Of a stretch of DNA of 64,000 nucleotides, positions 1-64,000 are shown piece by piece; within the stretch, counting starts at the first letter, position 1, and the number at the start of each line of letters is the position of its first letter. The stretch comes from an uncultured virus (IMG/VR IMGVR_UViG_3300006213_002314) (taxonomy: Duplodnaviria > Heunggongvirae > Uroviricota > Caudoviricetes). A program made the translations under genes and the position numbers. Under the pieces are notes generated by a model. That model made no database searches, was not told where the DNA came from, and was given only the letters and a program-made list of their open reading frames with translations. Location: IMG/VR virus record IMGVR_UViG_3300006213_002314; one strand, 5' to 3'.

Positions 1-180
1 CTAGAAAAGATTCCTTTCTATTACCTGTCTCTGCTTTTTTTGTAGGAGAAAATCACCAACCATCTCATAAAAATTTCTTTGCTCTTCTGTTTCTGCCTCT
101 AGTACAAGCTGTAAAGTGTCTTCTGGCTGTAGCTTTTGTATATCTTCATAGATTTTTTCATATTTTTTAACATCACACAT
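1..180 (-). CDS. small hypothetical protein (59 aa), probably host gene flanking the prophage
   Basis: Read manually: ATG at 180 to TAG at 1-3 (MCDVKKYEKIYEDIQK...RNLF); AGGAGG RBS at 188-193; AT-rich surroundings. Confidence 0.6.
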   Translation of the reverse strand: MCDVKKYEKIYEDIQKLQPEDTLQLVLEAETEEQRNFYEMVGDFLLQKKQRQVIERNLF

Positions 181-245
181 AACATCACCTCCTTAATTCA
201 TATTACATTGAATTTATTATACCCCTAATCTCCTGAAAAGTTAAT

Positions 246-274
246 AAAAACTCCGCAGGAAAATCCTGCGGAGT
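246..274 (-). terminator. intrinsic terminator
   Basis: 11-bp stem ACTCCGCAGGA/TCCTGCGGAGT (250-274) followed by a T run on the minus strand. Confidence 0.7.
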
Positions 275-441
275 CCATATACTTGAATCTGTATAATTTT
301 TCTGCTTATCGTTTACAGAACTTCGGACATGGTACGAATGCCCTATTTTACTGCACAAAATCGCTGTCAATTATTCCGAGTGCTTCTTATTTGCTTTATA
401 CCCAGCACTCCTTTTAGTGACTCTCCAAGTCCGTCCTCAGT

Positions 442-681
442 TCACTCAGTCGCTCCATCATATACATACCCGGTTTCTTTCCAGAACTTCAATGGCGATA
501 TGTAATAGTCATACGTTGAGGACCCCTCTTTCTTAAAGGCAACTCCAAAATTCAAAAGCCCTTGTATGATTCCTTGCCGGACAAACTGCTTGTCTTTCTT
601 CATTACTCTCGCTGCCACCGCCACCGGCACGTTCTCTCCGCTAAACTTTGGTACTTCCAAATATACCTTTTTTTCTTCCAT
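442..681 (-). CDS. excisionase-like small DNA-binding protein
   Basis: 79 aa, HTH-like VPVAVAARVMKKDKQFVRQG...YYISP; last gene at the prophage end. Confidence 0.5.
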   Translation of the reverse strand: MEEKKVYLEVPKFSGENVPVAVAARVMKKDKQFVRQGIIQGLLNFGVAFKKEGSSTYDYYISPLKFWKETGYVYDGATE

Positions 682-701
682 TCGTCAACTACCCCTTTCT
701 G

Positions 702-947
702 TTATCTTCTAACCAATTTTTCAAATAGCCAATCCGCTAAATTAAGCATAAGCATTCCCGGAGCCAGCATTACCACTATAACAATGCAGAGAAAAGTAGC
801 TACTACTGTTGCAAAAAACTCGCCCTTCTTCGTTTCTTCGCACCACTCAACAGCCGGACACATTCCAGTAGCTCCATAGCACTCACCACTACATCCGTAT
901 TTTTCAGCCTTCTCGCTGATTTTATTTTTCTTTGCCCGCATCTGCAT
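702..947 (-). CDS. hypothetical protein with C-terminal hydrophobic helix
   Basis: ORF track; Cys-rich N-terminus and hydrophobic C-terminus. Confidence 0.55.
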   Translation of the reverse strand: MQMRAKKNKISEKAEKYGCSGECYGATGMCPAVEWCEETKKGEFFATVVATFLCIVIVVMLAPGMLMLNLADWLFEKLVRR

Positions 948-1221
948 CTTCTCCCTTTGTCTCTCTGTCTCCCTGTTTTTTTCTTTCGACAGCCTCTTTT
1001 ACTGCCGAAATGATAGCTTCTGCTTTCCTTTCTCCGATTCCTTTTACAGAAAGCAGCACATCTCGCATCTCGTTCTCAGTAAGTCCTTCCGCTGCCTTTT
1101 TTCCGTCACGGTAGGCATTTTTATAAAAGGCCTCCGCCCACAAGGTCATTTGACAATGATCCATCTTCCTAATTCTGGCCCAGAGCTTCCTCGGAAACTC
1201 AAATCCTTTTATCTTACCCAT
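922..1221 (-). CDS. helix-hairpin-helix domain protein
   Basis: LLSVKGIGERKAEAI HhH motif. Confidence 0.6.
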   Translation of the reverse strand: MGKIKGFEFPRKLWARIRKMDHCQMTLWAEAFYKNAYRDGKKAAEGLTENEMRDVLLSVKGIGERKAEAIISAVKEAVERKKQGDRETKGEDADAGKEK

Positions 1222-2774
1222 TACTGCTCCTCCGCCTTTTCATACAATTCATGAGTACCGTCCAGTACCTTCTTTTCGTCCTCACTCTCAAAATACCAAC
1301 CATACGGCTCCAGGGCCTCATATCCTTTCAGTAATGCGCTTCCCTTTTCCTGTTTGAACCTGCCCTGCCAATCGTATGTCTCGTTTGTGCTCTTCATGGT
1401 ATCGTTCAGAATAATCATCATCTGATGGAGCGTACTGAGGCCATCTACTTTTTTCTGTGCTTCCTGTTTTTCCTCGTCTGTACACTGATACTCGTCTTTG
1501 CTGAGGAAAAAGCGCCTCAGTGTTGATCCGTATGCATATGCACCAAGACAGATCATTGCCTGCCAGATCGCATCTTCCACCTTTCCCTCGTCTTTTACGG
1601 CATCAATCTTTCCGGAAATAATGTTCTCAATAAATTCCTTCCGTCTGGCAGAACTCTCTCTGAGGATTGCCTTAATCCGCTTCTTTTTCTTATCTTTCTC
1701 CTTCTGCGCAAGCTCAGCCTCAGAAAGCTGTCTTTTTTCCTTTGGAGCTTTTACGATAACCTTCAGACTTCTGTACCATATCACATACAGTAGCTCTCCC
1801 TCTTCTTTCGGAAGCTTGATCTGTTTTGGAACGTCCTTATCCAACTCAAACTCTTTCACGGTTTTCCATTTGCCGGTCCATTGCTCGTTTTCCACTTCTT
1901 TCGGCGCCTTTTTGACCCCGAGCTTTTTCAGCATACCGGCGATAATTTTGGAGTTTTCAGCCCGCTTTGCCTCAGATACCGCACTTTGCGCCCGACTGAC
2001 AAGGTCTCTGGAGCTATTGGCTTCTTTCAAAATCTTATTTCTCACCTTGATATCCTTGACTTTCTCCAATTCATATAAGTCCTTCAAGGTCAGCTGGAAA
2101 CTATCGTCCTTTTCCTTTTTCTTCAATTCCTTTTGATCCAGCTTCGCAATATTTAACCGGTGTCGAATCGTTGTCTTGCTAAATCCGGTTTTCTCAGCTA
2201 TGCTATCTTCTGTCTCTCCCAAATCAAGCATAAGTTGGAATCCCTGCGCCTGCTCATAAATTGTCAGGTCGTTCCGCTGCATATTTTCTTCCAGCATCGT
2301 TGACAGCTGCTCCCTCTGACTCATTCCTTCCACAATCCTGCAAGGCAATTCTGTAAGTCCCGCCATCTGCGCTGCGCCGTGTCTTCGGTTTCCGATCAGC
2401 GCATAATATTCTCCAGTCTTGCCTTCGATCGGTACAACCGTAAGATTCTGCAAGCACCCATTTTTCTTGAGCGATTCTGCCAGTTCTGTCAAATCACCCA
2501 GCTCTTTTCTCGGATTTTCCGGATGCGTGTGTATGTGATCCACTCCGATATAAACAATGTTTCTTTCTTCTGTTCCCATGATTTCCTCCTTTTGACTCTC
2601 TGCCCCGCTTTTAATCTTTTCCCATAGCATCAGTGCTTCTTTCTTTGTGGGCTTCATATATGTTCCAGCTCCGCAAGACGGGCAACTTATATAACTGCCA
2701 ACCCCGCACACAACTACTCTGGCCTGTTTGCCGCATATGCAAGGAACCATTTCATAACGTTCCATACCTACCAA
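1221..2774 (-). CDS. ParB/Spo0J-family protein with N-terminal Lar-like zinc-finger segment
   Basis: HPENPRKE...LQNLTVVP...IGNRRHGAA...EENMQRNDL and HTH (IAEKTGFSKTTIRHRL); CxC...CxxCG at N-terminus; internal ATG at 2579 with AGGAGG RBS. Confidence 0.8.
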   Translation of the reverse strand: MVGMERYEMVPCICGKQARVVVCGVGSYISCPSCGAGTYMKPTKKEALMLWEKIKSGAESQKEEIMGTEERNIVYIGVDHIHTHPENPRKELGDLTELAESLKKNGCLQNLTVVPIEGKTGEYYALIGNRRHGAAQMAGLTELPCRIVEGMSQREQLSTMLEENMQRNDLTIYEQAQGFQLMLDLGETEDSIAEKTGFSKTTIRHRLNIAKLDQKELKKKEKDDSFQLTLKDLYELEKVKDIKVRNKILKEANSSRDLVSRAQSAVSEAKRAENSKIIAGMLKKLGVKKAPKEVENEQWTGKWKTVKEFELDKDVPKQIKLPKEEGELLYVIWYRSLKVIVKAPKEKRQLSEAELAQKEKDKKKKRIKAILRESSARRKEFIENIISGKIDAVKDEGKVEDAIWQAMICLGAYAYGSTLRRFFLSKDEYQCTDEEKQEAQKKVDGLSTLHQMMIILNDTMKSTNETYDWQGRFKQEKGSALLKGYEALEPYGWYFESEDEKKVLDGTHELYEKAEEQ

Positions 2775-3673
2775 TACCTTTCGCTCTCCTCCAGGATAAA
2801 CGCAAAATCATCATCCGAACTATACCCCAAATCTACCAGGGTATCTGCTTGCTTCTTTGTGATCCTCATTTTTTCGGCGTAAATCCGTTTCTTCCAGTTG
2901 TCCGGCGTATATGGAGCGTCCCTAAAAATCTTCACCCATCCTTTTTCTTCCAGTGTCCTTTCCGGGGAAAATGTACTATACCCATATTCTTCACAAAGCA
3001 TTTCAGCCGCCTGGTAATGTCCTTCAAATCCAGTATTAAATGTATCTCCGTCTGGAGAAATCCACCCAAAACCAAACTCCGAAGAATTTTTAGGGAAGCA
3101 CTGCTCCCTTGTAAGTGGCTCCTGGTTCTCTGGCACTTCGATGATTTCTACAAAGTTCTTTTCAACTGGGTAAAAGCTACACCGACCTCCGGCACTATTT
3201 ACTACTATAGGAAGCCTTTCCCGAGCAATGTGCCTCCATCCCAAAACACCCCTGCTAAGAAATAGTTCTTCATCAATCTTGTCGAAATATTCCATTGCAT
3301 ATAATCCGACTTTTCCCCGATACACTGCATATTTTAATATTCTCTCCGCATCTACTATATCCAGAATATAATATGCCTTTCCCCGTTCAGCTCCCCATTC
3401 TTCTCTTCCAAACCCGGCCCGAAGTCTGCATTTCGCAACAAACTTTGCACTGTTCTTGCCGTAACCATTCCGGAATATAATTTTCTGCACTGGCTCCTTC
3501 CTGATTTCTTCCGGAACGGTATCTCCTTGAAGCAAAACTCCATCCACCCAAATTGCGCCAAAAAGATTCAGCAACCGATTATCGTAATATTCTTTAATCT
3601 CCCGGTACTCTTCTTTTTTCTCTCCGGATAGGATCAGGTCAAACCATTGTTTTTTTATTGTTAATGTAAGCAT
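2768..3673 (-). CDS. ASCH-domain protein with uncharacterised C-terminal domain
   Basis: LTLTIKKQWFDLILSGEKKEEYRE...IIFRNGYG ASCH signature. Confidence 0.7.
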   Translation of the reverse strand: MLTLTIKKQWFDLILSGEKKEEYREIKEYYDNRLLNLFGAIWVDGVLLQGDTVPEEIRKEPVQKIIFRNGYGKNSAKFVAKCRLRAGFGREEWGAERGKAYYILDIVDAERILKYAVYRGKVGLYAMEYFDKIDEELFLSRGVLGWRHIARERLPIVVNSAGGRCSFYPVEKNFVEIIEVPENQEPLTREQCFPKNSSEFGFGWISPDGDTFNTGFEGHYQAAEMLCEEYGYSTFSPERTLEEKGWVKIFRDAPYTPDNWKKRIYAEKMRITKKQADTLVDLGYSSDDDFAFILEESERYW

Positions 3674-3692
3674 CGCTTCCTCCCTTCAATCA

Positions 3693-3712
3693 TGGCGGCT
3701 TCCCAGCCGCCA
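3693..3712 (-). promoter_or_regulatory. DGR target hairpin downstream of VR2
   Basis: TGGCGGCT-GGGA-AGCCGCCA on minus strand, 8-bp stem, 32 nt past the end of VR2. Confidence 0.8.
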
Positions 3713-3718
3713 CATCAG

Positions 3719-4906
3719 TTACTCAGTTTTCCGTTTTCTGAAATAAGCGGAGCGGAAGCCGAGGTTGCTGTTGGCGTAGGACCGGGGGTTGTAGAGGTTC
3801 ACGTGGAACACGCCAGCATTGGAAGTGTGGCTCCAGCAGCCCCCGCAGAGCGGCAAATATTCGCCGTTAGTGCTGTCAATATAACAATATGCCTTTGGCT
3901 CTCCGGAAAACATAGCCAGCTCTTTCAAGCGTTCAGACTCGCATTTAATTGTCACATTCTCCCATCTGTCACCGGTGTATCCTTCCTTTGCAACACCCTC
4001 GCTTTTAATGGTAATTTCTCCGGCTTCCACAGATACAGCTATTGCTCTTCCATTCTTATCGTCCAGAATCGGCTTCCAGTTTTTGCTATTCTCTGATAAG
4101 TCAATATCCAGGGCTGCATCATTGTTTTTGCAGGCTTCCAAAACTCCATCCTTAATCCGAAATCCTCTCACCATTTCCAAAACATTTCCGCATAAATCAT
4201 GCACTCCTTCAGGGGTATGATCGTGCGTCCACGTTGCCGGCCCTGATCCAGTCAGTGTTATTGTTCCGTTGCCTGCATCTACGCCCTTCTCTTCTGTGTC
4301 CTCATGGCATTTCCCATAATTCGTGTTTCCATGAGGCAATGTGCCGTTCTTTAAGCTGAGGTTTGCCAGCAATCCCCATTCCGGACGTGTCATAAGATGC
4401 CATCCCTCTCCCTTGGAGAAGCAAGCCTTTGCGGCATCATCATTCGTGATATTGGTCCACGGCTTCTGGTAAGGCAGGCTGTACGGCTTTCCGTTTATTT
4501 CGCAGTTTTCATACACAGATATGTAAATTTCATCATATTCATCATCCCCAATAATAAACGCTGCATTTGTCTTATCGCTTCCTCCGAACAATTCCTTATT
4601 TGTGATCTTTCTGAATCTGTGCATGATTGACGGAATACCAGCTTCATCGTAGATTGCTACAACGTCATGCTCCATTCCTCCGGGAATCTCTTTTGACTCT
4701 GAGATTGGCTCTGTGATCCCTTTCCTCTTTTCATCCGGAAGAGTAACGCCTCCTCCCATCAGGAAAATTGGAAGCACAATCTCCTGTTCGCCCTTAGCGT
4801 ATCCTTCAATACACTTTTTGATTGCTCCGGCCTGTCCTGCTACAAAAGCATCCTCTCCTTTAATTTTCAAGCTAAAGTCTTCGCTCTGAAATTCCATCTT
4901 TGCCAT
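3719..4906 (-). CDS. DGR target protein 2 (FGE-sulfatase/C-type-lectin-fold family), remote target
   Basis: Paralog of 20797..21864 (YSLP..P, GWHLM, KNGT.P.GN.N.G, TGSGP.TW.H, G..DL.GNV.E); C-terminal VR ending LGFRSA. Confidence 0.9.
   Translation of the reverse strand: MAKMEFQSEDFSLKIKGEDAFVAGQAGAIKKCIEGYAKGEQEIVLPIFLMGGGVTLPDEKRKGITEPISESKEIPGGMEHDVVAIYDEAGIPSIMHRFRKITNKELFGGSDKTNAAFIIGDDEYDEIYISVYENCEINGKPYSLPYQKPWTNITNDDAAKACFSKGEGWHLMTRPEWGLLANLSLKNGTLPHGNTNYGKCHEDTEEKGVDAGNGTITLTGSGPATWTHDHTPEGVHDLCGNVLEMVRGFRIKDGVLEACKNNDAALDIDLSENSKNWKPILDDKNGRAIAVSVEAGEITIKSEGVAKEGYTGDRWENVTIKCESERLKELAMFSGEPKAYCYIDSTNGEYLPLCGGCWSHTSNAGVFHVNLYNPRSYANSNLGFRSAYFRKRKTE
3745..3857 (-). repeat. DGR variable repeat VR2
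   Basis: 113 bp aligned to TR 20158-20270 with 9 mismatches, all at TR adenines (coding strand). Confidence 0.95.
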
Positions 4907-4922
4907 TCTTTTTTCCTCCTTC

Positions 4923-5615
4923 TTAAACTGCTGCTAATGCTCTATTCGCAAGCGCCTCAAATACCTTGAATCCATAAATAAATCCCTGCATCTCCGCCTC
5001 TACTGCTACTCCCATAACTGCATCTTCCAGATTATTCATGTCCGCCGTAGCAACATTGGCTTTTCTCATTGCCTGGTAAAACTCCTCGTACTTCACACTT
5101 AGTTCCTCTATCTCACGGTTTTCAATCGCCGGCCCGGTCACGAACTTATCAAACAGCTCCTTTATGTACCCACATTCTGATCTGGAGCGCCCCTGCATAA
5201 GGATAATCTTCTGACTTCCTACTGGCTTTCCATGAAATATCTGTTCAATTCGCTCTTTAAATTTTTCCATTCCGTCCACAAATGCCTTACTTCTTTTTTC
5301 TTCCGAGCAAATCTTATCTGCATACAGCTTGCATCCCTCTTCTGTCAACTTCCAGATCGGATGCTTCCTTCCATTTCGGTATTCCCGCTGTGCAATTTCA
5401 AACTCCATTTTCTCCTGATCTGTTGCCTCCGCTGTTACAAACCTTGATATACGGTTAAATATCCGTGTGTGCGTACACTGAAAAATTTCTGCCATCTCCC
5501 AGCTTGTCATAGGTTCTGTCTCCTGTCTTTCCGCTTCGCCATCTGCAATCCGCTTGATGATCTCTGCGATTTTTTCAGCCTGATCCTTACTGATGTTCAA
5601 CACCATTTCATTCAC
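4923..5615 (-). CDS. Rha-family phage regulatory protein
   Basis: MTSWEMAEIF..TH..I...I...YRNGRKHPIWKLTEEGC; probable GTG start at 5615 with GGAGG RBS. Confidence 0.65.
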   Translation of the reverse strand: MNEMVLNISKDQAEKIAEIIKRIADGEAERQETEPMTSWEMAEIFQCTHTRIFNRISRFVTAEATDQEKMEFEIAQREYRNGRKHPIWKLTEEGCKLYADKICSEEKRSKAFVDGMEKFKERIEQIFHGKPVGSQKIILMQGRSRSECGYIKELFDKFVTGPAIENREIEELSVKYEEFYQAMRKANVATADMNNLEDAVMGVAVEAEMQGFIYGFKVFEALANRALAAV

Positions 5616-5869
5616 GATTTTCTCACCTCCTCTCTCAATACTCCAAGAAGAGGATGCCACGGCCTTGCTCCCCTGATCCGTTTCACGATTCTTTCCAGAT
5701 CAATATCAGATTTCTTAACCCACCGAAGTTTTCCGGCTTTCACGCTGTCTTTTTTCAAAATTTTATCGTGAAATCCATCTGTTACCTTGATACTGTCAAT
5801 TCCGCAATCCCGATCAGTATATGCCACACACTGTTTTGCGCCGTATAAGCAATATCCAAAAATTTTCAT
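5612..5869 (-). CDS. hypothetical protein
   Basis: ORF track; overlaps both neighbours by 4 nt. Confidence 0.6.
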   Translation of the reverse strand: MKIFGYCLYGAKQCVAYTDRDCGIDSIKVTDGFHDKILKKDSVKAGKLRWVKKSDIDLERIVKRIRGARPWHPLLGVLREEVRKS

Positions 5870-6189
5870 AAGGCTCCCTCCTCTACGTTTCTATCTTTGC
5901 CAGCGAAACAGTTTCCGCAATATCTCCAGATTCCTTTATCCACCTTTGTGAAAGTAGCATAGGTTGCCTGATATTTTCCGGTTTCAGGATTCAGGCAATG
6001 GCTATGCGGTTCTCCCACCTGCAGATACCCATAACTCATGCTTCTCGGTGGAAGGATATCCAGGAAATAGTCATACACTCCTTCGTCCACCAAATCTCCA
6101 GGCCTGCAATACTTATCCCAGCTCGTATTTCCTGATGATCCGATGCTGTCAGCCCAAGCCTACCAGCCTTCGATTGTCTTAATTTCCAT
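5866..6189 (-). pseudogene. hypothetical gene interrupted by in-frame TAG at codon 10
   Basis: ATG 6189 reads MEIKTIEGW*AWADSIG...DLVDEGVYDYF, in frame with ORF 5866..6093; TAG at 6160-6162. Confidence 0.55.
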
Positions 6190-6439
6190 TCTGTCCTTGT
6201 TGTTCTCGCTCATTTTCTTCTCTCCTTTCGCATATTGCGATATAATCCCTCACATGAAAACCATTGATAATATTGACAGCCTGCAACTCAGTCAGTTTGC
6301 AGCGGTTCTGCAATTCAATTCTCAGCTTTCTGCGTTCCCCAACATCCTGCCTACTCTTGTCAGGAAGATTTCTGGCCCTGCTTATATACTCATTTGCTAT
6401 CTGCATCGTCAACATCTCCGCCGCATTTCCAGGTGTCAC
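6179..6439 (-). CDS. hypothetical protein
   Basis: ORF track; coupled to neighbours. Confidence 0.6.
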   Translation of the reverse strand: MTPGNAAEMLTMQIANEYISRARNLPDKSRQDVGERRKLRIELQNRCKLTELQAVNIINGFHVRDYIAICERREENEREQQGQNGN

Positions 6440-7362
6440 GCTTCTGCCTCCTGCATTTTCTCCATTTGCTCAATAACTCTTTTTAGTGCATATTCAGAAT
6501 TTCCGTTGAGATGCCTCTGCCAAGCTCCATTGGAGGGTGCCCAGCGAAAACCATTACTTTTCAGAATCTCCCGGATTTCCGGCTCTGGTTTACCTTCAAA
6601 AATTATCTGCAGGCGCATCGCCTCCGCATTCCGGACAACTTTGAAGAACTCGTTCTCTGTTTCCTGCGTTCCTTTAGCCTTTACCGTCTTCAACCTTTTC
6701 AGCCGATCCTCTATCCGATGGATATTAGCATTATTATTCTGGAGAGCATAATCCGGAAACCCCACTCTTCCGCAGAAATCCGGCTCTCTCAGCTGCTTTA
6801 TCTGATCGTCTGAGTACCCCATATCCCTCAGTGCCTCATTTCCCTTTTTAGCATCTTTCAGACGAAGCGCCTTATTCGCCGCCTTCATTGCCGCCTGATT
6901 CTCCTTCAAGCCTTCCAGCTTTTCCTCCAGTTTCTCAACCGCCTTTTCATCGTCCGACTTGATGATGTTCTTGCCGTGCAGAATGGCCTCCATTTTTCTA
7001 AGGATGCCCTGAATCTCCTTAAACTGCTGATAATTCTTATCTGCTGCGGCATTCTGCTTTTCCTTCTTTCTTACCGGAAAATTACCGGCACCGGAAATCA
7101 TCACGGACGGGCACATACACCCGATACGGCTGCTCGCATTCATATTCTCTGCCATTTTTCGTGAATATCTCTCTGCCAGCCGGTATGCTCTTTCCGCCTC
7201 GTCAGGTCGTTCCTCTGCTACCTTATCAGCCAGATCATAAGCCCGGTCTACGTATCCACGGTACTCGGCCGTTTTACTGCCCTCCTGGTAATCTCCAAAC
7301 GACATCATATCGTGCGCTGTCTTGGCCGCCGCCTCATTGATTGAATAATAAACTCTCTTCAT
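6436..7362 (-). CDS. conserved mobile-element protein (polyvalent-protein-associated type)
   Basis: SVMISGAGNFPVRKKEK and RLQIIFEGKP...LKSNGFRWAPSNGAWQR motifs recalled from phage/ICE accessory proteins. Confidence 0.55.
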   Translation of the reverse strand: MKRVYYSINEAAAKTAHDMMSFGDYQEGSKTAEYRGYVDRAYDLADKVAEERPDEAERAYRLAERYSRKMAENMNASSRIGCMCPSVMISGAGNFPVRKKEKQNAAADKNYQQFKEIQGILRKMEAILHGKNIIKSDDEKAVEKLEEKLEGLKENQAAMKAANKALRLKDAKKGNEALRDMGYSDDQIKQLREPDFCGRVGFPDYALQNNNANIHRIEDRLKRLKTVKAKGTQETENEFFKVVRNAEAMRLQIIFEGKPEPEIREILKSNGFRWAPSNGAWQRHLNGNSEYALKRVIEQMEKMQEAEA

Positions 7363-7559
7363 TATGCTGATTCCTCCAATCTTTCCCTATGTTTTGTCAT
7401 GCGAACTTCACATTTTCCGTATGCCTGCAGATTCTCCCTATACTCCCGTAAGGAACGCCTTGCATCCGCTCTTGTATATTCGCTGTTCTCAGTCTCCCAG
7501 CCATAGCCATAATTGGTTTCGATGTCCCACCGATCCCTTGTCTTTCTCTGATATGCCAT
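7362..7559 (-). CDS. hypothetical protein
   Basis: ORF track; RBS present. Confidence 0.6.
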   Translation of the reverse strand: MAYQRKTRDRWDIETNYGYGWETENSEYTRADARRSLREYRENLQAYGKCEVRMTKHRERLEESA

Positions 7560-7562
7560 GCC

Positions 7563-7880
7563 TTATTCCTCCTCGTATTTTCTCAGCTCCTCCATATTGA
7601 AGAGCACTGCCGGATAGTTGCAGTAACCGCTCCGCTTCACATATCCGCTCTCCTCGCCCAACTGATACTCCCGAATGAAATTCAGCACCCACGGACAATT
7701 ATTTGTGTCAACATACGCTTCATTCTCTCTCAAGAACGGATCAGACAAACACACAGTCAATCTCGCAATGCTTCCGTCCTTCCGATTCCAGGCCTCAATA
7801 GCCAGGCTATCGTCTGCTACATACTTCCCGATTTTCAGATACGCTCCTTCGTAGGTTCTAAACTCTGTCTCAATTCTCAT
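7563..7880 (-). CDS. DUF4313-like protein
   Basis: LTVCL...EAYVDTNNCPW...FI....LG...G...SGYCNYP; start placed at ATG 7880. Confidence 0.6.
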   Translation of the reverse strand: MRIETEFRTYEGAYLKIGKYVADDSLAIEAWNRKDGSIARLTVCLSDPFLRENEAYVDTNNCPWVLNFIREYQLGEESGYVKRSGYCNYPAVLFNMEELRKYEEE

Positions 7881-8120
7881 TCTGCTTCCTCCTGTTCTCC
7901 ACACATATCCTCTGCCATTGCGAGGCACTGATAATACATATCCTTTTCTTCCAAAGCACCTCCCAACAAGTCTTTCGTAACCAAGCTGCAAGCTGAGCAG
8001 CCACTACATTTTTCTTCGCTTACCGGATATTTCATATATGCTCCTCCTTTTTTTCGATTCTGCGAACATCTTATTTCTCACAATCTCGTATTTGCGAGTC
8101 TTTCAGGTAAAAAAATATGC

Positions 8121-8411
8121 CTACTTCCAGTCCAGTTCTCTGAGTTCCTGCGCCTCTTTCATATATCCGCTGTCCTGAAGAAGCCAGATCAGATATTGAA
8201 CTATATCATTGTCAAATGGCATCCCGCAATCATTCATGCTATACACATCATCCATGACCTCTCTCACCATTCTCGGATCATGCCTCTCGATCATGCTTCC
8301 TGCGATGTGCTGAACTTTATGCTGTGCGAATCTCCATTTTGCTGAGTCCATATCATAGCTGTCTCTCTCACTCAGTGCCGCTCTGTAATCATTCATGCTA
8401 TACATAATCAA
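8121..8411 (-). CDS. hypothetical protein
   Basis: ORF track; AGGAGG RBS. Confidence 0.65.
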   Translation of the reverse strand: MIMYSMNDYRAALSERDSYDMDSAKWRFAQHKVQHIAGSMIERHDPRMVREVMDDVYSMNDCGMPFDNDIVQYLIWLLQDSGYMKEAQELRELDWK

Positions 8412-8440
8412 ATCCTCCTGTCTTAAAGTTTGGATACCTG

Positions 8441-8668
8441 TTATTTCAGCAGGTACTCTAACATCTGCTTCTGTTCTGCCAACTTTCCTATCTCTGCCCT
8501 GCGTCTTGCAATTTCTTCGATTTTCCCGGGAAGGAAAGTCTCAATGTGGTAAGCATCGTATGTAGCCGCTGAGTTTTTAAAATCTTCAACTGCCTTGTTT
8601 AAATCTTCCATCTTCCATTCCATCCTTCTTTCAATGCTCTTGATCTCTTCTCTGATTTTTCCTTCCAT
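8441..8668 (-). CDS. hypothetical coiled-coil protein, first gene after promoter copy 1
   Basis: ORF track; GGAGG RBS. Confidence 0.65.
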   Translation of the reverse strand: MEGKIREEIKSIERRMEWKMEDLNKAVEDFKNSAATYDAYHIETFLPGKIEEIARRRAEIGKLAEQKQMLEYLLK

Positions 8669-8684
8669 CTCTGTATCCTCCGTG

Positions 8685-8761
8685 GTTTTATTTGTTGTTT
8701 GATTATGTATATATTATAACTCGCACTTGCGAGTTTGTCAAGTGTTTTACTTCTATTTTTC
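8685..8761 (-). promoter_or_regulatory. consensus sigma-70/SigA promoter with operator palindrome (repeat copy 1)
   Basis: TTGACA (8736-8741), 17 nt, TATAAT (8713-8718); palindrome AACTCGCA-CT-TGCGAGTT at 8718-8735; 76/77 identical to 15205-15281. Confidence 0.9.
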
Positions 8762-8974
8762 GAGTTTTTTACGTGCTACTATCTCGTATCCGAGAGCTGA
8801 CACCATTCTCTCAAAGCTGTCATAACGCATACTTTTTATTCCCCTGTTCAGAAAATCGCTTACATTCTGCCGGGTAACTCCCATCTTATCTGCTAACTCT
8901 CTCTGATTAAGGTCTTCGATTTCGAGGATTTCTCTAATAGCTTCTGCTGCTCCCTTATTGCAGATTACTTCCAA
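8753..8974 (-). CDS. XRE-family HTH protein
   Basis: LNQRELADKMGVTRQNVSDFLNRG. Confidence 0.8.
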   Translation of the reverse strand: MEVICNKGAAEAIREILEIEDLNQRELADKMGVTRQNVSDFLNRGIKSMRYDSFERMVSALGYEIVARKKLEK

Positions 8975-11118
8975 ATTCCCGCCTCCTTTAATACCTCTCT
9001 GGTGGCATCATTCATTGTATCGTTTTGGGCCACATTTCTACTACGTGTTTTCTCGTACCTCGCAGCAATCCGATTGATGATTTCTTCATTTTCCATTATG
9101 CTACTTTCTGCCGCCGCTGATATATCCATGTATTCGCAAAATTCAGCAAGTTCAACCAAAATATCTGTGCGCAAATACTCTGCTTCTTTGATGCGGTATG
9201 CTTCCTCAATCTCTGAATCCGTCAATTCGATTACGAGACTTTTGTTCTGGCATACCGTAATCCCATTCTGCTCACTTATTTTCTCCTTGATCTCCCGCTC
9301 TATTTGCATACGCTCTACTCCCAATCTCTCCACGCTCCTTTCGCCTTGATAAAATTACTTACCAGCTCTTCCGCAGCAATTGCAACAGTTGCTGCGGCCT
9401 CTGTTTTCCCGAAACCTTCTCTGCTCAGTTCAAACCAACAGTGATCGTCCTGCGTCCATTTACCGAATCGCTCTTCTGGTAAGCCGACCTGCTTCGGTAT
9501 GAAGTATTCTCCCTCATTCAAACACTCCATTATGGTACTGATCTGCTCTTCGCTGAAGGTGCCTTCTATAACAACCGTGTTTCCCTTCTTGTAATTGCCC
9601 GCATCCCGGTACAAATAATAAATCTCTGTATTACACACAGATCTCTCACTCCTTTCCCATTAAGCTCACTACTCCATCAACATAGTTTTCATCAAACCAG
9701 TGCCACACATCTTCTTTGTGCGTTCCTTTCTGGAATCCCAGAAACTCCTCCTCTATATTGTCATTGCCATCTACCGGAATATCTCCCAGTAAATCCCACA
9801 ACGTCTCTATCTCCTGGCTGTCGAAGCTGCATCCAGAATCCACATTCATAAGGTGATCCGTGTCTCTACATCTCGGACAATATTCTGTATCGTCTCCATA
9901 ATGAAGTCCCAAATCTCCATCTTTACCGATCCAGCCACAAGCGTTGCATCTAACAATCTGCATCACCAACCACCTCCCATTCTCCTGCATAAGTGATGGT
10001 TTCTCTCTTCATAACCACCGCTGTGCTCAGGTCAATGTCATGCATGATTTCCCGATTTCTGACCTTCTCCTCGAATCTTTTTCTGCAGAGAAGTTCTGTG
10101 CCGACTGTGCGTCCGATCAGGCGCTCCTCTCCGTTACTAATCTGCTTTGCAAACATCCCATACTCTGTATCTCTTGAAACAACCTGGGGCTTATCCTTAA
10201 CCTCAGATAACGCAATAGCAAGCTCCTGCAGCATTTTGTCGATATCTTCCGCATCATGTACTAACTCTCTGGTTTCTGGCACTCCGCTGACTCCATTCCT
10301 CTTTGCCTCGATCCACATAGCAATGTGATCGTCAATATCAAAACCCGCTGCGTATTCTGTAACTGCCTCCGGAAACTTTTCGATGTCTACACACATTAGG
10401 AAGTCCTCTCCTGCCGGCGAATACTTCTCAAGTTCCACTCGGCCATCATCCGTATAGGAACTGACAGACCAATCATGCAATTCCAAAACTTCCAGATATT
10501 TTTTCTGCAACTCTTTCATTCCGCATCCTCCTCTTCTTCATCCAATGGCTCCCAATGATAATGACAATCTGGGTTTTCACATCTTCCATTCCACATCCCC
10601 TGCCCGCAGAGGGGGCAAGTCCTATATTCATACCCACTATATCCAACTCCCATATAAGCTCCCATAGTTTGTTCACCTACCCCTCAATATCAAATCCAGT
10701 GTATTCTATGAGGTCCTGAATTTCCTGCTCGAACATTTCCTCATAGACCTTTTTCTTATTGCTGTCACAGTGTAAATGCGTATCAAGGCAATTCACATAA
10801 TATGTAAAGTCATTCTGAGGGCTGAGGTCATGCAAGCGTATCGCCTCCAGCTGCTCATACCCTGCCTCTGTCAGAATACCCTTTCTTTCCTCGCTCACCA
10901 GCCTTTCCTTTGCCTCCTTGACGGCTTCGCCCATGCGGAAGATGCCTTCCCGGAAGATTTCAGCCATAATCCCGTTCAGGGTAATCTCCAAACCCTCAAA
11001 CCGCATCCGCTCTACCACCTTAAACAAGTCCGCACCGGAATCGTCCAACATGCTCAAATCATCGACGCCACAGGCAAGAACCGCTCTGATTAGATCATTT
11101 CTCATTTTCCATCGCCTC

Positions 11119-11406
11119 CTATAAATAAGATTTCCCATACCTCTTCCGAAACTGCTCCCTAGTACCAATCTTCGCCTCGTAGATTGCCTGTCCCAGCATC
11201 TTTGATAGTTTCTCTGCCATAGGATTGTCATGTACTCTTTTGAGTTTCTCTCCCATGTTGTGACAGGCATTGCAGGTGGGAACCTTCAATCCATCTTTCT
11301 CTGAAAGTTCCCTGCCAGCAGTTCCAAAAATCAGGTGGTGCTCTGCTTCAGCGGGCCGTCCGCAGAAGAAGCAGATTTCCTTGTATTCTGTAACTATGCT
11401 TTCCAT
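11119..11406 (-). CDS. HNH-like zinc-binding nuclease
   Basis: CFFCG....EHHLIFG...VPTCNACH. Confidence 0.6.
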   Translation of the reverse strand: MESIVTEYKEICFFCGRPAEAEHHLIFGTAGRELSEKDGLKVPTCNACHNMGEKLKRVHDNPMAEKLSKMLGQAIYEAKIGTREQFRKRYGKSYL

Positions 11407-13672
11407 TCTTTATCTTCCTTTCATTCCTGCGTAAACCAAAAAGATCAATACCAATACAGCAGCCATTTCCCCACCTCCTATCCAAATATCTCTTCATCAA
11501 ATAATGCGTACTGGATAATGCTGTCCGCCATTCCTGCGTCAATCATCCCGCAGTCAAGCTGGCCCTCGGACAAGCAATTATCTACACGGGCGTAATTGTT
11601 CAACCACTCCTGGAGTCCATGCAAGAATTTCTCCTGATCCAACTCATACCATTCGGTATTTTCATCATCAAACGGCTCATACACATGGAATCTTAGCTTT
11701 CCGCCTCTGCTGATCTGTTCGCTTGCATATTCGCCCAGATAACTTCCTACAACCTCAACTCTGTCGCACCAAAATGTACTACCTCCCTCCAGGGAGCCGC
11801 AAAGGATATCGTCAATATCCTCTGTCGTAACCTCTATCGCTCTTCTAATAAACAGCGTTTCAACAACTTTTCTATCTTCCATCCTTATTCCTCCATCTCT
11901 GCACCGCACTTCGGGCATTTTGTGATTTCCTCGCCTCCGGTATCAGTTATCCAACCGCATTTCTTGCATACAAAACACTCATCATTCACTACCCAGTCTT
12001 CAAACAGGGTTTCTGGATGCTGCCAATCACATCCTTCAAATAACTGCTCTGCCAAATTCTCCTGGCCATTGCATATCCGCAGAAAATCATTCCGACAATA
12101 AACTGTATCTGATAGCTCCGGAACATAACACGGGGTTTCCGACTTATTCTGGTAGGCTCTCCAGTCCTTAAAAATCATTCCCTGTCCGTAATACTCACGT
12201 ACCAATTCCAAGATGTTTCCATTTTGATCTATCCGGCACTTTCCGATAGCCTTTCTGTTTTCCATCAACTCCCCTCCTATTCCTCTGCATAAAAGATTTC
12301 AAATTCTATCCCGGCTTCCTCCATTTTTTCTTTCAGCCAATCTCCATAGCAAACATCTTCCTGCTCCCAAAATTCATCGAATGCTTTTTCCAGGGCTTTT
12401 ACCGCCGATTCTTCATCGACTTTATCAACCAGAAAAATGCAATCTATCCATTCATTCATTTCTGAACAAACTTCTATACAGCTTTTTTCTTCTCTTACCG
12501 TTACCATTCCTGCCTCCTTAAACTTCATCCAATACATTTCCTGATCCGTTACACCATTCTCTCTCAGATAATGTTTTGCTGCTTCTTCCGATTCAAACAC
12601 CATTGGCCTCTCTTTTTTGTCTAGCAGAAATTCCAGAGGATTAAGTGGGATTCCGTTTATATGTCTTCCTACAACTACTCTTCTCATACTCTTACCTCAA
12701 ATGTAATAGCAACTGAAATTCCAATGATGCCCGAACTCATAATAGAGTCCGTACTTCTCAAAGATAGCATCGAACTTTCTTCTGATGCTCGGATATTCTC
12801 CGTAGTAAAGCATCTCACATACCGGTCCTTCAAAACTCATGCTCAGGATATGGTCCGGATTGACGTATTCAAAATAAGTCTGCGGCTCAATATTCTCCTC
12901 AATGAACAGATGCTCACGGTCATTGTAAAAGTATTTGCCGCTCACAGGGTCCTTACATCCGAACCGCTTGTGATTAAAATAAATATCAACATCCTGCCAC
13001 ATGCCATGCTCCAACAGGAACTCTCTAATTTCCATCGCCAGCTCCTCGATCTGCTCTGCTGACAGCCTCACCGTGTCATTCATACTGCAACCTCCAATCT
13101 GTCTCTTCTAGCCTTTTCAATCAACCGTTTCAAGTGCTCCTTTGCCTTTAGGAACTCTTCCATTCTCATTTCCTTTTCCAGTTCGCCGTCTCCACTTACC
13201 AGGTCATACCAGCCATCGTATTTCTTTCTTTCCTGAAAACCACCTTCCATAATCATCACAGAACACAAGAACCCATAATTTCCAATTTCAATGTGTACAT
13301 AATCTTCTGTGTCTTCCATAGCCGCCATTACGAGCTGAAACAGTTCCAACATCATCTTATCTTTCACCGCTCTATGTCTCCTTTCCCTATCTCCTGTGTA
13401 ACGCATATACAAGCGCATTGCGACATCTTGTTGCCAGCTTATCAAACTCTTCCTCCTGCATCGGCCACATATAGAAATGAACCATCTGCAACCGATTCTT
13501 TTCATCGTAAATCTTCATCCCATACAGAACATGGTCAGCGCCGGTTTGTTTAAGAACCTTTGACGCTTTCCGTTCTGCTTTCTGGATATCTGGGAGTACC
13601 TGGGAGGCAGGCATCCTTCCGCCCCCAATTCTTCCAAATCTCCCATATGCCGCCCACCGAATCATTGGCATC

Positions 13673-14263
13673 TTATCTGCCCTCGCTTTCTACCAGCTCA
13701 TAGGAATCCGCTTCTTCCTTCGTAAGCGGTTCCGGATAATCAATGTACCCCCATGCTTCTTTGCCAATTTCTTCGCAGTATGTTTTACCATCAAAATTTA
13801 CGACTGTCTCTCGGCCATCCTTTTGGGGGAATGTTCCCGGCCCGAACGGACGCTGTGTGCTGTAATATCTGTGCGTTTTCTCTGCCTCCTTTTTCTTGCT
13901 TCTCGTTTTTCTGACTGGTACTTTCTTTTCGCCTGTTGCACTCTTTCTTGTCCTCTTTGGCTTATCTTCCATTTCTACATTGCTAACGGGCTCAGGCTTC
14001 AATTTTTTGGCTTCCGCCGTAGGAATTTCCGCCTCTCCCTCTTTCGACTGAATCTGGACGGTCTGCTGAGGCAGTCTCACATCCAGCTTGTAACGTTTGC
14101 GGATAGAGGTAATCATCAGATTAACTTCCTCATTTACCAATTCCTTCTCTTCCTCTGACAAGCCTTCTGACAAATCTTCTCTTTCCTGCCAGTACCCTGC
14201 GTTATCCAGAAACGCATCAATTACTTTCTTAGCTCTGTCGTGTTTTACATCCCATTTCATCAT
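13673..14263 (-). CDS. hypothetical protein with C-terminal domain resembling DarA-C/polyvalent-protein domains
   Basis: YYSTQRPFGPGTFP...AWGYIDYPEPLT...YELV. Confidence 0.45.
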   Translation of the reverse strand: MMKWDVKHDRAKKVIDAFLDNAGYWQEREDLSEGLSEEEKELVNEEVNLMITSIRKRYKLDVRLPQQTVQIQSKEGEAEIPTAEAKKLKPEPVSNVEMEDKPKRTRKSATGEKKVPVRKTRSKKKEAEKTHRYYSTQRPFGPGTFPQKDGRETVVNFDGKTYCEEIGKEAWGYIDYPEPLTKEEADSYELVESEGR

Positions 14264-14856
14264 ACTTCTTAGCCCTCCTTACTGAACTGCCGGGACCTGC
14301 TCAAATTCCAGAATCCCCAAACTCTTGATAAACTTCTTTGTGGTCCGAAGACCTCTTCCCCACTGTTGCCCGCATACATACTGACGAAGATAATAGCCTC
14401 CAACCAACTGTGCTACTTCCCATACCTTATTTTTGTTCCACCGATCCTGATAGAACGTTCTCTGTACTGCCATGATAACCTCCTCAACTCCTTGCAATCT
14501 CTGTCATATCTTCATTCAGAAAATTATCTGCCAAAAACTGCTCATAACTTTGATGAAACCAGCTCTGCTTTCTGAACCACTCATACTGTTTCTGAGGAAC
14601 CGATTCATCAACGATTCTGTCGTATTCCGGATCATAGAATTTCTTCATCTTCTCCCTCTCCTTTCATCCAAGCCACTTTTCAAATCTCTCTGGATCAATG
14701 CTCTCCATCCTGTCAAATACCAAGTCAATCATCGGATGTCCGGATGGCAACCGCTCAAACAATTTTTCGCAATCACTGAAATTCAATTTCTCGATCAGCT
14801 TTTTCGCCTCTTTCATTTTCTCTTCCATTTTGTCTCCTTTTGAAATCTCGCATATG

Positions 14857-14876
14857 AATGTTTCACGTGAAACATT
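14857..14876. promoter_or_regulatory. parS-like centromere site
   Basis: AATGTTTCACGTGAAACATT perfect 20-bp palindrome; core TGTTTCACGTGAAACA (14859-14874) matches the Spo0J/ParB parS consensus; intergenic. Confidence 0.8.
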
Positions 14877-14919
14877 TCTTATTCATTTGCGAGTTTTTAA
14901 GTCAAAAAAATAACCCAAT

Positions 14920-15186
14920 CTATTTTTCCTCGAAAAATGAAACTGCGATTCTTGCTACCTCAAAGCAGATGCTTTTGAGTTCCTGATCTGTGTTGCTGTG
15001 TTCCAAAATATCCTGAGCGATTTCCACGATATCGTCTGTCGTGATATTCTCCTTCTCGTGCGCCAGCTCGTTCAGCAAGTGGCTGTATGCTTTGCAATCC
15101 CCTCTGGTGTACCAATTATTTCTGATACAAAGTTCTCTAAGGTCTTCTGCAAAAATTCTTCTTACTTCTCTATATTCGCTCTTCAT
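14920..15186 (-). CDS. hypothetical protein, first gene after promoter copy 2
   Basis: ORF track; AGGAG RBS. Confidence 0.65.
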   Translation of the reverse strand: MKSEYREVRRIFAEDLRELCIRNNWYTRGDCKAYSHLLNELAHEKENITTDDIVEIAQDILEHSNTDQELKSICFEVARIAVSFFEEK

Positions 15187-15204
15187 AATCTCTGTCTCCT
15201 ATCC

Positions 15205-15281
15205 GTTTTATTTGTTGTTTGATTATGTATATATTATAACTCGTACTTGCGAGTTTGTCAAGTGTTTTACTTCTATTTTTC
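15205..15281 (-). promoter_or_regulatory. consensus sigma-70/SigA promoter with operator palindrome (repeat copy 2)
   Basis: TTGACA (15256-15261), 17 nt, TATAAT (15233-15238); one mismatch to copy 1 (15244). Confidence 0.9.
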
Positions 15282-15316
15282 AATTATTTACTCGCACTTG
15301 CGTTTTATGGTTGATT

Positions 15317-15645
15317 AAAGAAAAAGAGAGAAAAAAGAGTTTAGATATAGAAAAAGATATAGAGTAATAGTAATGTGTCGCTTTTGTGACACATTCGTGA
15401 CAATGTCACAGTATTTTTAAGTAAAACACCGCCTGCCCCTTAAAATCAAAGGCTTTTCGCATTTGCGTTTAATCCCCATTCTTCTGTGGATAATGTGGAT
15501 AATTCTCGCATTTGCGTCACTTGAATTTTTTGCAAAATAACATATAGGGCTAGAAGCTCGTACACGGTTCTATACCGGATTTTGTCTTTTAGGCATAGTG
15601 TAGGTAGGAAAAACCTCTATCGTTGATTTTTGAAATTGTGCATAA
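15317..15645. other. putative replication origin region (purine tract, GTGACA/TGTCAC repeats, DnaA boxes)
   Basis: TGTGGATAA twice in tandem (15485-15502), TGTGCATAA (15637-15645), GTGACA/TGTCAC repeats at 15385-15410, purine-rich tract 15317-15364. Confidence 0.55.
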
Positions 15646-15715
15646 AATACCCGCCTATTTTTGTGAATTTTGTATATTGATTTTTACATCAAACATGCTA
15701 ACCATTTTCTCCAAC

Positions 15716-15746
15716 AAAAAATGCCCTGATCCCGAAGGATCAGGGC
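15716..15746 (-). terminator. intrinsic terminator after endolysin
   Basis: GCCCTGATCC-TTCG-GGATCAGGGC then ATTTTTT on the minus strand. Confidence 0.85.
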
Positions 15747-15799
15747 GTATGTGATATACTTTCCTTGCTTTGGAGGCGCTTAGAAAACACCTGTCTTTT

Positions 15800-17437
15800 T
15801 TATTTAAGCAATTCGTTTACTTTTTTCTGGACTTTGGCATAATCATAGCCTGCGGCTTTGAGCCGCTTTTTCCGATCATTGCCAACTCCCCACTTGCCAG
15901 CGATTACTTCTTTGGCAACTTCTGTGACAGATTTTTTGGGTGTAGATACAGACAAAATCTCATTGACTCTCTTCTGAACAGTATCGTAGTCATACCCTGC
16001 TTTTTTCAGAGCAGACTTCCTTGCATCGCCAGTTCCCCATTTCCCGGCAATTACTTCCTGTGCCAGCTCGTCCACACTCTTTTTCTCTGAACCTGTTTTC
16101 TTGTTGTACAGCTCTTCCAACTTAGCCTTAGCCTTTGGACCATACTTGCCATCAACGGTCAATCCATTTGCTTTCTGGAAGGACCGTAATCCGGAATCTG
16201 TTCCAGAGCCAAAATCTCCATCCGCTCCAGACGCTCCACAGGAATAACCACATGCAATTAACATAGTCTGCATAGTCTTCACCGCTGATCCGCTGTCTCC
16301 CTTTTCCAAATATCCTTTTTCTGAACCTGCATTCGCCCCATTATCGACCGTAATATTTACATGGTGCGATGTATTCAGATTGATGTCACCTCGTTTGGCA
16401 AGGCTGGGGCTGGTCAGATACTTGCCGGTCAAAATTTCAAAGTATTTCTTGCCGGCCGCCGATCTGAACCAAGTCATCATGTTTCCAGTGTAGCCCATTA
16501 CATTGTGGCAATTCTGTAATTCTGCGATGCCCTTTATGTGGCCGACTGCTCTAATAAGATCAATCGTTCCCTTTGAGCAATCTGCTTCACAAGGCGTTTT
16601 GATTTTGGAAGGCCGCCAGCCTACCTTCTGTAACTCAACCCCAAACGTGGTTCTTTGTCCCTGATCGTACCCAACATTATTATTCTGCGCCGCTTCTACT
16701 GCGAGGTCAGCAAAAAGATTGGCAAGTTCTTCATCCTTCCATCGTAAGATATAGTTCCACGGATAAGAATACCATGAACGGAGATACCATTCCGTCCCAG
16801 TCTGATCTCCTGCTTTTCCTCCAGAATACCTGTTGTTTTCATCGTGTCCGCAATTCGACATTCTTACTCCCATATTTGAATCCTCCTTTTTCACGTAATT
16901 TTCATAAAACTTCTGCCCTCTTGCCGCCCGACTTGCGCATACTGTCTCGCCGGTATTTGCAGGAGCCTCAAACTTTTTTAACACAATATCCGACGCCTCC
17001 CGAATGGATGATGTACTTTTCAGCACTTTCAAGACGCTCTGGTAATTGTTCTCCATCTCCCACAAAAGAAACTCAATCTGCATATCTTCGTTTGCAATCG
17101 AAACACCTTTTGTGTTCGCAAGATTCCAGAGGCCGGCTTTTCTTCCGGGACTCGTCCACTGTGCCAATCCGTATCCGTACTGTTTCCCCGGAAGAGGATG
17201 TAGAAATTCTTCACAACTGATTTTCCTTGCATCTATTGCTGCAGTATAGCTTGAATCCGAATACGTTTTTCCGTTCTCTTTCAGTCTCTTCAAGCACAGG
17301 TATTCCACTCGGTTTGTGTAAAAACCATCAGATTCAGCCTCCAGGTTACCGATCAGGGCACTGGCTCCTGCTGGAGTCATGCCTGCCGCAACAAACTTCT
17401 GATACGCTCTTTTCTCAGCTGCCACGTTAATGCTCAT
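15800..17437 (-). CDS. modular endolysin: phage-tail-lysozyme-like domain, Cys/His peptidase-like domain, PG-binding domain, two CW_7 repeats
   Basis: GNLEAES...YGLAQWT; GYDQ...ADCS...HHV; LEKGDSGSAVKTMQ...DGDFG...FQ..NGL.VDG; two KSV.E.A.EVIAGKWG.G..RK..L..AGYDY repeats. Confidence 0.88.
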   Translation of the reverse strand: MSINVAAEKRAYQKFVAAGMTPAGASALIGNLEAESDGFYTNRVEYLCLKRLKENGKTYSDSSYTAAIDARKISCEEFLHPLPGKQYGYGLAQWTSPGRKAGLWNLANTKGVSIANEDMQIEFLLWEMENNYQSVLKVLKSTSSIREASDIVLKKFEAPANTGETVCASRAARGQKFYENYVKKEDSNMGVRMSNCGHDENNRYSGGKAGDQTGTEWYLRSWYSYPWNYILRWKDEELANLFADLAVEAAQNNNVGYDQGQRTTFGVELQKVGWRPSKIKTPCEADCSKGTIDLIRAVGHIKGIAELQNCHNVMGYTGNMMTWFRSAAGKKYFEILTGKYLTSPSLAKRGDINLNTSHHVNITVDNGANAGSEKGYLEKGDSGSAVKTMQTMLIACGYSCGASGADGDFGSGTDSGLRSFQKANGLTVDGKYGPKAKAKLEELYNKKTGSEKKSVDELAQEVIAGKWGTGDARKSALKKAGYDYDTVQKRVNEILSVSTPKKSVTEVAKEVIAGKWGVGNDRKKRLKAAGYDYAKVQKKVNELLK

Positions 17438-17455
17438 TGAGGTAACCTCCTTTCA

Positions 17456-17572
17456 CTACTCGTCATAGGGATATATTTCATCGGCAAATCTCCCAAACTC
17501 ACGGATAAATAAAAGGAAGCATATCCCTGCCAAGATCAGCGTACTGCCGATAATTTTCACTGCATTTCCCAT
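17456..17572 (-). CDS. 38-aa single-TM peptide in lysis module
   Basis: Read manually: MGNAVKIIGSTLILAGICFLLFIREFGRFADEIYPYDE; AGGAG RBS. Confidence 0.5.
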   Translation of the reverse strand: MGNAVKIIGSTLILAGICFLLFIREFGRFADEIYPYDE

Positions 17573-17584
17573 ATCGTACTCCTT

Positions 17585-17893
17585 TTATTTTTCATATTGT
17601 TTGAACTGCATAATTGCCTGAATTACTTTATCGTAACCTACCATTGCCGCTAACCATGACAGCAGAATCAATGCTATTAAATATACCGCCATATATGCAT
17701 TAAGTTTAGCATTTGTGACAATGACGTAAGCTACATCCACCAATACAGATAACGCCGCTGCGACATATCCGGCCAAAGCATTGGGGTAATATGTTTTATT
17801 ACGTTCCTTCATCCAGTTTTTAATTCCTTCCGTAAACAAACCGGTCAAAACTGAAACAACCAACAACATCAACAAAAAAATTTCTAAATTCAT
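17585..17893 (-). CDS. putative holin
   Basis: Three hydrophobic segments, GYDKV.Q.I.Q end, upstream of lysin. Confidence 0.65.
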   Translation of the reverse strand: MNLEIFLLMLLVVSVLTGLFTEGIKNWMKERNKTYYPNALAGYVAAALSVLVDVAYVIVTNAKLNAYMAVYLIALILLSWLAAMVGYDKVIQAIMQFKQYEK

Positions 17894-18222
17894 TCAAATT
17901 CCTCCTGATCTTTTTCTGCATTTTCTTTGTCCTCTTCCTCCCATTTCCGTTCCATATGCCGATCCTTATTTGTGCGAATCCAACCGCAGATACCACACTC
18001 GCCTATCGTTGCAGCGATCACGGCGCAAGCATAGCTTTCCGGTATGCTACCGCATTCCCGGAATATGCATAACATCTGCCAGTTAAACCAAACAAAAAAG
18101 GCACCTACCAGGAACAGAATAATGTTCAGAGTGCCTACCTTGTTTAAAAGGTTTCTTATTCTTTTTAATGGGCCGGCCTTCCTTGCCCGCCTCCTGCGTG
18201 GCCTTCTATTCTCCATATCCAC
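17890..18222 (-). CDS. membrane protein of lysis module
   Basis: Basic N-terminus, two hydrophobic segments, acidic tail. Confidence 0.55.
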   Translation of the reverse strand: MDMENRRPRRRRARKAGPLKRIRNLLNKVGTLNIILFLVGAFFVWFNWQMLCIFRECGSIPESYACAVIAATIGECGICGWIRTNKDRHMERKWEEEDKENAEKDQEEFE

Positions 18223-18225
18223 ACC

Positions 18226-18558
18226 TCAGATAAGGTTTTTTACTGCTGCCTCGTACAGCATATCCTTATGTTCATGCTTTACCTTTCTGGCATATTCCAA
18301 GGCTGCGTGCATATCGCCATTGCAATGTGAATCAGGAATCCTCTGAACTGCTGCGGCTGTAGCCTCTCCCAACGACAATGAAGCTCCGGCAAGTTTAATC
18401 AAAAGCAATTCGTTTTCTTCCTTTGCTTTCTCTTTTTCCTCCAGTTTCTTATCTCTCTTTTCGATTTTTCTCTGAAGATGCCAAAAACAAAATCCCGTTA
18501 TCGCTGAGGGTATGGATGCGGCAACGATAAGAGCTGCCAAAACGCTTCCTACGTCCAA
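18226..18558 (-). CDS. holin-associated membrane protein
   Basis: N-terminal TM, coiled coil, HCNGDM motif. Confidence 0.55.
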   Translation of the reverse strand: MDVGSVLAALIVAASIPSAITGFCFWHLQRKIEKRDKKLEEKEKAKEENELLLIKLAGASLSLGEATAAAVQRIPDSHCNGDMHAALEYARKVKHEHKDMLYEAAVKNLI

Positions 18559-18645
18559 CTTTTATACCTCCTATCTCTAATCATTACAGTATGTGCAAAG
18601 TGTCTCTTACCGGGCCGGCCCGTATAAGGATAGGTCTATTGAATA

Positions 18646-18816
18646 TCATTCAAAGACCTCCTTCTGCATATCGGCAGCTGTTTTGATTTTATCCAAGTCC
18701 GAATCTGTAATCATGCCGTTTTGCAGAAGCTCTGCAGCCAGCGCGTCAATGATATCCGTTTGTAATTTGATAATCTCTGACATCTTCTCCAGCGCTTCCA
18801 TAATGGATATTTTCAT
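18646..18816 (-). CDS. small hypothetical protein (56 aa) overlapping RT 3' end
   Basis: Read manually: MKISIMEALEKMSEII...QKEVFE; GAGGAGG RBS. Confidence 0.55.
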   Translation of the reverse strand: MKISIMEALEKMSEIIKLQTDIIDALAAELLQNGMITDSDLDKIKTAADMQKEVFE

Positions 18817-19951
18817 CAACATCTCCTCCTCTCAATTTTTTATTGGTTTTCTCTGCGTGTGTAAGCACGAAATCCTCCACCATCTTTTCCTTCAAGGAAT
18901 CGCTATCACAATGCTTTAGCATTCCAACATAGCAACTCAATGTATCAAATGCCTGTTTCAAAGTGATTTTCTTCACCCGGTACGCCTCCTGTCTTGCCTT
19001 TAGAACACGCTTCATGTGGAGTGTCGTTTTCTTTCTAAGCACAAGTTTGTCCGGCCATACCCGGTAGCCTACAAATTCAATTCCCTGGGTAATCGGACGA
19101 ATACAGGTTTTATTATTCAGCTGCAGCTCCAATTCAGTTTCGAGGAAGGAAGCGATTCTGTCCTTCCACTCTCTCAACTGATCTTTGCTACTGCATAAAA
19201 TAATCACATCATCCATGTATCGGATATAGTAACGGATCTGAAGCACCCGCTTGCAGAACTGATCCAAAACATCCAGATATACATTTGCAAATACCTGTGA
19301 TAACAAATTGCCTATTGGCATTCCCACATCAAAAAGACGTTCCTCCAAGGGAACTTCCCCAGGTGAACGTCCAGGCGGCAAACCAAACGGTGTATGCTCG
19401 CAATCAATAATAGATTCCAACAGTTTCAGTAACCGCTTGTCCTTTATTTTCTTTGCAAGTATTTTCTTCAATATCCGGTGTGATATCCGATAAAAATATT
19501 TACTGATATCCAGCTTTAGGTAAAACCATCGGGAATTTTCCTGACGTGATACCTGGATCAGCCAGTATTGGAGTCTCTGCGCCGCCATGAGCGGCCCTCT
19601 ATCCGGAATACATCCGTAAGAGTCTTTAATGTACCCCTTTACCAGCATAGGATTGACAACTCTGTATATAGCCCACTGTACGATTCGGTGCCGGAATTTG
19701 ATGGACATAATCATTCTCTTCTTTGGTTCGTACACGTAAAAAATATAATATTTCTCAATTCGGTACGTTCCATCATAGATTGACTGTCGGATTTCGCTCA
19801 GTAGCTCCCATGCATGGAAGTTATAATACATCACATCTTTGTTGTATCTCCTATCGGCCGAAGCATCCTCTAGCGCTCCATACAGATTATCCATTGAGAA
19901 GATAAGGTCAAATACATTCTTAATCTTCATAGTGTTGTCATTACCTTTCAT
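18746..19951 (-). CDS. brt: DGR reverse transcriptase
   Basis: LKLDISKYF, GMPIGNLLSQ (GxxxSQ), YIRYMDD; no maturase or HNH tail; next to TR and avd; alternative start 19930. Confidence 0.95.
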   Translation of the reverse strand: MKGNDNTMKIKNVFDLIFSMDNLYGALEDASADRRYNKDVMYYNFHAWELLSEIRQSIYDGTYRIEKYYIFYVYEPKKRMIMSIKFRHRIVQWAIYRVVNPMLVKGYIKDSYGCIPDRGPLMAAQRLQYWLIQVSRQENSRWFYLKLDISKYFYRISHRILKKILAKKIKDKRLLKLLESIIDCEHTPFGLPPGRSPGEVPLEERLFDVGMPIGNLLSQVFANVYLDVLDQFCKRVLQIRYYIRYMDDVIILCSSKDQLREWKDRIASFLETELELQLNNKTCIRPITQGIEFVGYRVWPDKLVLRKKTTLHMKRVLKARQEAYRVKKITLKQAFDTLSCYVGMLKHCDSDSLKEKMVEDFVLTHAEKTNKKLRGGDVDENIHYGSAGEDVRDYQITNGYH

Positions 19952-20156
19952 AAAAACTATGTGTTGCAGCTTTCGCTTGCGCTACTTGCAGCTTCCATAG
20001 GTGTCCCTGTTTTGTGTGTCTCCGCAGGGACGATTCTATCCACGCACGAATAGAACCATTTTTCTCCTGCCATGCGGCCCGGAGCGGAAACAGACTCCTT
20101 TATTCTCTCGCACTGTCGCCCAGTTCGTAAACTGACCGATTCTGGCATATGAGAGT

Positions 20157-20272
20157 AAAGCGGAGCGGAAGCCGATGTTGCTGTTGGCGTTGGACCGGGG
20201 GTTGTTGAGGTTCACGTTGAACACGCCAGCATTGGAAGTGTTGTTCCAGTTGCCCCCGCAGATCGGCAAACG
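20157..20272 (-). repeat. DGR template repeat (TR)
   Basis: Non-coding copy between avd and RT; 11 AAY codons and 26 adenines when read in VR frame; carries A at every VR mismatch. Confidence 0.95.
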
Positions 20273-20307
20273 AAATAGCCTGTTCACAATATTTTTACGC
20301 CACTCTA

Positions 20308-20739
20308 TTAGCGGCTGTATCGTGTCTTACTGCTTTTGCTTTGAGATGGTTTCTGATCGCCGTACACCCATTCTTTATATTTCCCTATCATTTTTCCAAT
20401 CTCTGTAGAGCGCCGTTCCCACTCATTCCTTGAGCTTGTACCTTTCAGGTATTTCAATCGGAACGCTACTCGGATATACGACTGGAGAGCCTTGTTTTTC
20501 TCATCCAATTCGCTGATAGAGGTCTTTTTATAGTATGCAACCGTCAATGCCGACGCCAGCTGCGACATCTGGTTCATACAATGGGCTATATCATCCCCAA
20601 GCAATTTCTGGTGCGGTATAGACCACTTTTCTATGAGTGGAAGAGCATAAACAATCATATCCTCAATTTTCTGCAGGAGCTTAAATCCATCCTCTTCCAT
20701 CTCTGGACTCATGTTGTTGTCGGATCTCTGTTCTGCCAC
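20308..20739 (-). CDS. avd: DGR accessory variability determinant
   Basis: 143 aa helical protein between target and TR; L..YIRVAFRLKYL...EIGKMIG pattern. Confidence 0.88.
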   Translation of the reverse strand: MAEQRSDNNMSPEMEEDGFKLLQKIEDMIVYALPLIEKWSIPHQKLLGDDIAHCMNQMSQLASALTVAYYKKTSISELDEKNKALQSYIRVAFRLKYLKGTSSRNEWERRSTEIGKMIGKYKEWVYGDQKPSQSKSSKTRYSR

Positions 20740-20762
20740 ATTCTTTCTCCTTTGCTAAAAAC

Positions 20763-20780
20763 GCCGCCTTCCCAGGCGGC
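20763..20780 (-). promoter_or_regulatory. DGR target hairpin downstream of VR1
   Basis: GCCGCCT-GGGA-AGGCGGC on minus strand, 7-bp stem. Confidence 0.8.
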
Positions 20781-20796
20781 AATCAGTTTACAGTTC

Positions 20797-21864
20797 TCAG
20801 TTTACAAAAGCGGAGCGGAAGCCGAGGTGGCTGCTGGCGTAGGACCGGGGGTAGTTGAGGTACACGCTGAACACGCCAGCACTGGAAGGGTTGCCCCAGT
20901 CGCCCCCGCAGATCGGCAAACGCTCACCCGTGAGGTTTGCGTAATGGTAATCACCGCCATAATCTCCACCTGGTTCATCCGGATATAAGAGCAGAGCTTT
21001 AGCAATTTCCGGCGCTGTCAAGCCAGCAGCAAGAGTCATATCCTTGTACTGTATTCCATGATACTCGTCTGTAGTAAATGTAACAGCTCCGCTCGTAAGT
21101 TGGAGCTTTCCTGACACCCAATCCCATTTCAGTGTACCGGACGTACCAGGTGTAACTAACGAACCGTCTGCCTTAATTGCTTTCCATTCCGTAGAGCCGG
21201 CAGCCATACTGATATCAGCAAGCAGGCTGTTTGCGTAAGGAATAATCTGAATTTCACCATCTTTCAAACGCATACCGGCACACCACTCCCAAACGTTTCC
21301 GTTCAGGTCGCAAATTCCGTCCGGAAGCCAGTTGTGATTCCAAGTATCCGGGCCGGAGCCAGTAGCGCAACGTGCCGGCTCACCAGGATGGCTTGCAGCA
21401 GAAGCGCTCTCGTAAAGCGTGGGAACGCCCTTCTCGTGCGGGTATGCATGATCGTGTCCCCAGTTATTGTTACCTCTCGGCATGGTTCCGTTTTTCCTGC
21501 ACCACAAAGCAATCGCACACCATAACGAATACGGCATCAGGCCCCAACCATTGCCCTTATTTCTGCAGTATGTGTTCGCCTGATCGAAATTGACGTAGGT
21601 TTTCGGGTCCTTGAATGGCAAGGAATACGCCCTGTCGTTCATTACGATATTCTGGAATTTTGAAACATAGATACTCTTCTTGTCAGCTCCTCCAACTTTG
21701 AAGCCCAGATGGTTTTCCTGGCTTCCACCAGTAATAACATCTGCCATCTTATATGCCGGAAACGCCACCATGACGGACGGCATCTCTCTGTCGTCCAGAA
21801 TTACCGTGTTCTTCCCGCCTGATAAAGCCTCTATAGCCAGTTTCATATCATCAAAATTTGCCAT
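20797..21864 (-). CDS. DGR target protein 1, putative receptor-binding/tail-tip protein (C-type-lectin/FGE fold)
   Basis: GICDLNGNVWEW motif, C-terminal VR; last gene of the tail module. Confidence 0.9.
   Translation of the reverse strand: MANFDDMKLAIEALSGGKNTVILDDREMPSVMVAFPAYKMADVITGGSQENHLGFKVGGADKKSIYVSKFQNIVMNDRAYSLPFKDPKTYVNFDQANTYCRNKGNGWGLMPYSLWCAIALWCRKNGTMPRGNNNWGHDHAYPHEKGVPTLYESASAASHPGEPARCATGSGPDTWNHNWLPDGICDLNGNVWEWCAGMRLKDGEIQIIPYANSLLADISMAAGSTEWKAIKADGSLVTPGTSGTLKWDWVSGKLQLTSGAVTFTTDEYHGIQYKDMTLAAGLTAPEIAKALLLYPDEPGGDYGGDYHYANLTGERLPICGGDWGNPSSAGVFSVYLNYPRSYASSHLGFRSAFVN
20807..20922 (-). repeat. DGR variable repeat VR1
   Basis: 116 bp aligned to TR 20157-20272 with 12 mismatches, all at TR adenines. 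Confidence 0.95.
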
Positions 21865-21868
21865 ATAC

Positions 21869-22237
21869 TTATACCTCCATTTCCCATAGTCTCAGTTCGC
21901 AACGATCCATACTAAAAGGCACCGGAGTCCGCTGTGTGATCGTTGGACTCTCAGTGCCTCCTTCTTCTGCATCCGGATTGTAACTCGGATTTGCGATTTC
22001 AGTTTCCGTGTACTCCCTGGCCGGGATAATAACCTGTGCGATGTATTTATCACCTGTCTCAGCTCCCATCACCAGGCCGCCAGTGTAGTCCTGGCAGATG
22101 TCGATTACCACCTCGTAATCACGCTCTTTCTTCGATACATTGAACATCAAATCTCCATCGTTGAAATCAATGTTCTTTCCCAGCACTTCATAGGGAATAA
22201 AAGTCTTGCCGTTCTCCGGCAGATGCGTTACTTTCAT
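21869..22237 (-). CDS. tail-associated hypothetical protein
   Basis: ORF track; position in tail fibre region. Confidence 0.6.
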   Translation of the reverse strand: MKVTHLPENGKTFIPYEVLGKNIDFNDGDLMFNVSKKERDYEVVIDICQDYTGGLVMGAETGDKYIAQVIIPAREYTETEIANPSYNPDAEEGGTESPTITQRTPVPFSMDRCELRLWEMEV

Positions 22238-22407
22238 CAGAAATACCTCCTTCTGTTATTTGCCATGTTTACCGCTTCATTGGTCCGGGCCGCAACGATT
22301 TCTGCGGCCTCACGCATGGACTTATCATTGCGATCCACCCCGTAGGACTTCATGATATGTTCGGTTTCCGCTTTCCGCACCCCATTGGGAATAATGATAT
22401 TTGCCAT
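22237..22407 (-). CDS. small hypothetical protein (56 aa)
   Basis: Read manually: MANIIIPNGVRK...RRRYF; fills the gap with coupled ends. Confidence 0.55.
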   Translation of the reverse strand: MANIIIPNGVRKAETEHIMKSYGVDRNDKSMREAAEIVAARTNEAVNMANNRRRYF

Positions 22408-22409
22408 GA

Positions 22410-22901
22410 TTACATGCCTCCTCTTACATACAGATTAAGGACAACCTTTGTTGCCGATCCAGTAAATGCTACTTTGAATCCATTGAGCAGCTTGTCACTG
22501 AACACAATGTCACCAACCGCTCCTCCGGTTACACTGACTACCTCCGGGGTGATGGTGTAGTCTTTGGTGTTTCTTTTCGTTGCAAGCTGCACTGTTTTCA
22601 GCGAATTGTTAAATGGGTATTCCTGATTGTTGCTCAATGTCACCTGCAGCGTTTCTCCAACGATGCCATCCAGTTTTTTTCCTGCGCTGTTGAGCATTCT
22701 GGTATTCTCGGCACAAATCTCATGCGCTTCAAAAATTCCTTTCTCCATGTGGTTGAAATTCGTGGCACTCTGGGGCGTTCCCTCCTGCATGGTTTCTCCC
22801 GGATCAGGAACGTGTTCAATGGAGCCGTCTCCGTTGACCGACTCTCTGTACCGGTATGGATGCTCTACAACCTCGTCTTTCCAGTCTAAAGGTACATACA
22901 C
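22410..22901 (-). CDS. putative tail fibre/baseplate-associated protein
   Basis: QEGTPQSATNFNHME motif; GTG start at 22901 after AGGAGG. Confidence 0.6.
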   Translation of the reverse strand: MYVPLDWKDEVVEHPYRYRESVNGDGSIEHVPDPGETMQEGTPQSATNFNHMEKGIFEAHEICAENTRMLNSAGKKLDGIVGETLQVTLSNNQEYPFNNSLKTVQLATKRNTKDYTITPEVVSVTGGAVGDIVFSDKLLNGFKVAFTGSATKVVLNLYVRGGM

Positions 22902-22917
22902 TGCCTTTTCCTCCTTT

Positions 22918-23223
22918 CTACTCCTCGTAAATATTGATTGTGAAGCGGTAGAAGATGCCGGACTGCGAGGACTTTCTTTCAATGTTCTCTGTCTTACTGC
23001 ACCATAAAATACCGCTCGTGTTATACAGCTGCACCTCTGTCACTTTGATGTTTCCGCTCGTTGGATGGTCGATAGTGAAATCTATCGCAACCTTTCCATC
23101 TTTCTTCACGTAAATATCTGTGATCTTTGCATTGTAGTAGGCGGAACCCACCTTATACTTTGCATAGGCAACTGTTCGTTTCACGTGGTCTTTAAACCCG
23201 TTGAGGGCTGCTGTTGTCAGCAT
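22918..23223 (-). CDS. tail-associated hypothetical protein
   Basis: ORF track; position. Confidence 0.6.
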   Translation of the reverse strand: MLTTAALNGFKDHVKRTVAYAKYKVGSAYYNAKITDIYVKKDGKVAIDFTIDHPTSGNIKVTEVQLYNTSGILWCSKTENIERKSSQSGIFYRFTINIYEE

Positions 23224-23241
23224 ATTTCAGCCTCCTTTCTG

Positions 23242-24120
23242 CTACAATCTCTTAGCACCGCAGATTTTATATACGATGCCGACCGCCTTCCCTTCGACTT
23301 TTGCAGATAATCCGCCATCTTCAATCACCCCTATACTGCTTGTTTCTGGCTCGTTTCCGGTTATAGGGTAGGGAAATTCAGTACCGCCCCCTAAAATCGA
23401 AGCCTGAAGCTGTAACGAGGTGATAGCGCCTATATTTGCCACATCAGGCTTTGTTCCAGACAAGATATACGGAAATTCCTGTCCTTCGCCATCGGCCTTT
23501 ATGCGGAGTCCACTCCTACTGATTTTCCCAACCGTGCTTTCATGTGGATACCGTCCGGTCTTATTTGCCTTGGATGCCATGCGGTAAGGGAATGTCTGCT
23601 TTCTCGGTTCTGCCCGGATTTTCACAGTTATCGGTGTCTCAAACACCACCCGATAGCTTTTTTGTGACTGCTTCACCTCGTCAACCAAATCCATAACTTG
23701 TCCCAGATTTACGCCACTTTCTCCCGGCGCTATCTTTATCTCGAAAGTATGAGGGGCTACATTCTCAACAAACTCTACTTCCCTACCGCATAACTCTTTA
23801 ATCAGCATTTCAATTCGGGCCGGATTCATGGGCTTTCTAAAATTTCTCTTCCGCATGATCTGGCTCCGCCTTTCTTCAATGCTCAAAGCTTCATTTGTGG
23901 CGATTCCATAACTCTGCTCCCAATAAGGCAAAGACCATGTCGCCGTCTCTGGGAACGCCTGATTTTTCAAATCGTAAACCGTTTCCTGCGCAAGAGTCAG
24001 CGGAACGCTCATAACTTCAAATATCCACTTTGCAACATAGGCTTCGTCATAGATGGGCGAAATCATGCTCATCATGTCTCTTGCGGTTTCTCTGGTCGGG
24101 AAATTCTCTAAATCAATCAC
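23242..24120 (-). CDS. baseplate wedge protein (XkdU/YmfQ-like)
   Basis: FPETATWSLPYWEQSYGI...IEERR. Confidence 0.75.
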   Translation of the reverse strand: MIDLENFPTRETARDMMSMISPIYDEAYVAKWIFEVMSVPLTLAQETVYDLKNQAFPETATWSLPYWEQSYGIATNEALSIEERRSQIMRKRNFRKPMNPARIEMLIKELCGREVEFVENVAPHTFEIKIAPGESGVNLGQVMDLVDEVKQSQKSYRVVFETPITVKIRAEPRKQTFPYRMASKANKTGRYPHESTVGKISRSGLRIKADGEGQEFPYILSGTKPDVANIGAITSLQLQASILGGGTEFPYPITGNEPETSSIGVIEDGGLSAKVEGKAVGIVYKICGAKRL

Positions 24121-25251
24121 TTAACTCCCCTCCTTCACGGTCACTTGATCCGTATATGGGTACTCGTCCATCCTCACGGCAATGTTAGACGTATCGCCAT
24201 TCACCCAAAGTTTCGTAAAATCCTCCACTCCTGGGGTATTTGTCAGAATGGAATGCACCCAGTTGTATTTCACCTCTTTGTCCTCGCTGACAGTCTTGTA
24301 ATATGCCGCTAATCCCTTCTTAAACTCAGCAAGAACCATCTCCTCCTCGTACTCGCTTTCAAGCGAAAGCCCCTCAATGACGTATGAGATATACACCAAT
24401 TCGGGAGCTGCTACCGTCAATATGGTATTCGGCGGAGCAAGACGATCAATGGGGCTGTCCGGACTCATAATGTAGTTATATACCGCTCTTTGCAGAGTCT
24501 CATTTGCCGCCTCACCATTGGCATCAAGCACTACTATTTTCACAGTCTCAGGCCCGTTCCACTCCGGAACAACAATGGCGGCTCCAATGCCCGGTACTGA
24601 CTCAGCCCATCGTTTGTAATCAGCATTATTACCGATATACGAATCATCCATATTTTCATTTGCTTCCATAATGCGATCTCTTAATTCATCATCGGTTTCC
24701 TCTTCGGTTCCTCCGCTCGCCTTTTCCGGATTGATGATGGCGCTGATCCCTTCTATCGGGACTGACAGAAGGGTAATTGTGTTCGCATTTACATTTGATT
24801 CCTTGCCGGCAATCAATGCCTGTACAATAACACTTCCTTTTCCTGTCGAATCCAAAACACAGCTCTCCAAGGTTGCAAATTCAACGGCTTCACTGCTATC
24901 TGTAGACCTTGTTGAAAATACCGTTCCCGCCTCAATGATTATTCCAGGTTCGCCTTCCACCACAACCGTAGCAGTAGCAAAATTCGGCGCTTTCCTCGAA
25001 AGCCTTGCCATGTTTGCTAGATAGTCAAGAAATTCTCCTGAACTCCATTGTGGAAACATCAGCTTTATTGCCTCCGGAATGTAAAACTCCAGCAACTCCG
25101 AAGAAATGATTGCTGTCGGTCTGGTAAAATCCCACGGAAAACCCGCCTCCGTTTTATCAATATCATCCGGAAGCATATCCATCATCCGGCTATGTATAGT
25201 GTCTACATCGCAATCCTGCAGGAAGTCCGGCAAAACAAAATCGTATTCCAT
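24121..25251 (-). CDS. baseplate J-like protein (XkdT-like)
   Basis: A...G...NV....I...GGTEEETDDELRDR...GN..DY..WA..VPG...V.P.WNGP.TV. Confidence 0.9.
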   Translation of the reverse strand: MEYDFVLPDFLQDCDVDTIHSRMMDMLPDDIDKTEAGFPWDFTRPTAIISSELLEFYIPEAIKLMFPQWSSGEFLDYLANMARLSRKAPNFATATVVVEGEPGIIIEAGTVFSTRSTDSSEAVEFATLESCVLDSTGKGSVIVQALIAGKESNVNANTITLLSVPIEGISAIINPEKASGGTEEETDDELRDRIMEANENMDDSYIGNNADYKRWAESVPGIGAAIVVPEWNGPETVKIVVLDANGEAANETLQRAVYNYIMSPDSPIDRLAPPNTILTVAAPELVYISYVIEGLSLESEYEEEMVLAEFKKGLAAYYKTVSEDKEVKYNWVHSILTNTPGVEDFTKLWVNGDTSNIAVRMDEYPYTDQVTVKEGS

Positions 25252-25270
25252 ATCCGCTTCACCTCCTTAC

Positions 25271-25711
25271 TCAAAAATTTGTTGACATTGTTTCCTCTTC
25301 CTCCCACTGATACCCTTTTACAACAAAGGTGACAATCGCTGCTCCGGAACTATAATCAAAATTAAACTCCCGGACATATTCGGTGGCCGGATGGACCAAC
25401 AATGCCTCGGTAATTGTCCTCTCTATCTCGCATTCCCTTGCGTTTTTATCCGGGAAATCATCCATATCTTCAAACTCTGTACCAATTTCATCGCTGTAAG
25501 CCAAAAACTCCTCTCGCTCTGTGGCAACTACTTTATGGCACCATTGCATAAATGCCTCCCTACCATCTGCCCGGACCAGTTTATTTGCTCCATCCCGTAA
25601 AAAATCGCCCTTCTCAAAGTCAAAATAGACTGAGGGGCGATATCGCTCTTCGTATTCAGGATCATCCGGTATTTCCGGCAGGTCGAACACAGGAAATAAT
25701 TGATCTGCCAT
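25271..25711 (-). CDS. baseplate protein (XkdS/DUF2634-like)
   Basis: FDFEKGDF...QW..K...TER..F.AYS...G.E...EIER.I.EAL. Confidence 0.8.
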   Translation of the reverse strand: MADQLFPVFDLPEIPDDPEYEERYRPSVYFDFEKGDFLRDGANKLVRADGREAFMQWCHKVVATEREEFLAYSDEIGTEFEDMDDFPDKNARECEIERTITEALLVHPATEYVREFNFDYSSGAAIVTFVVKGYQWEEEETMSTNF

Positions 25712-25720
25712 GTTCTCCTC

Positions 25721-26086
25721 CTATGATTTTTTTATTACATCAACAACAACAGCCTCGTTCTTTACCCATACAACGAGCACTCTGTCCCCAGCTTTCACCC
25801 TCGGAAGAGTAACACTGTGGCTGTGACCTCCGTTTCCGGAAATATGCCCTCCATGAGAGCCACCGGAGATGCTGATCGTCAACCCAGATACCAGTCTTCC
25901 CAGGTGATATTCTCCCTTCGGTATTGGAATCGGGAACATATCCGTTGTCAAGCTACCGTCTTTGTTGATGGTTCCGAAATCCGGTTCAACATCTGCCATA
26001 TTTCCTTCCGACACTTCACGCATTCTACTGGATAATGTCCTTGCCAGCTTATTTAATCCCGGATTACCTCCTGCTGTATCTGCCAT
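25721..26086 (-). CDS. baseplate spike-like protein (XkdR-like)
   Basis: His-rich GSHGGH...HSH tip and KAGDRVLV; start placed at ATG 26086. Confidence 0.65.
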   Translation of the reverse strand: MADTAGGNPGLNKLARTLSSRMREVSEGNMADVEPDFGTINKDGSLTTDMFPIPIPKGEYHLGRLVSGLTISISGGSHGGHISGNGGHSHSVTLPRVKAGDRVLVVWVKNEAVVVDVIKKS

Positions 26087-26100
26087 GATATCTGCACCTC

Positions 26101-27351
26101 CTACTCGAATGTTCCTTCGTCTACCCATCCGTAAACATTGCTTCCCGATCCAACATGGATAAGGTGCCACGGGTGAGCTTTTCCATTTCCTTTACAGTCT
26201 GGTCCAAGCGTGATTTTAGCCTTGCCCGCTTTCGCCTTGTAGCCTTTTGCTCCAGGCCAACTGCTTACATAATGAGTTCCGCCTTTGAAATTGACAACAT
26301 CGCCTACCTTGTAGCTCTTCTTAGTTTCTTTCTTCTTTTCACTAACCACTCTGGGCGTAAACTTCTCAACCTCCATTGTCATTTTACCGGCCTTGGCGTT
26401 GTGCTGTATGCTGTTCACCAGATAAAATCCATTAAGAGCGCCTACAACCGCATGGATCATATCGCCCTTTCGGATACATGGAACGTCAGGTGCGAGTAGT
26501 TTTGATGTGTCCTCCACATCTCCGTCTTCGTCAAGAATCTCCTTTGCCTCATTCTTTGTGTCGCTGAGATTATCGCTTTTTGAATGAGTGATAATTTTCT
26601 GAAACACTCCGTACTGAGTTTTACCATTTACGGTTGCTTCTAGCTTTGGCGCTCCATCTTTATCTTCAGACGATACGATCTTTACTCTCGTTACAATATT
26701 GGCTATACTGGTTTTATGACTTACTTCTGTAGCACTGTTTCCCTCGAAATGAAAAATCTCTGTATTGCTTCCCTTTTCAACGACTTGTATCTTCGTTTCT
26801 ACGCTCCGTACAATGGCCGCACATCCGCCCTTTTTCTTCGCTTCATCCAAAACACCTCGGATAATTTCACCGAGCTTTTTGTTTCTATACATAATTTTAG
26901 AATGTGATACATCTGGCCCACTATATTTTTCAATCGTAATGCCCCAGGATTTAAAAATTGAGGAAAGAATACTCTTTGTCTTCTTTCCTTTCGCAAAATA
27001 TACATTGTCACTGCTTTTCTGCAGATTGTATAGATTGTCGTATGCTACTACGTTGAATACTTCATCGCTCTTCGATGTCTTCCTTTCGCACTCAATGATA
27101 TTTCCCATTGCACAAATACCTTTTCCGCTCCCCCAATACCCTTTGACACCTACGATGGCTCCAATCTTCACCAAAGAGGATAGCCGGCTGCCGTTATACT
27201 TGGCATTGTACATATCAAAATGTATCTTCATTGCCAGCTCGTCCTCTCCCTCTTCCCAGCCTAAATTTTCAACAGCTTGGGTAATATCCAACTGGAGCTT
27301 CTTTTCGGTAATGACAATTACGGTGTAAGAAACATTGCTTATATTTACCAT
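26101..27351 (-). CDS. baseplate hub protein (XkdQ-like)
   Basis: VVAYDNLYNL..S...YF; position; C-terminal SH3-like segment (VYGWVD). Confidence 0.75.
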   Translation of the reverse strand: MVNISNVSYTVIVITEKKLQLDITQAVENLGWEEGEDELAMKIHFDMYNAKYNGSRLSSLVKIGAIVGVKGYWGSGKGICAMGNIIECERKTSKSDEVFNVVAYDNLYNLQKSSDNVYFAKGKKTKSILSSIFKSWGITIEKYSGPDVSHSKIMYRNKKLGEIIRGVLDEAKKKGGCAAIVRSVETKIQVVEKGSNTEIFHFEGNSATEVSHKTSIANIVTRVKIVSSEDKDGAPKLEATVNGKTQYGVFQKIITHSKSDNLSDTKNEAKEILDEDGDVEDTSKLLAPDVPCIRKGDMIHAVVGALNGFYLVNSIQHNAKAGKMTMEVEKFTPRVVSEKKKETKKSYKVGDVVNFKGGTHYVSSWPGAKGYKAKAGKAKITLGPDCKGNGKAHPWHLIHVGSGSNVYGWVDEGTFE

Positions 27352-27365
27352 GATTTATCACCACC

Positions 27366-28064
27366 TTACTTCTTTGGGATCGTCAGCTTTGTGCCGGGAT
27401 AAATCCAATGACCATTGTTTGATGATTTTTTTCCATGCTTTTTAGCCGCCGCCTCTATGGTGTTCTTGTTGAGCTTGTATATTTCAGGATATCTTGAGGC
27501 TTTCCCTAGCTTTTGTAGGGCAATCCTACTCAACGTATCTCCGCTTTTTACCGTATAAGTTGTGGTTTTATTCCCGGTAGTTGACTTCTTCGTGCTTTTC
27601 TTCGATGCTGGCCTCTTTGTTTTTGCTGGGGTTTTAATCTTCAACTCTTTTGTGGTATAAATCTTAATCTCCGTAGCAATGATAAACTTGATTTCATACT
27701 GGAAATCTCCGAGGCCACCAGTGTATTTCCCTTTGAAACTGGATATATAAACACTGTAGTTTATGCAGGTTCCTGTTACCAACAAATTACAGACAGTTCC
27801 TTTATCTCGGTACTGCTCCATTCTTTTTATCAGCGTATCTGGTTTAACCCATGCTGACACTAAAGGATTATTTTCCCTTGCCTTGCCCGGAAAGATTCCT
27901 GACCATGATATTTCCTTAACGCCTTTGCCCCTGGGGATTTTTACATCCCCAAGGGAAATAATGCTGTACGTCATGAATTTTGCATCTGCGCCCAGCGTGA
28001 TTTTCTCCGGCATCATTGGAAACTTCGTCTGTGAACCTCCTGACGGTGTAATATAAGCATCCAT
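27366..28064 (-). CDS. LysM-domain tail protein (XkdP-like)
   Basis: YTVKSGDTLSRIA...IYPGTKLTIP. Confidence 0.85.
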   Translation of the reverse strand: MDAYITPSGGSQTKFPMMPEKITLGADAKFMTYSIISLGDVKIPRGKGVKEISWSGIFPGKARENNPLVSAWVKPDTLIKRMEQYRDKGTVCNLLVTGTCINYSVYISSFKGKYTGGLGDFQYEIKFIIATEIKIYTTKELKIKTPAKTKRPASKKSTKKSTTGNKTTTYTVKSGDTLSRIALQKLGKASRYPEIYKLNKNTIEAAAKKHGKKSSNNGHWIYPGTKLTIPKK

Positions 28065-28066
28065 AT

Positions 28067-31000
28067 TTACGCCTCCTGCGCCACTGGCATATTGTTGAAA
28101 ATCTTACCCATGCGCTCTGCAATTTCATCTCCCAGATCGTCCGCCATCTCACGAATCCGGCTCTGGAGTACCTCGAAGATTCTTTCTTCGTCCATATCGC
28201 CGCCTTCGATTTTGATAACCGGATTCATAGTTACATTCACTTCCACGCTGCCATTTCCGTTTCCGGATTCCTGCGGAAGTGCATTAAGCGACACTGTCGT
28301 TCCATCTCCCTCGGAAACGTCCCGGCTGCTGTCGCTCTTTTCTGAACGCCCTAAAACATTCCATACCACATCTTCCTTCTCTGGTATTTGATCAAACTGG
28401 CTTGCATCTTCCGGAATCAGATCACTTCCTGCTCCCACGATACCGCCGTTGGCATGAGCAGATATTTCTCCGTCTGCTCCAAGTGCCCCCAATGTACGGC
28501 CGGCCTTTTTCCAAAGTTCAATTCCTCTTTGCTTTCTTCCGGGTACGGTAGGGATAACATACTCCAAACCTTCCTCGCCTAGCCATGACAGTTCCGGTCC
28601 GTTCGTTCCAACTTCACCTCCGGATGCATGGCCTGCGATGTATGCGCTCACAGTAGAGCCGCTGGACGATGTGCCGATTGAAGCTGTCGGGTTTGTGATA
28701 TGGTACGCCACCGTCACATTGACTGTAGCGCTTGCTGAGTATGGAGAATTAAATGCCGCCTGCAGCTCACTCCCGACCTGGCTGTAAACAGCGGCAATGT
28801 TATCACTCGCCTTTGTTATTGTCACGTCTGTAGTTCCATCTACCGGGTATGCTGTTGCGAATTGGCTTTCGAGGTCTGTCTGAGTCGCCTCTACTGCCGA
28901 AGAGCTATCCACGCTTGCTGCATCAACTGTTACATCTGCAGACATGGTTGCTGATGCTGTTCCTTCTGCGGAATCCAATGCCTCCTGCGCAGAACCTTCA
29001 ACACCGGAAGTGTCTACTGACGATGCCTCTACCGTCACATTGGCCGTAGCGTCCACTTCTGCCGGCTCTACTGACGATGCCTCTGCGACAGTCTGATCCA
29101 CCGCCGAATTAAGCTCTGTAGTGTCAACATTGATTTGGTCTGTAGGTATTCTGATTGTCATTCCGACATCTACCTCTCCGGCCTCAATTCCGTTATAAGC
29201 TGCCAACTCGTCTACCGTCATTCCAACGGACTCAGCCAGCTTGCCAAGTGCGTCCCCTTCGTCAACAGAAACCTCTCCCAAGGTCACCAGCACTTCCGAT
29301 CCGGTCACTTCTACCGTATCGCCTCCGGCTTCAATATCATTAAGCACTCCCTGAATTTCCTCTGAAAGTGCCGCCCTCGCTTCCTCGGAGTTTACTTCTA
29401 CATCTCCAAGCTCTGCCGTAAGACCATCAAGCGTCAGTTCCTCGTCTGTGACCTCTGCAGTCGCACGTTTCCATGCTTCTGAAAATTCCTCGCCCAGCAC
29501 TCCATTAGACGCCATTTCGTCAACTGCCTCTATCAGCGCCTTATCGCCTGATTTCGCTATGGAATTGGCATAAACCTGCCATGCCGCATCAGTATCTCCG
29601 GAAGCGGCGCCGATTTCCATTGCCTGATTAAAGCTATCCATGATCTGTTTTGGAACTGCCTGACCCATACTCACATATTCGTCAATCATGCTACTCATTG
29701 CACTTGCATCCGGTTTCATTGTCTCCCACAAATCATCCAGATTGTTCTGAGTCGCACTCTGCGTCCAATCCCAACCGCCGCCTTGCTGCGTAAAATTAGA
29801 CCCCATACTCATTTGCTGAAGCATACTCCCCATATCTCCATTCTGAGCATACTGGGACAGGTACGAAAGCTGAGTTTCCATATTACTCTTTGTCTTTGCC
29901 TGGTTATTTGCCAGCGCTTCGCCATAGGTGTCATTCAGTGTATTCGTCTCAAATGATAGGCTCGTCATAAGGTCTGATGCCTGTTGATTTCGGATTGCCT
30001 GAGAAGCAAGCTCCTTGTAATGATCGTTGGTTTTGCTTGTAATCCTTCCGGCATCCTCCATAGCATTGAGGGTTGCATAGAACTCTTTTGCTGATGCCTC
30101 TACGGTTTCAGCCGCCGCCTCCCTCTGTTCTGCCAGGGCTTCAACCACAGACGTAAAAGAACCGGATTCCAAGTCTTTCCCGCTGAGATTGCCGTACTCG
30201 CTTGTGATCCAGTCCATCTGCGCTTGTTCTTCTGCCTGTTTCCACCGGCTTGTGATACTATTCATTTTATCCTGCAGTGCCGCTACAGCCCGAGCCTCGT
30301 CTACACTGATGATTCCATCCTGCAGTGCCGCTTCTACAGCCGTCTGCAAGTCAGAAGACAGTCCGCTCAATTCAAGCTGATCCGCTCTCGCCCATTCCTC
30401 AATAGATTCCGCAAGAGTTTTGCCCTCTTCCGTTCCTCCAAGAAATGTCTCAACCTGAAGGTGTGCTGCATAGGTCCGCTGCTCCAGTTCAGATATCTTT
30501 GACTCTACAAAAGTCTCTATGTTCTCCGTATAGCTCTGCTGTTCGTCAGCTGTCAGTTCTATTCCGACACTGCTCTTCCATGTCAACGTTTTGTTCTCTT
30601 CTAATGCTTCCTGTGCTTTTGCCGCAAAATCATCTGCTTTCTCGATTGCTCCCATAGCTAGGTCTACATTTACCAGGTATCTCGCATTTAAGATTCCGGA
30701 AGCTACCGATTCCACCTCTTTTGCAGACAAGGCAATATCGCCAAAATGCTCAGCAAGATCAAGTTCCTTTTGCTCCTGCGTGTAATTGTGTACAGCAGTT
30801 CCTATAGCAACTAACGCCGCTGTGATAGCCGCTGCAGCAATCCCAAATTTTGCCGCTGTTGGAACCATAGTACCTAAATCACTAACAAAAGCACCGATAC
30901 TCGGCGCTGTCGATGCTGCCTCTCCAATGGTCTTTATTGCTGATCCAATCGGTGACAATACCGTTGCTACATTTCTGGCTCCTGCGATTGCCTTTGTCGC

Positions 31001-32935
31001 CCCCATTCCAAGTAGTCCAGCGCTCAGCCAGCTTGTAAGTCCGGCCTTCTCGCCTCCGGGCATTATCTTGGATGCACTGGAGAACAGGCCGCCAAGTCCT
31101 TTTGACATAAGATTGACTCCATCTGATCCAGCCCATTCCATAAACGGTTCCGCAACAATCTTATTCCATGCAATATCCACTTTTCCGAAGAAATCCGCAT
31201 TCTGCCATTCTTCTGATTTTGTCATGCTACCTATTTCACGCTTAACGCCAGTCACCTTGCCGTCTACAAAGTCCATAAAGCTATTCAACCCAGCCTCTAC
31301 ACCCGGCATTTGAGCTGTGAGCCACTGCACCAAGTCAGTCAGGTACGGATCAACACGCTCTCCGAGAGAAATTTTCACTCCGTCAAGCGCACTCTGTAGC
31401 AACGTAATAGAGCCGCCAAGGTTATCCAACATTGTATCGGCCATTTCGTCCGCAGCGCCAGAGGAATTATTGATGGCCGTTGCCAGCTTATTGTAGTCCT
31501 CTTCTGAGGCATTGATGATTGCCAACATACCGGCCATCGCTTCCTTGCCAAATATGGTACTTGCCGCCGCTGTCTGTTCAGTTTCAGACAAGCCGCCCAG
31601 GTTCGTTCTCATGTCTCCGATTACTTCTCCCAAGGTTTTCATTCTGCCTTTGCTATCTGTCAGGCTCAGGTTATATTTATCCATAGCCGCTTTCATATTG
31701 TCGGTCGGAGATGCCATGTTTGCGATAGCCGTTTTCAAAGATGTGCCCGCCATTGAACCCTTGATACTGGAATTTGCCATAAGGCCCAAGGCAAGGGATG
31801 TGTCCTCTATGGTGTAATTCATGGCTCCTGCGATTGGTGCCACGTACTTAAACGACTCGCCCAGCATACTAACATTCGTATTGGCGTTTGCTGATGCCTG
31901 CGCCATAACGTCTGCAAAATGCCCTGCACTGTTGGCTTTCAAGCCGAATGCAGTTAGTGCGTCTGTCACGATGTCGGACGTTGTTCCTAAGCTCTCTCCG
32001 GAAGCGGCGGCAAGTGACAGGATTCCACCGATTCCGGCTGTCATATCCTGTGTCTTCCACCCGGCCATAGCCATATAGTTGAAAGCCTCTGCTGATTCTG
32101 CCGCTGTAAACTTCGTAGTGGCTCCCATCTCTTTCGCTTTTGCTGTTAGAATATCCAGTTCCGCACCTGTAGCTCCGCTAATGGCCGATACCTGACTCAT
32201 CATGGACGAAAAATCAGTGTAAGTTCCTATAGTGTCCGCTGCCCCCAGGCTTACTCCTAGAATCGTGGCTCCCTGCAACAATGGATTTTTGAGCATATTC
32301 AAAATGCCTTGCAGGGGCGCTGTTGCATTGTCTACGATTCCAATTACCGCATCAAAAGAGGAGCCTCCCCACGACTCCCCTTTATCTCTTGCTCCATCTA
32401 TAACAGGGCTTGCGGTATCGCTCGCCCCTATCTCTGCAGTTCCGGACGTTCCATCGAAATTCTCAACTGCGTCCTCTGCAGCCCGAATAACAGGTGTGGC
32501 CGTGTCGTTAGCTCCTACGTCAGCGTTTCCGGAAGAACCGTCAAAGCTCTCCAGGGCATCTCCGGCTTCGTTTATTACCCCGGTTGCCGTATCGTTGGCT
32601 CCTACATCCACGTCTGCGGCAGAACCATCCAATGATTCCGCTTTGTCAGAAATCTGGTCCAATGTCTGACTGGCAGCGTCACTCGCTCCAACTTCTATAT
32701 CGGGTGTCATTCCATCCAGGGCACCAGCTGACGCAGACACCCGGTCTATTTTACCGGACGCCTGATCGTCTGCATCTACTCTGATTCTGTGTGCCTTATC
32801 CAGTTTATTCAACTGCTGTTCTGTCTTTTTCATGCTCCTTTCAAAAGCCGACATATTGCGGTTTGCAGACTGAACACCCGCTGCGGTATTATCTTTCACA
32901 CTGACAGGAATTTCTATTTTTACCGTTTCGGCCAT
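28067..32935 (-). CDS. tail tape measure protein
   Basis: About 1620 aa; TP901-type core (AKEMGATTKFTAAESAEAFNYMAMAGW); ATG start at 32935. Confidence 0.93.
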   Translation of the reverse strand: MAETVKIEIPVSVKDNTAAGVQSANRNMSAFERSMKKTEQQLNKLDKAHRIRVDADDQASGKIDRVSASAGALDGMTPDIEVGASDAASQTLDQISDKAESLDGSAADVDVGANDTATGVINEAGDALESFDGSSGNADVGANDTATPVIRAAEDAVENFDGTSGTAEIGASDTASPVIDGARDKGESWGGSSFDAVIGIVDNATAPLQGILNMLKNPLLQGATILGVSLGAADTIGTYTDFSSMMSQVSAISGATGAELDILTAKAKEMGATTKFTAAESAEAFNYMAMAGWKTQDMTAGIGGILSLAAASGESLGTTSDIVTDALTAFGLKANSAGHFADVMAQASANANTNVSMLGESFKYVAPIAGAMNYTIEDTSLALGLMANSSIKGSMAGTSLKTAIANMASPTDNMKAAMDKYNLSLTDSKGRMKTLGEVIGDMRTNLGGLSETEQTAAASTIFGKEAMAGMLAIINASEEDYNKLATAINNSSGAADEMADTMLDNLGGSITLLQSALDGVKISLGERVDPYLTDLVQWLTAQMPGVEAGLNSFMDFVDGKVTGVKREIGSMTKSEEWQNADFFGKVDIAWNKIVAEPFMEWAGSDGVNLMSKGLGGLFSSASKIMPGGEKAGLTSWLSAGLLGMGATKAIAGARNVATVLSPIGSAIKTIGEAASTAPSIGAFVSDLGTMVPTAAKFGIAAAAITAALVAIGTAVHNYTQEQKELDLAEHFGDIALSAKEVESVASGILNARYLVNVDLAMGAIEKADDFAAKAQEALEENKTLTWKSSVGIELTADEQQSYTENIETFVESKISELEQRTYAAHLQVETFLGGTEEGKTLAESIEEWARADQLELSGLSSDLQTAVEAALQDGIISVDEARAVAALQDKMNSITSRWKQAEEQAQMDWITSEYGNLSGKDLESGSFTSVVEALAEQREAAAETVEASAKEFYATLNAMEDAGRITSKTNDHYKELASQAIRNQQASDLMTSLSFETNTLNDTYGEALANNQAKTKSNMETQLSYLSQYAQNGDMGSMLQQMSMGSNFTQQGGGWDWTQSATQNNLDDLWETMKPDASAMSSMIDEYVSMGQAVPKQIMDSFNQAMEIGAASGDTDAAWQVYANSIAKSGDKALIEAVDEMASNGVLGEEFSEAWKRATAEVTDEELTLDGLTAELGDVEVNSEEARAALSEEIQGVLNDIEAGGDTVEVTGSEVLVTLGEVSVDEGDALGKLAESVGMTVDELAAYNGIEAGEVDVGMTIRIPTDQINVDTTELNSAVDQTVAEASSVEPAEVDATANVTVEASSVDTSGVEGSAQEALDSAEGTASATMSADVTVDAASVDSSSAVEATQTDLESQFATAYPVDGTTDVTITKASDNIAAVYSQVGSELQAAFNSPYSASATVNVTVAYHITNPTASIGTSSSGSTVSAYIAGHASGGEVGTNGPELSWLGEEGLEYVIPTVPGRKQRGIELWKKAGRTLGALGADGEISAHANGGIVGAGSDLIPEDASQFDQIPEKEDVVWNVLGRSEKSDSSRDVSEGDGTTVSLNALPQESGNGNGSVEVNVTMNPVIKIEGGDMDEERIFEVLQSRIREMADDLGDEIAERMGKIFNNMPVAQEA

Positions 32936-32936
32936 A

Positions 32937-33643
32937 TCACTCACCTCCTTCCTCTTCTCTTATGATTCCATTCGCTTCATCCCGGCGCTTCTGTTCGGCT
33001 TTAAGCTGTATCTTCATTGACTCCAGCATAAATACCTGCGCCCATTTTTCCTTTCCCAGAAATTCATCCGGTGGGATGTGGTGCCTTTGAAATATGATGT
33101 GTAACAGTGTTGACTTCCCGCCGGCCTCAATTAGTTTTTTGCCACATCCTCCATTGATGGAGTAAATCCAGAGATTTCGTCCAGTTTCTCCAAAACTGCA
33201 TCCTTCTCTCCTGCCTTCAGCACCATGTCGATCAGGCCGATCCCATTTACAACATTAAATTTGTTCCATGCATCGGTTCTGTCCCAAATCTTTGCCTTGT
33301 CCTCTTCGATGGTTGCCTCATAAATGAGTTCAGACCGGTAATCCGCTGCATTCACACTTTCAGCAATGCGCAGGCCATTGGCCTTGTTCCGCTTGTAATT
33401 GGTGTTTTTCTTCTTGATTTTAGTGTACTCTTCTTCTGACATCGGACGGATTCTAAACTCCAAGACGATCTGTTTCTTTCTCACAATCTGAATTGTTGCT
33501 ACTTCGTCCATATCCGTTTTATAGGATGCGGCCGCAAGCAATCCTCCCAGAATATCGTCTTCATACGCCCTGATGTACGCTCTTTCCTCTTCTTTCGTCA
33601 TTTCAACATCTACTGCTTCCGTTCTTTCCTCATTATTTTTCAT
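32937..33643 (-). CDS. tail assembly chaperone (XkdN-like, 33131..33643) with -1 frameshifted extension to 32937
   Basis: Slippery A-AAA-AAC at 33134-33140 just before TAA; -1 frame is open to TGA at 32937-32939. Confidence 0.8.
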
Positions 33644-33662
33644 TGAAATTCCTCCTTAAATG

Positions 33663-33700
33663 AAAACAAGGAGCCACAGCTTTCCACGGCTGCGACTCCT
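33663..33700 (-). terminator. terminator-like hairpin after tail tube gene
   Basis: AGGAGTCGCAGC...GCTGTGGCTCCT followed by TGTTTT. Confidence 0.55.
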
Positions 33701-33725
33701 ACGATTATTTTTTATGCTGTCACTC

Positions 33726-34193
33726 TTAGGCTCTCAGTTTGCCCTGCGGCTGAACATCTCCATTTACATACAAAGACCACTGCCGCTTAATGATGCTACC
33801 AACCGAAATATTCTGCAGGTCGATATTCCCGGAAGGAATGCAGTTCGGATAGATAAACCGTTCCTCGGAACCGTTTCTTCCCTTGATTACACCCTGGAAT
33901 TTCCATTCCGGCATCTCTCCGGCAGACTGCATAGCCAGAAGATCACTGATAAATCCGCTATCTTCTACTACACATTCTGTAAACGTAAGAGTCGTTCCAA
34001 AAGAATCAAAGATTTCAAATTCCTTCGGGGTTCCAAGAGGACGGTATTTCTGATTGGTTACATTCATCTGTGCCTGAAATGTCTCAATCGTTGCCAGTAA
34101 CTTTCCTTTAGCGTTATACAGACCGCCGTTCTTTCCGGTCATTACCTTTCTGGCATCTGCTACCGCTTTCGTGTTCATGATACCCATGCTCAA
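33726..34193 (-). CDS. tail tube protein (XkdM-like)
   Basis: 155 aa after sheath; GSEER...C.P.G..DL. Confidence 0.8.
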   Translation of the reverse strand: MSMGIMNTKAVADARKVMTGKNGGLYNAKGKLLATIETFQAQMNVTNQKYRPLGTPKEFEIFDSFGTTLTFTECVVEDSGFISDLLAMQSAGEMPEWKFQGVIKGRNGSEERFIYPNCIPSGNIDLQNISVGSIIKRQWSLYVNGDVQPQGKLRA

Positions 34194-34207
34194 TTATCTC
34201 CTTTCCT

Positions 34208-35623
34208 TTATTCTTCTTCTGTCTCCGGAGCAAATCTAAACCGATATGTAAGATAGATGTGCTCAAGGCTATCAACATCATCAACAGCGATCAGGAACCA
34301 TGCGCTGTCTCCCTTCGGCGGATTACTGCTGTCAAGATATACCGTTCCTCCAGGAGCAATCTTTTTCTTGCCAACCATCGCATTGATTACATCCTGGATC
34401 GCAGAAATAACAGCGGCCCGTCCATCATCGTCATTATCCACAGGGCCAACCATAGGCTCCACCGTAGCATCGACACGATTCATCAATTCATATCTGGTCT
34501 TCATGCGGCGAATCTTTTTCCATCCAGCATCCTGGTCCCCAGACGGTGTAACCAGTGAGTTGATCGCTTTTTCAATCCACACCTGGCGGCTCTTGCTGAG
34601 GGAAAGCACAAGGCATCCAGATTTCAGCGCCTTAATAATCTGAGCATTTTTCAGCTTTTCATTAAGGCTTCCGGCTCCTGTGACTACCACATGGGTAAGA
34701 GATTCGTTTGACGGTGTGGCAATAATCATTCCACCAATTCTGGCCGCCGCCAGATACCCCTCATACACCGTGCCGTCTGTGGCCGTCCAACTATTGAGAA
34801 CATAGTGCATTTTTTCGTCATTGAACGCTGCGGCGTGCTGCATCCTTGTATCCAGCGCAACGCTTTTCTTTTCACTAACGCAAGCATACGGGTATTCGCC
34901 CTCATCAAACTTTCTGTTAATGAATGCATGAAGTAAGGCGTGAACTGCCGGCTCTTCTGAATCAACTACAACACCATCCCAGCTCTCTTCCTCGCTTGCC
35001 TCGAATCCGGCACTGTATGCCTCAACATCCGCTGTCGGATCAGCGCCACCAGTAAACGCCTGCTGAGAAACAACAGCGATTTTACCGTCCCCGGCCGCAT
35101 TCTTTTTCGCAGTAACGTAAGCGCTATTTGCGAACGCAGAAACAATACCTTCCACTTCATTTTCGCCAGCCTCGAATGTTACTGTCTCCAGCTCCTTGGC
35201 TCCGTCATAAATGGTTGCCTGTTTTTTGCTTTCATCGTCCAGTGACTCTTTCACGGAAACAGTGATTTCTCTGCTAGTCGGATACAGTGTAGTCAGCGTT
35301 ACAACGTCTGCGCCGGCTCCATCCTTCAGCTTCACCTCTGCATTCTTTCCACCGGTTCCTACACGCACAACGACAATTTCATTGACTCCTGCGGCCCTAA
35401 GTTCTGTAATCACCTTTGCCCCGCTGCCAGAGCCAATGATCGTTGCGATATCATCACCATTTTCGGTCCTCACTGCTTTGTTCAGAGGTCCCCATGTACC
35501 TTTTACTACTGCCAGTCCGACATGCTCTGCAGCGCCGGCAACTTCTACACCTCCTGCATTTTCGGAACGCCTATATACGCCAGGACGATCTTTGGTTTCT
35601 CCTACTTTCCAAGTTCCGCTCAT
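34208..35623 (-). CDS. tail sheath protein (XkdK-like)
   Basis: GETKDRPGVY...WGPLN...IE..INSL...WKKIRR; ATG start at 35623. Confidence 0.9.
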   Translation of the reverse strand: MSGTWKVGETKDRPGVYRRSENAGGVEVAGAAEHVGLAVVKGTWGPLNKAVRTENGDDIATIIGSGSGAKVITELRAAGVNEIVVVRVGTGGKNAEVKLKDGAGADVVTLTTLYPTSREITVSVKESLDDESKKQATIYDGAKELETVTFEAGENEVEGIVSAFANSAYVTAKKNAAGDGKIAVVSQQAFTGGADPTADVEAYSAGFEASEEESWDGVVVDSEEPAVHALLHAFINRKFDEGEYPYACVSEKKSVALDTRMQHAAAFNDEKMHYVLNSWTATDGTVYEGYLAAARIGGMIIATPSNESLTHVVVTGAGSLNEKLKNAQIIKALKSGCLVLSLSKSRQVWIEKAINSLVTPSGDQDAGWKKIRRMKTRYELMNRVDATVEPMVGPVDNDDDGRAAVISAIQDVINAMVGKKKIAPGGTVYLDSSNPPKGDSAWFLIAVDDVDSLEHIYLTYRFRFAPETEEE

Positions 35624-35624
35624 T

Positions 35625-35921
35625 TTACTCCTCCTTTTCTTTTCCCAAGAATCTCTTGATAATCTCAGCGGCCTCACTCTTGGTTGCCTCTGTTTTTCCC
35701 GCCATCTTCATTGCTGCACGAACAATATCCGGGCTATACGGTTTGTCGAAAGCAGTTTTCGATGCTTTTACAAACTCGTTGACAGTGTAAACAGATTCGT
35801 TCTCTGCCTTTTTCACTGCGTTACCGCCCGTGGCTTCGTTTTTTTCAGTAGCCGTGCCGGAATTTACAGCCTCATTATTCTCGGCTTTATTTGCGGCTTC
35901 TGCGTTCTTCTTTGTTGCCAT
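35625..35921 (-). CDS. hypothetical virion-module protein
   Basis: ORF track; position. Confidence 0.6.
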   Translation of the reverse strand: MATKKNAEAANKAENNEAVNSGTATEKNEATGGNAVKKAENESVYTVNEFVKASKTAFDKPYSPDIVRAAMKMAGKTEATKSEAAEIIKRFLGKEKEE

Positions 35922-35922
35922 G

Positions 35923-36840
35923 CTAATGCTCCTCCTTTTTGTCGATATTTATTTTCCTCAAAGGGTGCATACACTCTTCGAGTCTCGGAATTGAATATTG
36001 CGCCTTAACCGTGATCTGCCCTCTTGTCAAATAGTCAGCTGCGTTTTCAACAGATACCTCGAAAATAAGCATCGGGCTATCGTCAAGCATCATCACTTCT
36101 CCCGCCCGCTGGAGGCTATCTGCCAGATACCTCGACCAGCTGTTACGCATTTCCGGTTCCGGCGCAATCACATGGACCGAAAAAATACAGTCCACCCATG
36201 TCAACGCATATGTTGACCTGTTCGTTTTGTACGATTGAATACGCACGTAAAAAGCCGGGTGTTCTCCACTCGGCTCATAAAATGACTCTATTCTGTTTTC
36301 GCCTATTACCATGCAATCCGGTTCCAATTCTTTCAGCCACCGTTGTACTGCCTGCGCCGGATCAGGATTGCTCGTTGTCTGCAGGCTGTATTCCAGAATG
36401 TCAAATCTAAGCGTAGCTCCCGCAATTCTGGTTACTACGCCTCTGTCTCTACCAGTTCCTTCCATGTCAAACATTTCTGTCCTGGCCCATGCGAAAGCAA
36501 AATGTGAATTTCCTTCTGGCTTCACAATGAGGTTCTTCAAACATTCTCTGATATGCGGTTCTATGTCCTCCGGCAAAGTCTTTGCTTCATCGCAATACAA
36601 ATCCACCTGCATAACGCCAGCGCTTTTCCTCTCCTCGTCTGCCTGCATGTCAATCGTATATACGATTCGTGGATACTGAGCACCCTTCCAGCTTTTCTGC
36701 CGATCATCCGGAGCAATCTGATAGAATACTGCCGGGTTACCTGCATACTTTGCCAAATTCTCCTCAAAGCATTTCACGGAAGAGAATCTCTGATAGATTA
36801 ACTCGTCAAGCGTCACTGCCAGTATCACCTCCCGGAACAT
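35923..36840 (-). CDS. putative tail terminator/neck protein
   Basis: Position before sheath; QYPRIVY and PAFYV segments. Confidence 0.5.
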   Translation of the reverse strand: MFREVILAVTLDELIYQRFSSVKCFEENLAKYAGNPAVFYQIAPDDRQKSWKGAQYPRIVYTIDMQADEERKSAGVMQVDLYCDEAKTLPEDIEPHIRECLKNLIVKPEGNSHFAFAWARTEMFDMEGTGRDRGVVTRIAGATLRFDILEYSLQTTSNPDPAQAVQRWLKELEPDCMVIGENRIESFYEPSGEHPAFYVRIQSYKTNRSTYALTWVDCIFSVHVIAPEPEMRNSWSRYLADSLQRAGEVMMLDDSPMLIFEVSVENAADYLTRGQITVKAQYSIPRLEECMHPLRKINIDKKEEH

Positions 36841-37099
36841 ACTCCTCTATTACCGATAAATTCTCCGACCAACGAATCTCCCATACTCCATCTGCTACTT
36901 CTGCAACAGGTATTTCAAAAAAACAGGTAACATTCGCTATTGCCGGGTGATGCAGCACTCTTAACGTCTGCTGATCTACTGCCGAGACAATTCCTGTCTT
37001 CGCCTCTTCCCAACATTTATGCTTCGCACTAATCAGAAAACCTTTTCGGATTGCCTCGGTGTTAAACACGCTATTCGTGTTTTCTACTAATAAACTCAA
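36806..37099 (-). CDS. hypothetical protein
   Basis: ORF track. Confidence 0.55.
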   Translation of the reverse strand: MSLLVENTNSVFNTEAIRKGFLISAKHKCWEEAKTGIVSAVDQQTLRVLHHPAIANVTCFFEIPVAEVADGVWEIRWSENLSVIEEYVPGGDTGSDA

Positions 37100-37110
37100 A
37101 ATTGCACCTC

Positions 37111-37554
37111 CTATACATACGGCTCATTAAAAATTGCTTTGATGGCCGGTAATGCTTTCTGAGTGATCCGGTCTTTAAAAGGCCTAGGTGCCATTTTGCT
37201 TGTACCGTTTTCCAGATACCCTGCATAATGCTCCTGGCTTTCCAGTTCAATTTTGATGTTTCCACCACCGCCAGTAACGTTCCCACTCCAATGAAGACGT
37301 AGATTCCCAGTCCTTCTTGCCGGAGGCTGTCCGGGAGCTGATGCTGTGTAAGTTGCCTTGCTGTGTGGCTTTCGGTACACCCTGCCGCCGCCCTGACCTC
37401 TCAACACTTCCAGCTCTGCGTTTCTTAACTGATTGACTGCTCTGGTTCCTCTCGACAATACTTGCTGATTTACCCTGGCTTTCATTTCTCCAACCTTTGC
37501 TTGTACCGCTCTTCCTGCCGTACCAAGGGCAGATGTATCAATCCATAGCTTCAC
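37111..37554 (-). CDS. HK97 gp10-like tail completion protein
   Basis: SAPGQPPARRTGNLR...YAGYLENGTSKMAPRPF. Confidence 0.85.
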   Translation of the reverse strand: MKLWIDTSALGTAGRAVQAKVGEMKARVNQQVLSRGTRAVNQLRNAELEVLRGQGGGRVYRKPHSKATYTASAPGQPPARRTGNLRLHWSGNVTGGGGNIKIELESQEHYAGYLENGTSKMAPRPFKDRITQKALPAIKAIFNEPYV

Positions 37555-37904
37555 TGCACATCCGCCCTTTCCTCAACATAATAGATTGTACAAACTCCAA
37601 TGCTCCCCGGCTCTTCAAGCCCCTGGATAAGAAATACACGATTGCCAAGTACCAGCTTGTCCTCTGCTTTCGCCTTTGGTCTGCCATCCTGCACAACCGT
37701 ATGGGTAATCGGATGCTGCAGTTGTTGCCACTCGATTTTCTGTTTCGGTGTCGCTTCTGCAAGTGCTCCCCGTAGCATCCGGTTCCCTTCGCTGTTATAA
37801 GAGGTTTGAGGCCGGCCTGTTCTTCCAACTGCGGCAGTGTTTTCCTCGATGATAAAATCCTTGTATAGATTTCCCGGCCGCAGATACATGTATGACCTTC
37901 TCAC
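37551..37904 (-). CDS. head closure/head-tail adaptor
   Basis: Size and position; ITHTVV...D.LV...RVF.I. Confidence 0.6.
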   Translation of the reverse strand: MRRSYMYLRPGNLYKDFIIEENTAAVGRTGRPQTSYNSEGNRMLRGALAEATPKQKIEWQQLQHPITHTVVQDGRPKAKAEDKLVLGNRVFLIQGLEEPGSIGVCTIYYVEERADVQ

Positions 37905-38323
37905 TTTTTATCTAGCCTCCCTGCTCTCCTGTTCTGCATCATTCCGGTATAGAAATACGGACGCTTTCCTCTCTCTGATCCTGGAGGACTCGGAATACTG
38001 ATGGATTCCAATTCGACCTCTTTTTTCAGCTTTTCGTAATCTTCTCTCCATAACTTCGCCCGATCAGACAGCGAAAATGAAAGCGGTCCTTCTTTCGTAT
38101 CAACCTCATAAGCAAATCTTCGGCAAATGCTCTCCAGCAATGCCAGTTTTGCACGCTTCCAGCTTTTCGGAAACATACCGAGGGCGGCTCCAATTTCTTC
38201 GTCCGTCAATGCGCACGTATCAGAACCGCCCTCTGTCATTGTGTCTCCTAATTCAAACCTCATTCGGTCTTTTCCGGATTCTGTGATGTTCCCAGGTTCA
38301 TAGGTGTAATTGCCTTTTGCCAT
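37901..38323 (-). CDS. head-tail connector protein
   Basis: DRMRFELGDT...LTDEEI motif. Confidence 0.65.
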   Translation of the reverse strand: MAKGNYTYEPGNITESGKDRMRFELGDTMTEGGSDTCALTDEEIGAALGMFPKSWKRAKLALLESICRRFAYEVDTKEGPLSFSLSDRAKLWREDYEKLKKEVELESISIPSPPGSERGKRPYFYTGMMQNRRAGRLDKK

Positions 38324-38340
38324 AAGGGATCACCTCCAGA

Positions 38341-38838
38341 TTATTTTTCTGTGTTATGTTCGTCAGTAGATTCCTCTGTAAAGTCGTTACCGCCTACGGA
38401 TTCGTTCGTTTTCTCTTCCGGGATAGATAAAGTGTCTGCTCTCTTTTGAGCCGCTTTCTTTACTCCGGAGCGTGAATCGCAGGCGTGAAGCACAATCAGG
38501 ATATTTTCCTCCGAAACCGCACTGATGGCTTTTTCTGCCTCCGGAACGCCCATCTGCATGATTGAAAATACGCTCTGGACTTCTCCCTCTGTTAAAGGAA
38601 CAGCCATGACTTCGGCAGTATCTCCGTCTTCTTTCCCTACAATGGGAACAATCACCTTGCCTGCAAATCCATCCTCTTCCAGAAGTATGCCCTCCTGAAT
38701 CCCTTCGTCCGCAACAACGGAAAGCACTCCCATGTGCTCCTGAACGGAAGGTTCAGCTACAAGTTCTTCCGGAATTGAATCTCCGATGTAAAATTGCCTG
38801 CCTCCAAAACTGCAGGGTTTTTTTGCTATCAGCTTCAT
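38341..38838 (-). CDS. hypothetical head-module protein
   Basis: ORF after capsid; ATG start at 38838. Confidence 0.6.
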   Translation of the reverse strand: MKLIAKKPCSFGGRQFYIGDSIPEELVAEPSVQEHMGVLSVVADEGIQEGILLEEDGFAGKVIVPIVGKEDGDTAEVMAVPLTEGEVQSVFSIMQMGVPEAEKAISAVSEENILIVLHACDSRSGVKKAAQKRADTLSIPEEKTNESVGGNDFTEESTDEHNTEK

Positions 38839-38851
38839 AGCCGTACCTCCC

Positions 38852-39877
38852 TTACACAGCATCCTTGAAGAACATTGCCAGATCGTCAGCTGTCTTCTTC
38901 ATATCGGCTGCCATCAGACCTTCGACAAATTCAGAGTGAGTACCCGGTTCACCGAGGTAGTTCAAGATCGGCAGGATATTTCCATTGCCGAGCATATCCC
39001 ATGTGAAGATGTAGCCCGCAGACGGTTCGTCAACAGCCGGTGAATCTGTTGCATAAGCCAGCAGGAATGCGTTCGGATCACCGATATAGGACATCTTCGG
39101 TGCTTCTCCCATAGCCGCTTTGTTCATAATGGACCGCTGTACAGAGATTCTTTCCATCTCAAACAACTGCGCCAGTACATTCGTATTGATGCTGGCCGGG
39201 TTTGCAGTTGTTCCACCGTATTTCACCCTCTCCAGAATTGCCGGATGCTTTTTCAGCGCATTATATACGTTCACGCCAAGAGCCAGTCTGTTCGGTCTGC
39301 GTCCGGTAGATTCCTCCATCTCCGTGCTCTTCTCGTTGATATAAGCAACCGGATCGGAGTTGCCATTGGAAAATTTGATAAACTGTGATTCTCCCGGAGC
39401 TGTGGAATCAACTCCCGTTTCCTCATTGCTCCATACGCCAGCCTTGAAGAAATTTCTCGCAAAGATATTGTCCTGATGGATATTTGCCTTTGCAGAAATC
39501 GCTCTGGTTCTCTGCTGCTTCGGATCACGGGATGCAGGCCCCATTCTTCTGGTAAGGTCCGTCTGCCTGATCTGGTCGATACCCATGATAATCTGATCCA
39601 CCTGGCAAGCGTAGGTATCCGTATGCTCGGAAAGCACTGCCGGATCAACCTTGCCATATGCAGGTTTTCTCTGCCAATCATCACGCAACAGATCTTCCTT
39701 GTCGAAAATGTAGTAATTATCCGAGGACAACGTTACCGGACAAATCGGAAAGATCGTTCTTGCAAAGTAATTTGAGTCGTTCTGGTAGTATGCCAGAGCC
39801 ATGTTAGATAATGCCGTATGCGGCTTGAAATGACCTTTTGCAATATCTACCTGAATACTTGCTGCTGTTCTTTTCAT
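38852..39877 (-). CDS. major capsid protein
   Basis: 341 aa; IFPICPV...TGRRPN.L.LG..V...L..HP pattern of major capsid E-like proteins. Confidence 0.85.
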   Translation of the reverse strand: MKRTAASIQVDIAKGHFKPHTALSNMALAYYQNDSNYFARTIFPICPVTLSSDNYYIFDKEDLLRDDWQRKPAYGKVDPAVLSEHTDTYACQVDQIIMGIDQIRQTDLTRRMGPASRDPKQQRTRAISAKANIHQDNIFARNFFKAGVWSNEETGVDSTAPGESQFIKFSNGNSDPVAYINEKSTEMEESTGRRPNRLALGVNVYNALKKHPAILERVKYGGTTANPASINTNVLAQLFEMERISVQRSIMNKAAMGEAPKMSYIGDPNAFLLAYATDSPAVDEPSAGYIFTWDMLGNGNILPILNYLGEPGTHSEFVEGLMAADMKKTADDLAMFFKDAV

Positions 39878-39894
39878 TCTGTTCTACCTCCTGT

Positions 39895-40320
39895 TTACGC
39901 TTTCTGATATTTTGCGATCTGCACTCTGCAGTAACCGTCTTTAGCTGTCTTGTTCAAGGCAATTCCCAGAACATAATTTCCAGAAGCCGCTGTGACAGCA
40001 AGTCCGTCTGCTCCTGCGGCCACTTCTGCGCCTTTTGCGATTTCTTCTCCGGCAATGACGTATCCGATATCCTTGATCTGGATATCCACATCATCGCCCT
40101 TCACCACTTTTCCGGATTCCGTTCCAGAAATATCGTTGTATCCGGCTTCGATTAGGGCAATACCAACCGGCACTTTGGTAGCGTCTGTCGCCAAAACCAC
40201 ACTCCCTGCATCGTCATAGACCATGATTCTGTTACGGCAGTCGGCAATATCTGTGCCCGCCTGCTCAACGATAGTCACGCTCTGGTTGATCTGTACTCCA
40301 TTGAAATTTCTATTCATCAT
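39895..40320 (-). CDS. capsid decoration/cement protein (DUF2190-like)
   Basis: G..V....G...V.AGE.I..G..V....DG.AV.A....LGIAL. Confidence 0.75.
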   Translation of the reverse strand: MMNRNFNGVQINQSVTIVEQAGTDIADCRNRIMVYDDAGSVVLATDATKVPVGIALIEAGYNDISGTESGKVVKGDDVDIQIKDIGYVIAGEEIAKGAEVAAGADGLAVTAASGNYVLGIALNKTAKDGYCRVQIAKYQKA

Positions 40321-40335
40321 GCTTACCTCCTTTCC

Positions 40336-41586
40336 TTAAAATCCAGCTTCTTCTTCGTATGCGGCCATGAGTTCCGGATTGTCCTCCCATGCTTTAGCAA
40401 CAGCATCCGTATAGCTCATAGTCGGGTCCTTCTCTACATAGCTTTTCGCAATACCACTGATCTTCGCCTCTGCAGAATTTTCGTTCACGACAGGGGTGGC
40501 CGATGGTCTGTAGCCAGACTTCCCGATTTCCGTAAATGCACCAGATTTCTCCACCGCATTCTTGGCACCATCCAGAGCCGCAATCAACTGATCGTAAGCG
40601 TCTCCGCCTACAGCCTTGATGCTTTTCAGAACCGGGTACAGCTCCTCTTCTTTCTTTCCAATGATCTCATAGCTCTTCGCCACCTCACGGAGTTCCTTTT
40701 CCTCCGTATCCTGTCTGAACTTCCGCAGGGATTCAAGCTCTGCTTTCAGCGCAGGGTGGATTCCTTTGTAGATATCCTCGGATTCTTCCGGCTGTGCAGG
40801 TGTTCCCAGGCCAAGAGCCTGCAGCGCCTTTGTAACGGCATCATCCTTTTTCTTCTCCTCTTTTTCAGGCTCCTCGGCAGGTGCGCTCTCTTCCACTTTG
40901 CAGCGTTTCTCAATATCTTCCAGAAATGCTCTCTCCGCATCTGTCAATTTACTCTTGTCGATCTTGCTCATTTCATCTTCTCCTTTCGGGTCTTCCTTGT
41001 TTTCAGGTTCTTCTTTCTTCGGTTCAGCTGTAGCCTTTTCGATTACCTCAGATAACCTGCTCTGAGCAGCTTTCATAATCTCCAGACTATCTGCTGTGAT
41101 TTCTTCGTCGCTCTTTGCAATCCCTGTTGCTTTGCCATTGGCCCACTGGCTTACAGATTCTTTTGCTACTGAGTAAAAATCATCCAGGCTTTCCAGCATG
41201 GATGTTGAAGCACTGGTGCTATCCAGCTCTTCGTCCCACATGATAGAACAGAGCGAAGAATGCAATGCAAAGCAAACGTCCCACATTTCATCAGCGATTT
41301 TCTGATTTTTCCTCTGGGCCATTTTATCTGCAAACGTTTCTGAACCGCTCTTTTCTATCTGCTCTACCGCATTATCTAACTCCTCCGGTTTCATGCCGGC
41401 CATTTTTGCAATAGCTCCGAAAAGGCGTTTCCAGACATTTCCTTTTTCTTCGGGTTCTGGTGAATTAGATTCCGCTCCTGGTACTCCACTTTTATTCTTG
41501 TAAAGCATGATGTGAGCATCCGGATTGGCTCCCTGATCCACAAAATCTACCTTTGTGACTTTAAGGTTTTTCAATTTGGTTGCCAT
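40336..41586 (-). CDS. capsid scaffold-like protein
   Basis: Acidic coiled coil; N-terminal LKVTKVDFVDQGANPDA; ATG start at 41586. Confidence 0.65.
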   Translation of the reverse strand: MATKLKNLKVTKVDFVDQGANPDAHIMLYKNKSGVPGAESNSPEPEEKGNVWKRLFGAIAKMAGMKPEELDNAVEQIEKSGSETFADKMAQRKNQKIADEMWDVCFALHSSLCSIMWDEELDSTSASTSMLESLDDFYSVAKESVSQWANGKATGIAKSDEEITADSLEIMKAAQSRLSEVIEKATAEPKKEEPENKEDPKGEDEMSKIDKSKLTDAERAFLEDIEKRCKVEESAPAEEPEKEEKKKDDAVTKALQALGLGTPAQPEESEDIYKGIHPALKAELESLRKFRQDTEEKELREVAKSYEIIGKKEEELYPVLKSIKAVGGDAYDQLIAALDGAKNAVEKSGAFTEIGKSGYRPSATPVVNENSAEAKISGIAKSYVEKDPTMSYTDAVAKAWEDNPELMAAYEEEAGF

Positions 41587-41598
41587 GCAGCTCCTCCT

Positions 41599-41641
41599 TT
41601 CTTTGATTTTTATAATGCAAAAAGACACCCTTACGGATGTC
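41599..41641 (-). terminator. terminator-like hairpin between protease and scaffold genes
   Basis: AGACATCC-GTAA-GGGTGTCT (41622-41641) followed by TTTG on the minus strand. Confidence 0.5.
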
Positions 41642-41752
41642 TCCCTGATTATCTGGAAAATCCCCTAAAAAGGGGCTACCTATGCCGTTTTGACAGCTTC
41701 GTAGGTATAGTTGGTAGGTTTGACGCTCTGAAAAACTCAATACGCCCCTGTT

Positions 41753-42250
41753 TTATTCGGTGTTTTCGTCTTCTGCTTCTACTCTCTCGGCCTCTCCTTC
41801 GATGGAGAACATTGGGTATGTACCATCTTTGACTTTTTCCCATACATCCGGATCGGTTACATGAAATCCAATCCACCAACCAACAGGAAGTGTTCCCTCC
41901 GGGATTCCCATTGCCTGCAGTTTCTCTTCTGTGAATACTACGCTCTCAATTAGAACCGCTGCACCTCCTCTTTCGTGCATTTCTCCGCCCTCACGATAGA
42001 ACTCCACGAAATTATAAGCAGCCTTTTCCAAATCTTCCGGCTCAACAATGTCTTTCTGCCAGTCCTCAATAACCTCGCCATTGGCCCGGACCGATACATT
42101 GGCCCAACCAAAAGCCAACATTTTTTCATTGTCTGACTTGCTGATTTTAAATCGTCCCTTCACAACTGTTCTGGGTGATTCCCTCGGCTTTATCTGAATT
42201 TTCTCTCCGGATTTCTGTACCATTTCAGAAAACTTTCTCATTTTTCTCAC
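41753..42250 (-). CDS. XkdF-like putative prohead protease
   Basis: D.Q.D.V...LEKAAY.F...GEMH...IES...GWW.G...D..VWEKVK.G...FSIEG. Confidence 0.8.
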   Translation of the reverse strand: MRKMRKFSEMVQKSGEKIQIKPRESPRTVVKGRFKISKSDNEKMLAFGWANVSVRANGEVIEDWQKDIVEPEDLEKAAYNFVEFYREGGEMHERGGAAVLIESVVFTEEKLQAMGIPEGTLPVGWWIGFHVTDPDVWEKVKDGTYPMFSIEGEAERVEAEDENTE

Positions 42251-42256
42251 CTTCTT

Positions 42257-43210
42257 TCATGAAAATACTGGAGGATCAACTTCGATATACTCTACAGCGC
42301 AGGCGCATCTCGGATGTGCTGGAGGCAACATCTTGTGTCCTGCAAACAGCAACCGTCCTTTGAAGTCAAAATTATCATCCATTTCAATCTCAACTCCGTC
42401 CAAGGCTGCGCATGTGGGGCAAACCGCATCATCGCCGGATGTGATCCAGCGCTTCCGTGTGGTTCCTAGCAGGCCAGCTTCCTGTGCTTGTCTTACGCCA
42501 TAATCAGCTCCTCTGTTGTAGGCAAATTCAAGTTCTGTCTGTGCGATTGTGAATGCCCGCTGCCTGTGTTTCTTCTCGGCATATTTTTGCGCAGCGTCCA
42601 GCGCTTTCTTCCTGATGCTCTCAGGCTTCATTCTCGGATGCTCTGTCTTGAGTTTTTCTGCTACGCTGTCATACAATTTCAAGACAGCTTTTGTATCTCC
42701 ATCCGTCAGACCAATGCAAGGACGAATAAAGCGTGCCAGCTCGTCAACCGTGTGCTCTTCGATAATTTTCTTTGCCAGGAGTGATTGAATAGCTTTCTTC
42801 TGTTCTACGCTACACGATGTTACAAACTCTGCACCACGTTCTTTTATCCAGTTTGCAATTCCCGGATTCTGCGTGTTGATGCTAAACGATAGGTTGTCAA
42901 ACAGCGGTTGTCCCGCAGGTCCAGCCGCCATTGCCATTTCCCATATCGGTGTCAGCTTTTCCGCAACCAACACAGAGTAATCTTGCTGCCATTCCTCGAA
43001 CTGCCTCTGGTTGAACTCTCCTGCCTTTACCGCATCCCGCAATTCGTGATAGGTAACGGCATTGCTCTGGTCCTCCCAGAAACTACAAAGAATTTCTACC
43101 GGCTCGTCTGTGTTGTGATCCAGAAAATTCTTTAACCGGTCAAGAATTGTCTGGGCGTTCTTTGTCCGACTCTTTTTTACCCTGTGCGGCGGTCTAATTA
43201 GGAAAGTCAT
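42257..43210 (-). CDS. minor head morphogenesis protein (Mu gpF/SPP1 gp7-like)
   Basis: RA.TIAQTE...W....D..VC..C..LDG...PPAHPRCAC. Confidence 0.85.
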   Translation of the reverse strand: MTFLIRPPHRVKKSRTKNAQTILDRLKNFLDHNTDEPVEILCSFWEDQSNAVTYHELRDAVKAGEFNQRQFEEWQQDYSVLVAEKLTPIWEMAMAAGPAGQPLFDNLSFSINTQNPGIANWIKERGAEFVTSCSVEQKKAIQSLLAKKIIEEHTVDELARFIRPCIGLTDGDTKAVLKLYDSVAEKLKTEHPRMKPESIRKKALDAAQKYAEKKHRQRAFTIAQTELEFAYNRGADYGVRQAQEAGLLGTTRKRWITSGDDAVCPTCAALDGVEIEMDDNFDFKGRLLFAGHKMLPPAHPRCACAVEYIEVDPPVFS

Positions 43211-44613
43211 GTTATCACTCTCCCCAATCGCTTTTTAGCCGCTTTTACCTCGTCTTCCAGGATTTCTTCGTCCCCCTCTTCCGATTCCTTGCCTGCGGCT
43301 GTTTCGGGTTCTGGCGGCTCATTCTGATTCTGCTGTTCGTGCCTCTTATCATCAATATTTCTGGTGTCCTCTGTCCTCTCTGGTAATTTTGCAATCTGAC
43401 GTACATAATCTTCCAAGCCATCATCAGGAACCAGAACACCGATGCCAACCATGTCTTTAATGAATGTAGATACCTTTGCAATGTCTGCATCTTCTATATC
43501 TCCATGTGTCAGCTTCGGATAGTCAGTAACTCCAGCAAAATGATCTCCGTTTATATCAATCAGATTCGGAATGCCCTGGCTATTAAATGTCTCTGCGATA
43601 ATATCCAGATAGGCACCACATGCCATTGCAAACAGCTCTGTCTTGTCTGAGCTTAAAGCCCAGGAACCGTTTTGCTGGTGGCCGAGGAAAATAAAATCTG
43701 CCAGAACGGTCATTGCAATTCTAGTATCATACCTGTCTATAATCGCATTGGTATCAAACTGCCTTGTGCCTCCAGAACTCAAAAGCTCCAGCTTAAAATT
43801 TCCGGGAAGGACTAACCCTTCTTTCTCGTCTCTCCTGATCTGCCGGACCATTTCTTCTAGGCCGGCAAGAATCCTTGCGGTATTCTCGTCTTCTGTATTC
43901 CAAATATCAAGGCCTTCCGGTGCATAGATTACTGGAAGACCTGCTAAATCTCTTTCTATACCGATTCCTTCAATCTCCTGTATTCTGCGCTTGAAATACC
44001 ATGAGCGGTAAGCGTTCCTGAGAATACTCCTGCCCTCCGGGTTATCCTTCCTTGCCTTTGTCCGGAAGAGCATCGCTTTATCCATTGGTATCGTAAGTAG
44101 GCCGAAGTCCGGTGGTGGCATCTGTGTCATTCCCACCAGATTATCTGCATCGTCATACTCCCATTGATACAAAGTCTCCTGTGCTCTGATAGGTATTTTC
44201 GCCCATCCGACCAACCCATCATTGAATTTGCTCCGTGTCCGGGTATCTTTGGTGTTTCCCATGCGCCTCTTGTAGACGATCTCATGAAAGCTCCAACCGT
44301 AGGTGAGGAAGGACAGGATTTCAGATATCGTGTCTACCCATGTATTCTGCATATCATCCATGCAGGAACGCACAAACTCAGCCGCCTCTCTGTCTTTTAC
44401 TGAGCTGCCTCCCGGTTCTACATTCCATTCAGTCTGCCTTACCAGCATCTCAATCGCATAAAGAATAGCTCCAATCACATCGTCATTTTCTGACATTTCC
44501 CGGAATGTTTCTATTCCTCTATGCCCTACCAACTCAGGCAGAAACTCCTCATAAATTACTCCCCCGTACCGTCTTTGTCCGACACGTCCTATTTCTTTTC
44601 TGTTACTCGCCAT
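43207..44613 (-). CDS. portal protein (DUF935/Mu gp29-like)
   Basis: LTYGWSFHEIVY...NPEGRSILR...EGIGIERDLAG.P. Confidence 0.85.
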   Translation of the reverse strand: MASNRKEIGRVGQRRYGGVIYEEFLPELVGHRGIETFREMSENDDVIGAILYAIEMLVRQTEWNVEPGGSSVKDREAAEFVRSCMDDMQNTWVDTISEILSFLTYGWSFHEIVYKRRMGNTKDTRTRSKFNDGLVGWAKIPIRAQETLYQWEYDDADNLVGMTQMPPPDFGLLTIPMDKAMLFRTKARKDNPEGRSILRNAYRSWYFKRRIQEIEGIGIERDLAGLPVIYAPEGLDIWNTEDENTARILAGLEEMVRQIRRDEKEGLVLPGNFKLELLSSGGTRQFDTNAIIDRYDTRIAMTVLADFIFLGHQQNGSWALSSDKTELFAMACGAYLDIIAETFNSQGIPNLIDINGDHFAGVTDYPKLTHGDIEDADIAKVSTFIKDMVGIGVLVPDDGLEDYVRQIAKLPERTEDTRNIDDKRHEQQNQNEPPEPETAAGKESEEGDEEILEDEVKAAKKRLGRVIT

Positions 44614-44624
44614 CTGTTCTCACC

Positions 44625-46031
44625 TCACTTTCTCCAGTAACTGCTCTTGTTCAATGTGTCCTTCGGCGGTGCCGAGTAAGTCGCTCCATTCTCAATCTCG
44701 TTGAATGAAGAACTACTGCCGTCCACCATATCTTTGAATTTTGATTCCGGAAATGACTCCAACTGATTGAAGTACATTTCGTTCCACTCTGCTATAAGCA
44801 CATCTACGTTGCCTGCCTGCCACTGTGCGGCAAAAGGCTCTGCCCTGGATTCCTTGCTTCCAGACTCTCCTATGGTCTTCACCAGAAAGCCGGCCAACAT
44901 CTTTACATACGATTGTGCCTGCTCTTTTCCGGCCTGTCCTGGGTCCTGCGGAAGCCGTTGGATTACTCTTCCGTATTTTGCCCTATCCGCCTGTGCCGTC
45001 ATTTTTATAAGTTTCCGCACATCAGATGCCGCCAATCTCTTATTGATAACATCTGCCACAATGTACCGTCCGTTCTTGCGCTTACCTATCAACACGCCTG
45101 CCGTATATGCTGGATCACCGTCTTCGTCTTCACTGGTAGCGGCAAGGTCCCAACCTCTGCACCAAGAAACAACATCATTCGGCAACTCTTCCAGCATTGC
45201 ACCGACTTGCACTCTACGGAAATACAGACCGGCCGCTGCTTTGATTTTCCAGTTTCCTTTCAGCAATCGCTCTCTTTCAACCGTAGGCAGTGCTTTCAAG
45301 TTTGCCAAATATCCGGGGTCCATCTGCATCAGGATTTTATTGTCCTGCAATGTACTGGCTATAAACGTTACACTTTTTACATCTCTCGGATCATATCCTT
45401 GCTCTGCCAGCTCTGCTTTGGAATCAGCCCATATAATTTCATCGTTTACCCTGATCATATAACGGATAACGCCGCTTCTTTCCGGAATAGGGTATCCTGT
45501 CTCTTGATTGATCCACCACTTAATGAAGTCGGCCACCCAGCTATCAGCATCCGGATTGCAGGTTGCTCTCACATATGGCGCCACTCCGGAATCTGTACGG
45601 TTTCGTGACAGCATATAGAAAAACTGATGCTTCGTGAAGTGCGTCAGCTCGTCAAATCCGATCATGGCAATCTGGGAACCTTGCCAGTTGTGAACATCAG
45701 CATCAGTACCCAAGTGTGCGAAATTGACCGTTGCACCGCTTTTGAAGGTCCAATGTAGTTTTGGTGTCTTTAACGGATAGCAACCATGCACGAGGCTATA
45801 AATCTTTCCTGCACTATCCCATAAACCTCCGGGGGCTGTAACCTGGGTATAACTGCTTCGGAAAATCACAGCATTGTAATTCTTGTTATTCATATGCCGG
45901 ATCGGTTCGAGCAGTAATCCAAAAGTCTTGCCTCCTCCTGCGGCTCCACCGTAAATACAAATGTCAGCAGAAGTGGCAAGGAACTTTTCCTGTGGACCTT
46001 TCTGCGGCCCGATTCTAATTATTCTCCCCAA
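44625..46031 (-). CDS. terminase large subunit
   Basis: YGGAAGGGKT Walker A, IGFDELTHF Walker B, WDLAAT nuclease motif, DMVDG; TTG start at 46031. Confidence 0.93.
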   Translation of the reverse strand: MGRIIRIGPQKGPQEKFLATSADICIYGGAAGGGKTFGLLLEPIRHMNNKNYNAVIFRSSYTQVTAPGGLWDSAGKIYSLVHGCYPLKTPKLHWTFKSGATVNFAHLGTDADVHNWQGSQIAMIGFDELTHFTKHQFFYMLSRNRTDSGVAPYVRATCNPDADSWVADFIKWWINQETGYPIPERSGVIRYMIRVNDEIIWADSKAELAEQGYDPRDVKSVTFIASTLQDNKILMQMDPGYLANLKALPTVERERLLKGNWKIKAAAGLYFRRVQVGAMLEELPNDVVSWCRGWDLAATSEDEDGDPAYTAGVLIGKRKNGRYIVADVINKRLAASDVRKLIKMTAQADRAKYGRVIQRLPQDPGQAGKEQAQSYVKMLAGFLVKTIGESGSKESRAEPFAAQWQAGNVDVLIAEWNEMYFNQLESFPESKFKDMVDGSSSSFNEIENGATYSAPPKDTLNKSSYWRK

Positions 46032-46488
46032 TGTTGTCCCTCCCGTTATCTGGAAGATAGAACTGCACCTGATCCTCGTCACCTGTTGATTCTGGTATGT
46101 ATTCCGGTCTATCCTGCCATCTATCTCTCTGCCTGTTCTTCAACCAGAAGCATTGCGCACCCACATCCGGAGGAACATGTTTTTTTATCTTTTCGATCTT
46201 GACAGGCTTGACGTTCCCATCCTTGTCATATTCGATTATCTTCTTTTCCTCCTCGTACTCATACCCTGTGGCTCTCTGATACAAACTCCTTACTACCTTT
46301 GCATCGGAAACTCCTTTCCCTTGTGCCAGAGCTACACCGAAACTCTCATGGTCCTTACTCCATCGGATGATTGTCCGTTTGGAAACTCCCATTGCCTTTG
46401 CGATTTCCTCATTGGTAGCTCCCATGGCAGCCAAAGACCACGCCCAGTCATCGTGATAATCTGGATTGTATTTGACCTTAGCTGCCAT
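46015..46488 (-). CDS. terminase small subunit (HTH)
   Basis: GATNEEIA..MGVS..TI..W...SLYQRATGY...PPDV.A..FWLKNR. Confidence 0.85.
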   Translation of the reverse strand: MAAKVKYNPDYHDDWAWSLAAMGATNEEIAKAMGVSKRTIIRWSKDHESFGVALAQGKGVSDAKVVRSLYQRATGYEYEEEKKIIEYDKDGNVKPVKIEKIKKHVPPDVGAQCFWLKNRQRDRWQDRPEYIPESTGDEDQVQFYLPDNGRDNIGENN

Positions 46489-46495
46489 CCCTTAT

Positions 46496-47401
46496 CTACT
46501 TTCCACTCAGATAATCAGCGCAAAGGTATTCGATTAACTGCCACTTGTTCTTGCTGGTAACCGTTCCATCTTTCTCAGCTTTCTTGATGGCCTGCTTTAT
46601 TACTTCTGCAGACTCAGCCGGCACAGCACTACTCCCGAATAGCTTCGTAAGGTACGTCCAATCTTCGTCTTCGCTGAAGCCGACAGCATCCATTTTTTCA
46701 TTGACAGCCTCAATCATGGAATGCACTGCAGCGCCTACATTCCGTATGTCCGTGAACTTCTGGTACTTATCCAGCGTCTCTACGAACCGCTTGCATTGCT
46801 CATATGCCGCTACTCCGATAATCTCAGCTCCGGTATTCTGCAGATTCTTCAACAGGACATCCATGTCGCTGATCTGATGCGGCAGAAACGCAAACGTGAT
46901 ATTCTTAAAATCAAAATGAACCGCAGGGGATGCCAGTTTATCGTACTGCTCCAGCGGTTCTTCCATGATGTCCTTCCCGATAAAGCTCTCCAGCATATCG
47001 TCAACATCCGTTATCATTTTCACGATTTCTCTTAGGGTGGAATCATCATCGAATCCAGCAATCGCATTATGGGCCAACTGCTTCGCCGCAATCTGGCTCC
47101 TTGACAGACCACTCACATCCAGAATGACAATGATTTCTTTCAAACCGGCTGCCCTTGCCGACTTGATCCTGTGGTGCCCGGATACGATTTCCAGCTTATC
47201 ATCCACCAATACCAAAAATGGCAGGCTCTCCAACTGCCCTCTCTTCTTGATATTCGCTGTCAACTGGTCCTGCATCTCATTTTTCATAATCCTGGCGTTA
47301 ATATCCTGCTCTTTCATGCTGTCTATCTGGACCTTTGCAATCACAAGACCTGCGCCCATGTCATATATTACTTCATAGCCTTTGCTCTGTTCTCCCGCCA
47401 T
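46496..47401 (-). CDS. ParB/Srx N-terminal domain protein of DNA-modification module
   Basis: NARIM...IVSGHHRIKSA..AG...QLAHNAIAG.DD. Confidence 0.8.
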   Translation of the reverse strand: MAGEQSKGYEVIYDMGAGLVIAKVQIDSMKEQDINARIMKNEMQDQLTANIKKRGQLESLPFLVLVDDKLEIVSGHHRIKSARAAGLKEIIVILDVSGLSRSQIAAKQLAHNAIAGFDDDSTLREIVKMITDVDDMLESFIGKDIMEEPLEQYDKLASPAVHFDFKNITFAFLPHQISDMDVLLKNLQNTGAEIIGVAAYEQCKRFVETLDKYQKFTDIRNVGAAVHSMIEAVNEKMDAVGFSEDEDWTYLTKLFGSSAVPAESAEVIKQAIKKAEKDGTVTSKNKWQLIEYLCADYLSGK

Positions 47402-48768
47402 TGTTTCTCCTTTCTAAGCCACTGGATAAGAGTTTCCTGCTCAGACCGTCCATCTATCAGCGGAGCTTCATAGGTCAGCTTGAAGCCATTCTGTTTGTCC
47501 TGCACTCTCGAATCCAGTTTCATAATTCCTCGTACCTCTTTATTTTCCGGATACTTCGTCAGCATTGCCGTTCTGATCTTCACAACCTTTTCTTTGTCAA
47601 GATCATCCAGAAGTGAATTGGCAAACTCCCGGTTCTGCGCCAGCATGTAGCAAAGCCGCCCGAGCCGGTACTTCTCATGTGGAACCTTCATCACATACCA
47701 GACAAAGAGCGAATCAGCGGCCATCTTCGATATACCGAATACTCCGGCCACATACCCATCAATCAGCAACGCCCGGTTATATGTAGCTGAGGAGCCTACG
47801 AAATTGTGAGTCCACAATACCCGGTAATACTGAGCTTCTGCGCCCTTTATCGGAATAATCTGGACCTTGCTTTCTTCTGTAATTTCATAGTCCCTCGGCA
47901 GCATACTACATTCCAGAGGCTCCAGCTTGCTTTCTGATGGACGCTTGATCTTCTTTCCATTTGCCAGGGCAACTGCCTCTTCTTCCCGGTTCGTAGTGAT
48001 ATAGCTGTTGAGGTCTGCTCTGGTTCCTGATCTGGCAAAGATTGTGTAGCCTACCGCTTCACCTACACGCTTCTCTTGGTAGCAGATAACCAAAGCCTTT
48101 GCATCCATGCACATATCATAAAGTTGCTGGTGTCCGGTTTCCGGATTGAACAGCTGATACTCTGGCTCTTTCCATGTCATTTTCCCCTGGGTATCGTAGA
48201 ACTTTTCATATCCGGAAAAATATGTTGGAGGATTCGCTATAACCAACGCATGAGGATCGTCAAGCACCTCTTTCAGATGGTCCCACATATCCAGAGGGCG
48301 GTAGCTCATTCCATGCAAAAGCTCTCTGGTGCTGTCGATCTGCCTTTGAATATTCGCTATATGTTCTTCTCTGCGATACTTCAAGTCCATCAGCATATTG
48401 TGAAAATATTCATTGCCGGCACTCTTTGAAGTGCGGAGGTACATCTGTGCGTACAAAGCCGTTGCAGGGTCAAGCAGCTCTTCGTCTGAGAAGCCTTGTG
48501 CATGAATTTCCAGAGGCGCTAAAGACTGTCCTGTGATGGCATACCCAAGCACAGAGGTCATCATAGAAACATCGCTTGTTTCTATCTGCTCTGGTTTGAA
48601 GCCACCACGTACCGCCAGGTTTGCCATTGCAAAGGTTCCTGCACACGGCTCAACAAATCTTGTATAGCCCGATTTCGCCGCTGTTTCGATCAGTTTCACC
48701 AGATACTTTTGTTCCACAGTACCAAGGCAACCGAGAAACATCTCTCCTGGGTCCCTAAAAAACGCCAT
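47368..48768 (-). CDS. putative DNA adenine-modification enzyme: N6-MTase-like N-terminus plus Mom/GNAT-like C-terminus
   Basis: FVEPCAGTFA (motif I-like), IANPPTY (motif IV-like); C-terminal VQIIPI...A...WTHNF...LLIDGYVAGVFG...RLGRL; ATG 48768 with AGGAG RBS. Confidence 0.6.
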   Translation of the reverse strand: MAFFRDPGEMFLGCLGTVEQKYLVKLIETAAKSGYTRFVEPCAGTFAMANLAVRGGFKPEQIETSDVSMMTSVLGYAITGQSLAPLEIHAQGFSDEELLDPATALYAQMYLRTSKSAGNEYFHNMLMDLKYRREEHIANIQRQIDSTRELLHGMSYRPLDMWDHLKEVLDDPHALVIANPPTYFSGYEKFYDTQGKMTWKEPEYQLFNPETGHQQLYDMCMDAKALVICYQEKRVGEAVGYTIFARSGTRADLNSYITTNREEEAVALANGKKIKRPSESKLEPLECSMLPRDYEITEESKVQIIPIKGAEAQYYRVLWTHNFVGSSATYNRALLIDGYVAGVFGISKMAADSLFVWYVMKVPHEKYRLGRLCYMLAQNREFANSLLDDLDKEKVVKIRTAMLTKYPENKEVRGIMKLDSRVQDKQNGFKLTYEAPLIDGRSEQETLIQWLRKEKQWRENRAKAMK

Positions 48769-48914
48769 TTCTCTTCCACTCCTTTCTCTCTTTGTTGAAA
48801 ATATACAAAAAGCCAAACAAGTCTCTTGTACTACCCCCGTAATTTCCGAGACTGATTTGGCAGATTGCACAAAATAAAGGCACCGTACTGTTTCAAATAC
48901 GATGCCGTTTCTTT

Positions 48915-48984
48915 TGGACCGGACTCCTGCAATGAACAGGAACTCTCTCCTGGGAGGAAAGCGTGATTCTTTCACCAAGTCCGG
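48915..48984 (-). tRNA. non-canonical tRNA-Gly(CCC)-like element, 70 nt, encoded CCA
   Basis: CCGGACT TG GTGA AAGAA TCAC G CTTTC CTCCCAG GAGAG AGTT CCTG TTCATTG CAGG AGTCCGG T CCA: all four stems pair; U73; short D-loop without GG; 4-bp T-stem. Confidence 0.7.
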
Positions 48985-48987
48985 ATA

Positions 48988-49524
48988 TTATGTTGTCATG
49001 CCCGCCATTCCGAATAAACTCATTTGCTGGAACCCTTCGTCTTCCCTTTGGGATTCCTTCTGAGCGGCAGGGCGTTTACTGTCTGTCTTCTGTGTTTTCT
49101 TAGCTGTTGGTTTCTTCTCTTTCGGAGGATTCGGGTCTGAAAGCTCTGGGATGATTTCTCCGGTCTGCTCCATGTACCACTGAGCAAATACCGTTCTGTG
49201 GCACCAGTCTTCCGGTATTCTCACATCCTCGTAGCAAAGCAGCACTAAATCTTTGTTCTGGTCTGCGGCCTCTCTCTCAAACCTCATAACCATATCAACG
49301 ATTCTGTCTGCTCCGATTCCCTCCAGCTTCCGGTAGTATGCTTCTTTGAATGCGTCATAATCCATTCTCAGCATATACCCTTTCGGTGCCAGTGAATAGC
49401 ATTGTGTCACCAGTTCATACCCGAGCGGGAACTTCGGCGCTCCTATGCTGATTCCAATGCAGTAATACTTCTCTTTGTTCTCGGTCAGCTCCTTATTGCT
49501 GTACCGGCTCGTCCAAATAGCCAT
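48988..49524 (-). CDS. DUF488-like protein
   Basis: IWTSRY...IGIS...LAP...LVLLCYE...CHR. Confidence 0.7.
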   Translation of the reverse strand: MAIWTSRYSNKELTENKEKYYCIGISIGAPKFPLGYELVTQCYSLAPKGYMLRMDYDAFKEAYYRKLEGIGADRIVDMVMRFEREAADQNKDLVLLCYEDVRIPEDWCHRTVFAQWYMEQTGEIIPELSDPNPPKEKKPTAKKTQKTDSKRPAAQKESQREDEGFQQMSLFGMAGMTT

Positions 49525-49792
49525 ATCTGATACTCCCTTTCTCTCGCAAATGCAAGTATATGTTATACTTTTATTATACTATGCGAGCAGGTCTAAGTAC
49601 ACTGAAATACCCTTATTTAACCGATTTTTCACATTTCCAAAGGCTGCTTCCGGGAGGTCTGTACCTCCCGGTCCTGCCTCGGAGGGAAGAAAAACAACAC
49701 GTTTTTTAGGGGTGACATATGACTTATCGGGCTTTTACCAGAATAACACGAAGCCTTTCGCTTGTCTAGTGCAACCTTTTCGCATATGCGAG

Positions 49793-50467
49793 TTATTTCG
49801 TTCTCTTTTCTCGCACATTCTTTTTCTTCGCATTCCGGACGCTCCGCCTCGTTTCTATGCTCTTCACTCCCTCTATTCCGAAGAACAATACCGATAAATC
49901 GTCATACGCCTTTTCCAGGGTTCTATATACCGTGCTCTTGTCGATCTGCTCCAGCTCCGCTACTTCCTCTAAGGCCATAGGCTCTTTTCTCAGGTAAATC
50001 ATTTCAACCACTCTGTATCTTCGCTGGATATCCTGAATTTTTGACTTCTTGCACTCCTTCTTATAATTCTCCAGTTGTACATCCACATGGTTCAGTAGCA
50101 TTCCCGTCACGATCCGGTTCCTGTTCGTACTCGTCAGATTAAATTCCTCTTTTCTCACTCTATCCAGGATTCCATCCAGAATCTCCTTCAGTGTGGGGTC
50201 TGTCACCGTGTCGCTCCCTGTCACGGATGTACTTCTCATTCTCTTTAACTGGCGGTAATGAATGATAATCGTCTTTGCACTGTTCTTGACCTTATCTGCC
50301 AGCTCTTCCCGTTCCTTTTCCTTTCTTCGCTCATAGGCTTCTACTCCTTTCTTCGCCCCTTCCTTGCCTGCCGCCTTAATCAGATTATCCAAGTCCTCCG
50401 CTGATATGACAACGAACTTCTTTTCCTCCTGCGGCGTCTCTGCCATTACAATACTTTCCTCTGTCAT
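49793..50467 (-). CDS. putative late transcriptional regulator (sigma-70 region 4/RinA-like)
   Basis: RYRVVEMIYL...EEVAELEQIDKSTVYR...LSVLFFGIEG; lies at the early/late junction. Confidence 0.7.
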   Translation of the reverse strand: MTEESIVMAETPQEEKKFVVISAEDLDNLIKAAGKEGAKKGVEAYERRKEKEREELADKVKNSAKTIIIHYRQLKRMRSTSVTGSDTVTDPTLKEILDGILDRVRKEEFNLTSTNRNRIVTGMLLNHVDVQLENYKKECKKSKIQDIQRRYRVVEMIYLRKEPMALEEVAELEQIDKSTVYRTLEKAYDDLSVLFFGIEGVKSIETRRSVRNAKKKNVREKRTK

Positions 50468-50560
50468 GATGCCACCTCCTTGACTTTGCTCTGGTTCTGA
50501 GATACAATCTCAGTAGGGTTTGCTGGCTCCGTCAAGGGGCTGGCTTTTTTATTGCGTGTA

Positions 50561-53500
50561 CTACAGCAGTTTTATCCATATCTCATGTGCTTGTTTTTCA
50601 TGTCGTTCTGATGCTTTTATTATCTCTGTCAGTCCTATTTCCGCCTCATTAAAATGTTTTCCAATTTTCCAACAGGTCGTACCGCATTCTCTTACGGTAT
50701 CATAGTTATCTACTTTCTCTATGCTCAAATCGCTCATGTAAAATATCCTTTTCCCGATAGAAACAAGTACATTTCCCCGACCTCTTGTAGAGATTACTTG
50801 AATAACAGCTTTTGCCGGCATTTCCATAAGCATCTCAACAGGAATAACCGTTTTCTTCTCTCCATTGTAAATTGATTGCTCTGATCGTTCTTTCATTTCA
50901 TCCCCCTTTATTTCACATCAGTACGACCACTCCGCACTCAAAACCTCTCCGGCCGGCCACCGGCCTAATCCCACCGTCAAGTAATTCATAGACTCCTGGT
51001 ATTCCTCTGGGCGGAGCCTCGTGTTCCTCGCTCCTCTTCTCCAAGAACGTCCATGACTGCCTTTCACGGAACTCATATTTGTATCCCATTGTTCCATTCC
51101 CCGGAGCTTCATTTCGCTCTGCCTCTTCCCTTTCTGCCCTCACGCGTCCCGCTCTCTTTTGCATTCTCTTTAATTTGTTGCTCACATCGTCTCCTCCTTC
51201 TTATCCGAATCACCGATTCCACGGTTTAAAATCTCTTATCTTTTCTACCAGTGTTTCCGGGAGGCCGTCAAAGCATATCGCCCTATCATCCACATAACAA
51301 ACTGCAGGCGGCTTCGTTGCCATTACATCATCAACCACAATATGATTGTCTCTTAGATAACGTCTTACCGCTCCCATTCCATTCGGGTAAGCGCACCTGG
51401 TAGATACTACAATCACCTCGTATCCATCCATACGCAGTCTATTGATCGCCTCCTGTATATGCGGTACAACCGGATCAGGAATAACATCTACACCCTGCCA
51501 ACCGCTTGAATAGCTGTGTATCACTCCGTCAAAGTCAAATACTACTGTCTTTTTGCTCATTTCTACATCCTCCGCAAAGCATTAAACTATCTCTCAGCCC
51601 AATTCCAACTCGTTTACATGAATCAGGTGTCCAAACATTCCAACTTTCCCGTACAACACATCATTTGAGAACATTGGTGCATTGTTGTTTTTTCCAAACG
51701 TAGCTGACCTTACTGCATATTCTGATTTAGTTCTCATGTTTTCCTCCTTGTTTTGCATGATAGAAAAGCCACAGCACATCTTCATGGCTGACTTTCACTC
51801 CCGCTCTTTCTTGCAAATATTTTCTACACTTTTCCGTATTCATTGGCGATATTACTCCACCGTTATTAACGTAATCCACGTAAAACGGCATGATGTTTTC
51901 TCTATCCATGATTCACCTCGCTAAATCTTCGTTCTACTTCTTATATCCCGGACAAGTTGCAAAATGTGATATGTAGCCATACCCATCCGCTTCCCCAGCC
52001 TTGCATCGCTCCCCGGCAACTACCTCTCCGCTTGGCAAGACAATTCTTTCTTTGCCGTTCTGGACTTTCTTATAATCCACAAACTGAGGATCAACTGGCA
52101 TGTTTTTACCCGCTTTCGTCCTGATCCACACAATCCGTGCTCCACAAGTTCTGCACTGTCCGAAGTTTCCTCCTGCAGCTTTTCTCATAATCACCACCTC
52201 CGTTCTGCCTTTCTGCAATTCTTTTGGATCTGACTTTTCCCGGTACTATATTTATTTTCCCGCTCTAACTCCATCACCCTCAATTCATCCCAGTCCACAA
52301 ACCTTCCGCTCGGAAGAAGAATTGATGCTTTCCCAAGAACAACTTCCTTGCCCTGAATAGTCATACGTGGATAGTTCACCAACACATTGTACTTTCTGGC
52401 GATCTGGAATGAAGCATCGTTAATGGGCTGTCTCACCTGCTTAATCGTCTGAGGCTTCGTTCTTCGTCCATCAACCGGGAGTTTTTTCATTTTTTCAAGC
52501 AGCTTTTCCTCTTCCGTGGAAATTATCTCATGAATAAATATGTATCTTCTTGTTGCCATATATCACATCCTCTAATCTAACATCTACACCGTATCATTTA
52601 AGAGTTCAACTCCATCCGGTAACTCAGCAATCTCTACATCTTCCATAGGCATCCACGCATGTACTCTTTCTGCTTCACGGCTGCCAAGCTCTTTAGTCCA
52701 TGCCAACCCTGTTTCTGGCTCTCCATCCATTATCCAATCTTTTGCGTCTGGCTCCTCATTGAGATCGGCAAAATATCTCGTTTCTGCATAAGCAACTCGT
52801 CTACCGGTCCTCTTGCCTTCTCTCCATTCGTATGCAATAAGCGTACACCAGTAAACTCCCGGAGTTTTCGGGTTTCCAGCTTTCTCAATATAATTCCACT
52901 TTTTACTCATGTCGTTCTCCTTTTTTATTCAACAAAACATTCGCTCTTCTGGTCTGCACTTTCCTTTCCATAATGCCGCCATGCATCTTCAACCAGTTAT
53001 TTGTCACATTAAATCCATACAATAAGCTTAATCTGGCCCGATACGGTATTTTTACATTTTCCAGAGTTATCTCAAAACTCTCCTGAATCCCCATGATTGA
53101 GCGCACTTCCCGCCCCGTTTCTTCCTGGGCTTCCATGAGAAGATTTTCTGTCTGGATAATCGCCTCTGAAATTGTTGCGATCTTTCTTTGTGATCCATCT
53201 TCGCCCATTATATAAAGGCTTCCTTCCTGAATCTTTTGACCGTTTTTCATCCCTTCTTCTCCATCACTGCATATTTGGCTTTTTAACTTTCTGCTCCTCC
53301 GTAAGAGTCGGCGCACTAACATTCTTAGCCAAGTAATCAGCCAATTCCTTCGCTCCTGCATTTTTTACCTCCACTTCATTCGCAATGTGACGCAGGGCTG
53401 TTACGATCAGCCCCGCATCCGCTGCAGAATACGGTGAAATTGCATTGATGATATTATTTGAATAATACTTCAAGCCGTCCGCTACCATGTTCATAGCTTC

Positions 53501-54252
53501 CTTCTGCTTTCCTTCCTGGAGAAGACTATTCCCACGATTAACATAGCTTTTCATCCGTTTTTCTTTCAGCCTCTTCATTACTCGTCCTCCGGTTCCTCAT
53601 AGTCATAATCATCCGAATCATCATCCTCTGTACTGCCATCTTCCAGAAGCTCGTCTGTCATATCTTCGAACTCTTCCAAAGATTCGCCCTCTCCCCCTTC
53701 CGGGTTCTCTGGCTCCGGTGCATTCTCCTGCGGCTCTGCAGTTTCTTCCATTTCGGTGTACTCAGCGTCAATTACTTCTCCATCTGTAGGTCCTGGAAGC
53801 TGAGGTATTCCGCTCGAATGATTTTCTTCCTGATCTGCTTCCTCAGAATCTTTGCCCGGATGGATGTTGTCCTCAAAATCATCATCGAAAATGGTTCTCT
53901 GCTCCGTGTTCGCAATAGGTTTCATGATATACTCTCCGGAATCATCATCAAACATCAGCTTCATCTCTGTATCCATGTTCCCCTTCTTTTCATCCTTGAT
54001 CTGAACAGAAGAGGTCACTTTATGCGCAAACTTTGGCTTCTCAATTCTGCGGCTCTCTCCTTCAATACTTGGATCGTAATTCGGAATATATGCCGTATCG
54101 AAACTGACATCTATCTTCAAAGTCATACTGCCCTCTGTCGCTCCCTTCTCCTGCATATTACCCAGAAGCCTTTGCAGAACAAAGTTCATATCCCGCTTAA
54201 CATTGCTGAATGTATCACTCTCAAAATTCAGCTCTTTCTTGAAATCATTCAT
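50561..54252 (-). other. cluster of small early/middle hypothetical genes
   Basis: ORFs 50561..50896, 50913..51185, 51727..51909, 51934..52218, 52191..52559, 52584..52910, 52903..53361, 53264..53578, 53578..54252. Confidence 0.65.
51210..51560 (-). CDS. HAD-superfamily phosphatase
   Basis: VFDFDGVI (DxD), VVSTR, KP...YVDDRA. Confidence 0.8.
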   Translation of the reverse strand: MSKKTVVFDFDGVIHSYSSGWQGVDVIPDPVVPHIQEAINRLRMDGYEVIVVSTRCAYPNGMGAVRRYLRDNHIVVDDVMATKPPAVCYVDDRAICFDGLPETLVEKIRDFKPWNR

Positions 54253-54255
54253 AGC

Positions 54256-55734
54256 CTACTCCACCTTTCCGTATTTGATGTTGTTTTCCTTCATGTACTC
54301 TACTAAGCCTTTTAACTGCGCTTTCGTACCAATAGCGAAGAATCTTACCCTGGCTTTTTTCTCCGGCTTCTGAGCAAACGGGTCTACTGCAGCAGAAAAT
54401 GCCGATCTCTCAATGCTCTCAATCGTCCTTCCCATTGTAGTGATTGGTCCGCCATCTATTCCATCCATTCCGATTTCTGCCTGCTCCGGTTCTGTTTTTA
54501 CCAGTTTTGATCCGGATTCCGGCTGCTCTGATCCGATTTCTACCTGTTTTGCTACACTCTGGTTTTCGTCCTCCTGCTCTTTGGCAATTCTGGCAGCTTC
54601 TGCTCTTTTCCGTTCTTCTTCCTGTCTCCTCGCTTCTGCCTCGGCTCTGCATTTCTCCTCTTCCGCTTTTCTTTTCTCCGCTGCCTGTCTGCGTTCCTCT
54701 GCTTCCTTTTCCTTCCGAATACGTTCAGCCTCCAGCTTTTCCTCCAGATCAGTAAGTCTCTTATTCTCAGCCAAAGCCTTGCTGAGATTCCGTGTCTTAA
54801 TATAAACGTCTTTTGCATTCAGTTTGTACTTACTATCCAGGCTGTCAATAGTTTCCAAATCCGTCCGGACCTGCTGAATCTTCTGCTTTACTTCCTCCTG
54901 TGCCGTGCTGAGCTTATACGTCTTATTGAGGTATCGACTGTCGAAGACTTTCTCGAACGGAAGAACCGGCGCCAACTCACCAATAGCCTCCTCGTAAGCC
55001 TCCCGTATTTTTTTCTCCTTCTCTTCCTTCTGCTTTTTCTCAAAGACGCTTACCTGCTGATCAATTTCATCCATCTGTTCCTGAATCAAAGCAGTTACTT
55101 CTTTCAGCTCTGCCTCAAAATCAGCGTATGGCTTGTTGATGATCTCCTTCACTTTTTTCCGGCGTTCTTCTATCGCTTTCAGCAGTTTATTCAGCTCTGC
55201 CCGGTCGCTCTTTGCCAGTTTCAAAGTCTCCTCTGTATAGGCCACTCCAGAATATTCCGCAACCTTTGCCTTAACTGCGGCTTCCAACTCCGCCTTATTC
55301 CACTCAATATGTTTCAGAAAGCCTTTTTCTGTCGGGTTAATCAGGCGAAATTCCATCTTCGCCGGTACGTTCTCTACAACTTCCGCCTGTTCAACTTTTT
55401 CTTCTGCCATTTGTAATCCTCCTTTAAAATCTTTCCAGTGCCGATAAGCTCTTTCTACCAAACACTTCATTGAATATTCCTCAATATCCGCCTCTCTATG
55501 AAGCCATGCGCAATGCGATCTACAGTGCCGCTTAATCTCCTCCAGCAGTTCTTTTTCTCCTGCATCCTCAATAGCTTGCCGAACCGTCTTTCTCCATTCT
55601 TCCGGTGAAAAGTCACCAACCTTAGTTTTGTAGATTTCCCTAAAGCCGTAAATCTTCCCACCTTTCGGCCCCATGCCTTTCACATAGGAATTACCCCAGC
55701 GTTGAAAACTGTAATCTTCCAATCGGTTTTCCAA
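54256..55734 (-). CDS. DUF1351-like coiled-coil protein with fused N-terminal domain
   Basis: WNKAEL...YTEE.LK.AK.DRA.LNKL..A.EE.RK..K....PY..FE; internal ATG 55410 with GGAGG RBS. Confidence 0.7.
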   Translation of the reverse strand: MENRLEDYSFQRWGNSYVKGMGPKGGKIYGFREIYKTKVGDFSPEEWRKTVRQAIEDAGEKELLEEIKRHCRSHCAWLHREADIEEYSMKCLVERAYRHWKDFKGGLQMAEEKVEQAEVVENVPAKMEFRLINPTEKGFLKHIEWNKAELEAAVKAKVAEYSGVAYTEETLKLAKSDRAELNKLLKAIEERRKKVKEIINKPYADFEAELKEVTALIQEQMDEIDQQVSVFEKKQKEEKEKKIREAYEEAIGELAPVLPFEKVFDSRYLNKTYKLSTAQEEVKQKIQQVRTDLETIDSLDSKYKLNAKDVYIKTRNLSKALAENKRLTDLEEKLEAERIRKEKEAEERRQAAEKRKAEEEKCRAEAEARRQEEERKRAEAARIAKEQEDENQSVAKQVEIGSEQPESGSKLVKTEPEQAEIGMDGIDGGPITTMGRTIESIERSAFSAAVDPFAQKPEKKARVRFFAIGTKAQLKGLVEYMKENNIKYGKVE

Positions 55735-55744
55735 CTATTTCACC

Positions 55745-55969
55745 TCATATCTGCTCAATAACCGATTTTGCATCCTCGACATAGCCATCAACTTCATCGA
55801 GCATATCAATATAATTCTGCATTTCCTCCCCACGATCTCCGAAGCGGAAATTGTCTGGAAGATTCTCCATTGCCTCATTTTCCTCTTCCTTTACCTCGGA
55901 GAGAATATCTCCAACTTCGCACAACTTATCAAATGCCTTTCCCAGTTTCTTTCTCCGTGCTTTATTCAT
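55745..55969 (-). CDS. hypothetical protein
   Basis: MNKARRK...EE..AMENLP...GE.M; ORF track. Confidence 0.65.
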   Translation of the reverse strand: MNKARRKKLGKAFDKLCEVGDILSEVKEEENEAMENLPDNFRFGDRGEEMQNYIDMLDEVDGYVEDAKSVIEQI

Positions 55970-55978
55970 GCTTGCCTC

Positions 55979-56443
55979 CTATATCTCTCCCGGATCAATC
56001 CTCCGGATCGTAACATCTACTCTCGGTGTTTCAGAATAGAACTTCCTTACCTGCGCATCGACCACTCTGCTATCATCATGGTAGGCGATCTTGTTCAGGC
56101 TATCGCACACAATCTTCCCAATGTTGTCCCAATCCGGCGTTTTGGTTGGCCTGATCTTATGCTCCAACATCAGCTTCCTTCTCTTCTTGCTCGTTGACTG
56201 AGGAATCTCGTAATATGCGATAATGCGAACATCCAGCATATCATCGTCTTTGAAGCGCTTTCCCTTGGCCGCCTCACGGTACATCAGCTTAACCAGGTTC
56301 TCGTAGCTGACTGTTTCCTTAGGCGTGTACGCTTTGCTGAACGCCTTTTCTTTCCCTTGGCCGTCTTTATATTTTCTGACCGTAACTCTCGGCCGCTGTT
56401 TTCCAAACGGCACTCCTGGAATCGTAAACCGTATGCTACGCAT
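55979..56443 (-). CDS. rusA: RusA-family Holliday junction resolvase
   Basis: PFGKQRPR...PDWDNIGKIVCDSLN..AYHDDSRVV; start placed at ATG 56443. Confidence 0.85.
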   Translation of the reverse strand: MRSIRFTIPGVPFGKQRPRVTVRKYKDGQGKEKAFSKAYTPKETVSYENLVKLMYREAAKGKRFKDDDMLDVRIIAYYEIPQSTSKKRRKLMLEHKIRPTKTPDWDNIGKIVCDSLNKIAYHDDSRVVDAQVRKFYSETPRVDVTIRRIDPGEI

Positions 56444-56661
56444 TATCTCCTCCTCTGATGTTCCTTGGTTATCCAACATTTCCTGTCTCCTTGTAAATTT
56501 TGAGATAATAGTCCAGTTGCTTCCCTGTCTCTGTCTTTTTTCTCTTTCCGGGACCAACCGTGTAGCCATTCTCATGCAGAATAGCCGTTACCGTCTTTCT
56601 GTCTTCCAGTTTGTCGATGCTAAGCTCCGCTATTTTTTCTAATGCCATACCATCAATCCTC

Positions 56662-57321
56662 CTATGCTCTCTTCATTCTTCCGAGCAAATCATCCAGTTT
56701 TCTTCTGGTTTCCTCGCTCATACCTACGGTTTTTTCTTCTTCCTCCGCCTCTAGCTTTACGGGTTCTTCTGGGGGCTGCAGTTTCACATTCTCCATTGCC
56801 GCAATCCGCTTTTCTGCTTGAATCTCAGAAATCAAATTCCTTATCTGGTTCGGAATTTTCCTGTCCTCGCTGATCCGTTTTACCGCTGTTCTGTAGTTTC
56901 GGATAAAGTGAGACTGCTCAACAGTTCCTACCTGGTCGGAATCCATCAACGCCCATTCCCGCAGATTCGCCGGACTGCCGACCGCCATCTGGCAGGCCTC
57001 CGGCAATTTTGCAAATTCCTCTTCTGCATGATATCCGGAATTTCCAATGGCCTTTCTTGTGATGGACCAAGCCTCCAGTTCACTCATTCCCTCCAACTCC
57101 GGCTCTATAATCTCTGTTACCTTTGACCTTAGGTCCGCTATCGTTGGTGGGAATCTCTCCGTCAGCATATACTTCTGGATGGCTACACTCACCTGTTTAT
57201 ATGGCAAGTCTTTCAGAAGCTCATACCACACATTAAAAGCGTCTTGATCCGGAATAAAGGTAGGTTGTGCGTACACCGCTTTCATCCCTTTTACCAGCGT
57301 TTTGAATTCCTCTCGTTCCAT
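56662..57321 (-). CDS. replicative helicase loader/inhibitor (G39P-like)
   Basis: W...L.DLPY.....A...Y......PPTIADLR; follows the initiator gene. Confidence 0.7.
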   Translation of the reverse strand: MEREEFKTLVKGMKAVYAQPTFIPDQDAFNVWYELLKDLPYKQVSVAIQKYMLTERFPPTIADLRSKVTEIIEPELEGMSELEAWSITRKAIGNSGYHAEEEFAKLPEACQMAVGSPANLREWALMDSDQVGTVEQSHFIRNYRTAVKRISEDRKIPNQIRNLISEIQAEKRIAAMENVKLQPPEEPVKLEAEEEEKTVGMSEETRRKLDDLLGRMKRA

Positions 57322-58094
57322 TACCAGTTATCCACCTCGCTCACTCTGTTCTGGATTCCTGCTCTTGTGGAATTGTTCTTCTCTAAAATGTCCCAGATAA
57401 TTCCTTTCCAGTTGCTTCCCATACAGGTTTCGATCAGGTCTATCACTGCCTTGTCTCCGTACTGAGCGGAACGCTTTTCTACTTGCTTCAGCAGCGATTT
57501 CATTCCCTGCTCCTTATAAGATTCTTTTCGCTCCGTCTTGTATTTGAACCACAGCTCCATCTCTTCTTTCACGGGCTCTGACAACTGATAATTCCCAGAT
57601 AGCCTGTGGAAAATCTGCACCTGCGTCTCTTTCTTGGGTTTCTCTGGTTTTTGTGTATCCGGGAGCTGAGGGGGTACGCTTTCTTCCGGAAGCATTTCCT
57701 GCGATGTTCCTTGGATTTCTCTCTGCCTTTCACGTTCCCTCTGCAGACGTTTCCTCCTGGCCGCATCTGTTTCCGTTCCGGTCATTTCTTCGCATTGAAG
57801 CAATTCCATTTCATCATTTCCGACAACCTTCAACAGCCCCTTACTTTTCAGATAGCCTATTGTTACCGATACATTGTCCGGCTCTTCGTCCAAATCCAGA
57901 GCCAACTCGTCAATGAAATTCTCCTCTACCCCCTCAAAGTACAGCCTGTTTTTCTGTGATATCGCCCTCAAAAGCATTTTCAGATAGATAATGGTATAAG
58001 TATCGCCCCCAGCTATCTTCCTTAGCTTTTTCATAGGTTTATCCTTGAAAAACTGCTCCGTCAGTTTCAACCAATAGTATCTTTTTTCCGCCAT
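57321..58094 (-). CDS. phage replisome organiser/replication initiator
   Basis: RYYWLKL...FF....KKLRKIAGGDTYTIIYLKMLL...GTETDAARRKR. Confidence 0.85.
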   Translation of the reverse strand: MAEKRYYWLKLTEQFFKDKPMKKLRKIAGGDTYTIIYLKMLLRAISQKNRLYFEGVEENFIDELALDLDEEPDNVSVTIGYLKSKGLLKVVGNDEMELLQCEEMTGTETDAARRKRLQRERERQREIQGTSQEMLPEESVPPQLPDTQKPEKPKKETQVQIFHRLSGNYQLSEPVKEEMELWFKYKTERKESYKEQGMKSLLKQVEKRSAQYGDKAVIDLIETCMGSNWKGIIWDILEKNNSTRAGIQNRVSEVDNW

Positions 58095-58105
58095 TCTTCA
58101 CCTCG

Positions 58106-58915
58106 TCAGATCGCTGCAGTCAAATCTGTAATGGAGATAGGACCGGTCAGCACTCTTGACTTCCTGCAGCAATCACACAATTCACATCTATCCGGTTTTT
58201 CCTCCCCACTCTTCACCCGAAGAATCCTAGGCATGTTCGCTTCTACCATGTTCAACGCCTCTGCAAGATAATTGTCTGTCACATGAATAATGCGAATATC
58301 CGGCTCTTTCTGTGCCGTTGTGGGCTTCGTGGCCCCGGCAATGTAGAACGGAAGTTTCTTCCCGGTGTTCTGCCTTACGATTTCCTGATAAACCGCTCCC
58401 TGAATGTCATATCCCCAATACCGGACAAAATCGAGGTAGCCGATATCTCTCACCCATTTCAGATCCGTAATGGAGGCCATAACTTTCAAATCAACAATAG
58501 CAATATCCTCAAGATAGCTGTCTATTTTGATCTTCCATTTTACCCCGAACAGTTCTCCGGTCATAATTACCTGCTTCTCGCCGGACATGAATTTCATAAA
58601 ATACGAGTCCCGTTCAATTCGCTCAATTACCTTTTCTGCTCCTACATACTCGGCTTTCAAGGTTCCATCACGCTTAAACAAATCCTTATTCTCCAGCTTA
58701 AACGTATCCAACGTTCCCTCAAAATAGGAATCCACGTAGCTACCGACCATAAGCGCCGTAGACTTTGGTTCTTCCCATCTTCGTTCCAACTTTTCCAGTG
58801 CTGTAAACTCACAAGGCATCTTTCCGTATGTACCGTTGAAATCCTTGAACTGTGATACACTCATGTACTCCTTGTCTGCCTCCTGGCTATAATAATTCTC
58901 TGCCGTCAAAATCAT
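58106..58915 (-). CDS. PD-(D/E)XK exonuclease (DUF3799/RecE-like)
   Basis: LTAENYYS...MSVSQFK...WKIKID...IVDLK...YDIQGAVYQ. Confidence 0.8.
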   Translation of the reverse strand: MILTAENYYSQEADKEYMSVSQFKDFNGTYGKMPCEFTALEKLERRWEEPKSTALMVGSYVDSYFEGTLDTFKLENKDLFKRDGTLKAEYVGAEKVIERIERDSYFMKFMSGEKQVIMTGELFGVKWKIKIDSYLEDIAIVDLKVMASITDLKWVRDIGYLDFVRYWGYDIQGAVYQEIVRQNTGKKLPFYIAGATKPTTAQKEPDIRIIHVTDNYLAEALNMVEANMPRILRVKSGEEKPDRCELCDCCRKSRVLTGPISITDLTAAI

Positions 58916-58928
58916 ATATCCCTACCTC

Positions 58929-59861
58929 CTACATATCTTCAATATCTACGTCTTCTGGTTCTTCCTCTTCCTGCTGCTCAATCTGAAATGGGTCCTGTGC
59001 TGGCGGTAAAGCATCCGGCTTATTGTCTCCGTAGCTTCCATCCCCTTCTCCGTCAAAGGTTTTCTGATCGTCCTGGATGGCCCTCTGCATGTCTACTGAC
59101 AGGATTCCCCACTTGCTGAGAAGCAGCTTGATTACCGTCTTTAATGCCATTGCCTCAAAGTCCGTAGTCCATTTGCTCGACTTCTTGCCCTTGTTCAGAT
59201 CATATCTGTATGCCTGTGAATATTTCCTTGCATGATTGTCAACCGCTTTCTTTGACATATATAGTTCCTGGCTATACCCGGTTTTCAACCGGAACCATGC
59301 GTAATACCCAGCCACATGCGTAGCGTCACCGACATCCCTCTGTGTACAGTTGCTGAAATCCTCCACAAATTTAATCTCCCCTGTGATCGGGTTGTACGAC
59401 TGAAGCTCGTCCTCATAGACCACTGCGTAATTCATTTTCTCGTAGTATCCGGAGCGGATTGCCAGTTGGATGAACCCCTTGTACATCATCTGGAATTGTG
59501 CTCTCGGATGCTTTTCATACTGCCCTGTCTGGGGATTTAGTACGCTTTCGTTGTACGGAACAATAGCAGCAAAGCCCAGATTGCTGTCTATTGGAAGGTC
59601 ATATGTTGCCGCCGCGAATGCAGCTCCAATTATTGATGCTGCCGGACACTTCTTTAACTGCGCACTGCCTGACACTGTATTTATAATTGATGCCATAAAC
59701 TGAGGTGCTTTCTGCCCCAGTATCTCTGTGAATTTTTTCTTTACCTTATCCTCTGACAGCATTGCTTTTACTTGATTCACTATAGGAACTGGCGGTGCCT
59801 GCTGTTGAGTGGCCGGCATCTGCTGTCTGTTTGCTGTCTGCTGTGTAATCATTCTTATCAT
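58929..59861 (-). CDS. recT: RecT-family single-strand annealing protein
   Basis: LGFAAIVPY...AQFQMMYKGFIQLAIRSG...W.TDFEAMALKTV. Confidence 0.9.
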   Translation of the reverse strand: MIRMITQQTANRQQMPATQQQAPPVPIVNQVKAMLSEDKVKKKFTEILGQKAPQFMASIINTVSGSAQLKKCPAASIIGAAFAAATYDLPIDSNLGFAAIVPYNESVLNPQTGQYEKHPRAQFQMMYKGFIQLAIRSGYYEKMNYAVVYEDELQSYNPITGEIKFVEDFSNCTQRDVGDATHVAGYYAWFRLKTGYSQELYMSKKAVDNHARKYSQAYRYDLNKGKKSSKWTTDFEAMALKTVIKLLLSKWGILSVDMQRAIQDDQKTFDGEGDGSYGDNKPDALPPAQDPFQIEQQEEEEPEDVDIEDM

Positions 59862-60333
59862 CCTCCTTTAAAAATCGCTTTCATGTGCTTCGCATAACTC
59901 CTGCCCTAAATACTCCAGAAGTTCTCTTCCGTTCATTGCCCCAACACACGCTTCACATATCGCACCTTCTGGCAAATCTAAGTATTTTTCTCCTGGGTAT
60001 ATCCCCTCTTCGCAGCCAATGCAAATTGTAACTGGCTGTGGTTCCGGGGCATTCGGACATCTGCTGTCGCATGGCTCTTTTCTACATATTGCACACATTA
60101 TCTTCCTTTGCACCTTCTCTCTTCTCGGATAGCATCAACCAAAACAGGAAGGGCGTTTCTGAGAAATTTCTTCCCCCTATCAAAAGCAAAAACAGTGAAT
60201 GGCAAAACCAACCATTCACTCCCCACTGCGGCATACCCCCGCCATTCATATGCACTTTTCACTGCCACAGCTGTCAAACAAAAACCTATGGTTAATGGAA
60301 TCCAATTCTTAATTACCACTCTTCTTATCCGCT

Positions 60334-61077
60334 TCATTCTGTCGCACCTAGCTCCTTCTCGATCTCGGACATTCTTTCCAAAATCGTTCTTGAATACTCC
60401 GTCTCGTATATGCCTTTTTCCCACAAATCCAAGGCTCCCGTTCCATACGAATTTCTGCCGCCCCTGTTGTAATACATAAGTACCAGCCTTTCATCCTCGT
60501 ACTTTTCTGTAAGCTCAGCCAAATAGTCTATCCCAACTTTGATGTTCTGGTATGGATTAAGCAAATCTTTGCAGTTCAGCTTCTCCATTCGTTCTTCATG
60601 CCACATCTGATAAATCTGCATATATCCTTTACTTTTTCCATCGTCTCCCAACGCATCGTATCGGTACTGACTTTCCCTCTCTATGAGGGCCACTACCATC
60701 GGATAGGAAATACCGTTTTGCTCACAAAGGCATTGTGTATATACCTGCACTACCTCCGGAAAGCATCCCCCTGTCTCCAAGCATTTATCGGGCAATTCAT
60801 AGAAACGATATATCACTTCACCTGCTCCCCAATCTGCCGACATCGTGTTATACGGAAATGTGAAATTTACCGGATCAAGATTACTGGCTGTAATCACATC
60901 AGACGGCAAATCCTCTTTTATATCTGACGCCGCTTCTACTGTCTCTGGCTGCATTGCCATAGGACATACTTCTTTCCCATTTAAACCCTGCAACGTCGCT
61001 CCGAGAAAAAGCATCGACGCAGATACCGCTATCAGCTTTGCTTCTGAGTGTATTCTTTTCTTCTTCACATTCTCCAC
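60334..61077 (-). CDS. lytic transglycosylase (SLT domain) with N-terminal hydrophobic segment
   Basis: ALIERES...GYMQI...NPYQNIKVG..YL...YYNRG. Confidence 0.8.
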   Translation of the reverse strand: MENVKKKRIHSEAKLIAVSASMLFLGATLQGLNGKEVCPMAMQPETVEAASDIKEDLPSDVITASNLDPVNFTFPYNTMSADWGAGEVIYRFYELPDKCLETGGCFPEVVQVYTQCLCEQNGISYPMVVALIERESQYRYDALGDDGKSKGYMQIYQMWHEERMEKLNCKDLLNPYQNIKVGIDYLAELTEKYEDERLVLMYYNRGGRNSYGTGALDLWEKGIYETEYSRTILERMSEIEKELGATE

Positions 61078-61078
61078 C

Positions 61079-61582
61079 TCACTCCCCGTCTTTTAAGTGC
61101 TTATCGCAGACAATCTTGAATTCGCTTATCACTTCTACAAGGCTATTCAGATACTCCGATATCCCTCTTAGCGCTTCCAGTTCGTCATCGCTTATGCTCC
61201 CATCCTCTGTAATATCTATTAAACGGGTTTTCATTTTCTCAAGATCGTTCTGGTTCAGCCCCTTTAGGAGCCGAAGCGCAATTCCTTGTATGTTCTTTTC
61301 CTCCGTTGCCAAAGGAAGGAATCCGCATATCGGGCACTCATTCTTGCAGTAATTCGTCAACAACCACGGTGCATTGTAAAGATCGGCCATGAGTAAGACC
61401 TTGTCTGGCGGTACTCGTTTGACATTTCCAAGCTCGTAATCGCCAAGTGTATATGCCGCTATTCCGAGAAGCTCAGATGCCATCTCCCGGCTTGATAGCC
61501 TTTCGTCCCATCTTGCCGCCTGTTTTCTGGCCTGGTAATACACATTTTGGTTTTCTTTTATAGGGTTCTTTCCCATTCTCAT
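61079..61582 (-). CDS. HTH transcriptional regulator
   Basis: SRE.ASELLGI...TL..YELG...YC..ECPI...DI.EDG.I...E. Confidence 0.7.
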   Translation of the reverse strand: MRMGKNPIKENQNVYYQARKQAARWDERLSSREMASELLGIAAYTLGDYELGNVKRVPPDKVLLMADLYNAPWLLTNYCKNECPICGFLPLATEEKNIQGIALRLLKGLNQNDLEKMKTRLIDITEDGSISDDELEALRGISEYLNSLVEVISEFKIVCDKHLKDGE

Positions 61583-61604
61583 TTACCTGTCTTTCACTTA
61601 TAAT

Positions 61605-62087
61605 TTACTTAGCACCTGTTGGAACTACCGGCACTTCGATTTTGAGAACTTCATTGATTTTTTCAATAACAGGTTCGTCCATTGCGTGTCCGTTCAGCAC
61701 CAGCGATAATCTGTCACGGTTGAAACCTACGGCTTTACTCAGATGGGCCATGTTCATTTTCTGAACATACATCTTTGATCTCACCTCACCGCACCATTCA
61801 TCCGATGGAAGCGGCGGTTTCTCCGGCAATACCTGCACATCCAAGACTTCGTTGATCTTTTTCGCAATGTCAAGGTAATTGCTCTTTACAATACGTCCGC
61901 TGAGAAGAGCCGCCACCACCGTATAGCCGTAGCCAATCTTCTCTGACACACTTTGCAGGTTCGTTTTCTTTTTTGGGAGCGCAGACCTCACTTCTATGCT
62001 CCACTCTGAAAGACTAACATACACTTGCGTTTCACTCCTTTCTCGCATTTGTGTTTTACTTTTTCGTGCCTGCGTGTTATAATACAA
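61605..62087 (-). CDS. Cro-like regulator with two tandem HTH repeats
   Basis: Internal duplication SEW..EVRS.L...I.E.L and DEW..EVRS.M...INEVL; divergent from the repressor; true start may be about 62024. Confidence 0.65.
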   Translation of the reverse strand: MYYNTQARKSKTQMRERSETQVYVSLSEWSIEVRSALPKKKTNLQSVSEKIGYGYTVVAALLSGRIVKSNYLDIAKKINEVLDVQVLPEKPPLPSDEWCGEVRSKMYVQKMNMAHLSKAVGFNRDRLSLVLNGHAMDEPVIEKINEVLKIEVPVVPTGAK

Positions 62088-62173
62088 TTACGATTATTTA
62101 CAAACTCGCAGGTACTATGAAACAGCGCAATTCCAATCTCGCAAATTTGATTTTATTGATGTTTCATGTATAT

Positions 62174-62223
62174 ATTATACTACATTTTTGCGAGTTTGTA
62201 AATAGTTTTGCTCGTATTTGCGT
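62174..62223 (-). promoter_or_regulatory. leftward early promoter with operator sites
   Basis: TTTACA (62197-62202), 17 nt, TATAAT (62174-62179); same ATATACAT flank as the duplicated promoters; operator CTCGTATTTGCGT at 62211-62223. Confidence 0.75.
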
Positions 62224-62248
62224 ATTATTTACTGTATGGAGGTAAAAC

Positions 62249-62614
62249 ATGGAAATCATCGAACGAATCTCGCAGACTCTCAAAGAGCGGGATAAAACAG
62301 CTATTGATCTGTGTAAGACACTGGATATCCAGACTTCCACTATGTCAACATGGAAAGCTCGCAAAAAGGACCCACCTGCACGCTATATGCCTACAATCGC
62401 AAGGTTTCTCGGCGTTTCGCTTGATTACTTGCTGACAGGTCAGGAGCCACCTGCAGTCCAGAAGACTACCAGCACGGAAGACGAATTACTGGACCTCTTC
62501 CGTATGTTGCCTGTCGAAAGACAACAACGATATCTCGGGCGTTTGGAAAATGAGGTTGAAAGCTACACGAAAGAATTGAAATATCTCGACGAAGGGAAAA
62601 GATTATCAATATAA
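62249..62614 (+). CDS. XRE-family phage repressor (CI-like)
   Basis: HTH (LCKTLDIQTSTMSTWK...IARFLGVSLDYLLTG); divergent position in lysogeny module. Confidence 0.85.
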   Translation: MEIIERISQTLKERDKTAIDLCKTLDIQTSTMSTWKARKKDPPARYMPTIARFLGVSLDYLLTGQEPPAVQKTTSTEDELLDLFRMLPVERQQRYLGRLENEVESYTKELKYLDEGKRLSI

Positions 62615-62665
62615 CTTGGTGCCATATGCACAGCAGGCGTAAAAAATCCAAACCACGGAGGCCAT

Positions 62666-62989
62666 ATGTGTAACCAAACAGAATACTTCACACTTGCAAG
62701 GGCGGAAGAGTGTGCCGGCCATGATGCCGCCGCTCTTCTTTTTTACCTTTCTTCCTTCTGCGCAAAATTTAACAACGGATCGGTAAGCTATCCTTACCGG
62801 GAAACTGCAAAAATCCGAAAACTACAGCTCCGGCTCAGCATTCCGGATTATCAGGTATTTGATCTGATCCATTCGTATGGACCGCTCACTGATATACAGT
62901 GCAGGTGTCTGCTGTATTTTTCTATCCACGGCTGTCTATCCGGAATTTATTCGGTTCTGGAAAACAGCCCTGTGAGAAATGGAGGCTAA
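62666..62989 (+). CDS. hypothetical protein in lysogeny module
   Basis: ORF track; GGAGG RBS. Confidence 0.55.
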   Translation: MCNQTEYFTLARAEECAGHDAAALLFYLSSFCAKFNNGSVSYPYRETAKIRKLQLRLSIPDYQVFDLIHSYGPLTDIQCRCLLYFSIHGCLSGIYSVLENSPVRNGG

Positions 62990-63563
62990 AATGAATCAAC
63001 TTAACGGAAACGAGGAATTTACTCTCGGTGGTAAAAACTCCGGAATAACAGTTAATGAATTCTGGAGCTGGGCGTATTCTGATCTGCTCAATAATACATA
63101 CCGTGGAGTGCTGGCAGAGTTCCTTGTTGAAAAATCTCTGGCTCAAAATACCCCCCCCCGCACGCAAATGCGAGTTGACTGGGCTCCATACGACTTAATC
63201 AGTCCAACCGGGAGGCGGATTGAGGTAAAATCTGCCGCTTACCTCCAATCCTGGGAACAAGATTATTATTCCAAAATTATCTTTGACATTGCTCCTCACC
63301 GAGCATGGGATGCTAAAACCGGATTTGCTCCAGAGGCAAAACGAAATTCCGACTTATACGTGTTCTGTGTCTACACAGCACTCAGTAGAGACGAATCTAT
63401 GTTAAACCTTGATCTATGGGATTTTTATGTTCTTCCAACTTCTGTTCTGAACGAAAGGGTCCCGGTTCAAAAAACAATCGGTCTGCAATCCCTTCAAAAA
63501 TTGTGTCCTATCAAAGCAAACTATTCTGAACTTGGTGGAATTATAGAAACTATTCAACTGTAA
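62979..63563 (+). CDS. PD-(D/E)XK restriction-endonuclease-like protein
   Basis: RGVLAEFLV...PYDL...IEVKSAAY. Confidence 0.65.
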   Translation: MEAKMNQLNGNEEFTLGGKNSGITVNEFWSWAYSDLLNNTYRGVLAEFLVEKSLAQNTPPRTQMRVDWAPYDLISPTGRRIEVKSAAYLQSWEQDYYSKIIFDIAPHRAWDAKTGFAPEAKRNSDLYVFCVYTALSRDESMLNLDLWDFYVLPTSVLNERVPVQKTIGLQSLQKLCPIKANYSELGGIIETIQL

Positions 63564-63576
63564 AGGAAGTGATAAC

Positions 63577-64000
63577 ATGAGACTGCCTAACGGCTATGGA
63601 AGTGTTGTAAAGCAATCCGGAAAACGCCGGAAGCCATATATCGTCCGGAAAACTGCCGGCTATCATTACGATGCTGAAAAAGACAGGCAGGTACAAGACT
63701 ATATAATTATTGGTTATGCGAAAACTAAGGCGGAAGGGCTGCGTATGCTGGCTGAGTACAACAGTAATCCTTTTGATACTAAGGCTGCCAAAATGACGTT
63801 CGCAGATGTGTATGCAGAGTGGTCCAAAAAGAAATACCCAACCGTCTCTGACTCCAACGTAAAAGGGTACACTGCCTCTTACCGAGCCTGCGGGCCTTTG
63901 TACAACAAAGTATTCAAAGACATTAAGCTCAAAGACCTCCAGGATGTAATCGACGGATGCGGCAAGAATTACCCCACGTTGAAAAAGATCAAAATTCTCT
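63577..64000 (+). CDS. int: tyrosine integrase, N-terminal part (truncated by window)
   Basis: Read manually: MRLPNGYGSVVKQSGKRRKPY...IGYAKTKAEGL..LAEYN...TFADVY.EW. Confidence 0.85.
   Translation, partial: MRLPNGYGSVVKQSGKRRKPYIVRKTAGYHYDAEKDRQVQDYIIIGYAKTKAEGLRMLAEYNSNPFDTKAAKMTFADVYAEWSKKKYPTVSDSNVKGYTASYRACGPLYNKVFKDIKLKDLQDVIDGCGKNYPTLKKIKIL

Follow-up and report, generated by a model that had tools for sequence, protein, structure and literature searches.

Phage DGRs are generally taken as diversifiers of host-recognition proteins, and the role of a second target located far from the DGR cassette is a question raised in several papers. Three phages with this layout have already been published: (i) the Faecalibacterium phage Lagaffe (Lagaffe_CP), which has two Mtd-like DGR targets and for which a wider (doubled) host range has been suggested (Gulyaeva 2024, PMC11792537); (ii) the Roseburia phage Shimadzu, in which both VRs are mutated, the VR2 alleles are weakly selected in mice and one virome held no dominant VR2 allele (Cornuault, 10.1101/575076); and (iii) Toutatis, whose second VR gene is a core gene located 17 kb away and found in 98.8% of the phages, versus 68% for the DGR (10.1101/2024.10.15.618418). 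Second VRs have been reported near counter-defence genes (Dahlman 2025, PMC12629997), and receptor binding has been proposed for remote targets (Baykov 2023, PMC10743442; Egorov 2024, 10.1101/2024.10.15.618418). One receptor can be bound by different VRs (PMC10743442), and the N-terminal modules of DGR targets are often virion anchors (PMC12636319). The available text of PMC11792537, 10.1101/575076, PMC12629997, PMC10743442 and 10.1101/2024.10.15.618418 includes no test of the virion content or timing of remote targets, and that of Benler 2018 (PMC6199706), Roux 2021 (PMC8144416) and PMC12135933 includes nothing on their function.

The window analysed here (the whole stretch of DNA, 64,000 nucleotides) represents nearly all of a 64,632-base virus record, from a phage found in mouse and rat gut runs. 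The named relatives nearest to it are Blautia and Eubacteriales prophages, so that its host is likely a member of the Lachnospiraceae. The integrase lies at the right end of the genome, next to repressor-like and divergent cro-like genes (~62.1-62.6 kb). Leftward from the cro-like gene come the replication, packaging, head, baseplate and lysis genes, followed by a post-lysin region that begins at 15.2 kb and extends to the left end of the window. Three further features of this genome can be mentioned: (i) a 545-aa multi-domain endolysin (15800-17437) that has two regions of catalytic type and, at its C-terminus, repeats; (ii) a likely DNA-modification cassette immediately preceding the terminase (46496-49524), composed of ParB-like, DAM-like/GNAT (PF22555+PF22559) and DUF488-like genes; and (iii) a 194-aa gene without Pfam or PHROG match between repressor and integrase (62979-63563, plus strand), which we take to resemble a PD-(D/E)xK nuclease and which is possibly a lysogen-expressed defence gene.

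The DGR of this phage is complete, with T1, avd, template repeat (TR) and reverse transcriptase (RT), all on the minus strand. The tail-linked target 1 (T1, 20797..21864) ends in VR1 (20808..20920), a 113-nt repeat of the TR, after which there is a hairpin with a GGGA loop (20763..20780). Avd (20308..20739; PF22296 match), the TR (20158..20270; repeat and VR/TR mismatch comparison) and the RT (18746..19951; PF00078 match) complete the cassette, and both RT and Avd are thereby present in the element that carries target 2.

Target 2 (T2) is a protein of 395 aa (phrog_2889) encoded 16 kb from the template by a minus-strand open reading frame (3719..4906) with a GGAGG ribosome site. Its 3' end, VR2 (3745..3857, minus strand), is a 113-nt repeat of both the TR (20158-20270) and VR1 (20808-20920). 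VR2 differs from the TR at nine positions, every one of them a TR adenine, an outcome with a chance probability of ~4e-6 by our own arithmetic, adenine making up about a quarter of the TR letters. Four members of the T2 cluster (of 14) come from the same phage in other samples and show no change outside the VR, while 8-13 VR residues differ. A GC-rich hairpin with a GGGA loop also follows VR2 (3692..3713, minus strand), as it follows VR1, and is absent after the TR; it is likely a homing cis-element, with a role and a requirement that we assume to be as in BPP-1. T2 is genuinely a second target of this DGR, and its VR2 has been rewritten from the shared template. This confirms the preliminary description, which had proposed T2 as a second target sharing the core of T1: residues 83-388 of T2 align with residues 20-353 of T1 at 36% identity.

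Such proteins are abundant, as one T2 cluster contains 6,730 member sequences. Cultured lysogens with an orthologue include Blautia fusiformis CLA-AA-H217 (L085) and Faecalibacterium intestinale CLA-AA-H281 (L092). The best 120 homologues have a core identity of 60-70% and are far closer to T2 than T1 is. An internal start of T2 at M78, where GGAGG abuts the ATG, was considered and discarded; nearly all homologues retain the N-terminal extension. In two loci (L006, L084) VR2 is frameshifted, which may reflect assembly error or tolerated loss, and VR1 is frameshifted in none of 28 triplets.

The AlphaFold2 model of T2 (88 homologues; pLDDT 81) shows strands at residues 2-7 and 12-17, a helix at 19-37 (pLDDT 62-68), disorder at 42-57, and then the core. 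By both sequence and fold, its best PDB match is TaqVP (5VF4; E 2e-31; TM 0.70); Bordetella phage BPP-1 Mtd is matched at a Foldseek E of 1e-3, and the match to PF03781 is below the cut-off. T2 is thus predicted to adopt a TaqVP-like, FGE-type CLec fold with a C-terminal VR. As regards the invariant catalytic Cys/Ser set of formylglycine-generating enzymes, no invariant Cys was seen in the VR segment among the 88 aligned homologues. The CLec fold and the C-terminal VR are also those of BPP-1 Mtd and of TaqVP, the latter from a Thermus aquaticus prophage and likewise of the FGE type; unlike T2, TaqVP is cassette-adjacent and a monomeric single domain, with no module or linker (PMC6328139). The models of both targets share the same core fold and differ at the N-terminus: that of T1 opens with a helix (residues 2-15) where that of T2 has a beta-beta-alpha module, and ~80 N-terminal residues of T2 replace 19 of T1.

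This N-terminal part of T2 (minus strand) consists of a module of residues 1-40 (4787..4906) and a linker of variable length (4727..4786), predicted to be disordered (pLDDT below 50 in residues 42-57). A module profile built from residues 1-45 of 31 loci scored at least 15 bits in 112 of 120 T2 homologues and in none of the T1 set, whose maximum was 0.7. Hence, the extension of about 78 aa, previously described as unrelated, is indeed unrelated to T1 but is not unique, since it comprises a conserved module of ~40 aa plus a linker. When 1.84 billion representatives were searched with the profile, the matches were mostly T2 fragments and, in addition, proteins with the module ahead of DUF6273; four of 83 matches were long repetitive false positives. 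No family was found for the module in Pfam, no usable match in the ESM Atlas and no published description in open-access text. Except for a split T2 in L102, neither the genome of the window nor the other loci contain further module-bearing genes. The predicted complex of two module copies had an ipSAE of 0.02. A fusion of the module to an HTH (P0303) is a singleton whose relatives carry the HTH without the module, and was not used.

The helix of T1 has an equally clear distribution: the helix motif precedes the core in 120/120 T1 homologues versus 0/120 T2 homologues. Phages of Vibrio, Pseudoalteromonas, Aeromonas and Bacillus likewise have it in their tail-linked targets, where in the proteobacterial cases it follows a long helical stalk; the remote targets of Lagaffe and Saumur lack it. 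Upstream of T1, in 30/30 T1 loci, there is a gene that here encodes 122 aa (21869..22237, minus strand; phrog_8734). The helix may dock T1 on the virion, and the 122-aa product is a candidate adaptor. T2 lacks two features of tail-linked targets, namely the position in the tail module beside avd, TR and RT, and the N-terminal helix.

Regarding their phylogeny, a core tree computed without the VR placed 41 remote and 28 tail-linked rows on opposite sides of one branch (SH-aLRT 95), the 37 closest T2s grouping at 97. It is a quick tree with a midpoint root, comprising 69 rows after 20 near-copies were dropped, and the Saumur and Lagaffe branches in it are long. The remote targets thus appear to form an old clade separate from the tail-linked targets; a recent origin of T2 as a duplicate of T1 was ruled out by this same quick tree. 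Of the near-complete virus records that carry T2, 17 in all, T1 is also present in 15 and an RT in 14. The three without an RT match are G013 (L023/L127), G021 and G024; G013 has kept T1, and no TR was found in it.

The association between T2 and the resident DGR has been maintained over time. In 28 of 29 testable T1/T2 pairs (30 were examined, several of them near-copies), VR2 matches the TR of its own phage, mostly with differences at adenines, and therefore T2 stayed a target while the templates diverged. VR1 and VR2 are equally changed, with 60/292 Asn codons unchanged in each (28 triplets), and their residue make-up is indistinguishable (chi-square p 0.86). No convergence of VR1 and VR2 was found within one phage (21/101 versus 45/241 across phages). 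These statistics argue weakly against one shared ligand and give no sign of a distinct ligand class. As separate observations, the TR of L086/L116 has 15 adenines versus 26 in relatives and was apparently partly overwritten by VR sequence; and, near DGR cassettes, the early region is joined directly to a T1 3' fragment (L093:13230-13490), to a methylase-sheath chimera (L098:12088-13614) or to a TR with an RT stub (L025:13900-14100), junctions that represent either large deletions or misassemblies.

The module also heads targets with another binder. In one related phage (G046), a 295-aa gene with the module and DUF6273 is a remote DGR target located ~12 kb from its TR, which lies beside RT and VR1; all 17 mismatches fall at adenines of that TR. 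Two identical operator-promoters and orthologues (56-62%) of the window genes at 6436, 6179 and 5866 lie upstream of it, which is the gene slot of T2. MT835491, also a related phage, provides a second case in the same slot; its T1 (410 aa) lacks the module and lies beside baseplate genes. The module scores 41 and 21 bits in G046 and MT835491, versus at most 11.9 among 2,128 background N-termini, and in profile-profile comparison the T2 module matches the DUF6273-target profile with a probability of 96.8% (E 2.6e-10), versus 0.2% for T1. FGE-type and DUF6273-type binder domains are not alignable with each other. DUF6273 plus module was present in nine loci, the same set in both scans. Because module and slot are shared by FGE and DUF6273 targets, tag and position appear to be retained in the remote gene and the binder to follow the type of DGR present in the phage, a conclusion based on two DUF6273 lineages.

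T2 belongs to a published kind of DGR target, the remote second targets known from phages of gut Clostridia, with some differences among its members. Lagaffe, like the phage of the window, has one TR, a tail-linked target (gp26) and, in its early region, a remote paralogue from that family (gp40, L013:31798-33060), which also has no tail-type helix and groups with the remote targets in the tree. Unlike T2 (39% identity), gp40 has no N-terminal module and carries instead a C-terminal extension after the VR, ~80 aa and helical-looking. The second VR of Shimadzu, in orf43, is similarly remote and lies near genes for methylases and recombination, but orf43 is akin to the DUF6273-type remote target (38%) and has no module. 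The second targets of Toutatis, nd4 and nd12 resemble T2 in sharing a TR with a first target, in their case a larger one, but their binder is DUF6273, their first target is a tentaclin, and nd12_tgt2 has a helical DUF3310-like N-terminus (PMC10743442, 10.1101/2024.10.15.618418). Not every remote target requires the module, which is absent from Lagaffe gp40, Shimadzu orf43 and the remote target of Saumur. The preliminary description's term 'unusual' for an intracellular diversified binder should be tempered, since the layout with remote second targets in early regions is already described; new here are the separate remote clade, the missing helix, the conserved module and its presence at the head of unrelated DUF6273 targets.

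Regarding expression, only three sigma-70 sites matching at least 11 of the 12 consensus positions exist in the genome, all on the minus strand and all with AACTCGCAA, the operator half-site, after the -35: (i) the leftward cro-side promoter of the immunity region (62174..62202; 11/12); (ii) a second operator-promoter copy at the start of the post-lysin early region (15233..15261); and (iii) a perfect (12/12) site (8713..8741) with a palindromic operator in its spacer (ACTCGCA-NN-TGCGAGT). The latter, already reported as an operator-containing promoter, is the nearest strong promoter upstream of T2 and a copy of the lytic (cro-side) promoter; in the lysogen it would be repressed. With two or fewer mismatches, the palindrome occurs eight times in the genome versus 0.1 expected. 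A predicted intrinsic terminator after the endolysin (15723..15746, minus strand) closes the late operon, and none was predicted on the minus strand from 8741 to T2. Based on the cro-type promoter copies, the late-operon terminator and the uninterrupted stretch from 8741 to T2, expression of T2 is likely early and repressor-controlled. The operator is nevertheless a weaker marker of early timing because two of these eight sites, near 49542 and 49778, precede the late region. The RNA runs X19 and X20 are contigs and, across the whole region, are sparse or come from a diverged relative. The promoter-operator block is found in three copies (8685-8769, 15205-15289 and 62146-62230; 95% and 66% alike), and seven other loci (L002, L004, L007, L008, L085, L140, L143) have two block copies upstream of the remote target, with the palindrome in each.

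The genes adjacent to T2, on the minus strand, are a Rha/antirepressor-like gene directly upstream (4923..5660) and a ParB-like gene downstream (1221..2579). Of the neighbours named by the preliminary description, ParB was recovered (PF02195) and the Rha-like gene falls just under the Pfam cut-off (E 2e-6); the gene labelled ASCH has no Pfam match and a single PHROG match, phrog_625 (a family of unknown function), so that its label is putative. In a survey of 25 loci (three same-strand genes on each side of T2), the neighbours included DNA methyltransferases (7), MazF-like proteins (8), MazG-like pyrophosphohydrolases (7), dUTPases (3) and Mom-like proteins (2), along with SSB, resolvases, DnaC and ParB; these are raw counts, and methylases and MazG-like genes are generally common in early regions. 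A named non-structural family occurs near T2 in 23 loci (none was named in two), and 23 have no structural neighbour according to PHROGs. In the other two, the third downstream gene is structural: a tail terminator in L016 and a methylase/sheath chimera in L098. In a limited tblastn, 37 of 38 loci had no tail-gene match at a distance of up to 5 kb, although the search missed the L016 terminator gene. In many phages, with either scaffold type, a 308-aa DUF3560-like gene (6436-7362 in the window; phrog_19458) recurs close to the remote target, only a few genes apart.

Because of the predicted early-gene setting, the lack of a tail-type helix and the retention of the tag with an unrelated binder, T2 is likely intracellular and not on the tail. 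That T2 is an early, non-tail protein, as first proposed, thus gains indirect support from the promoter architecture, the late terminator, the neighbours in 25 loci, the missing helix and the separate clade; overall, we regard a non-tail role as probable. The more specific reading that we favour, that of an early, cytoplasmic, evolvable binder probably directed against host defence, falls a little short of being probable itself. According to it, the repressor-controlled, duplicated promoter at 8741 would transcribe T2 on induction or infection, and T2 would be made in the cytoplasm; the module would oligomerise T2 or recruit a partner; and the CLec surface, tethered by the linker and rewritten by the DGR, would bind a protein of the host, with a defence component as the most plausible candidate. 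It is the gene neighbours that point to a host defence protein as the ligand, and the general frequency of methylases and MazG-like genes in early regions counts against this step. By extension, phages of gut Clostridia might have an intracellular 'antibody', composed of a tag, a linker and a lectin-fold domain mutable by the resident DGR, produced as infection begins so that new binders of host defence proteins can evolve, with cassette exchange swapping the binder and keeping tag and slot; as a whole, this extension is rather doubtful.

Several observations count against an intracellular binder. The residue make-up of VR2 is the same as that of VR1, with no sign of a distinct ligand class; Shimadzu VR2 is weakly selected in mice (10.1101/575076); the module is missing in Lagaffe, Saumur and Shimadzu; VR2 is frameshifted in L006 and L084; and remote targets have been read as receptor-binding proteins (PMC11792537, PMC10743442, 10.1101/2024.10.15.618418). 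Moreover, most BFVD structural neighbours of T2 are named tail (collar) fibre proteins, and two of the 25 loci have a structural third gene. Part of this evidence would suit a second virion-surface binder (an alternative tail tip or a capsid decoration) for another receptor or mucus, with the module replacing the T1 helix, as T2 has the fold and VR chemistry of T1 and tail proteins as its BFVD neighbours, DGR targets are often anchored to virions by their N-terminal modules (PMC12636319), and such a binder has been proposed (Gulyaeva 2024; Baykov 2023; Egorov 2024). However, T2 is not in the tail module (37/38 loci by limited tblastn; 23/25 by PHROGs), a predicted terminator separates it from the late operon, its promoter is of the cro type, and the weak selection of Shimadzu VR2 (10.1101/575076) does not favour this role either. 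The alternative tail tip is thus less likely than a non-tail role, and a virion binder of either kind is unlikely, albeit of some weight.

A protein made early could still be packaged. T4 internal proteins and P1 Dar proteins are packaged in the head and injected with the DNA, and by analogy the module of T2 might be a packaging tag. The conserved N-terminal tag on interchangeable cargo domains and the anti-restriction-type neighbours fit this possibility, but a globular protein of 395 aa would have to pass through the tail, and we consider it quite unlikely.

It is also conceivable that T2 has a fixed early function and that its hypermutation is near neutral, persisting through homology and cis-elements and not through selection of variants. 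This would agree with the lack of a dominant Shimadzu VR2 allele in one virome (10.1101/575076), the frequencies of second-VR gene (98.8%) and DGR (68%) in Toutatis (10.1101/2024.10.15.618418), the three of 17 T2 records without an RT match, and the VR2 frameshifts in L006 and L084. Nevertheless, VR2 tracks its own diverged TR in 28/29 pairs and the hairpin is kept; in addition, the type of binder domain agrees with that of the resident DGR, also between different scaffolds, and this implies that remaining a target has been selected for. Near-neutral hypermutation is, like packaging, quite unlikely.

The least probable reading, for which there is little room, is that T2 is a soluble decoy masking the phage's own receptor at lysis, by analogy with T5 Llp, or a superinfection-exclusion protein: T2 and the receptor-binding T1 are paralogues that draw on one template, but VR2 does not converge on VR1 (although one receptor can be bound by different VRs, PMC10743442), the promoter looks repressed in the lysogen, and T2 appears to lack the membrane or lipoprotein signal of a secreted or membrane exclusion protein (no hydrophobic window above 1.6 and no lipobox in a simple hydropathy and lipobox scan).

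Returning to the early, cytoplasmic binder, the shared module, the missing virion-type helix and the cro-type promoter make the role of remote targets directly testable. If T2 is intracellular, common gut prophages would carry an adaptive, continuously rewritten counter-defence.
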